Positions 1-64,000 of a stretch of DNA of 64,000 bases are shown here, piece after piece (positions within the stretch are counted from its first letter, which is position 1; each line of letters begins with the position of its first letter). The notes beneath the pieces are model-generated. The model did not search any database, was not told where the DNA came from, and was given only the letters and a program-made list of their open reading frames with translations. The position numbers and the translations under genes were made by a program. This DNA is from Mobula hypostoma. Its lineage: Eukaryota. The stretch lies in contig NC_086108.1 of NCBI RefSeq assembly GCF_963921235.1, positions 10,788,001-10,852,000 of the forward strand, written 5' to 3'.

Positions 1-1150
1 GAACAGTGTGGAGGGAGATTGATGCTGTATATCACCTGTACTGACTCTGCCCTGGGAGTGTGTGATCGGACAGTGCGGAGGGAGTTTGATACTGTATATC
101 ACCTGTGCTGACTCTGCCCTGGGAGTGTGTGATCGGACAGTGCGGAGGGAGTTTGATACTGTATATCACCTGTACTGACTCTGCCCTGGGGGTGTGTGAT
201 CGAACAGTGTGGAGGGAGTTTGATACTGTATATAACCGGTACTGTCTCTGCCCTGGGAGTGTGTGATCGGACAGTGCGGAGGGAGTTTGATACTGTATAT
301 CACCTGTACTGACTCTGCCCTGGGAGTGTGATCGGACAGTGCGGAGGGAGTTTGATGCTGTATATCACCTGTACTGACTCTGCCCTGGGGGTGTGTGATC
401 GAACAGTGTGGAGGGAGATTGATGCTGTATATCACCTGTACTGACTCTGCCCTGGGAGTGTGTAATCGGACAGTGCGGAGGGAGTTTGATACTGTATATC
501 ACCTGTACTGACTCTGCCCTGGGAGTGTGTGATCGGACAGTGTGGAGGGAGTTTGATGCTGTATATAACCGGTACTGTCTCTGCCCTGGGGGTGTGTGAT
601 CGGACAGTGCGGAGGGAGTTTGATACTGTATATCACCTGTACTGACTCTGCCCTGGGAGTGTGTGATCGGACAGTGCGGAGGGAGTTTGATACTGTATAT
701 CACCTGTGCTGACTCTGCCCTGGGAGTGTGTGATCGGACAGTGCGGAGGGAGTTTGATGCTGTATATCACCTGTGCTGACTCTGCCCTGGGAGTGTGTGA
801 TCGGACAGTGCGGAGGGAGTTTGATACTGTATATAACCGGTACTGACTCTGCCTTGAGAGTGTGTGATGGGAGCGTATAGAGGGAGATTTCTATTGTATT
901 TAACATATACAGTCCCCACCCTGTGAACGGTTGATCAGACAGTGCAGACGGAGTTCGATACTATATATAGCTAGTTCTGTCCCTGCTCCTGGGCGTGTGA
1001 GATCCGACAATGTTGACAGAGTTTGATACTGTACATAGCATGCATTGTCCCTGTCCTGGTTGTGTGTTATGAGACAATTCAAAGTAACCTTGCTTTATAT
1101 CTTACCTGTGCTGTCCCCACTCTGCAAGAGTTTAATGCTGACTCTGGTTT
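1..1150. repeat. 67-bp tandem minisatellite, homogeneous to ~850 then degenerating
   Basis: Unit GGAGGGAGTTTGATACTGTATATCACCTGTACTGACTCTGCCCTGGGAGTGTGTGATCGGACAGTGC recurs every 67 bp (e.g. CAGTGCGGAG at 71 and 138); the array runs off the left edge of the window. Confidence 0.95.
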
Positions 1151-2019
1151 GGAAAACTGTTCCAACCCCCAGCACTCTCATCGCTCACCTTTATGAGAGC
1201 ACACCAGCCATAAATGTCGGCAGTTGTGGTGCAGAGGATTCACTTATTATTCTGATAGATCTTTTCTTTTTGTGTCGATTCATCAGTTCTGAATAACTCC
1301 AGTCGCTGCACATCGCACTGTCATTAGCACGCCAATACTTTGTACTCTATCTGCCTCAGGACAACACTGAGTACAAGAGGACGTTGTAATGACAGACTCG
1401 GAGAACTGACAATCAACAGGATTATTCAGGAACTTAGGTCAGACGGGGAAATGAACAGTCAATGTTTCAGATCGGGACTGAAAGATAGGGGGAAGATTGC
1501 TGGTAGAAAATGATGAAGGGAGTGGATGGGACAGGTGATAGGTGGATGCAAAATTGGATTTGATTCCGAGTTTGAGGAGATTTGGTGTGTCACCAAAGAC
1601 ACTCACAAATGTCTACAGATGTACCATGGAGAGCAATCTAACCGGCTGTGTCAACATCAGAGACTGGGAGATGGTAGTCTACGAGGTAGCATTGAATCCA
1701 TATTTTATTACAAGTTAGAAGGGAGCCAGTTGGTATCTTGGAGCACACCAGCATTGCCATACATTTTGTCCACCATCTGCTTCCCTGGGAAAAAATTTCT
1801 CTCGCGTGTCCATTAACAGCCACACGATTCTTTAGCCACCCACGCATTGGGAGTATTGGGAGCATTGCCCCGTGGCTTATTAACCTGGCCTGATGATAAT
1901 TGGGAGCACCCAGGGAAACCTCAGGGGTGACAGGGGGAACGTGCAAACTCCACACAGACAGAGACTGAGACAGGATCAAACACAGAACTCCGGAACTGTG
2001 AGGCAGTGGTTTGTCCCTC

Positions 2020-2670
2020 CCCACCTCAGACCTTACCACCCCGCCCATCAGACTATCCTGCCGCACCATCAGACCAAAACAGCCACCATCAGACCTCCCT
2101 GCAGCACCACCAGACTGCTTCCCACCATCAAGACTGTCCTGCGCCACCATCAGGCCATTTAGTCCACCAACAGACCATCCTTCCACACCATCACAGCATC
2201 TACTCCAAAATCAGAGTGCCCTCTCCCTACCTTCTGACCACCCTGCCACAACATCAGACCACGTATTCCACCATCAGACTGTCCCGACAAACCGTACCGC
2301 ACCACCATCAGACCGTCTTGCCACAGCATCAGACTTTTCTGCCCCAGCATCAAATTGACCCACCACAGCAACAGACTGTCCTGTCGCATCATCAAACCAT
2401 TTAATTCACCAACAGACCATCCTCCCACACCATCAGAGCATCTACTCCAAAATCAGAGTGCCCTCTCCCTACCTTCTGACCACCCTGCCACAACATCAGA
2501 CCACGTATTCCACCATCAGACTGTCCCGACCCACCATCAGACCTTCTTGCCACAGCATCAGACTATCCTGCCCCACCATCAAATTGACCCACCACAGCAA
2601 CAGACTGTCCTGCCGCATCATCAAACCATTTAATTCACCAACAGACCATCCCTCCCCACTATCAGACAGT
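2020..2670. repeat. Degenerate ~21-bp minisatellite (CACCATCAGACTGTCCTGCC-like) with ~230-242-bp higher-order duplication
   Basis: Many CATCAGAC cores; the block start CCATTTA(G/A)T(C/T)CACCAACAGACCATCC recurs at ~2155, ~2397 and ~2627. Confidence 0.85.
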
Positions 2671-2729
2671 CCCGCGACTTTTCCTCTGGGAAGTCATGGC
2701 ATGGATTTTATGTTTTAAAATGTTGATGG

Positions 2730-3595
2730 TGTTACGTAGCCCGTAACTGGGTTGCCAAACCAGCAGAAATGGATCACTCAGTTGGAGTCTGGATTACTAG
2801 ATCTAAGAAAGTTTTATTAAAGAACCAAGCAACACAGTAATCGAAAGGATAATAAATGCAACAGTTCAGCGATGATAAACACACATGTGCACAGAATTAC
2901 GATAACAGGATCAATCAAGCTCTATCGTTGTCTAGGGGTAAATGACCAATTTCAAAGTGACACAAAAGTCCAGTTCGATTTAGTTCAGTTCGCAGTAATC
3001 GTTGCCATGGCGATAGACAACGTGGGGGGAGGGAGAGAGAGAATGAGAACAACTGATCATTCAGAATGGCTTCCACTCACAGACTGGCGATATGGCTCAC
3101 AAGCAGCTTCCGGGCGGGTCCTTTGTGATGTCACCTGAGGTCACCGACTGTGACCCCTCCTCCAGATGCGGTCGATCCTCTGCAGTGAACCCGGCACCCA
3201 AGCGAGGGCGGACACACACCGGGTTCCCGCTGATCGTACCATTCCACCCTGTGCGTTGTCCCGTACTTCCCACCAACTCGTGAGAGGCGCACCGCTTCCA
3301 GGGTCTCGTTACCTCGAGTGTTGTGTGTGTCGTGTGTGTCCTGCCTTAGCGAACCTGTCCCTTTTTATCCCCCTGCTGGGGTATCGCCTGTCCATCACTT
3401 CAAACAGTTCAGGGTTCAAAGGGGGAGCCGCTCTTGACAATACCCAGACTGATGGCTCCTTCATTAACACCTCCAAATGCTGCTCCATTGTTCCTTATCT
3501 CTCCCTCCCCTGAGGTCAGGTGGCAGACCACTGCTGATGCCACTGGTTCAAGCCCAGGCCAGCAAACATCTTAATTTATGTGTATTCTCGTCACA
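2730..3595 (-). repeat. 3' LTR
   Basis: TGTTACG...GTCACA on +; highly similar to 6837-7705; directly adjoined by the minus-strand polypurine tract (+ CTTCCCCCCTTT from 3596). Confidence 0.95.
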
Positions 3596-3716
3596 CTTCC
3601 CCCCTTTAAGGATTTTTACCGGGAGGTAAAAATTACAAACATGAGTACATTATTTGATACACACACAAATATACATCTTTATCAGCTATTTGGCTAACAC
3701 AGCCAGTTTGAAGTTG

Positions 3717-4838
3717 TCAACACCTTGACAGACAGTCATCACAGTTTCTGTTCCTTTTATATGTGTTATTAATAATCCCTTAGACCAGGCTCCAACTCAG
3801 CAAACTTCATAGTGGCCAAAAACACTGATGAATTGCGATCAATGTAACCTCTCATTTGGTTTTGTCCCGGACCACAATAACAAGGGTCGTCCCATTCCGC
3901 CTCAGTTTTCTCTCGCAAGGGCTTAGTAGGAGGGGGAGGGGTAGTGACCGCAGAGTTATTGCAAAACTTCCCACAGTACCCCACCATCTCCAAGAGCCTT
4001 CTGAGGGCCCTCTTGTCTGTCGGGGTTGGGAGGTCAGCGATAGCCTGCACTGTAGCTTGCATCACTGCCAGCTGCCCCTGTGTCACCACAATTCCCAGGT
4101 AAGTGACCTTCGCGTGGCCGAACTCATTTTTTTCAAGGTTCACTATCAAGCTGGCTTCAGACAGCCGTATTAAATTGCCAATACACACCTCTGGGTTCAT
4201 CAGCCCTTTAGTCACTGAATTACTCATTATATATGAATGTTGTTTACTAGGCTGACCTATTGTAACAGACACCACCCAACGTCCCAGTTTTTTGCATCGC
4301 CTCGGGACAATCAAACACACGGGTGCGAGTCGTTTAATTACTTCTCCTAAAGAGCCGCTTTGTTCGGGGATTAAGGGAGAGACCTTATCAGTAGACCTGG
4401 CCAAAACAATAGCCTTCTCCCATCTGATCGGTCCCATACTAATCTTTTCAAAATGGTTTTTTTCTCTTATCGGGGGCCCCTAGCTTCATTGATTTCCACG
4501 CTAACACCGACTAGATTTGTTAGCATATCAAAAGCCTGTGACTGTCTCAGTTCGCGTCGGTTATGATCAATAACATCCTTCACCTTGGGCAGCCGGTAAA
4601 TCTCTTTCATGATTCCACCAACTGTTTCCTCCAGCACCGCAAAATGTCCACCGGGGGGTACCTCGTGGGCCATGTTAAAAACCTCATCCCCATAACTGTT
4701 TTGCACCACCCCCCATTCCTCATCTGCGGGTACGGTACTTGGTCTCCCTTTCTTCCTTAGCACTTCCTCCTCCGCACAATAGCCTACTAGTTCCCTTATC
4801 AAGTTTGCATCAGAGAGAGCTGTCTCTGCCGAAACCAT
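3717..4838 (-). pseudogene. Deleted pol remnants: integrase Zn-binding, partial RT, RNase H C-terminus
   Basis: AHEVPPGGHF (integrase His pair); NLEKNEFGHAKVTYLG...LPTPTDKRALRRLLEMVGY (RT thumb); HIKGTETVMTDCLSRC* at ~3717-3765 (RNase H end). No YxDD or DDE core is visible. Confidence 0.8.
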
Positions 4839-4994
4839 CAGCCCCTCGTCTCACTCCCGCGTCTGCACAAATTCTTTCCTGGCTACTGCTACGTCTGTCC
4901 CAGCTCTCTCACTACCTCTTGTCTCACTACACTCCTCCTTTTCATTTTCTACCCCCTTCTTGTACAAGGTTGGCAGATTCAGCTAAAGCAAGGT

Positions 4995-6737
4995 TTAGCA
5001 AGGTTCAGCTAAATTTACCACTGCAGCTAAATTCAGTACCGCAGCCCCATGATGAACCTGTGAGTCCATGGGCAGGGCCTCACCGCTGGCAGGCTGACCT
5101 GTCAATCTCACGATTGGGAACACGATTCCCCCGGCGACGTCATTACCGAGCAAGACTTCCACGCCTTTCATCGGTAATTCGGACCTCACCCCGATTGTGA
5201 CTAGTCCAGAGACCAGGTTGCTTTGTAAGTGTATCTGGTGCAAAGGGACTAACTCTGTCCCTTCCCCAACACCTTTGACCTTTACCTCCCCAGTCTGGGT
5301 CTCCGAGCTAAACTCTAATACACTCTTCAGTATTAGTGACTGACACGCTCCCGTGTCTCTCCAGATCCGCACTGGAACTGGTTTTAACCCCTCCTTCACT
5401 GACACCAATCCGGCCGAGATAAACCTCTCGCGCCCTTCCTGAACTTTGGCAGACCTGTCCTTCCCTAGCGGTTCGCTTAACAGCTCAATACAGTCATTCA
5501 AAATCGTTGTCTTCCCTTTTCCCGTCTCCTTCTTTGGGGCAAAGCACCTGGACGCAAAGTGTCCGACTTTCCGGCAATTATAGCAGACGATCCAAGGAGA
5601 CTTCCTGCCAGACTGCTCCCGGTCTACCTTATCCTTTTCACTAGTCCCCGGCTTACTTTCTGACTTTTCCGGCGGACTCTCCCGGCCGTCCTGACTACCC
5701 TTCTGGTAGTCTTTACTCGGGGCAAACTTCATTTTATGCGTCAACGCATACTCATCCGCTAACTTAGCAGTTGCGACTAACATGGCTGCCTCTTTCTCAT
5801 CGAGGTAGGGCCTCATACCCTCAGGGACACAACCTTTAAACTGCTCAATCAGGATCAGCTGTAGCAGTCTGTCATAATCACCCTCTATCCCCTTCGAGGC
5901 GCACCAACGCTCACAATATGTCTGCATCTCACGGGCAAACTCCAAATACGTGTGGTCCCACTGCTTCCTCGCATTCCGGAACCTCTGCCGGTATGCCTCT
6001 AGGACCAACTCATAAATCCTGGGGATGGCCTCTTTCACCACCTCATACCTCTGGGCATCTTCTGCGGACAAAGCCGAGTAAGCTCCTTGGGCTTTCCCTT
6101 TCAGTACACTTTGAAGCAAAACAACCCACTTATCCCTCGGCCAGTCCTGACTTATAGCCACTTTTTCGAAGTGGAGAAAGTACCGATCCACGTCGGTATC
6201 GTCAAATGGGGGAACCAGCCTAACCTCCTGGGTCGCCCGAAACCCTCCACCTTGGTTCGGCATGAGCCCCTGTTCGGCCCTTAACTTTAACTTCTCCAGC
6301 TCAAATTCCCTTTCCCTCTGCCTCTCTTTCTCTTCTCACTCCCATTGCCTCTCTTTCTCTTCTCTCTCCAACTGTCTCTCCCTCTCTCTCTCTTGCCTTT
6401 CTAACTCTTTCTCTTTCTCCCGCCTTTCTAACTCTCTCCCTTTCTCTTCCCGCTCCAACTGCCGTACCCGGAACTCGTGCTCGAGTCTCAGTTTTTCGAG
6501 CTGCACCTGTACCGCATCTCCAGCAGGTTTTTCAATAGACACCACCCCCAGCTCGCCTTGGGGAAACACACCTTTAGATACATAGTGCTCTACGATAGCT
6601 CTGTGTATCTCCTCTCTCCTCATTGTTGACTTCCCCTTAGCAAGATTCAACCGTTTGGCCACAGCTACCAATTCCGATTTCCTGGCATCCTCTAATGCCT
6701 CCAAGGTCGGCGCCGTTATAAATTCCTCAGCCTCCAT
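4995..6737 (-). pseudogene. Retrotransposon gag-protease ORF with one in-frame TGA (6336-6338)
   Basis: ORFs 6336-6737 and 4995-6263 are in the same frame. Features: E/R-rich coiled coil, capsid/SCAN-like segment (LIEQFKGCVPEGMRPYLDEK...AKLADEY), CCHC knuckle (CYNCRKVGHFASRC), aspartic protease (RDTGA...LLGND). Confidence 0.9.
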
Positions 6738-6806
6738 TTCTGCTGTTTGTCTCTTCTTTCTTTCAGGAATTTTAACCCAATCAATTTACTCCGTCCCAAA
6801 TTTAGC

Positions 6807-6832
6807 GTTCAAAATCCCGGACGAGAACCCCA
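6807..6832 (-). promoter_or_regulatory. Primer-binding site, tRNA-Pro-like
   Basis: Minus strand reads TGGGGTTCTCGTCCGGGATTTTGAAC 4 nt after the 5' LTR; the canonical tRNA-Pro PBS is TGGGGGCTCGTCCGGGAT. Confidence 0.85.
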
Positions 6833-6836
6833 CTTA

Positions 6837-7705
6837 TGTTACGTACCCCGTAACTGGGTTGCCAAACCAGCAGAAATGGATCACTCAGTTGGAGTCTGGA
6901 TTACTAGATCTAAGAAAGTTTTATTAAAGAAACAAGCAACACAGTAATCGAAAGGATAATAAATGCAACAGTTCAGCAATGATAAACACACGTGCACAGA
7001 ATTAAGATAACAGGATCAATCAAGCTCTATCGTTGTCTAGGGGTAAATGACCAATTTCAAAGTGACACAAAAGTCCAGTTCAATTTAGTTCAGTTCGCAG
7101 TAATCGTTGCCATGGCGATGGACAACGTGGGGGGAGGGAGAGAGAGAGAACGGGAATGAATGATCATTCAGAAACGGTTTCCACTCACAGACCGGCGATA
7201 TTGCTCACAAGCAGCTTCCGGGCGGGTCCTTTGTGATGTCAGCTGATGTCACCGACTGTGACCCCTCCTCCAGATGCGGTCGATCCTCTGCAGTGAACCC
7301 GGCACCCAAGCAAGGGTGGACACACACCGGGTTCCCGCTGATCGTACCATTCCACCCTGTGCGTTGTCTGGTACTTCCCACCAACTCGTGAGAGGCGCAC
7401 CGCTTCCAGGGTCTCGTTACCTCGAGTGTTGTGTGTGTCGTGTGTGTCCTGCCTTAGCGAACCTGTCCGTTTTTATCCCCCTGCTGGAGTATCGCCTGTC
7501 CATCACTTCAAACAGTTCAGGGTTCAAAGGGGGAGCCACTCTTGACAATACTCAGACTGATGGCTTCTTCATTAACACCTCCAAATGCTGCTTCATTGTG
7601 TGCCTTATCTCTCCCTCCCCTGAGGACAGGTGGCAGACCACTGCTGATGCCACTGGTTCAAGCCCAGGCCAGAAAACATCTTAATTTATGTGTATTCTTG
7701 TCACA
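6837..7705 (-). repeat. 5' LTR
   Basis: TGTTACG...GTCACA on +; contains a minus-strand AATAAA (~6920) and a TATA-like GATAAAA (~7470). Confidence 0.95.
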
Positions 7706-7939
7706 ATGGTCACTGGTTCATGTTTAATAACTGTACAGGAGGCATCATGTGTCGAGTAAGCAATGTGATTGGCCTTCCCTTGTCATGAAACTTTTTCCGT
7801 TGAGCACTGGACTTGGAGAGGTTCAGAAGAACCACACCCTGTCCTATTCAGCAGAGATGTTGGGAGGGTTTTCAAGGGAGTCTCCTGTTAGGTGTATGTC
7901 CATGGTTTGTGATCTAATGGGATTGTCAGTAGAGAAGCT

Positions 7940-8540
7940 CAAAGGTCCATTTATTATCCAAGTATACAACTCTGAAAACCTTCTTCTCCAGATAGCCGTG
8001 AAACCAAGAAAGAAAAGAATGGCAGCACGATCATCGACCCCCAAATCCCACCTCCCCGCACAAAACAATGAACAAAAATGGAACAGGCACATCAACCCCA
8101 AATTCTCCTCACCGTGCACAGATAAATGAGATAGATCAGGCTCAAAACACAGAATACAAAAAAAAAGTCCGCAGTCCAAGCCAACATTCAAAAAGCAGAA
8201 AACCTGGGCAACATTCTCCCTTTCCATAGCAGAGAGATCTCACCAGCAATAAAAAGGTAGGCGGCCAGCTTTTCAATCTCCCTTGCCACTTTAATCAGTG
8301 AACAACGCAAGATTTAATTGGCAAAATTGAGTCAAACATCAGCTTGCAGCTTACTCGCCACGAGGTTCCCGTACGCTGACTCTACCTTCTGGAATCCCCT
8401 TGGAGACTGCTGAAACACCCATATGATTTCCAAACTTCAAATTACAACATCCAAGACAAAAATCAAATGTAAGAGGCTTAAAACAAGTGAAATATACAGT
8501 TTCATGATCTATCCAGAAAATGTTGACAAAGGAGCATTGA
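7940..8540 (-). mobile_element. ORF-less non-LTR-derived element (AAGATGG head, Rex1-type tail), degenerate
   Basis: Tail-side motif TTTATTATCCAAGTATACAACTCTGA is shared with many local repeats; the other end is CACCATCTTGAC, as at ~14831. Confidence 0.5.
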
Positions 8541-8599
8541 ATGCAGGCACCATCTTGACCGGGACGAGGACCAAAAGGGCTTCTGCCCTTTATTAGTCT

Positions 8600-8905
8600 G
8601 GGGTAGGATTGAGAGGGGAGAGACTCAGAATAGAAGGGTGTCTCTTTATGTCAGAAATGAGGATGGATTTCTTTAGCCAGAGGATGGTGAACCGTGGAAT
8701 TCATTGCTACAGACAGCTGTGGATGCCAAGTCATTAGAGATTACAGTAATAGATTCTTGATTCATCAGGGCGTCAGAAGATTATGGGGAGACGGCAGGAG
8801 AATGGGTTGAGAGGGATAATAAATCAGCCATGATGAAATGTTGGAGCAGACTCGATGGGCTGAGCAGCCTAATTCTGCTTCTATGTCTTACGGTCTTATG
8901 ATCGT
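8600..8905 (+). mobile_element. CR1-type LINE 3' fragment
   Basis: CTCAGAATAGAAGGG...TTTCTTTAGCCAGAGG...GGGCTGAGCAGCCTAATTCTGCT...TCTTATG tail, repeated many times in the window. Confidence 0.75.
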
Positions 8906-9456
8906 CATCATCTTGGTGAGAGGTGAATGACACTTCTTCGTTCTCCTGTCCCCTATCCATCAGAGATTGGTGTTTAATATTCAGTTTAAAACACAGAACA
9001 GAACCGCACAGGGCAGGCCATTTGGCACACGTTGTGCCTATCTTAGTGCCAATTTATACAAAGAATTGAAGTTGGTTAGTGTCAGGATCATGGAGAATTT
9101 GAGGGAAGTGCTTTTGGTTAAGGAACAGTGGGAGTTTGGAGCAGTCAATCTGGGAGATGCGACAGGCAAGGACCTCAGCAGTGAGGAAGGACATGGGTGA
9201 GCTTCAAAGCTGTGGATGGTGACGTGGCAAGAGACCATTTGTGGTCTTTAGGGACAGTTGTAAGTGTGTAAATCGGAAAACTGACAATACACAACTTCCT
9301 TAGAGTGTATCCCTGCGACAAAGAACAGAACAGCAATGAACAAGACATTCTATCCACAATATTGTGCTGATCCTCATCTAATTTATACTGAATGTTCTCC
9401 ACCTGGGTATGATCCATATCCCTCCATGTTCATGTAATTGATGTGTCTATCTAAAA

Positions 9457-9870
9457 GGCAGGGTGCTGGAGTGGAGATTTGTCTCTACCAAAGGAGGTGT
9501 AAGGCTCTCCTTCCCTCTGCGAGCCTGCAAGTCACCCTTGGGTGAAGTGCAGTACTTGGGCGAGGTGCAGTACTTGCTTACCTCCCCCCCCCAACCCCCC
9601 CCCCCAGATCAAGGTCACATGAAACCATGAGAGCAGGTGGTGGATGGTTGTATGAGCAGCTGGGCAATATCACAAGTCCTGGTTATGTGATCACTGATGC
9701 CAGGCAGTCAACCTCTGAAGAGTATTAATAATAGCTGGGGTTGCCCTTTTTGTAAAGACACTGCCCAGAAGAAGGCAATAGCAAACCACTTCTGTAGAAA
9801 ATTTTACCAAGAATGATCATGGTCACCATAATCACCCATATCACATGACATGGCACGTAATGATGATCAT
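9457..9870 (+). mobile_element. RTE-related non-autonomous element with (TGA)n tail; other copies at 10938-11140 (+) and ~36170-36500 (-)
   Basis: Three mutually similar copies; GAAGGCAAT(A/G)GCAAACCACT motif typical of RTE-derived short elements; tail ATGATGAT. Confidence 0.65.
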
Positions 9871-10044
9871 CTTCAGCTAAAAAGCTCTTAAACTTTAAAC
9901 TTCCTATTTTCACTGCTATCCCTGGTTACCCATCTCAGGGGCATGTTTATTTAATCTCTGGGTAAAAAAAAAACCTTCCCTTTATGTCACTTTTAATCTT
10001 CCCCTCTCTAACCTTAAAAGTATGTCCTCTGGTGTTTGACATGG

Positions 10045-10270
10045 GGGGTGGGGGTGCAGTAACAAAGCGGTTACCGCCATGCTTTATGGCGCCTGCAATC
10101 AGGAATCGGGGTTTAATTCCCACTGCTGTCTATAAGGAACTTGTACGTTCCCTCTGTGACCATGTAAATTTCCTCCAAGTGCTCCAGTTTCCTCCCACAT
10201 ACCAAAAACAGATGGTTCAGGTTAGTGAGCTGTGGGCACTCTATTGGCACTGGAAGTGTGGTGATATTTG
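10045..10270 (+). mobile_element. HE1/V-SINE-like fragment
   Basis: GTACGTTCCCTCTGTGACC...TTTCCTCCAAGTGCTCCAGTTTCCTCCCACA central-domain motif, similar to 52754-53005. Confidence 0.6.
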
Positions 10271-11259
10271 CAGATATAAAGCTGATCTTTATTTATATTT
10301 CCAGCATGGGGAAAGTCAACTCAGGTTTAGTATCAGTGGCATATGCCGTGAAGTTTGTCGTTTTGCAGTGGAAGTACATTGCAGTGCATCAAAAAAACTA
10401 TAAATTACAAAAAGAATATGCAATGTACAGTATATATAGCTAGGGCACCTAAGACTTCTGCCCAATACTTTATTGGTCAACGTGGAGTGGAGAGCAAGTT
10501 TGTAAATCTGGTGGAAGCAAAGGGTGTTGGGAATGGTGAGGGTGGAGCATGTGGGAGTGGTGTGGGACAGGTGGCAGAGAAGGAGTGATGGGATGGGGTT
10601 GGAATTGTGCAGGTGCAGACACACCCAGCCCTGAGACACCAGGCAAGGTCATTTGATTGCAAACAGTTGGTTTATTGATCATTACAGAATGTCTCTCTGG
10701 TGCCTCCAGCTCCTTCCCCTCACTCTTCCCCTTTTTCCAACCATGATTCCCCTCTCCCTGCCCCCTTCCCACTCTCAGTCCACAGAAGAGACCAATTTCT
10801 GAATCAGGTTTATCATCACTCACATATGTCATGAAATTTGTTTTTCTTTGTGGCAGCAGTACAGTGCAATACATAATATTGCTACAGTACTGTTCAAAGG
10901 GACAAGTATCTTATACACAGCAATCAAAAGAACAGAAGTCCTGGTTATGCGACCACTGACGCCAGGCAGACAATCTCTGAAGGGTATTGATAATGGCTGG
11001 GGTCACCCGTCTTGCAAAGAAACCGCCCAGAAGGCGGCAATGACAAACCACTTCTGTAGAAAAAATTGCCAAAAGCAATTATGGTTATGTTTAGATCATG
11101 ATTGCCCGTCGTATGACTTGGCACAGAATGATGATGGTGTTGATTGTGCTGAAGTCTTAGGCACACTAGCTGTATATAGGTATGTGGCCCAGTGTTGTGA
11201 TTAAATAAGTAGCGCAGAAAGAGACCAAAACAAATACTGAGTTAGCATCCATGGTTTGT

Positions 11260-11930
11260 TTCAAAGTTCAAAGTAACTTTTATTGTCTAAGTACCTATGT
11301 GTCACCATATACAACCCTGAGATTCATTTTCCTGTGGGCATACTCAGCAAATCTACCGAACAGGATCAAGGAAAGATCAACCAGACTGCAGAGGACAACA
11401 AACCCTGTAAATGCAAATATCAATAAATAGCAATAAATAACATGAAATAACAATATAAAGAGTCCCTCAGTGAGATAATTGGTTGTGGGAATATTTCAAT
11501 TATGGGCAAACGAGTGTAGTTATCCCCTATTGTTCAAGAGCCTGATGGTTGTGGGGTAGTGTCTGTCTGTGAACCTGGTGGTGAGTCCTGAGGCTCCTGT
11601 ACCTTCTACCAGCAACGAGAGCAGAGCATGTCCTGGGTGGTGAGGATCTCTGATGATGGATGCTGCTTTCCTATGACAGTGTTTCATGTAGGTGTGCTCA
11701 ATGGTTGGGAGGGCTTTACCCGTGATGGACTGGGCCGAGTCCACTACCTTGTGTAGGATTTTTCGGTCAGAGGCATTGGTGTTCCCATACCAGGCCGTGA
11801 TACAGCCAGTCAGTACACTCGCTGATATACACCTATAGGAGTTTGTCAAAGTTTTAGATGACATGCCAAATCTTCGCAGACTCCGAAGGAAATAGAGGTG
11901 CTGTCATGTTTTATTTCCAATGGCATTTAC
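11260..11930 (-). mobile_element. Rex1/Babar-type LINE 3' fragment
   Basis: Translation ...SVLTGCITAWYGN...KAASIIRDPHHPGHALLS; (TTTGAAC)n-like tail. Similar fragments at ~15120-15300 plus 15830-16170 (-), 22510-23290 (+), 33915-34760 (+), 47120-47840 (-), 51845-52680 (+) and 60100-60510 (-). Confidence 0.75.
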
Positions 11931-12306
11931 ATGTATGTTCATTGTCCGTTCAAATGTTCTGACTTGCTGCTGTTGAGTCCTGATGAAGGGTCTCGCCCCA
12001 AAGCATCGACTATCTATTAATTTCCATAGATGCTGCCTGACCTACTGAGTTCCTCCAGCACTCTGTGTGTATTGTTGCTATACCTTAGGGTCCTATGTGG
12101 GAGAAGGCAGGAGAATGTGGTTGAGAAGGTTAATAACTCAGCCATGATGGAATAGCAGAACAGAGTTAATGGGCTGAATGGCCTAATTCTGCTCCTATGC
12201 CTTATGGACTGTCTAAAATTTAAACTGGTTTAAGCGAAGTCCCCATTAACAACACTCCATTTTTCAAGAGATGAATTTGACTAACTGAAGGCTTTCTGTC
12301 TTTCAG

Positions 12307-13207
12307 AATGATTCCATCCACCAGTAAAACCTTCTTAGTGAATGACCTGTCTCCAGGGCGCGACTATGACCTGTGCATCCTGGCCGTCTACGACGACTGG
12401 AGCACGCTGATGACAGCGACCAGAGTGGTGGGCTGCGTGCAGTTTACTACGGAGCAGGAGTACTCCCGCTGCCACTCCATGCACACGCAGTTCCTTGGTG
12501 GGACAATGATCATCATCATCGGCGGCATCATCGTGGCCTCCGTCTTGGTCTTCATCATCATCCTGATGATCCGCTACAAGGTGTACAGCAACGCAGGTGA
12601 GGGCAAGACGCCGGTCAGCAACGTCTGCTCTCAGACCAATGGCAGTCAGCAGGGAGGCATGACGCGGTCCAGCTCCAAGCTAGCCGAGGGGTCAGGTGAG
12701 TGCACGCAGGAGATTTTCGGTGACTGCCCCAAAGGCTCGGTGACTGTGCTATTAAACCTGTCGGGGGAACAGTGCGGCAGCCCTCCGAGCAGCAGCGGAA
12801 TGACAATGGACTCTCTATCTCACACACAGAGGAGGACAAAGCCGAGCCCAGACCTCCAGAAAGAGGCACAGTTGTCTTCTGAAGAGAGAGCGACCGAAGG
12901 AAGCACCACTGACTCCAGCATGTCAGTCTGTCTGATCAGGGCGAGCAAGGGTAACCTGCCCCGGAGAGAGAGGCAGATTAAGCTTGGTAACGTTCCCGTT
13001 CTGCCCTGCGAGTTCCCAAGGTCCCAGCATAGACACTCCTTTGATGGAGACTATTCTCTGTTCCAGAGTCACAGTTACCCAAGGCGGGCGCGGACTAAAG
13101 CAAGCCTGACCGGCAGCGGGCAGAATTTGAACTCTGATGAGTTTGCTCTGGAGAGCAAGAGAACGACATACGGCAGCACAGAGTGGATGCTGGAGAGCAC
13201 AGTGTGA
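12307..13207 (+). CDS. LRFN1: Last coding exon of LRFN1 (SALM2)-like synaptic adhesion molecule: FN3 end, TM helix, cytoplasmic tail with PDZ-binding motif
   Basis: Acceptor tctttcag|A at 12306/12307 (phase 2, completing the conserved R-MIP); [20 protein letters not shown]...[56 protein letters not shown] and [10 protein letters not shown] match LRFN1 as I recall it. The ATG at 12308 is internal, not a start codon. Confidence 0.93.
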
Positions 13208-13880
13208 GCTGATAGGACAGCATCATGACTGGAGGGCCAGCACTCGGCCACTGGTAACCCTTGGCGGGAGGCCGCGGGCAGGGAAGCCCTTGGCGCACTT
13301 GGCAATGCCTTAAACCACCACACCACCGGACCTTGTCAGGGTAAAGATGACTGATGCACAACACCGGGGACAAGGAGGGGCCCTCACCGCACCCTCGAGT
13401 TCTTTCTTAACTTCGTCATTATGTGTCTGCAATCCAAAGCAACTGGCGTCAATCTGTGGTGCATTCTGAGCACGTCGTTTCACAGCTGCCTGGAACAACA
13501 TCTGGTTTGCACTCGTTTCCGAAGAAGGCAAGGCTCGGCCATTTATTAAAACTGGAAAGTAACGGTGTATCGCATAAACGTGTGGAAAGAAATGGGGGTC
13601 AAAGATTCAGACGATTCCAGAGTGCTTTTCAGTGACTACTAATTTCATGTTTGATATTTGTTGTATCTGGCTGGCCTGGATAAATTTCTGTGTAAGTGTC
13701 TTACACTATATCTATAAAGGTATCTTGATGGAGATATTTGTATAGATATATGTATTGCTATTCTACATTTATATATCTATATAGTAAAATGAGTCGTTCC
13801 ACCCATGATGTTTTTAAAGACCCCCTTGGAACACGTTTTTATATTAAAAACCTGTGCCATCACTTTCTCCAGTGTATCTT
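13208..13880 (+). other. Probable LRFN1 3' UTR with candidate poly(A) signal ATTAAA at 13843-13848
   Basis: Unique sequence after the stop codon; ATTAAA is followed about 30 nt later by a T/GT-rich tract; repeats resume at ~13900. Confidence 0.55.
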
Positions 13881-13992
13881 TTCTTTTGATTGTGTTGGTC
13901 AAGTTTATTGTTATTTAACTATACCGCCAAAGGAGACAATACTTTTCCAGATCCCAGGGTGCAAAGCACAGTAGTACACACAACACGCGTAT

Positions 13993-14459
13993 AAGGTTCA
14001 AGGTACATTTATTATGAGAGAATGTATGCAGTAAACAACCCTGAGATTTACCTTCCCACGGACAGCCACCAAACAAAGAAAACCATGGACCTGTTCAAAG
14101 AGAAACATCAAACCCCCACCCCCACGCAAAAAAAAAACAAATTGCTTAAACCTCAACGAGAACATCAAACTCCCAACCCCCATCACGCAAGTAAACAAAC
14201 AATTCACGCAAATGGCAACAAGAACATCAAACCCCAATCACCCCTTGCTCAAGAAAAACAAACAAAACAAATCACATATGCGGCAACAAGGAATGGGCAA
14301 AAACACAGAATATACAACATAAAACTGAAAGAGTCCACAACAGTCCATTCAATAAACCCCGACCCAGAACTTCAGTTCCATCCTCCGCTACATTACGGGA
14401 CAGAGTGACCACTCGAACGCAGGGACCTTCCCTTGGGAGCAGTGAGAGAGGGAGAGAGA

Positions 14460-14524
<65 letters not shown>

Positions 14525-14546
14525 AGACAGGGAGAGAGAGAGAGGG

Positions 14547-14615
<69 letters not shown>

Positions 14616-14696
14616 AGACAGGGAGAGAGAGAGGGGGGGGGAGAGAGAGACAGAGAGAGAGAGAGAGGGGGGGGAAGACAGGGAGAGAGAGGGGGG

Positions 14697-14746
<50 letters not shown>

Positions 14747-14842
14747 CACACACAGACACCTGCACCAGTGAGAGACAGAGAGACAGAAGGAGAGAGAGAG
14801 AGAGAGAGAGACACACACACAGATCACTGGCACCATCTTGAC
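13993..14842 (-). mobile_element. ORF-less non-LTR-derived element hosting an expanded (GA)n tract
   Basis: AAGGTTCAAGGTACATTTATTAT tail at one end and CACCATCTTGAC (minus-strand GTCAAGATGGTG) at the other. Confidence 0.55.
14443..14812. repeat. Compound (GA)n microsatellite with G-run interruptions
   Basis: Directly visible. Confidence 0.98.
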
Positions 14843-16489
14843 CTACAATAAATTTGGAAAGTATGAATTAAATCTACAAATGAATTACGTATACATCAAC
14901 AAGATAAAGTGCATGAATTAAATATTGTAGGTTTCAGTACAAATTATCTGGTGACACTTCGAATGCGATGTGGCAGGGAGTTCAGAAGCCTAGAGGCCTG
15001 AGGGAAGAAATTGTTTTCCAGCCTGACCGTTCTTGTCTTTATGCATCAGAGTCTCCTGGTGAACACTTCACATGACAAAGGGAGGGATATCATTGAACAG
15101 GAAAAACTGCAGGGAAGATTTCAAAGTTCAAAAGTTCAAAGTAAATTTTATTATCAATGTACATATATGTCACTATATACAACCCTGAGATTCATTTTCC
15201 TGTGGGAATACTCAATAGATCTGTAGAATAATTACCATGACAGAATCAAGGAAAGACTGCCCAACTTGGATGTTCACCCAGAGTGCAGAAGACAGCAAAC
15301 TAAGAAATAAGCAAACTAAGCTAACCTTGGAGAAAGTTCAAAGGAGGTTCACGAAAATGATTCTGGAATTGAAATGCTTATCATGTGAGCAGCATTTGAC
15401 AGCTCTTGGCCTGTACTCACTGGAAATCAGAAGAATGAGAGTGTTCTCATTGAAACCTATTGAAAGTTGAAAGGCTTGGCTAGAGTGGATGTGGAGAGGA
15501 TGTTACCAGTGGTGGGGAGTTTAGCACCAGACGACACGGCCTCAGAATAGAGGGGTGTCCTTTTAGAATCAATACAAGGAGGATTTTCTTTATAGCCCGA
15601 GAGTGGTGAATCTGAGGAATTCCTTGTCAAAGGTGGCCGTGGAGGCCAATTCATTGGGTATATTTAAAGCAGTAGTTGATAGATTCTAGGTCAATCAGGG
15701 CATGAGGGGATACAGGGAGAAGGCAGGAAATTGAGGCTGACAGGGAAAATGGATCAGCCATGATGAAATAGCAGGACAGGCATGATGGGCCAAATGGACT
15801 AATTCTGCTCCTATATTTTAAGGTCTCATGGTCCAACTGTGCAAATACAAAAAGAAAGAAATGATATAAATAAATAAATAGGCAACATGTAATGAAAACA
15901 TAAGATGAAGTGAATCCATAGGTTGTGGGAACACTTCAATGATGGGGCAAGAGAAGCTGAGTGAAGTTATCCTTTGGTTTGAGAGCTTGATGGGTGAGGA
16001 ATAGTAACTGTTCCTGAACCTGGTGGTGTGAGTCCTGAGACTCCTGTGCCTTCTACCTGATGGCAGCAGTGAGAAGAGAGCATGACCTGGTTGGGGGTCC
16101 CTGATGATGGCTGCTGCTTTCCTGCGACAGCGTTTCATGTAGATGTGCTCAGTGGCTGGGAGAGGTTTACCAGGATGCTACCAGGATCAGGGGGGTTGGG
16201 TTACAGGGAGAGATCGACTAGGCTGAGCTTCCACAGATGTATAGAGTCATGAAAGACACAAATAGGATGAAGGCACACAGCCTTTATTCCAGGGAAAGGA
16301 AAGAAAAAAACAAAAAAAAACTAGAGGGCACAGGTTAAAGGTGAGAGATGAAAGATTTAACAGGGACCTGAGGGGAACCCTCTTCAGGTTCATTGATGTA
16401 ATGAGCTACCAGAGAAAGGGGCTGAGGCAGGTGAATTAACAACATTGGAAAGACGTTTGGACAGGTACATGGATAGGAACAGTTCAGAG

Positions 16490-16569
16490 CAGGGGATGCC
16501 AAACTTTCTTATGCCATGGACCAATACTATTAAACAAGGGGTCCGTTGACCCCAGGTTGGGAATACCTG
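16490..16569. mobile_element. 80-bp hAT/Charlie-type MITE in a CR1 tail
   Basis: Imperfect TIRs CAGGGGATGCCAAACT / AGGTTGGGAATACCTG; degenerate 8-bp TSD GTTCAGAG / TTTTAAAG. Confidence 0.7.
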
Positions 16570-16958
16570 TTTTAAAGGAATATGGGTCAAACATCAAACA
16601 CTGCAGTACAGTACAGTACAGGCCTATTGGCCCACAATGTTGTGCCGACGTTTTAACCTTCTCCAAGATCAATATAACCCTTCCCTCTAATATAACCCTC
16701 CATTTTTTTCTATCATCCATGTGCTTATCTAGGAGTTTCTTAAATGTCCCTAATGTATCTGCTTCTACTACCACCTTCGGCAATGTGTTTCATGCTCCCA
16801 CCACTCTCTATACTTTGCTCCAATCACCTGAAAATTATGGTCCTTCATATTAGTCATTTCTGCCCTGGAATAATGTCTCTGGCTGTCCACTCTAGCTATG
16901 CCTCTTATCATCGTGTACACCTCTATCAAGTCACCTCTCATCCTCCGCCACTCTAGAC

Positions 16959-17025
16959 CAGAGGTTCCCAACCTGGGTTCCATGTACGCCTCAGTTCATG
17001 GCATAAACATGGGTGGGAACTCCTA
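16959..17025. mobile_element. 67-bp hAT/Charlie-type MITE, same family, opposite orientation
   Basis: CAGAGGTTCCCAACC...GGTGGGAACTCCTA; 8-bp TSD CTCTAGAC / CTCTAGAA (the NTCTAGAN target preference of Charlie elements). Confidence 0.8.
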
Positions 17026-17950
17026 CTCTAGAAAAGTCCTAGCTCCCTCAGCCTATCCTCATAAGACATGCTGGGACTGACATGATGGACATGATGGTCG
17101 ACACGGACGAGTTGGGCTGTGGGACCTGTTTCATGCTGAGATACTTGTTGACAAATCTTTGTAAAGGGCAAGGGCTCACTGGGAGGGAGCTACACCGCTG
17201 ATGCTGAAATATTGTCCTGCACGTTGAGCTTCGGCAGTCTTCCTGCCTCTGCCACCCACACACCGTGCCTCTGGGGGCAGTATTGCCTGGTCTGTGGTTC
17301 AGCACTGTTCCCTTTCCAACAGAAGTGGAAAACTTTTGAGTGCCTTCCAATCAAAAATACTTGACAATACTTGACTGTTGTAATAGAAGAGTTGTTTGTA
17401 CCCAGCAAGCTATGTAATAAGAGACAGGACAATCCTTGGATAGCAGAATGGGAAAGAACCTTCTGCTTCCCCTTTGAACCTACTGACCGGGGATCTTTGA
17501 CATGAGTATGAGGGCAGGTGGAGCCTCAGTGTAATAACTCAGCTGAAAGAGGGGACTTTAGATGTCTCACACTGAATCTTCATCCCTCACCTTTAAGTCC
17601 TTGGATTTGGACCCAGAGGAGCAAGCTGCTGGCTCGGAGATGAGAGTGTCAGAGTGGAGACAGAGAAAACCCTGTTCTCTCTGGCCACACACAACCACAA
17701 AGTTCATGGGAAAGAAGAATTTTGCAAAGGCACGCTCTCTTTGGGAGCAGCTGAAACCTCAGCTGTGCTCATGCCAGGGAGGGGTGGTGGGAGTTAGTGT
17801 TGGACTGTGGGAGGTGGGCAACCATGGGCAAAACCTCAGTCTCACAGAATTAAGCCAATTGTGAAAAAAACACCTATTAAAAATGAAGTTCCAGTCCACC
17901 CGGAGAGTAAGGGTAACAATCTTTCATCATCATCAAGATTGTACCTGAGA

Positions 17951-18195
17951 GATACAGAGACTTCAGATGCTGGAACCAGGAGCACGCACAATGTTCTGGA
18001 GAAACCTGATGGGACAGGCAGCATCTGTGGCAGGTAAAGGACGGTAGATGTTTCAGATTGAAACCCTTCTTCTGGACTGGATAAAGGTTCTCAATCTGAA
18101 GTAATTTACCAGTTTGAAATGTTCACTGTCCAATTCCTTCCACAGATGCTGTCTGACCTGTTAAGTTCTTCTAGAACATTATGTGTTGCTTCAGA
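17951..18195. mobile_element. Old palindromic pair of Penelope-like 3' ends
   Basis: CAGGCAGCATCTGTGG...TTTCAGATTGAAACCCTT is mirrored by AAGGTTCTCAATCTGAA...CCACAGATGCTGTCTG. Confidence 0.7.
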
Positions 18196-18254
18196 CCAGA
18201 ACTTCCCCATCCCCTTCTGCTCATCGCAATCTGCTCACACTCTGCCTCTGATTG

Positions 18255-19015
18255 CCCCGGACAACAAAGATTTTGCTTCCTGAATACTTTGGATGTATCT
18301 TACGGATTCTGGGCTGCTCATCATGAAAATCACCATGGAAGTTTCCTATCAAGCACCATTTTTTTTTGAAATCGCTGGTATTTGTTATTTCAATTCATAA
18401 TTCAAGTTAGAATAACTGATGCCAAGATTAAGGAAGGCATTTTTGTTGAGCCACAAATCAAACAGATCATCAATGACAGGCAATTCGAAGACCTTCTGGT
18501 GGCTCTGGAAGGCATTTAAGTTTGTTGCTGAATATTTTCTTGGCAACTACAGAGCACCAAACTATGTGCAGTTGGTTGATAACATGCTTCAAGCATATAA
18601 AACCAAGATTCATTTTCTGCATACCTATTTAGACCCCTTCCCTGCAAATCTTGGCGCTGTCAGCAACAAGCATGGTGAAAGGACATTGCAGCCATGGAGA
18701 AATGGTATCAGAGCAACTGGAATCCATCAACGCTGGCTGATTATTGTTGGACACTTAAGCGAGGAGCCTCAGACACTGAGTAGAAATGAAAATCATTAAC
18801 AAAACATTTTTAGCTTAGTTGAAATATTGCAAGGCATCAGCACCATTATGCAATTCAAAGCATTACGTTCAATAAAGGTTAATTTTTTGTTTCTCCAAAT
18901 TTCTACGCGATACAAGTAGTCTGAAATTTTATTTGAGCTCAGCTTCAAAGCTTCTATCGTAAACAAAAAATATTCTGAGAAAGCAACACCTTTGAAAAGA
19001 ACTTGTTGTCCATTG
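18255..19015 (+). mobile_element. Chapaev3 (CMC)-type DNA transposon deletion derivative
   Basis: Transposase C-terminal motifs WKAFKFVAEYFLGNYRAPNY...KIHFLHTYLDPFPANLGAVSNKHGER, then (frameshifted) YQSNWNPSTLADYCWTL; imperfect TIRs CCCCGGACAACAA / TTGTTGTCCATTG. Confidence 0.75.
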
Positions 19016-21714
19016 TCACTCCCAATTGCTGTGGAGTATGTTCCTTGCACCAGGTCCCTGCCTACTGTCCCCTGCCTCATTCCATCTGTTCCCTCCTGAT
19101 TGGACTGGCTGTTTACCTCTTCCTGTGCACCTCAGTGGAAACAAGGAAAATGACCTGGGAAAGGATGGGAGTTGTTGAGGATATTAGCAGAAGCTGCCTG
19201 GTGCTTCATCTCCATTCATCATCGAGTGGCGGTGTGTGGACTCGCAGATCAGGACATCTAGATGTTAATATCAGCAAAGACCAATTTTACCGGTAGGACT
19301 ATTTATCATCAACCTTTAAGCTTCAGTTCAACGATTCCTCTCTCCTTGTCACTGAAAATGTTAATACTGCTCACCAGGGAGTCCTGCATGAAGCAGTTCA
19401 CTGCTTTGGCGAAAATATATTTTTGTCTCTTTGCTGGTTTTAATTATTAATTAGTGTTTGCATTATTAAAAGTTCTTGCTAAAGAGTGAGGTGAATAAGT
19501 TTGTCTCTGGAGCTGTTGAGTATATTGAATGTGCTCAGAGCTCTTCAGTCAGACGGAGGTCATTCATAGTAACTGTGTACCAGCAGTCCGCGGTTTCTCT
19601 CTTCACCTGTGCGTACACACACCAGATGGGCCTGTGTTGCATGTCACATAATGGTAAAAATATACCTGCAAGTAATCCCATTCCATGAACAACAAAGGTT
19701 TATTACAACCTCACTGCACCCAATAAGGGACGTAGAGCCTTAGAACAGAGAACAATCAACAGAGGAACAGGCCCTGCAGCCCACAATCCTGTGCTGAACC
19801 AATTAAATTAGTTCAACGGTTCAATTTAATATCAGGGAATGCATGTAGAAAACAACCTGAAATTCTTATTCTTTGTAGACATCCACAAAACAGAAAAAAA
19901 CCCTAAAGAATCAATGATAGAAAAAGTTAGAACCCCAAAGACCCCCTCCCTCTCCCACACATGCAGCAGCAAAGCATCAGACCTGCCCCTCCCCTTCCCC
20001 CACTTGTTCCAGTGAAACGCTACCAACCAACAGCAAAGTTCCCAGAGACGATCATCTATGGTCCATTAAAAGAAACTGCTGTCCATCCCAATACCTTTCC
20101 ATCTCAGACAGGCTCTCCCTTACTAACGAGGGAGAGAGATATCGCTCCTGCTATAGTGAGAGGCAACAGCTCACTGTTTTCATCTTACAGTCTGCAGCTT
20201 ATACGAGCTGCCCTGTCTTGTGAATCAGCAGACACTCTCTCTCACCATTCAGAGAGAGAGAGGGAGAATCAGTAATCAAATGGCTAACTAAACTAATCTC
20301 TTCTGCCTACATGATGTCCATATCCTTCCATTTTCCTTGCATTCATGTGCCTATCAAAATGTCTCTTAAAAATCTCTAATGTATCTGCCTCTACCTCCAT
20401 CCCAGGCACCCATCGCTCTCTGTGTGAAAAAAACCTTGCCCCTCTCATTTTTCTACTGAGGTTGGGTGGTACTACAGCTCGAGGCCATAGGTTAAAGTTG
20501 AAAGGTGAAATATTTAAGGGGAACATGTGGGAAAACATCTTCACTCAGAGGGTGGTGAGAGTGTGGAATGAGCTGCCAGGGCAGGTGATGCATGCAAACT
20601 TGATTTATGTTTCAGAGAAGTTTGGATAAGTACATGGCTGGTGGGGGTATGGAGGGCTATGGTCCCTGAGCAGGTCAATGGGAATCGTCAGATTAAATAG
20701 TTTGGCATGGACTAGATAGGCTGAAGGGTCTGTTTCTGTACTGTACTCTTCTAAGACTGTAACATCTCCTTTGAATTACCCCCCTCATACCTTAAATACA
20801 TGTTTTCTGGTATTAGGCATTTCTGCCCTGGGAAAAAGATACTCCCTGTCTACTCTATGCCTCTCATAATCTTATAAATCTCTGTACTCCCATGGCCACC
20901 ATCAGCTCCTGTGCAAACTTGGCTCATTAGCCAACCACTGGACTCAGCAGTGAGAAGGCCACCTTTCTTAAATAATATACTGTACATCTAGGGTCGGTAT
21001 GATTTGGGTCCAACCAAACAGGAAAGTTGGGATGTTTTGATTAATGGAACCCCAATTTGAGCGAATGCTGCATAAATACTGCCCATACACAATTATCGGT
21101 CAGCAAGAAATAACAGATCATGCACCACATAAAATTATAAAGGAAGTATATTTACTAACTTCAGCTTTATCAAACAGTTATCATGAGGAAGAAAACAAGA
21201 AGAAAAAAAATAAAATGGCCCATTAGAATTAAACAAGTCTAAATGTGCACATCGCTGGAGCCTGTACTGTCCAAAAGCTGGGTATGACTATTACTCATGG
21301 TGTTCAATTCTCATCACCATTCACCGATAGAACTTTCCATCTTGAACTCCTTCGACTCACGAAGCACTCCTTGCAATTGTGTCTTCTTATTGGATCAAAT
21401 CTTATATCCATCTCTCCTGATCTTCTCCTCTCTGCATCTCCCGCCAAAAAGACCATGAACCCCACCAGTGTTCATCGCAGCTTTTTCTAGAACTTTCTCC
21501 CAATTCCTCCATCCTGATTGGCTGACACAACATTCCTAAGTTGAACATCATCGCTCCTTATCTTTGGCCAAAACTATCAACAGGACATTCTGTGTATACA
21601 GCACAGAAACAGGCCCTCCGGCTCCACCAAGATTCCCATCAAAGCTCATCTCATTAGCCTTCATTTGGTCTATATCCCTCTGAACCTTTCCTATCCATGT
21701 ACCTGTTCAAGTAC

Positions 21715-22405
21715 CACCACAAGTCTGTTGGGGTCATCGACTGTATCTGGTGTGACCTCATGGATATCGGTGGGATCTGATGTAGGTTGGGAGACTGCTT
21801 CGTTGAGCACCTTTGCTCTGTCCACCACAAAAAATGGGAACTCCCAGTGGCCATCCATTTCAATTCTACTTCCCACTCCCATTCTGACATGTCAGTCCAT
21901 GGCCTCCTCTACTGCCACAATGAGGCCACTCAGGCTGGAGGAGCAACACCTTATTTTCTATCTGGGCAGCTTCCAACCTGATAGTATGAACATCGATTTT
22001 TTGAACGTCTGGTAATTGCATCCCTTCTACCTCTCCTTTACCATTCCCCATTCCCATTTTCCTCTCTCACCTTATCTCCTTACCTGCTCACCACACCCCT
22101 CTGGTATTCTTCCTCCTTCCCTTTCTTCCATGATCTTCAGTCCCCTCCTATCAGATACCCCCTTCTCCAGACCCTTATCTCTTCCACCAATCAACTTCCC
22201 AGCTCTTTACTTCACCCCTCCTCCTGTCTCCATTGGACCTATTACCCACCACCTTGTACTTCTTCCTCCCCACCCGCACCTTCTTTCCCCTTCCTTCTTA
22301 ATCCTAATGAAGGGTCTTGGCCTGAAACGGTGACTGTTTACTCTTTCCCATAGATGTTGCCTGACCTGCTGAGTTCCTCCAGCATTTTGTGTGCGTTGCT
22401 CTGGA
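21715..22405 (+). mobile_element. Penelope-like element 3' fragment (GIY-YIG end plus pLTR)
   Basis: GDCFVEHL...LPVAIHFNSTSHSHSDM...LEEQHLIFYLGSFQPDSMNIDF; degenerate hammerhead at ~22300-22335. Confidence 0.85.
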
Positions 22406-23619
22406 TGTCTGTAGATGTGATACCACAATTATTTCTGTCTGATGCTGCTGTTGGGGGGATCTAGCTTCAGATGGGAAATTTGACAAGAAGCCTTTTTAAT
22501 CAGCGCCAGTGTCACTCAGCAAGACCAAGGAACTGATAGTAGACTTCAGGAGATGGAAACCAAAGGTCCATGAGCCAGTCGTCATCGCAGGATCAGAGAC
22601 GGAGAGGGTCATCAATTTTAAATTCATGAGTGTTACTATTTCAGAAGACCTGTCCTAGACCCAACACATAAGTAAAACTTTGACAAGCTTCTACAGATAT
22701 GTAGTGGAGAGTGTATTGATTAGCCGCATCTCAGGCTTATATGGAAACACTAATGCCTTCAAATGGAAAATCCTGCAAAAGGTAGTGGATCGGATTCAGT
22801 ACATCACGGGTAAAGCCATCCCAACCATTGAGCACATAGGAAAGCAGCATCCATCATTAGAGATCCCCACCACCCAAGCTATGCTCTTTTCTCAATGCTG
22901 CCATCAGGTAGAAGGTACAAAAGCTTCAAGATTTGCACCACTAAGTTCAAGAACAGTTACCCACTTGAACAAAAGGGGTAACCACACTCACTTGCCCCAT
23001 CATTGAAAAGTTAAATGATCTCATTAAAAGTTAAAAGTTAAAAGCCAATGATCTCACTTTAAGGACTCTTTATCTTACTCTCTCATGTTCTTGTTATTTA
23101 TTGCTATTTATTTATATTTGCAGTTGCACAGTTTGTTGTCTTCTGCACTCTGGTTGATCTTTCATTGATCCTGTTATAGTTACTGTTCAATGAATTTACT
23201 GAGTATGTCCACAGGAAAATAGATCGCAGGGTTGTATATGGTGACATACATGCACTTTGATAATCAAATTTACTTTGAACTTTCAACTTTGACCTTTTAC
23301 CTGATGTTTTGCAAGAAATGTCCTTTGAAATATCTAGGTGGGAGATGAATTTCTGACCCATCGAAGTCTACGGACAGAGTGTTGGTAGATGGGTACTTGA
23401 TGGTCATCATGGACCCAGGAGTTTATGTTCTCATCAACAGTATCTCAGAGCCACTGCCACCATGTATGAGATTCAGATTCAGGTATTTATCACAGGTACA
23501 TTTGTGTCAACAACAGCATGTGCTGGGGGACAGTCTGTAGGTGTTGACATACATTCTGGTACCACCATAGCTTGCTTACACTGCTTGACAGAGAGCACAA
23601 CAACAGCACGAGGAAGTCT

Positions 23620-24365
23620 GCAGACATTGGAAATCCGAAGCAACCCACACAGCGTCAGAGAGCATCCACAGAGAGGAATAACCAATCAACATTTTGGGCC
23701 GAGCCTCCTCTTCAGGCCTGAGAAGGAGGGAGAAGATGCCGGAATGAAAAGGTGTGGGGAGGGGAAAGAGGCTAGCTGGAAGGTGATAGGTGAAGCCAGG
23801 TGGGTGGCAAAGGTCAAGGGCTTGAGAAGAAAGAATCTGATATGAGAGGAGAGTGGACCATAGGAGAGAGGGAAGGAAGGGACCCAGGGGAAAGTATCAG
23901 GCAGATGAGAAGAAGTTAAAAGGTCAGAGTGAGGAATAGAGCAGAGGTTGGGGAAATTTGTTCACCAAAATAAGAAATAGATATTCATGCCATTAGGTTG
24001 GAGGCTACCTAGATGGAATATAAAGTGTTGCTCCACCACTCTGAAGGTGGCATCAACTCAGTAAAAGAGGAGGCCATGGATTACATTTCGGAACAGGAAT
24101 GGGAATTGGAATTAAAATGTTTGACCATCGGGAAGTCCCATTTGAGGCGGATGGTACAGAGATGCTCAAAGGTGCAGTCCCCCAATTTACATTGGGTTTC
24201 ACCAATGTAGGGGAGGTCTCATTGGGAGCACCGGACACAATAGAAAACCCCTGTAGATTCGCAGGTGAAGTGTTGCCTCAGTTGGAAATACTGTTTGGGA
24301 GATTGACTGGAGGTGAGGAGGAGGTGTATAGCCAAATGTAGCACTTGGGCTGCTTGCAGGGATAA
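23620..24365 (-). mobile_element. Penelope-like element 3' fragment
   Basis: FQLRQHFTCESTGVFYCVRCSQ; homologous to 28650-29480. Confidence 0.8.
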
Positions 24366-25662
24366 GTGATGGGGGGAGGGAGGTAAAACTAGCCCCATTC
24401 CTCTCTCTCTATGTACATACACAGTCCCCTAATCCCAAGATAGCCCACCTCCAGTGGACTCGAGGATTCACAGACCTTGGGCCTTTAACTTCTCCAGTGT
24501 GACTGTGGAGATTCGCAGACTCAGGGCTCAACTTCTTCGGACTTTAATCTTTGGTATCTCTGTTGATGGCCATTGAGAACCCTGAATGAGGAACTGAACT
24601 CCAGGCCACAAGCTCTGAACTGAGTGTTTTCTGCTGGTCACCAGAGAATGAATAAATGGTAGATGTCTCTTCCCTCGAGATGATCTCAGGAGACATGTGA
24701 AAGATAGAAAAATGGAGTGTCATGTAGGAGGAAAGGATTAGACGGATCTCAGAGCTTAAATGGACAGCACATCATGGGCTGAAGGGCTTGTACTTTGATG
24801 TACTTTGTTCTATGCTCACTGGCCTCTTTATTAGGTACATCTGCTCGTTAAGACTATAAGACCATAGGATATAGAAGCAGAATTAGGCTATTTGACCCAT
24901 CGAGTCTGCTCCACCATTTCATCATGCTGATCCATTTTCCTCTCAGCCCCAATCTCCTGCCTTCTCCCCATATCCCTTCATACCCTGACCAATCAAGAAT
25001 CTATTAACACCTGTCTTAAATATACCCAATGTCTTAACCTCCACAGCTGCCTGGGGCAACAAATTCCACAGATTCACCACTCCTTGGCTAAAGAAATTTT
25101 TCTTCATCTCCGTTTCAAATGGACATCTCTCTATTCTGAGTCTGCATCTTCTAGTCTTAGACTCCCCCACTATAGGAAGCATCCACTCTATCATGGCCTT
25201 TCACCATTCGATGGGTTTCGATGAGATCACCACTCATTCTTCTGAATTCCAGTGAGTAGAGGTCCAAAGCCATCAAATGCTCTTCTTATGACAAGCCTTT
25301 CAATCCTGGAATCATTTTCATGAATGACCCTGTCCCTCTCTCCTTAATTTCCTGCTCTGCAACTTCTCTCACACATGTCTGAGCTCACCGGTTAACCACA
25401 CTAGGATACTAGGTAGTAATAAAGAATCCTGTTGCGAGGAATGCTAACGAGAGACTTACACACAAGCCAGATGATTGTACACTGAATGCATCCTTGGCGG
25501 GAAGTTCTGTCTCTGAGACCAGATATTACCTCCGCCTGCGGAGACTCCTTGTCCATGGTCTAGTTGCCTGCGTTGCTCCTGGAGGTTGTTAATTAGCCTC
25601 CAGCTGCTTACAGTGCTGCCCAGCAGTGACCTGCATTTGTAAAGCACCATGGTATCACCAAT

Positions 25663-25860
25663 CACAACATGTTGGAGGAACTTAGCAGATCAGGCAGTGC
25701 CCATGGAAAGGAAGAACAATTTGATGTTTCGGACCGAGACGCTTCATCCTCAGCCTGAAACATTGCCTGTTTATTCCGCTCCATAAATGCTGCCTGACCT
25801 GCTGAGTTCCTTCTGCATCTTTGTGTATGTTACAGTAGATTTCCAGCATCTGCAGAATCA
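25663..25860. mobile_element. Palindromic pair of Penelope-like 3' ends
   Basis: GGAACTTAGCAGATCAGGCAG...TGTTTCGGACCGAG is mirrored by CTCAGCCTGAAACA...CTGCCTGACCTGCTGAGTTCC. Confidence 0.75.
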
Positions 25861-25942
25861 CTTGGATTTATGGCATCATCAGTAAAAATTTTACACGAAG
25901 CCACATGGCTGGACAGTGTGGTCTTGAGACAGGTTTCACAGA

Positions 25943-26110
25943 AAGGGGAGGTTTACAGGGAGGGGAACAGGGGAGATTTTACTGGGAGGGAGGATCAGGG
26001 GAGGTTTTATGGAGGGGGGGAGCAGGGAGGTGATCAGGGGAGGTTTGACAGGAGGGGGATAGCAGGGGAGATTTTACAGAGGGGGTGCAGGGGAAATTTT
26101 ACAGGGAGTG
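25943..26110. repeat. G-rich ~25-bp degenerate tandem repeat
   Basis: GGGGAG(G/A)TTT(T)ACAGGGAGGGG-type units, about 6 copies. Confidence 0.7.
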
Positions 26111-26234
26111 GAGCCATCCATTGAGCCCTTGTGCTTTCTGATTAACCTGGTCAGTTATTTGTGACTGGCACGGGTTTTCCGCGTTCTATGATAATTTAAT
26201 GTGGGCCCTATTTAGTGCTCACTGCTCAGTCCTT

Positions 26235-27570
26235 GTACCGGATGCAGCAATTCAGATCGACGGGTTTACTATACACCATCAGGATAGATCTAGAGAGCCT
26301 CTTGAAAGCAGAGGTGGAGGAGTATGCCCCATGATCAACTCTTCTTGGTGCACAAATATATCAGTGCTGTCCCAGTTCTGCTCACCAGACCTGGAGTATC
26401 TAGCAGCTAAGCACCATCCTTTTTACCTACCACAAGAGATTTCCGGGATCATTTTGGTATACACATTCCACCTCAGGCCAATGTCAATCAGGCTTTAGAT
26501 GATCTGAGCAATGGGATCAACATGCACGACCCACCCTAACACCTTCACCATCGTTTTGGGAGATTTTAACCAGGCCAGTGTGAAAAACTCACTAAGCAAC
26601 TACCATCAACAGATCACTTGCAATACCAGAGGAAACAACACACTGGACCTTTGCTACACCGCCATCAAGAATGCCTACCGTGCTATTCCACACCCTCACT
26701 TCGGCAAGTCTGATCACCTGGCTGTACTTCTACTCCCTGAGTTAAGGCAGAGACTGAAGACTGTAGCACCAGTAGTGAGGACCAAGAAGGTTTGGACAAG
26801 AGAAGCACAGGAGTACTTACAGGACTGCTTTGAATCTGTAGACTGGACTGTATTCAGGGATTCGTCTTCGAACCTGGGTGAGTATGCTGCAGTTGTTACC
26901 AACTTCCATTAAAACCTGTGTGGATGAGTGTGTACCTACAAAGACTTACTGTACATTCCCAAACCAAAAGCCATGGATGAACCAGGAGGTACGTCGTCTA
27001 CTGAAGGCTAGATCTGTGGCATTCAAGTCTGGCGACCCAGGCCTATACCAGAAAACCAGGTATGATTTGCAGAGGGCTATTTCAAGGGTGAAGAAAGAAT
27101 TTTGAATGAGGTTGGAGGCGATATCGGGTGCACGGCAACTCTGGCAGGGTTTGCAAGACATTACTTCCAACAAAGCGAAACCCAATAGCAAGAATGGCAG
27201 TGATGCTTCACTACCAGATGAACTCAATGCCTTCTATGCCCACTTTGAAAGGAAGATCACAACTACAGCTGTGAAGATCCCTGCTGAACCTGATGACCCT
27301 GTGATCTCTGTCTCAGAGGCCAATATTAGCCTGTCTTTAAAGAGGGTGAACCCTCGCAAGGTGGAAGGTTCCGATGGAGTACCTGGTAAGGCTATGAAAA
27401 CCTATGCCTACCAACTGGCGGGAGTATTCAAGGACATCTTCAACCTCTCACTGCTATGGGTGGAAGTTCCCACTTGCTTCAAAAAGGCAAAAATTATACC
27501 AGTGCCTAAGAAGAATAATGTGAGCTGCCTTAATGACTATCGCCCGTAGCACTCACATCTATAGTGATGA
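26235..27570 (+). mobile_element. Rex1/Babar-type LINE ORF2 (AP endonuclease to start of RT), left part
   Basis: SRGGGVC..IN..WC; VLGDFNQ; TRGNNTLDLCYT; FGKSDH; FPNQKPWMN; CFKKAKIIPVPKK...LNDYRP; contains stops and frameshifts. Confidence 0.88.
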
Positions 27571-29482
27571 CATCGACCTCGACACTGTTTTATCACCCCT
27601 TGTTCAATCCCTTCCAACCTATGTTCGTGACACTTCTCACGCTCTTAAACTTTTCGATGATTTTAAGTTCCCTGGCCCCCACCGCTTTATTTTCACCATG
27701 GATGTCCAGTCCTTATATACTTCCATCCCCCATCAGGAAGGTCTCAAAGCTCTACGCTTCTTTTTGGATTCCAGACCTAATCAGTTCCCCTCTACCACCA
27801 CTCTGCTCCGTCTAGCGGAATTAGTCCTTACTCTTAATAATTTCTCCTTTGGCTCCTCCCATTTCCTCCAAACTAAAGGTGTAGCTATGGGCACCCGTAT
27901 GGGTCCTAGCTATGCCTGCCTTTTTGTTGGGTTTGTGGAACAATCTATGTTCCGTGCCTATTCTGGTATCTGTCTCCCACTTTTCCTTCGCTACATCGAC
28001 GACGCATTGGCGCTGCTTCCTGCACGCATGCAGAACTCGTTGACTTTATTAACTTTGCCTCCAACTTTCACCCTGCCCTCAAGTTTACCTGGTCCATTTC
28101 CGACACCTCCCTCCCCTTTCTAGATCCTTCTGTCTCTGTCTCTGGAGACAGCTTATCCACTGATGTCTACTATAAGCCTACTGACTCTCACAGCTATCTG
28201 GACTATTCCTCTTCTCACCCTGTCTCTTGCAAAAACGCCATCCCCTTCTCGCAATTCCTCGGTCTCTGCCGCATCTGCTCTCAGGATGAGGCTTTTCATT
28301 CTAGGACGAGGGAGATGTCTTCCTTTTTTAAAGAAAGGGGCTTCCCTTCCTCCACTATCAACTCTGCTCTTAAACGCATCTCCCCCATTTCACGTACATC
28401 TGCTCTCACTCCATCCTCCCACCACCCCACTAGGAATAGGGTTCCCCTGGTCCTCACCTACCAACCCACCAGCCTCCGGGTCCAACATATTACTCTCCGT
28501 AACTTCCGCCACCTCCAACGGGATCCCACCACTAAGCACATCTTTCCCTCTCCCCTCCTCTGCATTCCGCAGGAATCGCTCCCTACACAACTCCCTTGTC
28601 CATTCGTCCCCCCCATCCCTCCCCACTGATCTCCCTCCTGGCACTTATCCGTGTAAGCGGAACAAGTGCTACACATGCCCTTACACTTCCTCCCTTACCA
28701 CCATTCAGGGCCCCGAACAGTCCTTCCAGGTGAGGCATAACTTCACCTGTGAGTCGACTGGGGTGATATACTGTGTCCAGTGCTCCCGATGTGGCCTTTT
28801 ATATATTGGTGAGACCCGACGCAGACTGGGAGACCGCTTTGCTGAACATCTACGCTCTGTCCGCCAGAGAAAGCAGGATCTCCCAGTGGCCACACATTTT
28901 AATTCCACATCCCATTCCCATTCTGACATGTCTATCCACGGCCTCCTCTACTGTAAAGATGAAGCCACACTCAGGTTGGAGGAACAACACCTTATATTCC
29001 GTCTGGGTAGCCTCCAACCTGATGGCATGAACATCGACTTCTCTAACTTCCGCTAAGGCCCCACCTCCCCCTCGTACCCCATCTGTTACTCATTTTTATG
29101 CACACATTCTTTCTCTCACTCTCCTTTTTCTCCCTCTGTCCCTCTGAATATACCTCTTGCCCATCCTCTGGGTCACCCCCCCTTGTCTTTCTTCCCGGAC
29201 CTCCTGTCCCATGATCCTCTCGTATCCCCTTTTGCCAATCACCTGTCCAGCTCTTGGCTCCATCCCTCCCCCTCCTGTCTTCTCCTGTCATTTTGGATCT
29301 CCCCCTCCCCCTCCAACTTTCAAATCCCTTACTCACTCTTCCTTCAGTTAGTCCTGACGAAGGGTCTCGGCCTGAAACGTCGACTGCACCTCTTCCTATA
29401 GATGCTGCTTGGCCTGCTGCGTTCACCAGCAACTTTGATGTATGTTGCTTGAATTTCCAGCATCTGCAGAATTCCTGTTGTT
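27571..29482 (+). mobile_element. 5'-truncated Penelope-like element (RT plus GIY-YIG endonuclease plus pLTR) nested in the Rex1-type LINE
   Basis: RT motifs TMDVQSLYTSIP, QTKGVAMGTRMGPSYA, FLRYIDD; Cys-rich linker CKRNKCYTC; VIYCVQCSRCGLLYIGETRRRLGDRFAEH; a few frameshifts; flanked by TA(T/C)AGTGATGA duplication. Confidence 0.93.
29350..29385 (+). ncRNA. Minimal type I hammerhead ribozyme motif (intact core)
   Basis: AGTC-CTGACGA-AGG(GTCTCGG)CCT-GAAA-CG-TC-GACT: helix I AGTC/GACT, CUGANGA and GAAA cores, helix II AGG/CCT, palindromic ACGT in place of helix III. Confidence 0.85.
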
Positions 29483-30140
29483 TACAGTGATGAAATGCTT
29501 TGAGAGGTTGATCATGACTAGACTGAACTCCTGCCTCAGCAAGGACCTGGACCCATTGCAATTTGCCTATTGCCACAATAGGTCAATGGCAGACGTAATC
29601 TCAATGGCTCTCCACATGGCTTTAGACCAGATGGACAACACAGACACCTATGTCAGGATGCTGTTCATTAACTATAGCTCAGCATTTAATCCCATCGTTC
29701 CCACAATCCCGATTGAGAAGTTGCAGAACCTGGGCCTCAAAGTACCCAGGACATCTTTAGGAAGCAGTGTCTCAGAAAGGCAGCATCCATTATTAAAGAT
29801 CTCCTGCACCCAGGACATGCCCTTTTCTTACTGTTACCATCAGGTAGGAGGTACAGAAGCCTGAAGGCACACACTCAGCGATTCAGGAACAGCTTCTTCC
29901 CCTCTGCCATCCGATTCCTAAATAGACATTGAATCCTTGGACACTACCTCACTTTTCTAATACACAGTATTTCTGGTTTTTGCATGTTTTTAAATCTATT
30001 CCGTATATTTATATTATAATTGATTTACCTCCCTATTTATTATTTTTTCTTCCAGATTATGTATTGCTTTGAACTGCTGCTGCTACGTTAACCAATTTCA
30101 CGTCACATGCCAGTGATAATAAATCTGATTCTGATTCTGA
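29483..30140 (+). mobile_element. Rex1/Babar-type LINE, right part with internal deletion and tail
   Basis: TVMKCFERL...[13 protein letters not shown]...[14 protein letters not shown] continues the ORF broken at 27570; tail AATAAATCTGATTCTGATTCTGA. Confidence 0.88.
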
Positions 30141-31469
30141 GGATGACTGGTCTTGCAGTGTCACTTGGTCGAGCCACCAATACACAAATGTTCTATCGCA
30201 ATTCCTACGTATAACCTCTCGTCCCCTTCCTTCATGGGGAGTCTGCAGCTCCTCCTCACCCGGGCTCAGTCGTTGCCAGTGCTCACCGTGCCAGGCAGCC
30301 AACAAGAAAAGGACCCCTTTATTCCTGCCTTTGCCTCCTGCCAGTCAGCCAATCTTTTATCCATGCTGGTCTCTCTCCTGTAATAGATGAAATCTCCAGC
30401 CAACCATCTAATTATTGCTGCTGCCGCGTTATTAAGCAGCCACTTGAACCACATTATCGGCCAGCACAATTACACCATCATATAAAGCTCATTTTCACAT
30501 CATAAATTTATACTAGACTGGCAGATTTAGAGAATTTGATGCTGTCAGGATCTCTATTCAGCTCAAATAAATTCTCCACTAGTTAGCCAGAAGATTCCAC
30601 GTTCCGAATGGAATTTCACCAAATTGCAGTTAATAACTTTGTCTGCCACAGTTAATCAGACATCATCTCCATTTGAAGATAGGGAACTAAATCTGTATTT
30701 GACAGCAATAACATTAAAGAACTGTGCTACCTTCACAGGTGTGATATCGGATGATTAAGTGCAGAGTAGATGGCAAGGGTCACAATCTGCTGAAATTTGG
30801 TGATTGTAACAGAGCTTGATTGTGTGGACCTCTGGTTAAGCGTTGCCTCATCCGGAAGGATTGGTTGGGGCCCTGAATGGAAGCAAGGGAGGAGGTACAT
30901 GAGCAGGTGTAGCACTTTGGCTGTTTTTTTGTGGGATCTCCCTGTGTAGCCACTGCTTGCCGTGTTTGATGCAGTAAAGGAACCTTCTGGAAGTAAAACA
31001 GGCAGAGATGTCCTGAGACTGTAGAAACTGCTAAAAGTGAGAAATCATCTTACGTTTTGGTAATTCTAAGGGATCTCTTGATCAATCATTGCCGAACTCT
31101 CTGCAGTCTCCCCACACTGAGGTCTGATGAACTCTGATAGCCAAATAGTTCAATGAACCACTCCCCACCCCCGCCACCCCACGACCTTGCCCAGAGGTTC
31201 CATCAGGATTTCAGAACGGTGAACTTCCCTGCCTAGACAGACTGTCCGTACCCTTTGACGTGGGCAATCATAGTCTTCCACCTGTCTTTAATCTGAGAAG
31301 TTCTAATAAACTCTTCAAAACTTGTGCCTGACTATCCCTTGATTTGAATGTCATATGCTGTTGACTGCGTCCTTTTCTTCCATCAATTTTTCCCATCACT
31401 GCCAGGTAGTTCTAATGAAAGCATGTTGTACAGTGCTAAATTCTGCAGTGTTTGCTTAGCAATTAGCCT

Positions 31470-31885
31470 CTTGTATATCAGTGAGACCTGATGTAGATTA
31501 GGAGACCTCTTTGCCAAGCACCTTCACTCCATCAGCCACAATAATTGGGATCTCTCAGTAGCCACCTATTTCAATTCTACTTCCCATTCCCATTCCAATA
31601 TGGCAGTCCATGGCCTCCTCTACTGCCAGGATGAAACCAAATTCAGGTTGGAGGAGCAATGTCTTACATTCCATCTGGGTAGCCTCCAACCTGATGGCAT
31701 GACATTGAACTTCAGGTAATTGTACCCCCCCTCCTCTCCTTCTCCGTTCCCCCTCTCACCTTATCTCCTTACCTGCCCATCACCTCCCTCTGGTGCTCCT
31801 CCTCCTCCTTCTCTTTTTTCCATGGCCTTCTGTCCTGTTATCAGATTCCCACTTCTCCAGCCCTTGATCTCTTTCACCAACTTCC
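31470..31885 (+). mobile_element. Penelope-like GIY-YIG/pLTR fragment
   Basis: Homologous to 28800-29300 (CATGGCCTCCTCTACTGC...GGGTAGCCTCCAACCTGATGGCATG). Confidence 0.8.
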
Positions 31886-32633
31886 CAGCTTCCACAGACT
31901 CACCACTCTTGTGGGAAAAGCAGTTCCTCCTCATCTCCGTCCTAAATTTACTCTCTTGAATCTTGAGGCTATGTTCCCTAATTCTAGTCTCACCTACCAG
32001 TGGAAACGACTTTTCTGTCTCTACCTTATCTATCTCTTTCATAATCTTATATGTTTCTTTAAGATCTCCTATCATTCTTCTGAATTCCAGCAAGTATAGT
32101 CCCAGGCGACTCAGTCTCTCCTCATAGTCTGATCTCCTCATCTCTGGACTCAACCTGGTGAACCTCCTCTGTACTGCCTCCTTCCTCAAGTAAGGAGACC
32201 AGAACTGCACGCAGTACTCCAGGTGTGGCCTCATCAGTACCCTGTACGATTGCAGCGTAACCTCCCTGCTCTTATATTCAATCTCTCCAGCAACGAAGGC
32301 CAACATTCCATTTGCCTTCTTGTTGGCCTGCTGCACCTGCAAACCAAACTTCTGCGAGTCATGCACAAGCACACCCAAGGTCGTCTGCACATCTTTTACC
32401 ATTTAAATAATAATCTGCTCTTCCATTTTTCCTTCCAAAGTGGATGACCTCACATTTACCAACATTGTACTCCATCTGCCAGACCCTTGCCCACTCACTT
32501 AACCTATCTATATCTCTCTGCAGACTCTCTGTATCTGCTGCACAATTTGCTTTTCCACTCAATTTAGTGTCATCAGCAAGCTTAGATACACTACACTCCG
32601 TCCCATCTCCCAGATCTGCTTTGTATATCGTTA
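31886..32633 (-). mobile_element. CR1-type LINE RT C-terminal fragment
   Basis: LQRDIDRLSEWARVWQMEYNVGKCEVIHFG; RPHLEYCVQFWSPY; VQRRFTR. Confidence 0.9.
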
Positions 32634-32639
32634 ATGAAT

Positions 32640-33215
32640 ATCCAACTGTTCAAACCTTATAGTATCACAATCACTCACAAACCAACGGCGACACTAAGGA
32701 AGCTTGGCTCAAGATCTAAGGTATCAGTAAAGACAACTGACAAAAACAGTATGGTGTACAGGATCACCTGTGGAGACTGCAACAAGAACTACTTTGGACA
32801 GACAGGATGCAAACTCTCAACTCGTTTATGGGAACACAAACTGGTGGGTATGGAGACATGATCCACTGTTGCTAATCTCAGTACATGAAGACTGAGCAAG
32901 ACACCACTTTAAATGGGACACCACGGAGGTTCTGGTGCAAGCAAACACGAAGCGTGGTTCTCTTCTGATAACTCCGTAAACAAACATATCAAAATAGACG
33001 GCATCTACAACCCCCTAAGATCAAAGAAATGTGAACCAATAGGATTCAAAGGGTAACTGGAGGCGCAGCCAATCAGGACCGACGCAAGTGAATGGGAGCC
33101 TATATAAATGCAGCACACCCAGAGAAAAACACCAACAACCGCGCACTGAGGATGTCACCTCGTCCTGTGATGAAAGTTCTGAAAGCTAATGGCTGGGCTT
33201 AGTGAACACTGAAAC
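32640..33215 (+). mobile_element. Second Penelope-like family (Poseidon-like): GIY-YIG end plus pLTR with CCAAT/TATA and degenerate hammerhead
   Basis: VYRITCGDCNKNYFGQTGCKLSTRLWEHK; CCAAT at ~33037 and ~33069; TATATAAA at 33101; GCA-CTGAGGA-TGTCAC...GTGAT-GAAA at ~33143-33176. Confidence 0.8.
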
Positions 33216-34769
33216 ATCAATAGTTCAATGTTTCTATTTAATACCAGAGAACATATATGGTATACAACCTGAAATTCTTGCTCTCCACAGACATCCATGA
33301 AACAGAAGGAAAACCCCAAAGAATGAATGACAGGAAGAACATTAGAACCCCAAATACCCCGTCCCCTTCTCATGCACAAGCTTCAGGAATGCATCAATCC
33401 TTTACCCTCCTTCTCCTACCCACTCCACCAGAAAACATTTGTCTCCCCCTTCACCCAACATGCAAGCGATATCAAAACCCCAAAGAGACCGTGATCTAGA
33501 GTCCATCAAAAACCATTGACCGTTCCAACAGTTTGACATGCTGCAGGCTCTCACTCTCTCAGTAACAGGGGAGAGTGAGTTGTTACCCCTGCCACAGTAA
33601 GAAGGGAGAACAACAGCTCACTGTTTCAAGGGTACAGTCTTCAGCATTGCTTTTCATTGCACCTCAACCTGAGTACCAATAATCACCGCCATCCTAAAGT
33701 TATTATTGTACAGAAGGTACATTTTGACAGAACGCTTCACACTCTGAGGAAGATCTGCAGAACTTCATTGCTGACTTCATTGGAAATGCTGTCAGAGTTG
33801 TAATGTAAGAAACATGATCATTATTTTACTCACAATGAACTCCTACAGTAGTGTGAGATTACTTTTTAAATGAGAAATCTATAAATTCACATATGACAGC
33901 AGTACTGTCAGCAGAATCTTAAATGACAACGAGGAGGTGTACAGGAGTGAGATAGATTGCTTGGTTGAGTGAGATCGCAACAACAGCCTTGCACTTATCA
34001 TCAGCAACACTAAGAAATTGGCACTAACAGGAAGGGGAAGTCAGGAGAACACACACCAATCTTCAAAGTTCAAAGCACATTTGTTATCAAAGTATGTATG
34101 CAGTATACACCCCTGAGATTCATTTTCCGACAGACAGCTGTGAATCAAAGAAAACTATGGAAGCTGTTCAAAGGAAAACATCAGCACCCACCCCCCATGC
34201 AAAAAGCAAATTGTGAAAGTGGCAACAAGAAAGAAAAACGAGTGAAAACACAGAATATCAATAAACATGAGATCAAAAGAGTCCAATCCATTGAGGGATC
34301 AACAGTGGCAAGGGTCAACAGCTTCAAGTTCCTAGTAGTCAACATCTAGAAGATCCTCCTTGGGCCTAACACATTGATGTTGTGCTAGCAGCTCTACTTC
34401 ATTAGCAGTCTGAGATGATTTGGTATATCATAAAAGACTCCTGCAAATTTCTACAGATGTATGATGGAAAGTATTCTGGCTGGTATAGAGGCTCCAGAGC
34501 ATAGGATTGAAAGAGGGTGCAGAGAGCTGTAGACTCAACCAACTCCATCAGGGGCATAACCCTCCCCACCATTAAAGACATGTAGTTTCTCAAGAAGGAT
34601 GCATCTATCACTAAATTCTCTCGCCATCCAGAACACGTCTTCTCATCACTACCATAAGGAGGAGGTACTCGAGCCTGAAGACACACACTCAATGTGTTAG
34701 GAACAGATTCTTCCCCTCTACCAGCAGATTTCTCAATGATCCATGAATTCCATGAACACTACCTTTGGC

Positions 34770-35200
34770 GGATCGAGCCCCTCTGCTCCATCTACCAAAA
34801 GCAGAACATTCCGGCAGCCAAACATTTTAATTCCAATTCCCACTCCTGTTCAGATGTGTTCCTAACCCAAACTCTACTCTTGTACCAAAATAAGGCCACC
34901 CTCAGAGTGGAGGAGCAACACCTTATATTCCATCTGGGTAGCCTCAAACCTGATGGCATGAATATCGATTTCTCCTTCCAGTTAGAAAAAACCTCCCCTT
35001 TCCCTCTTCCTCTATTCTCTATTCTGACCTTTTACCTCTTCTCACCTGCTAATTACTTTCCCCTGAGACCTCCTCTTCTCCTATGGTCCACTCTCCTCTC
35101 CTATCAGATTCCTCCCTCTCCTGCCCTTTATGTTTCCTATCCACTTGACTTCACCTATCACCTTCCAGCTAATCTCCTTCCACTCACCCACTTTCTTATT
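34770..35200 (+). mobile_element. Penelope-like 3' fragment (tail resumes at ~35850-35910)
   Basis: ATLRVEEQHLIFHLGSLKPDGMNIDFS. Confidence 0.8.
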
Positions 35201-35206
35201 TTTTTT

Positions 35207-35827
35207 AGATTATGAGGACATGTAGTCCTCTTTTATTGTCATTTAGTAATGCATGCATTAAGAAATGATACAATATTCCACCGGTGTGATATCACAAAAA
35301 TGCAGGACAGACCAAGACTGAAAAACCAACAAAAACCACATAATTATAACATATAGTTGCAACAGTGCAACAATACCATAACTTGATGAAGAACAGACCA
35401 TGGCACAGTAGAAAAGTTCAAAGTCTCTCGAAAGTCCCACGTCTCACACAGACGGGAGAAGGAAGAAAACTCTCCCTGCCATGCCCGACCACAGTCCAAC
35501 TCTGAGTCGTCCAAAAACTTCGAGCTCTGATCAGCCCTCCGACACCAAGTACCGAGCACCATCTCTATCTGAACACTTTGACCTCTGCCTCGGTCGCCAG
35601 CAGCAGGCAAAGCTGTGGATTTTGGGGCCTTCCCTCCGGAGATTCTCGATCGCACTATAGCAGCGGCAGCGAACCGGGCATTTCAGAAATTTCCCAGATG
35701 TTCCTCTGCTTCTCGCGTCTGACTTCATCAAATCAGAATTGTGCACGACGTCCTACTTACAAATACGATATCATTTCACCGGAGAGGCTACGCGCGCTGC
35801 GTTGTGCCGCCATCTTCTCCTCCCGCC
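35207..35827 (-). mobile_element. ~620-bp ORF-less retroposon; second copy at 61155-61767
   Basis: Two colinear, similar copies; minus strand starts GGCGGGAGGAGAAGATGGCGGC and ends AATAAAAGAGGACT...CATAATCT; CTTATTTT occurs on both flanks. Confidence 0.85.
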
Positions 35828-36639
35828 CTTATTTTGATGTATTTTGATGTAGAGTTCCTCCAGCATTTTGTGTGTGTTGCTTTGGATTTCTAGCATCTAC
35901 AGAATCTCATATGATTATAATTGACCACCTAATTATTCTTTTTTGAACTATTTATTTGCTTTTATGACCTACAGTAATGTCTATGTCTTGTAAATCAGCA
36001 AATGGGATGCTTTGCTACTTGAGGTAGGACGGGATCTTTGGCAGCACCTCCAACCAAATGTTGTTCCTCAGCAGTGTCCTGGAATCATTAGAATGGATCA
36101 GCAGATGAAGATTCCAGGGTGGGAATTGAACTTTGGACATTGGATCAGGCATGAGGTGCTAGGGACAGACACCATCATCATCATCATTATGCGATGTGTC
36201 ATATGATGGTCTTTGACTGTGATTGTTCTTGACAAATTTTTCTTCAGAAGTGGCTTGCTATTGCCTTCTTCGGGGCAGCGGCTTTACAAGATGGTTAACC
36301 ACAGCCATTATCAATACCTTTCAGAGATTGTCTGTCTGGAGCCAGTGGGCGCATAACCAGGACTTGTGATATGCATCCACCCACTACTTTCTCCCATAGT
36401 TTCACATGACTATGATCGGGGGACTAAGTAGGTGCTATAACTTGTTCAAGAGTGACCTGCAAGGAAGTACCATTACATCTCCTTTAGCTCCACCCCTGTA
36501 ATGTCGAAAGCACTCTCTGCAAATAGGAACATAAATCATTTACTTATAAATAGTAAAAGTTTGACCAAACATTCATGTTCCCCAGGTTACAGACACTACA
36601 AAGCTGAATATTTGACAAAATACGTACATTCAACCAATA

Positions 36640-36954
36640 AAGTAAAAGGCATCCGTTAGTCTTGCGAGACCATGGATCTGCGCCTGGAAAGTTTTCACTC
36701 TCCAGGGCGCAGGCCTGGGCAAGGTTGTGTGGAAGACCAGCAGTTGCCCATGCTGCAAGTCTCCCCTCTCCATGACACCGATGTTGTCCAAGGGAAGGGC
36801 ATTAGGACCCATACAGCTTGGCACCGGTGTCGTCGCAGATCAATGTGTGGTAAATGCTTTGCTCAAGGCAACAACACATTGCCTCGGCTGAGGCTCGAAC
36901 TCACGACCTTCAGATCGCTAGTCGAACGCCTTAACCACTTGGCCACGTGCCCAC
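36640..36954 (-). mobile_element. Full-length tRNA-derived SINE with 14-bp TSD
   Basis: A box TGGCCAAGTGG, B box GTTCGAGCC, CCTTGAGCAAAGCATTTACC core-like segment; TSD ACATTCAACCAATA at 36626-36639 and 36955-36968. Confidence 0.9.
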
Positions 36955-37294
36955 ACATTCAACCAATATACTTAGTTAAAAGTGCATGCAGAGCAAACCA
37001 TCCTAATGGTCATGTGCACCCTTTCCTAAAACAAAGGAAAAGAGACAGAACTTCTCACATGTGCTTCCTATATACCCAGGAGGTTTCAAACTGATCACCA
37101 GGCAGCTATCCAATGGGAAAATCACCCACAGATTGTAAGCTAACCAATCACGACAGAAGCAACTTTCGACAATCACATAAGACATGACCCTCTGCATGGC
37201 AACCCTTCCACCCCAGAGAAATTCTTAGCAGAAATATAAACAGGCTGGTGGACAGCCAAGGGTCATGGGCTGGATTAGTGTCAATGACATTCTG

Positions 37295-38410
37295 AATTGG
37301 ATTGAATTGAATGATCTTTATTGTCATTATACTTAGGTACAATGAAACCCTGTTTGGCTTCCTCTCAGGTAACTAAATAAAGCGGTAGATAAAAACGAGA
37401 CAGTAATAGAAAAACAGTATTAAATAGATAAGTAACAGAAAATAAGTTGCAGCACCACAGAATATCACAGTAATGCACAAAGTGCCATTAGTGCAAGTAT
37501 TTGAGTCCTTGTGTATGCATGTGTGTGCTCACAGTTTCAGTCATTGTTCTGTGGGAGTGGTGTAATGGAGGCCACAGCTCTGGGATAAAAGCTATTCCTC
37601 AGTCTATTTGTTCTGGCCTTTAGTGTCCTGAACCTTTTGCTGGACGGCAGCGGGTCAAACAGGGAGTGGCCGGGGTGTGTGGTGTCTCTGGTTATGCTGA
37701 TTGCTTTTCTCCTGAGTCTGCTGGAACAGATGGTGTCTAGTCCTGGGAGCTCCATCCTGACAATTTGCTGGGCCGCCTTCAACACGCGATGCAGGTCTTG
37801 TCGCTCAGCGGCTCTGCAGCTTTTGGTCAGGATGATTTCAGTTGTGCTTCTGTAGAAGTTAAGCAACAGCTTTTGTGGAAGTTTGGCCTGTTTCAGCTTT
37901 TTGAGGAAGAAGAGTCTTTGTTGTGCCTTTTTTGCAAGCATCGAGATGTCGGTGGGCCACGTCAACTGTTTTGACAACGTAACTCCAAGGAACTTTAGGT
38001 TTTCCACACTTTCCACTACCTCTCCACGTATATCGAGGGGGATGTGTACTCTGTCCTTTGATCTACTGAAGTCAGTGATCATCTCTTTTGTTTTAGAAGT
38101 GTTAAGGACCGGGTCGTTGTCCTTACACCACTCCGTCAGATGATCCACCTCAAGCCTGTAGGCTGTTTCATCCTCGTCCGAGATCAGGCCAACCACTGTG
38201 GTATCGTCCGCAAATTTAATTATGGCGTTGGAAGTGTAGATGGGGGTGCAGTCATGTGTGAAGAGTGTGTAGAGCATAGGGCTCAGCACACAGCCCTGCG
38301 GGGTGCCTATTTTTAAGACGAGGGTGGTGGAGGTGTGCTTACCAATTCTGACTTGCTGTGGTCGGTCTGAGAGAAAGTCCATGACCCATGAGCACAGGGA
38401 GGAACCAAGG
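37295..38410 (-). mobile_element. Rex1/Babar-type LINE RT 3' portion
   Basis: GTPQGCVLSPMLYTLFTHDC, IKFADDTT, KKAQQRLFFLKKLK, HPGHSLFDPLPS; (TTCAA)n-like tail. Confidence 0.9.
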
Positions 38411-38928
38411 GAGGTGTTAGATTTAATGGGAAAGGGATAAGATACAGGTGACAAACCTTAAGGAAAGAGAAGAAAGAAGAGCAGGATTGATAGGGTCATA
38501 ATAAATCAATGTATTAAGTACAGAAGATGGGATGCTATATAGAAGTTTTTATTAGACATTGGTGAGGCCTAATTTGGAGTATTGAGTGCAGTTTTTGTTA
38601 CCTACCTGCAGGAAATAAGGTTGAAGTACAGAGAAAATTTACAAGGACTGGGACTGGAGAACCAGAGTTATAAGGAAAGATTGAACAGGTTAGGACTTTA
38701 TTCCTTGGAATGTAAAAGCTTGAGTGGAGATATGCCAGAGGTAAACAGGATTATGAGGGTTAGGGTTAGGATTAGGTCAAGCAGGCTTCTTCCACTGAGG
38801 TTATGTGGGACTACAACTAGATTAAGGATGAAAGGTAAAAGTTTAAGGGGAACATGAGGGGCAACTTCTTCACTCAGAGGGTGCTGAGGGTGTGGAACAA
38901 GCTGCCAACGCATGTGGTGCCTGTGAGC

Positions 38929-40396
38929 TCGGGTGAGGTGCCGGAGGATTGGAGAGTGGCTCATGTTGTTCCGTTGTTTAAAAAAGGATCGAAAAGTAAT
39001 CCGGGAAATTATAGGCCAGTGAGTTTAACGTCGGTAGTAGGTAAGTTATTGGAGGGAGTACTAAGAGACAGAATCTACAAGCATTTGGATAGACTGGGAC
39101 TTATTAGGGAGAGTCAACATGGCTTTGTGCGTGGTAGGTCATGTTTGACCAATCTATTGGAGTTTTTCGAGGAGGTTATCAGGAAAGTGGATGAAGGGAA
39201 GGCAGTGGATATTGTCTACATGGATTTCAGTAAGGCCTTTGACAAGGTCCCGCATGGGAGGTTAGGAAAATTCAGTCGCTAGGTATACATGGAGAGGTGG
39301 TAAATTGGATTAGACATTGGCTCAATGGTAGAAGCCAAAGAGTGGTGGTAGAGAATTGCTTCTCTGAGAGGAGGCCTGTGACTAGTGGTGTGCCACAGGG
39401 ATCAGTGCTGGGTCCATTGTTATTTGTCATCTATATCAATGACCTGGATGATAATGTGGTAAATTGGATCAGCAAATTTGCTGATGATACAAAGATTGGA
39501 GGTGTAGTAGACAGTGAGGAAGGTTTTCAGAGCCTGCAGAGGGACTTGGACCAGCTGGAAAAATGGGCTGAAAAATGGCAGATGGAGTTTAATACAGACA
39601 AGTGTGAGGTATTGCACGTTGGAAGGACAAACCAAGGTAGAACATACAGGGTTAATGGTAAGGCACTGAGGAGTGCAGTAGAACAGAGGGATCTGGGAAT
39701 ACAGTTACAAGATTCCTAAAAGTGACGTCACAGGTAGATAGGGTCATAAAGAGAGCTTTTGGTACATTGGCCTTTATTACTCAAAGTATTGAGTATAAGA
39801 GCTGGAATGTTATGATGAGGTTGTATAAGGCATTGGTGAGGCCGAATCTGGAGTATTGTGTTCAGTTTTGGTCACCAAGTTATAGGAAGGATATAAATAA
39901 GATTGAAAGAGTGCAGAGAAGGTTTACAAGGATGTTGCCGGGACTTGAGAAACTCAGTTACAGAGAAAGGTTGAATAGGTTAGGACTTTATTCCCCGGAG
40001 CGCAGAAGAATGAGGGGAGATTTGATAGAGGTATATAAAATTATGATGGGTATAGATAGAGTGAATGTAAGCAGGCTTTTTCCACTGAGGCAAGGGGAGA
40101 AAAAAACCAGAGGACATGGGTTTAGGGTGAGGGGGGAAAAGTTTGAAGGGAACATTGGGGGGGCTTCTTCACACAGAGAGTGGTGGGAGTGTGGAATGAG
40201 CTGCCAGACGAGGTGGTAAATGCAGGTTCTTTTTTAACATTTAAGAATAAATTGGACAGATACATGGATGGGAGGTGTATGGAGGGATATGGTCCGTGTG
40301 CAGGTCAGTGGGACTAGGCAGTAAATGGTTCGGCACAGCCAAGAAGGGCCAAAAGGCCTGTTTCTGTGCTGTAGTTTCTATGGTTACTATGGTTTC
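38929..40396 (+). mobile_element. Young 5'-truncated CR1 LINE nested in an older CR1 tail (~38500-38928 and ~40397-40555)
   Basis: PGNYRPVSLTS, QHGFVRGRSCLTNL, DFSKAFDKV, GVPQGSVLGP, SKFADDTK; about 3 frameshifts; (CTATGGTT)n tail. Confidence 0.93.
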
Positions 40397-41134
40397 AATG
40401 TTTAAGAGAAATTTGGATAGGCACATGGATGGTAGGAGCATGGAGGGCTGTGGTTCCAGTGCAAGCTGATGTGGTGGACAGTTTAAATGGTTCGGCATAG
40501 ACTACTTGGGCCAATGTGCCTACTCCTGTGCTGTACATTTTTATGACTCTATGTAAGAAAAATGGAGGACTATGTAGAAGGGAGGTGTTAGATTGAGCCT
40601 GGAGTAGGTTAAAATGTTGGCGCAACATTGTAGCCCGAAGACCCTGTACTGAGCAGTAGGTTTCAATCTTCTCTGTGCTGAGAGGAAAGATTGACTATTT
40701 GCCCCGTGTACGTTGAATATTCTGAACCTACAGTGAAATACGTTGTTTGCATCAATGACTAACACAGTCTAAGATGTGCCTGGAACAAATTGCAAATGTT
40801 GGCATACTTCCTGTGTGAAGAAAACATGCTGCAACTTACCAAACCTGAGGCTGCTTGGAAGATGTGGGAAGACATTGGAGTATTGAGATGAAACCCATGT
40901 GGTTACGAGAAGAATGTACAAATGTCAGGAGTTGCAAAAGGGATTTTGAGAAGGGAGTTCCAATACAGGCAATCTATGCCTGTTGCCCGTTTATTTATTT
41001 AGAGACACAACATGGATTAGGCTCATTCGGATCTTCGAGCCATGTCACCCAGCAACTGATCGATTTAAAACCAGCCGAACCATGGGTCACTTTACAATGA
41101 CCAGTGAACTTAGTAACTGGTACATCTTTGCAAA

Positions 41135-43310
41135 GTCTCATTACCAATTGATGTAGAGAGTACAGAGTGTCATTCCCCATTGGTGTAGAGAGATGCAATA
41201 TATTATTACCCATTGACACAGAGAGATACAGTATCATTCCCCATTGATTCAGAAAGATGCAGAGTATCATTACCCATTGGTGTAGACAGATGCAAAATGT
41301 CGTTACTCATTGATACAGGGAAATGCGGAGTATCGATATTCATTGATACAGAGAGATGCAGAGTGTAATTCCCCATTGATGCAGAGAGATGCAGACAGTC
41401 GTTACCTATTGATGTAGAGAGATATTCGGTGTCGTTATCCATTGATAGAGATGCAGACAGTCGTTACCTATTGATGTAGAGAGATGCAGAGTGTCATTAC
41501 CGATTCATGTAGAGAGATGCAGAGTTTCATTCCCCATTGATTCAGAGAGATGCAGTGTCATTTCTCATTGATGTAGAAAGATGCAGAGAGTAGTTACCCA
41601 TTGATACTGAGAGATGCAGTGTCATTTTCCATTGATATAGAAAGATGCTCAGTGTCGTTGCCCATTGATGCAGACAGTCGTTCCCTATTGATGCAGAGAG
41701 ATGCAGAGTGTCGTTACCCATTGATACTGAGAGATGCAGAGAGTAGTTACCCATTGATACTGAGAGATGCAGAGTGTCATTTCCCATTGATATAGAAAGA
41801 TGCTCAGTGTCGTTGCCCATTGATGCAGACAGTCGTTCCCTATTGATACTGAGAGATGCAGAGTGTCATTTCCCATTGATATAGAAAGATGCTCAGTGTC
41901 GTTACCGATTGATGCAGACAGTCGTTACCCATTGATACAGAGAGTTGCAGAGTGCCGTTACCCATTGATGTAGAGAGATGCAGTGTGTCATTCTCCATTG
42001 ATACAGAGAGTTGCAGAGTGCCGTTACCCATTGATGTAGAGAGATGCAGTGTGTCATTCTCCATTGATACAGAGAGTTGCAGAGTGCCGTTACCCATTGA
42101 TGTAGAGAGATGCAGTGTGTCATTCTCCATTGATACAGAGAGTTGCAGAGTGCCGTTACCCATTGATACTGAGAGATGCAGAGAGTAGTTACCCATTGAT
42201 ACTGAGAGATGCAGAGTGTCATTTCCCATTGATATAGAAAGATGCTCAGTGTCGTTGCCCATTGATGCAGACAGTCGTTCCCTATTGATACTGAGAGATG
42301 CAGAGTGTCATTTCCCATTGATATAGAAAGATGCTCAGTGTCGTTACCGATTGATGCAGACAGTCGTTACCCATTGATACAGAGAGTTGCAGAGTGCCGT
42401 TACCCATTGATGTAGAGAGATGCAGTGTGTCATTCTCCATTGATACAGAGAGTTGCAGAGTGCCGTTACCCATTGATGTAGAGAGATGCAGTGTGTCATT
42501 CTCCATTGATACAGAGAGTTGCAGAGTGCCGTTACCCATTGATGTAGAGAGATGCAGTGTGTCATTCTCCATTGATACAGAGAGTTGCAGAGTGCCGTTA
42601 CCCATTGATGTAGAGAGATGCAGTGTGTCATTCTCCATTGATACAGAGAGTTGCAGAGTGCCGTTACCCATTGATACTGAGAGATGCAGAGAGTAGTTAC
42701 CCATTGATACTGAGAGATGCAGAGTGTCATTTCCCATTGATATAGAAAGATGCTCAGTGTCGTTGCCCATTGATGCAGACAGTCGTTCCCTATTGATACT
42801 GAGAGATGCAGAGTGTCATTTCCCATTGATATAGAAAGATGCTCAGTGTCGTTGCCCATTGATGCAGACAGTCGTTCCCTATTGATACTGAGAGATGCAG
42901 AGTGTCATTTCCCATTGATATAGAAAGATGCTCAGTGTCGTTACCGATTGATGCAGACAGTCGTTACCCATTGATACAGAGAGTTGCAGAGTGCCGTTAC
43001 CCATTGATGTAGAGAGATGCAGTGTGTCATTCTCCATTGATACAGAGAGTTGCAGAGTGCCGTTACCCATTGATGTAGAGAGATGCAGTGTGTCATTCTC
43101 CATTGATACAGAGAGTTGCAGAGTGCCGTTACCCATTGATGTAGAGAGATGCAGTGTGTCATTCTCCATTGATACAGAGAGTTGCAGAGTGCCGTTACCC
43201 ATTGATGTAGAGAGATGCAGTGTGTCATTCTCCATTGATTTAGTGAGGTGCAGAGTACTGTTACACATTGAGGCAGAGAAATGCAGATTTCATTACCAGT
43301 TGATGCAGAG
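41135..43310. repeat. 33-bp minisatellite with 66-bp dimers and higher-order blocks
   Basis: Unit ~CCATTGAT(G/A)(T/C)AGAGAGATGCAGAGTGTCGTTAC; near-identical in the centre and diverged at both edges. Confidence 0.97.
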
Positions 43311-43479
43311 AGTGGTAAGTGATGCAAGTATGTGGCAGCTGGAGAAATGATGTGGGACAGGGAGCTTTGGACTCCAGGGGGATGGGAAAGATCTGGTGAC
43401 GTTGGGCAGAAGAGAGAAGAAAGTGGATTCAGAGGCAGAAGATAGGTCCTCCATTGGTAGGGGTTTGCTATGGATATTA

Positions 43480-43840
43480 CATAGAAACATAGAAACATAA
43501 AAGCCTACAGCACAATACAGGCCCCTGGGCCCACAAAGTTGTGCTGAACATGTCCCTACCTTAGAAATTACTAGGCTTATCCATAGCCCTCTATTTTTCT
43601 AAGCTCCATGTACCTATCCAGGATTCTCTTAAAAGACCCTATCGTATCCGCCTCCACCACCGTTGCCGGCAGCCCATTCCATGCACTCACCACTCTCTGA
43701 GTAAAAAACTTACCCCTGACATCTCCTCTGTACCTACTCCCCAGCACCTTAAACCTGTGTCCTCTTGTGGCAACCATTTTAGCCCTGGGAAAAAGCTTCT
43801 GACTATCCACACGATCAAAGCCTCTCACCATCTTATATTG
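43480..43840 (-). mobile_element. CR1 3' end
   Basis: TRGHRFKV...FFTQRVVSAWNGLP; (TTTCTATG)n tail. Confidence 0.85.
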
Positions 43841-45119
43841 TATCCTAGCTGTCATTTGCAAGCCAGTACACCATCCAGGACAGTCCTCGCCCATGCAGCA
43901 GGCTCCATCTCCCTACACAGCTGATGAATGAACAGATGAATGATGTAATGATGTAATGTTGTGGTTTTATGAAGCACTGGTGAAGCCTCGCTTGGAGTAT
44001 TGTGAGCATTTTTGTGCCCCTTATCTAAGAAAGGATACGCTGACATGGCAGAGGGTTCAAAGGAGGTTCACGAAAATGACTCTGGGAACGTTTGATGGCT
44101 CTGGACCAGTACTCACTAGAATTCAGAAGAATGAGGGGTGACCTCATTGAAGCCTATTGAATGTTGAAAGGCCTCAGTAGAGTGGATGTGGAGAAGATAT
44201 TTCCTATAGAGGGAGAGTCTAAGACCAGAGGACGCAGCTTCAGAATAGGGGGATGAGGAGGACTTTCTGTAGCCAGGGCGTGGTGAATCCGTGGAATTTG
44301 TTGTCATAGGGTGCTGTGGACACTAAGTCATTGGGCATATTTAAGGCAGAAGTTGATCGATTCTTGATTAGTGGGGGCATGAAGCGATGTGGTGAGAGGG
44401 CAGGAGATTGGGGCTGAGATGGAAAATGGATCAGCCCTGATGAAATGGCAGAAGAATGGACTGGTTCTGCTCCTGCTCCTATATTTTATGGTTTTATGAA
44501 TTAAATTGAACAGTAAAACCTGCTGCAGTTTGGCACCAATGTCAGTCAATGTTGAATTTAACGCGGGACTACCTTCAGGATTCCAGCTCTGGAATTTCCC
44601 TCAGGATTTACTCCCGAAGCCTTCCCCATGAGTGGGGAGCAGAGGTTTCAGATCAGTTTCCGTCTCCTAGGTGAGCTGCCAACATGGCTGACGAGTCTCT
44701 ATCTACACAAGAAGAGAGAAGAACAGAATTAGAAATGTAGAACATTAGTAAGAGAGAATGAAAGGCAAATAAGTACTGGAATCTGGCTGTGCTTCATGGG
44801 ATATGGCTAAATGCAGGGAGATCAGTGAACAAGACTGATGAACTGGGCTGCAAGTGGCCATGATATCAGGAATGTTCCTGAAGAATACATAAAACCCATC
44901 ACCTCTTATCTCTTCAAATCAACCCCTTCCATCTCTCTCCTTCACACACCTACCTTTCCCCTCTCACCTCCTCCTCCACCCCCACCCTTTTATCCTGGCT
45001 TCCTTTCCAGTCTTGATGAAGGGTCCAGGTCCAAAACGTTGTCTGCTTATGCCATTCCATAGATGCTGCCTGACCTGCTGAGTTCCTCCACTATTTTGTG
45101 TGTGTTGCTCTGGAACCAA

Positions 45120-45715
45120 GTCTGGAGGCAGAGCGAAGTAATGATGATGCTAAACGGCGACTCCTTTACTTGCATGTTCGGAAACAGCTCTATTTCTATC
45201 TTTAATATCTTTATTTTTCCCTTTCAGGGTTCTTGTGAAGACCCTGACCTGCAGTTACACACTGACCGGTTCTTTGTGAGAATGGGACCCGTTCTCGGGG
45301 TTTCATAACTGGCTGTTGTTCGGCATGCCAAGGACTCGGCCTAAGAGTCCAGCTTGGTTTTGGAAGCCTAGGGTCTCGGGGCTCTGGAGATGGGCGGATT
45401 GAGGTGTCATGGCTGGAGACTCGTGTGTCATCGGGGGAGCCAAAGTGTCTACAGCTGTGTGCCCAAAGACCTGAGATCTTTGAGATCTTTGGGCACACAG
45501 CTCAGAAAAAGCAACGTAACATACTTTTAACATCGTAAACCAGCAAGTTGTTCATTACGTCTCCTCGTTCGCTGGGAAAACGGAAACACCTTCTTCTCCC
45601 TTATTAGGGGGAGAGAGAGAGCCTGTGGTCTGCCACATACCGGGTGAAACACCAAGTCCAGAACGTATATTGTATACATTTCTCTAGCATTAAATTGGAC
45701 CTTTTGAAACTTTGA
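45120..45715 (+). mobile_element. ORF-less retroposon family with Rex1-type tail; related copy at 62830-63605 (-)
   Basis: TTTCTATCTTTAATATCT(T/C)TATTTTTCCCTTTCAGGGTTCTT is shared between the copies; tail ATTAAAT...CCTTTGAAAC. Confidence 0.75.
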
Positions 45716-46231
45716 ATTCCGGAATCCGCTGTGTTCAGGACTGTTCCTGAAAGGTGTCTCAGATGGGAATGGGAAAGGCAGTGTTAAAACTCCCTCTAAA
45801 CCCCTCAGCTGAGAAGGAGAGGGGTGTGATGGGGTAAAAGAGTAGGAGGGTGGGATGGGGAAGGTAGTAGTTGGTCTACATCCTGCTGTAACCTTGGAAA
45901 ACCTACTTCAATGTCCATTACACCACCAATACTGCACCTCAAGTTCAAACTCAGATTTAATTGTCATTCATCTGTAAACATGTATAACTAAACAAAAAAA
46001 AAGTTCCTCTGGGACCAAGGTGAAAAATACAGTACATATATCACGTGCAACAGACACAAAATGCTTTAGGAACTCAGCAGGTGAGGCAACATCGCTGGAA
46101 GCAAATAGACAGTCCATGTTTCAGTCTGAAACTTCTCTTCAGGACTGGAGAGGAAAGAGGGAATGACAGAATAAAAAGATGGAGGGCACTTACACATACA
46201 GAACACAAAATAATATTAACATAATAATATT

Positions 46232-46702
46232 ATGTTTGCTGTTGTGTGCTGGGGCAGTAGGCTGAGGGTAGCAGACACCAATAGAATCAACAAACTCATC
46301 TGTAAGGCCAGTGATGTTGTGGGGATGGAACTGGACTCTCTGACGGTGGTGTCTGAAAAGAGGATGCTGTCCAAGTTGCATGCCATCTTGGACAATGTCT
46401 CCCATCCACTACGTAATGTACTGGGTGGGCACAGGAGTACATTCAGCCAGAGACTCATTCCACCGAGATGCAGCACAGAGAGTCATAGGAAGTCATTCCT
46501 GCCTGTGGCCATCAAACTTTACAACTCCTCCCTTGGAGGGTCAGACACCCTGAGCCAATAGGCTGGTCCTGGACTTATTTCCTGGCATAATTTACATAAT
46601 ACTATTTAATTATTTATGGTTTTATTACTATTTAATTATTTATGGTGCAACTGTAACAAAAACCAATTTCCCCTGGGGTCAATAAAGTATGACTATGACT
46701 AT
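46232..46702 (+). mobile_element. Rex1/L2-like LINE 3' end
   Basis: FAVVCWG...ILDNVSHPL...RKSFLPVAIKLYN; AATAAAGTATGACTATGACT tail. Confidence 0.8.
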
Positions 46703-49700
46703 TAACAGATAACAATAGAAAATAATGTTCTTTAGACATAAATTGCATGTACGAAAGCTGACAGGACACTTCTCATGAGGAGTGAAACTTCAGGAGGCAG
46801 AAAGTGTTGGTGGTCTTGGCAGATTGGTGACAGAGCGGTGATAGAATTTTAATGCTGCATGATGTGAGTTGAGGCCTTTGGGGAGGACATTCTGCTCCAT
46901 GAGTGGCAAATGAATTAGGTCCAGGAGAAGGTTACCTAGTCCTTTGACCCTGCTCTGCCATTCAATAGTACCATGGCCTAAACCATTAGACATAGGAGCA
47001 GAATTCGGCCATTTAGCCCATTGTGTCTGCTCCTTCATTCCATCATGGCTGATTTAATATCCATCTCAAACCCCATTCTCCAGCCTTCTCCCTGTAACCT
47101 TTGACACCATGAATAATTAGATTAAATTAGATTAGATTCAACTTTATTGTCATTGTGCTGAGTACAGATACAAAGCCAATGAAATGCAGTTAGCATCTGA
47201 CCAGAAATGCAAAGAATAGTGTTATTTACAAAATAACTGCGAATAAAAAGTGCTACAGCACACAAATATAAAAGTACTGAGACAGTACAATACGGGTGCA
47301 ATACTGCTTAGCACTGTGATGTGAGGTTCAGCAGGGTCACAGCCTCAGGGAAGAAGCTCTTCCTGTGCCTGCTGGTGCGGGAGCGGAGGCTCCTGTAGCG
47401 CCTACCGAATGGGAGGAGAGTAAAAAGTCCATGGTTAGGGTGAGATGCATCGTTGATAATGCTTTTCACCCTGCCCAGGCAGCGTTTATGGTAGATGTTC
47501 TCAATGGTGGGCAATTGGGTGCCGATAATCCACTGGGCAGTTTTCACCACACGCTGGAGTGCTTTGCGGTCCAATACGGGACAACTGCCCTACCACACTG
47601 AGATGCAGTTGGTGAGTATGCTCTCAATGGTACAGCGGTATCCTGGGACAGAGGTGAGCTTTCTTGATGCTCCGCAGGAAATAAAGACGCTGTTGTGCCT
47701 TTTTGATCAGGATGGAGGAGTTCAGAGACCAGGTGAGATCCTCGGAAATGTGGACACCAAAGAATTTGAAGCTTGTTACACACTTCACTACAGCTCCGTT
47801 GATGTAGATGGGTACGTGAGTGTGGCTCCTGGCATGCCTGGACCTATCAGCCTCTGCCTTAAATATACCCAATGACTTGCCCTCCACGGCACCTGTGGCG
47901 ATGAATTCCACAGATTCACCATCCTCTGGATAAAGAAATTCATCCTAATATCTGTTCTAAGGGCATGTCCTTCTATTCCGAGGGTGTGCCCTCTGGTCCT
48001 AGATTATCCCACAAATGGAAACATAAAATCCAAATCCACTCTGTCTGTCAGTGTTTGATAGGTTTTATTTAAAGCCCCACTCATTATTCCATAGTCCAGT
48101 GAATACGAGCCCAGAGGTATCAAATGTTCACACAGTCCCCTGAGTCTGTTCCACCATGCAAGAGGACGATGGCTTACCCAACCCCCAGATCCTGAATCCA
48201 CCTGAAGTGTCTTGGCCTGATACGTCGACTTATTCTTTTCCATAGATTCTGCCTGGCCTGCTGAGTTTCTTCAGCCTTTTGTACGTGTTTCACCAGAGCC
48301 TGTTCTGCTATTCAATAGGACATGGCTCACCCAATGCCCTGAACCTGCTCATAATGTTGTGCTGATCTATTTAAACACCTTACCAAACTCATCTTTCTTA
48401 TGCAATGTGCATATCCCTCCATTCCCTGCATATCCAAGTGTTTATCAAGAGTTTCTTCAACATCTCTATTAGATTTGTGTCCGCAGCCACACCTGGCCGT
48501 ACTTTCCAGACACCCACCACTTTGTGTAAATTATTCCCTTTGAGCTTCCCTCTCTAACCTTAAACGTACGTACTCCGCATGCTGTTAGACATTTTGGCCC
48601 TGGGAAAAGATAGAGGTGGCTGCAGATGTAAAGTGCTTGGGTTTGGTCAGAGAAAGCAGGGAAACCCACCTCTCCCTTGTGAAAGCACATGCCACCAGAC
48701 TGGAGGGCAGCTTCTACCGCATTGAATGGTTCTGTAGAAGGATAAGCTGGACTCTTGACCTTACAATGTGCCCCGTTGTAGCTGTGCACCTTACAGCATG
48801 TCTATCTGCACTGCACTTCTTCTGATGCTGTTACACTTTACTCTACATTCTGTTATTGTTTTACCTTGTTCTACCTCAATGCATTGTGTAATGATCTGAT
48901 CTGTGTGAACAATGTGCTGACAAGCTTTTCACTGTACTGTACCTCAGTAATCATTCACGAAAATGATTCCAGAATTGAAAGGTTTATCATATGATCAGCA
49001 TTTGATGGCTCTGGGTCTCTGCTCACTGGAGTTCTGAAAAATTGAGGAGGAATCTCATTGAAATTTCTAAAATGTTGAAAACTCGACAGAGTGGATGTGG
49101 AGAGGACGTTTCCCATGGTGGGGGCAGTCTAAGCCCAGAGGTCACAGCCTCAGAACAGAGGGGCGTCCATTTAGAAAAGAAATGGATTTTCTTCAGCCAG
49201 AGCATAGAGAATCTGTGGAATTCATTGCCACAGTCATATATAGAGGCCAAGTGATTGGATATGTTTGAGGCAGAGGTTAATAGATTCTTGATTAGTCGGG
49301 GCATGAATGACTGCAGGGAGAAGGCAGGAGATTGGGGCTGAGAGGGAAATGGATCAATCAGTCATGATGAAATGGAAGCAGATACTTGATGGGCCAAATG
49401 GACTACTTCTGCTCCTATATCTTATGTTGTCTTATATTGTCTACATGTGACAATATAAACCAACACCAATACCAATCTGTCAGGATAGACACCACCGTTA
49501 CAGGATAGGAACAAGTAGGATTTAAGATTTTTGTGGAACACCTTTATGGGGTAAGCAGAGATGTTTCCTAGAAGGAAGTCCTGAGTTCATGAATTCTGGG
49601 AATGTGTTCCACTGCTGAAAAGCTTGTCAGGAAGGTGAGTACTGAGCTTTTCCATTGACTGATTCCAAGGGGCATCATTTAGGTGATTGGAATTAAGGAA

Positions 49701-49799
49701 GAAGGTACAGAAGCCTCAGGACTTACACCACCAGGTTCAGGAACAGTTATTACCCCTCAGCCATCAGGCTTTTGTACCAAAGCGGATAACTTCATTCAA

Positions 49800-50174
49800 A
49801 CATGAGGAATTCTGCAGATGCTAGAATTTCAAGCAATACACATAAAAGTTGCTGGTGAACGCAGCAGGCCAGGCAGCATCTCTAGGAAGAGGTACAGTCG
49901 ATGTTTCAGGCCGAGACCCTTCGTCAGGACTAACTGAAAGAAGAGTGAGTAAGGGATTTGAAAGTGGGAGGGCCGGACTGGAACCAATGTCCTAGGGGGA
50001 GCGTTTGCTACTGTTGTTCAGGAGGATTTAAACTAAAAAGCTCCCACTTTCAAATCTCTTACTAGCTCTTCTTTCAGTTAGGCCTGACAAAGGGTCTCGG
50101 CCTGAAACGTTGACTGTACCTCTTCCTAGAGATGCTGCCTGGCCTGCTGCGTTCACCAGCAACTTTGATGTGTG
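49800..50174. mobile_element. Head-to-head Penelope pLTR pair with 68-bp foreign spacer and 13-bp TSD
   Basis: 49800-49972 is the reverse complement of the PLE 3' end and 50041-50174 is the forward copy; TAACTTCATTCAA at 49787-49799 and 50175-50187; the host is a Rex1-type tail (~49695-50430). Confidence 0.9.
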
Positions 50175-50641
50175 TAACTTCATTCAACTTCACTTGCCCC
50201 ATCATTGAGATGATCCCACATCCTATGGGAACATCTCACCTATAGACTCACTTTCAGGGACTCTTCATCTCATGTTCTCAATAATTATTGCTTATTTATT
50301 TCTTATTTCTTCTTTTCGTATTTGCACAGTTTGTTGTCTTTTGCACTCTGGTTGAACGACCTAGTTGGCCGGTCTTTCATTAATCTATTGAGTATGCCCA
50401 CAAGTAAATGAAATTTACTTTGAACTTTGGAGGAAAGTATAAGAGGGATATCAGAAGTAAGTTTTTAACATCCTGCCAGGGGGTTGGTAGAGGCAGAAAC
50501 ATTAGGGACATTTAAGAAACTCATAGGTAGGTACATGGGTGATAATAAACTAGAGGGCTATGTAGGAAGGAAGGGTTAGTAGGTTAAAAGGTTGGCACGA
50601 CATTGTGGGCTGAAGGGCCTGAACTGTGCTGTAGTGTTCTG

Positions 50642-51120
50642 CACTCAGTGGGCCTTCACCTAACAAAGTGGCCTGTTCCTGTAGTTCATCCACTTTAAAA
50701 TTCAAAGTGTTGTGCCTTCAGAAATGCTTCTGCACGCCACTGTTGTAACACGTGGTTATTTGAGTTACTGTCACCTTCCTGTTAGCTTGAACCAGTCTGG
50801 CCATTCTCCTCTGACCTCTCTCATTAACAAGGTTTTCACCCACAGAGCTGCTGCTCACTGGATGTTTTTTTCTTGTTTTTCACACCACTCTCTGTAAACT
50901 CCAAAGACATTCATGTGTGAAAATTCCAGGAGATCATCAGTTTAGAGATACTCAAACCACCCTGTCTGGCACCAACAATTGTTCAACAGTCAAAGTCACT
51001 GATATCACACTTCTTCCCCATTCTGATGTTTGGTCTAAGCAACAAATGACCATGTCTGCATGCTTTTATGCATCGAGTTGCTGCCACATGATTGGCTAAC
51101 TAGATATTTGCATTAATGAG
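50642..51120. mobile_element. Tc1/mariner-type non-autonomous remnant
   Basis: CACTCAGTGGG...CACCTAACAAAGTGGCC terminal-type motifs; related TIR fragment CTCACTGGCCTCTTTATTAGGTACA at ~24815. Confidence 0.55.
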
Positions 51121-52753
51121 TGTGTTGAATGAGTGACCGTGTTCTAATGCCGTGTGTTTGCCATGTTGTCCTGTTGTTCCATTCAGATACAAGATACAAT
51201 AATATTCATTTCTAGGTCGCAATGGTCACTTAAGAAATTCACTCGAGCTGCTGCTGAGTTTTCCTGCATTTCCTCTTTTTAGTTTGATTTTTGTGTTAGT
51301 AAGTATTCACCTCATGTCTCATCTGTTCCTCAGCTCAGGATTCAAGATTGTTTAATGCAATTTACAACGCAAGCGTAAAGGAGAATGAAATAACTGTAAC
51401 TCTGGATCCGATCGAGCACAGAGAAAACACGCAATAAGTACGTAAGAGTGCTTCCATACATGACAGTTTGCCTGTCCATAAAATGAGGCTAGGCACAGGA
51501 GTGTCTGCACGTAAAGTGACTCTGACAGGAAGTGATTAAGTCGTGGTGGTTGGGGGTGTGGATGGGTGGTTAGTGAGTGGAGGTGTAGCTCAGCCTTACT
51601 GTTTTTGAACCTGGTGGTCCTGGCATGGATGCCACATAGCCTCCTCCCTGATTAGGGCAAACAGTCCGCGAGCAGGGTGGGTGGGATGATTTAGTGACCT
51701 TATTCCGGCACCTTTCTGTATACATGTCCTTGATGTGGGCTGGTGCCAGTGGCTCTGCTGTGAGAAATGAGCGGCTCCTTTGTGTCTGAATTTGAATTCC
51801 ATTTCCTCGCCGGGAGACCGCGGTCTGCGCGGATCAGAAATAACATCTCCGCCTCGCTGATAATCAACACTGACACACCTCAGGGGTGTGTGCTTAGCCC
51901 ACTGCTCTACTCCCTCTAAACCCATGACTATGTGGCTAGGCACAGCTCAAATGCCATCTGTAAATTTGCTGGCAGAATTGCAGATGGTGGTGAGGAGGCA
52001 TGCAGGAGCAAGGTAGATCAGCTGGTTGAGTGGTATGCAGCTACAACCATGCACTCAATCCCAGTAAGACGGAAGAACTGATTGTGGACCTAGGAAGGGT
52101 AAGATGTGGGAACACACACCAGTCCTCATCGAGGCATTAGAAGTGGAACGAGTGAGCAGATTCAAGTTCCTGGGTGCCACCATCTCTGAAGATCTATCCT
52201 GGAGCCAGCATATTGATGCAGCTACGAAGAAGGCACAACAGCAGGTACGTTTCACCAGAAGTTTGTAGAGATTTGGTATTTCACCAAAGACACTTGCACA
52301 TTTCTACAGATGTACTGTGAGAGCATTCTAGTTGGTTGCGTCACCGTCCGGTACGGGTGGCCACTGCGCAGGATTGGAAAAAGCTGCAGAAAGTTGTAAA
52401 CTCAAGCAGCTCCATCATGGGCACTAGCCTCTGTGGTATCCAGGACATCTTCAAGGAGCGATGCCTCAAAAAGGCAGCATCCATCATTAAGGACCCCCGA
52501 CACCCAGAACATGTCTCTTCTCATTGCTACCAACCAGAAGGAGATACAGAAGCCTGAAGACACGCACTCAATGAATCAGGAAACAGCTTCTTCCCCTCTG
52601 CTATCCGATTGCTAAGTGGACATTGAACCCATGAATACTACTTCACTAATTTTACACTACTTACTTAATTCAACTATTATATCTAAATTAAAATAGTGTA
52701 AAGAAGTGAGGTAGTGTTGGTGAGTTCAATATCCATATAATATATACACCATT

Positions 52754-53005
52754 GGGTGACGCGGTAGCGTAGTGGTCAGCATGACGCTTCACAGTGCAGG
52801 CGACCCAGGTTCAATTCCCGCCGCTGCCCGTAAGGAGGTTGTATGTTCTCTCCGTGACTGTGTGGGTTTCCTCCGGGTGATCCGGTTTCATCCCACAGTC
52901 CCATTGTAAATTGTCCCATGATTAGACTAGGGTTTAATCGGGGTTTGCGGGGCAGCCCGGCTCAAAGGGCCAGAATGGCCTGTTCCGTGCTGGATCTCAA
53001 TAAAA
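52754..53005 (+). mobile_element. HE1/V-SINE-like tRNA-derived SINE; minus-strand relative at ~57080-57365
   Basis: A box TAGCGTAGTGG, B box GGTTCAATTCC, central GTGGGTTTCCTCCGGGTG(A)TCCGGTTTC(A)TCCCACAGTCC, CR1-like tail AAGGGCCAGAATGGCCTGTTCCGTGCTG. Confidence 0.85.
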
Positions 53006-53734
53006 TAAAATATATATTTCCTATAACTCACAGTTTTTTTTCTATTATTATATATTGCATTGCACTACTGCAGCAAAAACAACAACTTTCATGACATATG
53101 TGGGTGATATTAAACCATATTCTGATTTAGGTATTCAACTCTGAACAAAGACACCGAGCCAGTGAAATGAGATGCTCAGAGTTAAGTACAGGTGGCAGGA
53201 GTGGACGAGCACTCTCCTATTGTTTGGAGATTGGCAGTTGCAGCAACAGTTACAGCCGATTCTGTTGATGCATAATGCATTGATTCTTAATGAATTTTCC
53301 TGTATGAAATTCTAGTGCGGCACAGCAGGGAGATGGTAGCGTTCTCCTCAAGGGTCAAGAGAAACTTTTGTTTCTGTAAATTTTAAACCATAAATTATGT
53401 AAAAGATGTTGACTTTAATGAATTGCCCTGCCTGTTTTCACTCTGGCTTCAGTAATGGGGAGCCTTCCGCTGATGTTCTGTTCATTACTAATCCACAAAC
53501 ACGGTCATCCAAGCAATCATTAATTGAATGTTCCTTTCCGACTGAAATGTACAATGAAATTAAACCTTGGAGTGCTGACAGGTCTAATTTCTGTCTCCTT
53601 ACGTTCATCAGCTTGCTTTTTGGACGGAGCTTAGTCGCTGTTAGTGCAAAAAATGAATGCATTGTCTCTCCTGAGAGATGGAACCACTGGAGGACTAATG
53701 AGGCCACTCTGTTGAACAGGATGCGGTAGTCCAG

Positions 53735-54425
53735 CCCTGCTAGAGTCATTAAGAGGACAGTGAGGCCATTCAGCCCCACTAGAACCAATAAAGGTACAGG
53801 ATGAGATCATTTGGCCTCTCTAGAATCACTAAAAGAACAGGATGAGGGCATTCCTCCCCTCTAGAATCATTAATGGAATGGAATAAGGCCATTCACTCCC
53901 TCGACAATCACTAATGGAATGGTATAAGGTCATTCAGCTCCTCTAGAATCATTAACGGAATGGAATAGGGCCATTCAGCCCCTGTATAAACACTAAATGA
54001 ACAGGATGCAGACATTCGACCCCTCTAGACTCATTAAAGAAACTAGATGAGGCTATTCAGCCCCTCTAGAATCGCTAAAGGAACAGGATGTTGCCATTCA
54101 TCCCCTCTAGAATCAGTAAGAACAAGATAAGGCTATTCAGCCCCTCTAGAATCACTAAAAGAACCGCATGAGGTTATTTGGCCAATCTAGAATCTCTACA
54201 GGAACAAGATGAGGTCACTCAACCTCTCTAGAATAATTTAAGGGAAAGGGTGAAGCCATTCAGCCCCTCTATAGTCACTAAAAGAACATGATTGGGCTAT
54301 TTTGCCCTCTAGAATCGCTAAAGGAAGAGAATGAGTCCATTTTGCCTCTCTAGAAACACTAAAGGAAACTGATGAAGCTATAGGAACAAGGTGAAGTTAG
54401 TTGGCCACTCTGGAATCAAAGGAAA
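53735..54425. repeat. ~41-bp degenerate minisatellite, about 16 copies
   Basis: Consensus TCTAGAATCACTAAAGGAACAGGATGAGGCCATTCAGCCCC. Confidence 0.92.
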
Positions 54426-54784
54426 AGAGTGAGGGCAATCTGTGCCTAAGGCTCTTTTAATATTGAATTAGAACCCAGTTAGTTTTATGCCTCAGGTCTA
54501 CCTGGCTTCCTTTGTTTTTTTACTTCATTACCTGTTAAAGGATGGCCTCAGGCTCTGTTTTTGGAATCTTCTCCCTTTTTAAAGGAGCACAGATATCCAC
54601 CGTTGAAAGTCTTTGTTAGAGTGGATGTGGGGAGGATGTTTCCTGTAGTGAGCGAGTCTAGGACCAGAGGGCACAGCCTCAGAATAGAGTAACATCCATT
54701 CAGGGGAAAGAATTTCTTCAGCCCGACGCTGGTGAGTCTGTGGAATTTGTTTCCACGGACAGTTGTGAAGGCCAAATCTTTATG

Positions 54785-55531
54785 CAGACATCCCACCTCT
54801 CCCAGAAGTTCCGGGAGTCTCCCGCATATTGATAGTGGCTCCCTGACGCCCGCAAATTATATACAATATCTCGGAAATCGATTTTTTGAGAGCGAGCGAA
54901 TGGGGGGGCGGGGAGAGAGAGAGAAAAAGTGAGTGACAGACGTAGCGAGAGAGTGACAGAGAGAGATCCTGATTGGTCTCTCTGTGTGCTAAGTAGACCT
55001 AACAGTTTTCTCTGTGGGTGGGCTTTGCAGTCGACCTCTCTCTCTCTTTCATTGTCCACCAGTTCAGTTTAGTGTCCATGGCAGAGTGTTCCAAAAAAAG
55101 AAAATATAAAACGTACTTCACCCCAGACTACACTAAAGTGTACCCCTGCCTAATAGGGGTCAAAAATAATGACAGTGTTGCTCGCTGCACTGTTTGTAAC
55201 AGTGACTTTTCTATTGAGCTATTCCATTGATGTCCTACGTGATGAGGCAAAACTCCCTGTAGACTTGCTTAAAGTTGTAATAGAATAAAAAAATGACTCC
55301 ATGATAATATAATATAATATAATTGTGAATCTTGTGAATCTGGTGTCTTGCAAAATTAACAAATTCATTGACACAGACTGCTATGAGGTTGAGACTTCCG
55401 GCAAAATGCTCAAATCTGCCAAGCAAGCCACATCACAGTGCAAGGAAAGTTTGCAAAAGAAATAGAAAAGCTATTTGCATTAGCATTTAGCTGTTAGCAT
55501 TGAGACTGCCAACAAAATACTCAACAAGGAG

Positions 55532-55574
<43 letters not shown>

Positions 55575-55748
55575 GTAGTTTCAATATGTGATCAAATAAA
55601 TTGTTGTGTTCTTTCATAATCAAATGTCCTGTACACATACACCTTTGGAGGTCGACCGGGGGTTGGGGGGGGTCGGATATGGTGTTGCGGGGGGCGGTGG
55701 TGGTGGTGCTACCTCCCTGAAATGAGTTTTTGCAGGGTGGGATGTCTG
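54785..55748 (+). mobile_element. Internally deleted hAT-like DNA transposon inserted in a CR1 tail
   Basis: Perfect TIRs CAGACATCCCACC / GGTGGGATGTCTG; N-terminal transposase remnant MAECSKKRKYKTYF...YPCL...ARCTVCNSDFSI (BED-like) at ~55078-55215; CR1 host is continuous across the insertion. Confidence 0.85.
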
Positions 55749-56389
55749 GTTATGTATATTTAAAGCAGAGGCTGATAAGTTTTTGATTAGTAAGGTCATC
55801 AAAGGTTATGGAAAGAAGGCTGAAAAATGGCGTTGAGCGGGATAATAAATTAGCCATGACGGAATGGCTTGATGGGCTGAATGGCCTGATTCTACTTCTA
55901 TATCTAATGAACTAGTGCCTAAATTTCTGCATTTTCCATCTTACTTTGGACCCCACTACCGGGGGGAATGTTTCTCTGTATCAGCTGATCCTTTGCCATC
56001 TCAAGGGTTCCAGTTCAATTATCCTCTAGACCCCATAAACTCAGGAGGGTGGAGAAGAGGCCTAGAGATGGTGCAGGACCAGCCAGCGACCAAAGTCAGG
56101 GGGGAAGAGGAAGCTGAATGGTTGAATGGTTCCATTTAATAACAGAGAATGTATATAGTACACAACCTGAAATTCTGACTCTCCACAGACATCCACAAAA
56201 CAGAAAAAGAACCCCCAAAGAATGAATGTCAGGAAAACATTAAAACTCCAAAGACCCACTCCCCCTCCCCATGCACAATCAGTAGCAAAGCATCAACTCT
56301 TTCCCTCCCCCTCCCCCCGCCCACCTCAGCAAAAGCATGAGCCCCCACCCCATCACCTAGATGGAGTATAAGGTGTTGCTCCACCACCC

Positions 56390-56650
56390 CGAGCCGATGT
56401 GGGCAAAATTCCAGACCACAGCGCACAAAGTTTGCCACACAGCCAACCAGCGATGAGATTTCTTCCCTACAACACGTGGGTTTCTGTGATGATGACCAAT
56501 CAGCTGATTGATACGTATATAAAGGCCAAGCATTGGGAGAACACTCCACAATCGACAGCCCCCTGGCGGTGTCTCTCCTTATGGGGACAAAACATTTGCA
56601 AGTAAATTGCCAAGATTGGAGAACTACTTGACCCAATCGTCATCTACCTG
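56390..56650 (+). mobile_element. Poseidon-like pLTR remnant; minus-strand copy at ~60755-61015
   Basis: ATTCCAGACCACA...CAGCGATGAGATT...CAGCTG...TATAA(A/C)GGCCAAGCATT is shared between the copies; decayed hammerhead (CTGAAA..GTGACGAAA in the 60.8-kb copy). Confidence 0.65.
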
Positions 56651-57368
56651 ACCTGCACATCGTCCAAAGTAAATCATTGCACGGACCTGTACGGCACTGT
56701 ACTGTTACCAGGGGCACCCATCCCAAACCCTCCTTCATCCAGGCTCCTTCAACAAAATCCTAGCAAAGCAACTGATGTCGCAGTCTTAGTCAGCTTCAAG
56801 GTGAGAAAAAGCTGGGCTGGGTGTGAGGTTAATGAAATGCAAATTAAAAGCAATAAAATATAAAGTGGTGTATGAGCGAGTGAAGATGAAGAGTCCCTAG
56901 GCCCAGCTGAAACATGTGACTCCAGCAATGAAGCCTGAACAGATATACTCCCAGAATCTAAATGTTAGCCACCGTTAGTATTATCACCAGGGAAAAATCA
57001 AAGAGACATTAAAAGATTATGTACTTCAACAATTTTGTGGTTATCCAGATGGTGGAAAACTTGGAAATTATTTCATTTGTTTGTTTATTAAGATAGAGCG
57101 TGGAACAGGCCCTCCCAGTGCTCAGAGCCACGCCCACCAGCAACGCACCGAGTTAACCCTAGCCTAAACCACCGGATAATTCACAATGACCAATTAACCT
57201 ACTAACCGGTACATCCGTGGATTGTGGGAAGAAACCGGAGCACCCGGAGCAAACCCACGTTGTTTCCGGGGGGACGTACAAACTCTTTAAAGGCCGCAGC
57301 AGGAACTGAACCCGAGTCGCCTGTAGTGTAAAGAGTTGTGCTCACCACTACACTACTGTACCCCAGCT

Positions 57369-57730
57369 AAGAGTGTACAGGTGAGGGGATGTCACGAGGC
57401 AGATCCCAGTGAAGAGTGTATAGGTGAGCAGATGTCACAAGGTAGTCACCAGTGAAGAGTGTACAGGTGAGGGGATGTCACAAGGTAGACACCAGTGAAG
57501 AGTGTACAGGTGAGCAGATGTCACAAGGTAGACACCAGTGAAGAGTGTACAGGTGAGGGGATGTCACGAGGCAGATCCCAGTGAAGAGTGTATAGGTGAG
57601 CAGATGTCACAAGGTAGACACCAGTGAAGAGTGTACAGGTGAGGGGATGTCACGAGGCAGATCCCAGTGAAGAGTGTACAGGTGAGGGGATGTCACGAGG
57701 CAGATCCCAGTGAAGAGTGTACAGGTGAGG
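57369..57730. repeat. 43-bp minisatellite, about 8 copies, two interspersed variants
   Basis: AGTGAAGAGTGTA(C/T)AGGTGAG followed by GGGATGTCACGAGGCAGATCCC or CAGATGTCACAAGGTAGACACC. Confidence 0.95.
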
Positions 57731-58213
57731 TTGGTTTTCACAAGACAGACACCAGCGCCATTATGCCCCAACCAAAAGCACGTCATGGACCAACGCCAGG
57801 AAGTGGATTTTTCCGTTCAGGAATCACCGTTGCCTGAGGCAACGATACTCACTCAGTGCGTCTGCGGCTTAGATTACTCTGTAGAAGTGATTTAGTTCAT
57901 GTTGAGAAGGTGTTTTTACTCAAAATTAATGAATTTGATTAAACTGGTGACATTGAAATATGTGCGGTTAGGGCATTTTTGACATTTTTAAAACACTGCT
58001 ACTGATGTAGACAAAATGAATTTGTCGACACGTGCTAGGCATTTACTGGCATCAGCCAGAAGTTCCCTGCTTTTTCAAAACACGATTAATAATTAATCAT
58101 TGCTTGTAGGAAGCAAAGCGTCCAGTTTGGAACACAAACACCCAAATGCAAACCCAAGCCCACGTCCAGATCCCAAACTATTGTTTGCTGTGAAGAGTAT
58201 TCTGACTCCCCCC

Positions 58214-58672
58214 ACTCAGGTTGGAGGAACAACACCTTATATTCCGTCTGGGTAGCCTTCAACCTGATGGCATGAACATCGACTTCTCTAACTTCCGCTA
58301 ATGCCCCACCTCTCTCTCTGTCCCTCTGAATATACCCCTTGCCCATCCTCTGGGTCCCCCCCCCTTGTCTTTCTTCCCGGACCTTCTGTCCCATGATCCT
58401 CTCGTATCCCCTTTCCCCTTTTGCCTATCACCTGTCCAGCTCTTGGCTCCATCCCTCCCCCTCCTGTCTTCTCCTATCATTTTGGATCTCCCCCTCCCCC
58501 TCCAACTTTCAAATCCCTTACTCACTCTTCCTTCAGTTAGTCCTGACGAAGGGTCTCGGCCTGAAACGTCGACTGCACCTCTTCCTAGAGATGCTGCCTG
58601 GCCTGCTGTGTTCACCAGCAACTTTTATGTGTGCTGCTTGAATTTCCAGCATCTGCAGAATTCCTGTTGTTT
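58214..58672 (+). mobile_element. Young Penelope-like 3' fragment
   Basis: Nearly identical to 28968-29482 apart from an internal deletion. Confidence 0.92.
58539..58574 (+). ncRNA. Minimal type I hammerhead ribozyme motif (intact core)
   Basis: AGTCCTGACGAAGGGTCTCGGCCTGAAACGTCGACT, identical to 29350-29385. Confidence 0.85.
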
Positions 58673-58994
58673 CCCTCAGATAGACGTGTGCCACCAAGGT
58701 TCCAGGTGTTATCCAGAAAGATCTCCCATACTCCAGCCTACACATGTCTTGCAGCCCCGACTCCGTGCATTAATGTAAGATGGGATACCCTGACACCATT
58801 TACACCTTCATACATTCAACAAATCATTTGTGCTGGCACTCAAGATCCATTTTTTTTCTAACCCTGGCATCAGGCCAACGTGTCTGTCCCTGTGGCTTTG
58901 TTCTCAACAGAGGGAAGGTGCAAGGAAGCAGAGTGCTCAAATGGGTTAATTAAATTTATTCCATATTCTACCCAGGCTACTTCCAAGGTTGTCA

Positions 58995-59556
58995 AGCCGA
59001 GGAGTGGTAGTGGGGACAAGCTCCCACTACCTAAAAGTTCTCCTCATGGCATGAGCCTCAAATAGCTTCTGACAACCAAGTCCAACTCCTGGCCTTCTCG
59101 TGCGGCTTAGCCTCTAAGCCCGGTGGAACTGTTTCTACTGACAGGAGCAGGGGCAAAGGCGGGTCCTGGCGCCTTAAAACCAGTGCTTTGGGTAGATGGA
59201 GCTCGTCAGTCTGGGAAGGCAGTCCATCTAAGAGCGGGAAAACTCTGATTTCAAATCTCCGCTGCCTTACGGCCATACCCACTCATGGAAAAGGATTCGG
59301 GAGTAAACCCTGAGGACAAATCCGGAGCTGGAGTCCCTAAGGAAGTCCGACGTTACCTTCAACCTCGTTCTGGCAACTCCTGCGATGACATTGGTGCCAA
59401 GCTGTACCCGCCTTTGCCCTTCCATTGGACAACGTCGGTGTCGTGGAGAGGGGGAGACCTGCAGCATGGGCAACTGCCGGTCTTCCATACAACCTTGCCC
59501 AGGCCTGCGCCCTACAGAGGGCGCAGGTCCATGGTCTCACGAGACTAACAGATGCC
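58995..59556 (+). mobile_element. ORF-less RTE-like element; fragment at ~44560-44705 (-)
   Basis: GGAAAACTCTGATTTCAAA motif typical of RTE 5' UTRs; the 3' ~180 bp match the SINE tail at 36648-36840; followed by (CA)n. Confidence 0.7.
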
Positions 59557-62021
59557 ACACACACTCACAATGGAACGTGCATGACCATTGTGGAAAACAC
59601 TGCGGTCATCCTTCCCTACAAACATCTACAGCATGTGACCTTTTCAAGGAGCAAGAAGTTCTCCCCGTCATAGTGCGTGTTCGCAGGCGTGGACTCAACT
59701 GTGGAAAAACAGCAGACTCTGTCACGGTGAGCACTGGCAATGACTCAGCCCTGGAGCTGAGGAATGGCTTCCTCCTCATGCAGAGACAGAAACAAGAGGT
59801 TAGACACCGGAATTTCTCTACTTTTATGTATCGCAATACATTGCTTCCCCAAGGACAACTAATTTCACCACATATACCTGAATCTGATCCCGAGTCTTGT
59901 ACTCGTTGCCTCAAACAATAAATGCAATTCTTTTCGAATAAACACAAGAGATTCTGCAGATGCTGGTAATCCAGAGCAACACACACAAAATGCTGGAGGA
60001 ACCCAGCAGGTCAGGCAGCATCTATGGAGAGGAATAAACAGTGTCCGGGTTTTGGGCCAAGACCCTTCTGCAGGACTCCTTTTGAATTCAGATTTTTTAA
60101 ATATATATATTAAATAGTGAAATTAAGTAAGTAGTGCAAAAATAGAAAAGAAAAGTAGTGATGTATTTTCATGGGTTCAGTGTCTATTCAGAAATTGGAT
60201 GTTAGAGGGGTGAAAGCTGTTCCCAAATCACTGAGTGTACGTCTTCAGGCTCCCGTACCTCCTCCCTGATGGTAGCAATGAGAACAAGGCATGACCTGGG
60301 TGGTGGGGGTCCTTAATGATGGATGCTGCCTTTTTGAGGCCCCACTCATTGAAGTTGTCCTGAATCCTGGAGGTTAGTGCCTATGATGGAGCTGACTGAG
60401 TTTACAACTCTCTGCAGCTTACTTCAATCCCGTACAGTAGCCTCCCCCCACCTCCCAGATGGTGATGCAGCCAGTTAGAATGCTCTCCATGGTCCATCTG
60501 TGGAAGTTTGTAAGGAAGCCATATTGCAGCTTCATAAACTCTGGTTAGGCCGAACTATATACAGTTCTGGACACTCCATTACAGAAAGAATGTGGAGGCT
60601 TTGAAAAGAGTGCAGAGGAGTTTGCCAGGATGCTGCCTGGTTTAGAGGGCACGTGCTATCATGAGAGGTTGGAAAAATGTATTATTTTCTCTGGAGTGGC
60701 AGAGTATGAAAGGAGAGCTGATAGAAGTTGATAACTTACAGAAAGCATAGATAAAAGTTGGGTTGAGTTGTTCTCCAATCTTGGCTATTCACTTGTGAGC
60801 ATTTCGTCACCATGTGAGGGGGCATTTCAGTGTGCTGCTGATTGTGTTGTGTCCTCCGAATGCTTGGCCGTTATACACAGTACTTTTCAACCAGCTGATG
60901 GGAGGTTATTTCAGAAACTCAGTTGTGATGTGCGGAGGGAATCTCATCGCTGATCGGCTGTTCAGGAAACTTGGTGCGTTGTGGTCTGGAATATCACCCG
61001 AGTTACGCATCTTCTGAATTCCAGTATGGATAATGTAAAAAGCCAGTACTGTTTTTCCAGGGCTTGTATATATGAGAAGGGCTAAGTTCAAGGGGCAAGT
61101 TTTGTTGCACAGAGAATGATGGGTGCCTGTAACGTGCTGCCTGGGGTGGTGATGGATTAGATTATGAAGACACACAGTCCTCTTTTATTGTCATTTAGTA
61201 ATGCATTTATTAAGAAATGATACAATATTTCCTCCGGTGTGATATCACAAAAACGCAGGACAGACCAAGACTGAAAAAACTGACAAAACCACATAATTAT
61301 AACACATAGTTACAACAATGCAACAATACCAATACTTGATGAAGAAGTCCATGAGCACAGTAAAAGTTCAAAGTTTCTCAAATGTCCCACATCTCACGCA
61401 GACGGGAGAAGGAAGAAAACTCTCCCCGATATGCCGACCACAGTCCGACTCTGAGTCATCCGAAAACTTCGAGCCTCTGATCAGCCCTCCGACACCGAGT
61501 ACTGAGCGCCATCTCTGTCCGATCGATTTGACCTCAATCTCGGTCGCCAACAGCAGGCAAAGCCGGGGATTTTGAGGCCTTCCCTCCGGAAGATTCCCGA
61601 CCACACAGTAACGAGCGTTTCAGAAATTTCTCTAGCTGTTCCTCTGTGCTTTCACGTTCATTCTCCATCAAATTAGAATTGTCCACGGCTCCTATTTAAC
61701 AGATACCATATCATTTTTCACCGGAGGGCTGCTCACACGCAGGCGCGCTGCTCTCTCTCCTCCCACCGAGGCAGATATGATGGAGATGTTTAAGAAACTC
61801 TTAGGCAGGCATGTGAAGGTGCAGGGACTGGAGGGATATGGATGTTGTGTAGGTAGAAGGGATTAGCCTAGTCAAGTGTTTAATTGCTAGTGTAATTGAT
61901 TTGGCACAACATCATAGATCAAAGGGCCTTAGCCTGTGCTGGACTCTTCCATGTTCCAGAAGAAAGTTGTCTGCATGTGACGGTCTCTCTGCTCCCAGAG
62001 GAAGGTTCCTGCACTCGAATA

Positions 62022-62039
62022 GTCTCCCTCCCTCTCTCC

Positions 62040-62073
<34 letters not shown>

Positions 62074-62248
62074 GTTCTCTCCCTCTCTCTCTCTCTCTCT
62101 CCTTCTCTCTCTCTCTCTCTCTCACTCTCTCCCTCTCTCTCTCTCTCTCACTCTCTTGTTCTCTCTCTCTCTCTCACTCTCTCTCTCTCCCTCTCTCCTC
62201 TCTCTCTCTCACACTCTCTCCCTCTCTCTCCCTCACTCTCTCTCTCTC

Positions 62249-62279
<31 letters not shown>

Positions 62280-62305
62280 CACTCTCTCTCTCTCTCTCTC
62301 TCACA

Positions 62306-62348
<43 letters not shown>

Positions 62349-62352
62349 TCTC
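62022..62352. repeat. Compound (CT)n microsatellite
   Basis: Directly visible. Confidence 0.98.
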
Positions 62353-64000
62353 CGCCCGCAGCCCCCCCACCCATGCTGTTGGGGGATGGTGCCGAAGTCC
62401 ATCTGTCTTGGGTAAGGTGTAATTGACGTGGTGTGTGGGGGGTCTCTGCAGTTCACATTATGATGTGTTTCTGGTTTCTCATTTTTTTACTATTCTGAGT
62501 GATTTCGAATCGGGGCGGCTCACAGATAGTGAACACTGAATGCACCTGAACTCTTTTTGACTTCACATTTCATATTCTGTGTTTTTCTCTCGTTGTTTTT
62601 ATTGTCATTTGCACAATTTGTTTTTTTTTTTGCGGCTGGGGGTGGGGGGTTGATGTTTTGAATGGGTTCCATGGTGTTTCTATGGAAAGACGAATCTCAG
62701 GGTTGTGTACTGCATACATACTTCGATAATAAATGTACTTTGAATCTTTGAATTTTATAATGCTCATTGGGGAGCGAAGATGTCTCATAAAATAAAAACA
62801 CCTTTGTCTGGATGTGTTTTGGTTTCAGAGATTTCAAAGGTTTCAAAGGTACATTTAATGTCAGAGAAATGTATACAATATACATCCTGAAATGTTTTTT
62901 CTTTGCAACCATCCACGAAAACAGAGGAGTGCCTCCAAAGAATGAATGACAGTTAAATGTTAGAACCCATTGACCCCCCAGCTCCCCCCTCCCATGCGTA
63001 AGCAGCAGCAAAGCAACAATCCGCCCTCTCCCAGCAGCAAAAAAATCTTCGGCACCCACCACCGAGCACTCAAGTGTGCAGCAAAGCAACAGCAAAGACA
63101 TGGACTTGCAGTACCCCAAAGACTACTCGTTCACCCAGTATTCGACACACCACAGGCTCTTTATAATAGTAAATCCTAATAAGGAAGAAAGAGATGTCTC
63201 GTTTCACAGCGAGAGGGGAGACATAACAAACAATTCGCTGACTTATGATGTTAAAAGTCCGTTCCTTCGCTTTTTCCGAGCTCTGTCCCCAAAGATCTCG
63301 GGTCTCTGGACACACAGCCAGAGGTGTTCTGTCTCCCACGACACACAGATTTCCTGCTGGTATGCTGACCTTTGGTCCACTCATCCCCAGAACCACGGGA
63401 TCCCAGAACTCCGAAGGGGAGCTAATCTCTTCAGCCACATCCTTGGCATATTGAGTAACGACCAGTCGTGAAAGCCCAAAAGCTGCTCCCGTTCCTGCAA
63501 AGAACTGACGTCAGCATGTAACTCCAGGTCAGAGTCTTCAAAAGAACCCTGAAAGGGAAAAATAGAGATATTAAAGATAGAAAAGTCTGTGGTGTTTCTG
63601 CCTTGAAGAGCACTGCACACAGATCTGGGCCTGAGCTCTCCCTACAGTCACAAATCTCTTCACACTATACAGCAGGGCTTATGATTATATTGACAGAATT
63701 ATCTTATAATATCAGAGTCATAGAGTCTAAGTACAGCACAGAAAGAAGCCCTTCAGACCATCTGGTCCATGCCAAAACCATTTAATCTGCCTTCTCCCTT
63801 TGATCTGCACCAGGACCATAGCCCTCCATACCCCTACCATCCATGTACCTATCCAAAACTCTTCGTAAACTTTGAAATCAAGCTCACATGCATCACCTAT
63901 GCTGGCAGCTCATTCCATACTCTCGTCACCCTCTGAGTGAAGTTTCCCCTCATGCCCCTTAAACTTTTCACCTTTCACTCTTATCCCATGATCTCTAGTT

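Follow-up and report, generated by a model that had tools for sequence, protein, structure and literature searches.

A 375-bp insert (49800-50174), lying between two identical 13-mers, consists of two 5'-truncated pLTR pieces of a Penelope-like element (PLE) placed head to head with their 3' ends outward, and of a scrap of a CR1 retrotransposon between them. It sits in a 64-kb stretch of vertebrate DNA rich in old retroelements, the whole of which was analysed and is called the window below. With moderate confidence, it can be read as the outcome of one integration by an endonuclease-bearing PLE, which would have primed on both strands of a single staggered cut and whose two new DNA ends would have been joined by way of a foreign template. 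The product is a dead insertion without function of its own and is probably unique in the genome. An earlier note on this DNA had singled it out as a palindromic double-Penelope insertion. The insertion is real, but its layout is not unusual, as an inverted pLTR combined with a target-site duplication (TSD) and a tail is textbook PLE structure. Indeed, a typical PLE is bounded by pLTRs and includes an adjacent inverted pLTR, a TSD of 9-10 bp and an optional 31-bp tail, and head-to-head is the most frequent pLTR arrangement (PMC3846280). The locus is composed of the following features.

49696-49786, plus strand: host repeat, the ORF 3' end of an older non-LTR retrotransposon, which makes up the left half of the target.
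49787-49799, plus strand: left TSD copy, 77% A+T, the last two bases of which fit the PLE 3' end equally well.
49800-49972, minus strand: left arm, a 5'-truncated pLTR piece of 173 nt with its 3' end leftward.
49800-49836, minus strand: PLE tail of 37-38 nt, in the left arm only.
49900-49927, minus strand: minimal hammerhead remnant of the left arm, with an intact core; CpG decay at 49902 has disrupted its 15.2-16.2 pair.
49970-49972: 3-nt microhomology GGG, common to the left arm and CR1 in a comparison by eye with the catshark row.
49970-50036, plus strand: CR1 fragment, the last 21 ORF1 codons and the stop, matching ScyCan_CR1-1a.
50037-50040, plus strand: four extra bases, the reverse complement of 50047-50050.
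50041-50174, plus strand: right arm, a 5'-truncated, tail-less pLTR piece of 134 nt with its 3' end rightward.
50084-50111, plus strand: minimal hammerhead remnant of the right arm, with core G8 changed to A at 50089 by CpG decay.
50175-50187, plus strand: right TSD copy, the first base of which could equally be PLE.
50188-50428, plus strand: 3' tail of the host repeat, forming the right half of the target, with paralogs at 15969-15835, 23053-23157 and elsewhere.

The two TSD copies are identical at 13 of 13 positions, and a search of both strands finds no third occurrence of the word in the window. The probability of such an agreement by chance is 3e-6, 121 boundary pairs being allowed for. 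A paralog of the host repeat (15925-15990, minus strand) runs uninterrupted through the site and holds the TSD word once, which identifies the TSD as a true duplication and bears out the claim that one perfect 13-bp TSD bounds the insert. This paralogous site is the only empty one seen, the orthologous contigs of all four runs used here ending at or before 49767. These runs (X1, X5, X15 and X16) are four of 23 public ones, and their contigs are the best-supported entries of repeat-rich tables. The left host flank, found at high contig depth in the four runs, is 83% identical to the paralog at 16058-15958. Its reading frame stops at the TAA opening the TSD (49787-49789) and resembles the end of an ORF with RVT_1 and ALKBH8_N domains at 37.5-38.5 kb. 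The host element is presumably of Rex1/L2 type; three DNA words of the host repeat gave no match within the first 400 characters of the entries in a supplement of repeat consensi.

Stop codons are found at both places, the host ORF stop opening the TSD and the CR1 ORF1 stop (50034-50036) ending the spacer. These two coincidences probably reflect AT-rich sites, and they may also stem from an RNA end made at a stop codon. To the left of the insert, a perfect 15-bp inverted repeat (48917-48931 and 49616-49630, 684 nt apart) may be due to chance or represent the ends of an old DNA transposon.

The arms, whose 3' ends point outward as the earlier note described, are identical at 125 of 134 positions (94%; nine differing columns). 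The left arm is 94.6% identical to a copy at 58498-58665 and 93.5% identical to a copy at 29309-29476, the latter being the end of an element with RT and GIY-YIG domains, and the right arm is 91-92% identical to the same two copies. Their PLE identity holds, since the same pLTR ends this RT and GIY-YIG element, and sequence comparison provides good support for reading the arms as the insertion of an endonuclease-bearing (EN+) PLE. Four other PLE loci of the window are the following.

27571-29483: 5'-truncated PLE of 1.9 kb with RT, GIY-YIG and an intact hammerhead motif, ending in the same pLTR.
58210-58672: young 3' piece of a PLE, lacking about 55 internal nt that the 29-kb copy has at 29074-29128.
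46047-46186, minus strand: older solo pLTR that shares the register of its 5' end with both arms.
25649-25881: another pair of head-to-head pLTRs, from an older family, with a tail on the right arm only and no spacer.

In the first of these, a frameshifted copy, the RVT_1 (E 3.7e-6) and GIY-YIG (E 5.2e-4) matches are both slightly below the Pfam cut-offs. This copy sits in the RT region of another non-LTR element and is flanked by an 8-bp TSD (27563-27570 and 29486-29493). For the piece at 58210-58672, no TSD of at least 7 bp was found in the ranges scanned, and the second pair has a TSD candidate (25649-25660 and 25870-25881) agreeing at 10 of 12 positions.

Three of the nine differences between the arms are due to CpG decay (49902, 50089 and 50111). 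Two are private and non-CpG (49837 and 50082), more than 90% of the contig depth having the other letter in each of the four runs, and one varies among the pLTR copies of the window. The last three (50057, 50064 and 50065), also non-CpG, form the cluster that had been pointed out earlier. The variants are as then quoted, TTTTATG and TTTGATG both recurring in the 58.5-kb and 29.3-kb copies, but the clustering is not significant by itself (P = 0.15). Private change amounts to about 2% per arm and points to an old, dead insertion.

At its 3' end, the right arm lacks the last 37-38 nt of the left arm. The earlier estimate of about 40 nt was thus correct, although this is no oddity but an ordinary one-sided tail, fitting the optional 30-40-bp tail of PLEs (PMC3846280, PMC8557442). 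The start of the tail (49820-49845, minus strand) looks like a splice acceptor, a run rich in pyrimidines that closes with CAG, and an intron end can occur within the pLTR of a PLE.

Each arm was also said to carry a hammerhead motif. Remnants according to the minimal definition (PMC4209133) are present in both, but both are damaged by CpG decay, whereas the motif is intact in the 29-kb and 58-kb copies. In a lizard PLE, G8 is required for cleavage, as tested with G8C (PMC11167929), and by analogy the G8A change of the right arm would block cleavage as well. Rfam gave no match at the gathering score anywhere in the window, hammerheads included, and folding of the four hammerhead regions and the spacer gave z values near 0 (-0.43 to 0.97).

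Both arms are truncated at almost the same point, as had been observed, their 5' ends mapping to reference positions 126 and 128 of the pLTR, only 2 nt apart. As the two pieces nevertheless differ in length (173 and 134 nt), this agreement suggests an end set by the template. Among 17 regions compared for their pLTR 5' ends, three are at the shared register (the two arms and the solo pLTR ending at 46186), seven start 8-110 nt further 3', and seven are longer or partial. The shared end may correspond to the 5' end of an RNA or to a stop at a C-rich tract. Hammerhead cleavage was considered as its cause and rejected because the 5' ends lie about 70 nt upstream of the cut site.

The spacer had been delimited at 49973-50040 (68 bp) and likened to the end of CR1 ORF1. 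A comparison with CR1 consensi confirms the resemblance. By eye, the spacer is identical at 58 of 67 positions to the catshark consensus ScyCan_CR1-1a#LINE/CR1 (Supplementary Table 2 of PMC13343379), two overlapping spacer words being found in one row of that table; an exact 25-mer (49975-49999) is shared, with a chance probability of 5e-10 in that file. The match covers 49970-50036 (67 nt), and the four bases at 50037-50040 lie beyond it. It follows a DGLH-type motif, ends at a stop that recurs, by eye, in several CR1 rows from sharks, rays and alligator, and lies ahead of the ORF2 start, which places it at the end of ORF1; the translation given for its reading frame is also correct. The DGLH-type motif is taken here as a mark of the CR1 esterase ORF1. 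The similarity to CR1 consensi of sharks and rays suggests that the host is a cartilaginous fish.

In the four runs, contigs cover the spacer 1,400-6,800 times as deeply as the unique flank; this depth is not a copy number and is what a multicopy repeat such as CR1 would give. At position 50002, the spacer has C, as does more than 98% of the depth in runs X1 and X5; T makes up 89-96% of the depth in X15 and X16 and is the letter of the catshark consensus. An X1 contig is identical to 49400-49726, and contigs of X5 and X15 differ at 8 of 352 and 29 of 358 letters, respectively. The C shared with X1 and X5 indicates that the donor was a fairly young CR1 of the host's own lineage. No donor is found elsewhere in the 64-kb window, and local templating of the filler was rejected for this reason. 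The 24-aa spacer peptide has no match in Pfam or in the PDB, and a protein search of a 5.8-billion-sequence set yielded 0 of 8 candidates. Two matches in a 1.84-billion protein set were discarded as tandem-repeat proteins unrelated to CR1. Exact DNA patterns were found neither in viral contigs nor in metagenome contigs.

The length of the GGG microhomology is judged on catshark CR1, and the host's own CR1 subfamily may give another one. On the other side, the four extra bases may be a short fold-back, an untemplated addition or partly CR1. A third template, reached by a jump of the reverse transcriptase to CR1 RNA or by repair on CR1 DNA, is, both routes taken together, a moderately likely source of the CR1 piece. 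A pre-existing chimera of CR1 and pLTR predicts the same sequence, and orientation cannot decide between the two, since, the two arms being opposed, any filler is sense to one of them.

Such a chimera would give rise to a 5' transduction: a truncated pLTR already inserted after the CR1 ORF1 stop would be transcribed from the CR1 promoter, and the reverse transcriptase would read about 65 nt of CR1 flank, only two templates being needed. The CR1 piece and the right arm are indeed sense on the same strand, and PLEs of this window do sit inside other LINEs, as the 29-kb copy with its 8-bp TSD does. The CR1 side of the junction is also very AT-rich, like the cut sites of the lizard PLE (PMC11167929). 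However, a transcribed chimeric source is required, and the matching 5' ends of the arms become a coincidence unless their register is a general hot spot, where two of the three regions starting there, among 17, are these very arms. A transduction is rather unlikely, and a third template is moderately favoured as the source of the CR1 piece.

Separate PLE RNAs had been proposed for the two arms. At 50057, 50064 and 50065, the left arm matches both other young copies (two of two) and the right arm differs. In the four runs, the depth of contigs preferring the 5' end of the right arm is 0.8-2.0 times that of the left, and although depth is not a copy number, the right-arm variant therefore looks abundant rather than private. 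On the other hand, three letters common to both arms are absent from both other young copies, which makes the arms close relatives, so that a single RNA could also have served. The same letter mix could come from a single RNA carrying two unequal pLTRs or from subsequent gene conversion, and the differences at 50057, 50064 and 50065 could be private. From these indirect lines of evidence, the use of two different RNA templates appears probable.

The same letters bear on fold-back self-priming of one template, which would first give a perfect palindrome, its centre being later broken and patched with CR1 while mutation or gene conversion made the arms diverge. A self-priming model has been proposed for rotifer PLEs (PMC3846280). 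It accounts for the equal 5' ends and is compatible with differences whose clustering is not significant, and the insert gives a long hairpin when folded as DNA (-164 kcal/mol). However, the arms would have been identical at birth, whereas the left-arm letters match other copies and the right-arm letters appear abundant, and the one-sided tail fits two independent RT starts. The palindrome is therefore quite improbable as a starting point.

In the preferred reading, a single integration by an endonuclease-bearing PLE, a cut that is visible in the TSD and is here ascribed to the GIY-YIG domain would open both strands 13 nt apart at an AT-rich site in an older repeat. Both 3' ends would then prime reverse transcription on pLTR RNA, as the geometry of the arms indicates. 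One arm would start at the outer RT site and include the tail, whereas the other would start at the inner site and lack it, two such sites having been shown in vitro for the lizard PLE. Two RNA molecules from different source copies would probably be involved, and both cDNAs (173 and 134 nt) would halt at the same place, at a template-set end rather than by timing. The right-hand cDNA would gain up to four bases and move to a CR1 template for about 65 nt, through reverse transcriptase jumping or repair synthesis. Finally, the two ends would anneal through GGG/CCC, followed by fill-in.

The priming of both strands of one staggered cut, already proposed in the earlier note, is well supported, as the inverted geometry and the TSD are observed here and the lizard PLE provides an in vitro analogy (PMC11167929). 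Likewise, the retroelement 3' ends and unequal termini agree with the view that the insert was made by reverse transcription and is not a MITE. A more specific version is a tentative possibility. A dimeric PLE RNP would routinely prime both strands on two RNAs, its cDNAs would run off a defined RNA 5' end, located some 45 nt upstream from the hammerhead, and it would then jump to a CR1 transcript at the ORF1 stop, three RNAs being used in all. If this were true, the centres of such pairs would preserve, across the genome, a fossil record of where PLE transcription started and of germline RNA.

It is highly improbable that the 375-bp insert represents a non-autonomous family, resembling MITEs or retrozymes, whose copies move as a whole. 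The terminal inverted arms with their TSD and a spacer that is multicopy in the four runs would suit such a family, but the arms have private decay and unequal ends, CR1 itself explains the spacer depth, and no second copy of the whole unit is found in the 64-kb window. Moreover, among the best-supported contigs listed for X5, a loose end at 49972 continues in PLE and not in the spacer. None of the contigs listed from the four runs spans the insert or any junction, as an assembly artefact joining three repeats would have it, yet such an artefact is barely credible given the exact TSD restoring the host repeat, the arm-specific CpG decay, the one-sided tail and the second pair in the window.

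Each structural element of the locus has a published precedent. Pen2a_Av and Pen2_Av of Adineta vaga (PMC3846280) have head-to-head pLTRs, one TSD, a 30-40-bp tail at one end and a hammerhead in the pLTR. Their TSD measures 8-10 bp as against 13 bp here, and whereas an overlap or a short palindrome is described for them, the present insert has minimal arms with no ORF left and a heterologous piece between the 5' ends. A scheme in PMC8557442 (Fig. 2) also includes an inverted 5'-truncated copy and the 30-40-bp tail, which is often confined to one end. The capture of unrelated sequences between solo pLTRs with TSDs is reported as well (PMC3846280), and such captures resemble this case by their foreign non-coding DNA and flanking TSD. 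The passage concerned gives no orientation, size or donor, whereas here a 67-nt CR1 ORF1 end was captured in a vertebrate.

Poseidon of Anolis carolinensis, the lizard PLE, cuts and extends both strands in vitro at AT-rich sites, two RT start sites bounding the tail; its ribozyme is dispensable and a dimer is predicted (PMC11167929). Two-armed products, different RNAs per strand and third-template bridges are not described in the excerpt of that paper. For L1, excerpts on twin priming, 'twin priming and switching' and templated insertions (bioRxiv 2024.08.27.596794; bioRxiv 2022.05.18.492429; PMC2912911) likewise describe priming from both nicks, joins by microhomology and short non-L1 templates (<250 bp). 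The CR1 junctions, one showing microhomology and the other extra bases, are as in L1 twin-priming junctions. In contrast, L1 twin priming uses one RNA and its two pieces usually have no duplicated 3' end, and the templated pieces at L1 insertions typically come from within 15 bp, whereas the donor is here outside the 64-kb window. With MITEs, the insert shares its short length, its lack of coding sequence, its inverted ends and a TSD, but it differs by its retroelement 3' ends, its unequal termini and the absence from the window of any sign of a multicopy unit or of a DNA-transposon TIR. In the open-licence literature, no vertebrate case of a LINE fragment flanked by head-to-head pLTRs was found, and a term search of bioRxiv 2026.07.22.740005 gave no treatment of inverted pairs.

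The formation of PLE inverted structures is still called undefined (PMC8557442), and both fold-back on one template and priming on two strands have been invoked. Loci with unequal arms and a foreign centre are an informative class in this respect, as these two features exclude a simple fold-back for such inserts. The CR1 scrap is a single hint that foreign sequence may be copied in when two new DNA ends join. One locus settles nothing, and its value is that of a test case for a genome-wide census of how PLEs build inverted repeats.

Elsewhere in the window, a decayed LTR-retrotransposon-like gag/pol with SCAN and zinc-knuckle domains (3769-6335, minus strand) is presumably a Gmr1/gypsy element. 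The region 12281-13207 (plus strand), which has a weak fn3 match and a transmembrane stretch, looks like the final coding exon of a host gene and resembles LRFN/SALM proteins. At 41840-43504, a tandem array of a short repeated unit gives rise to long open frames.
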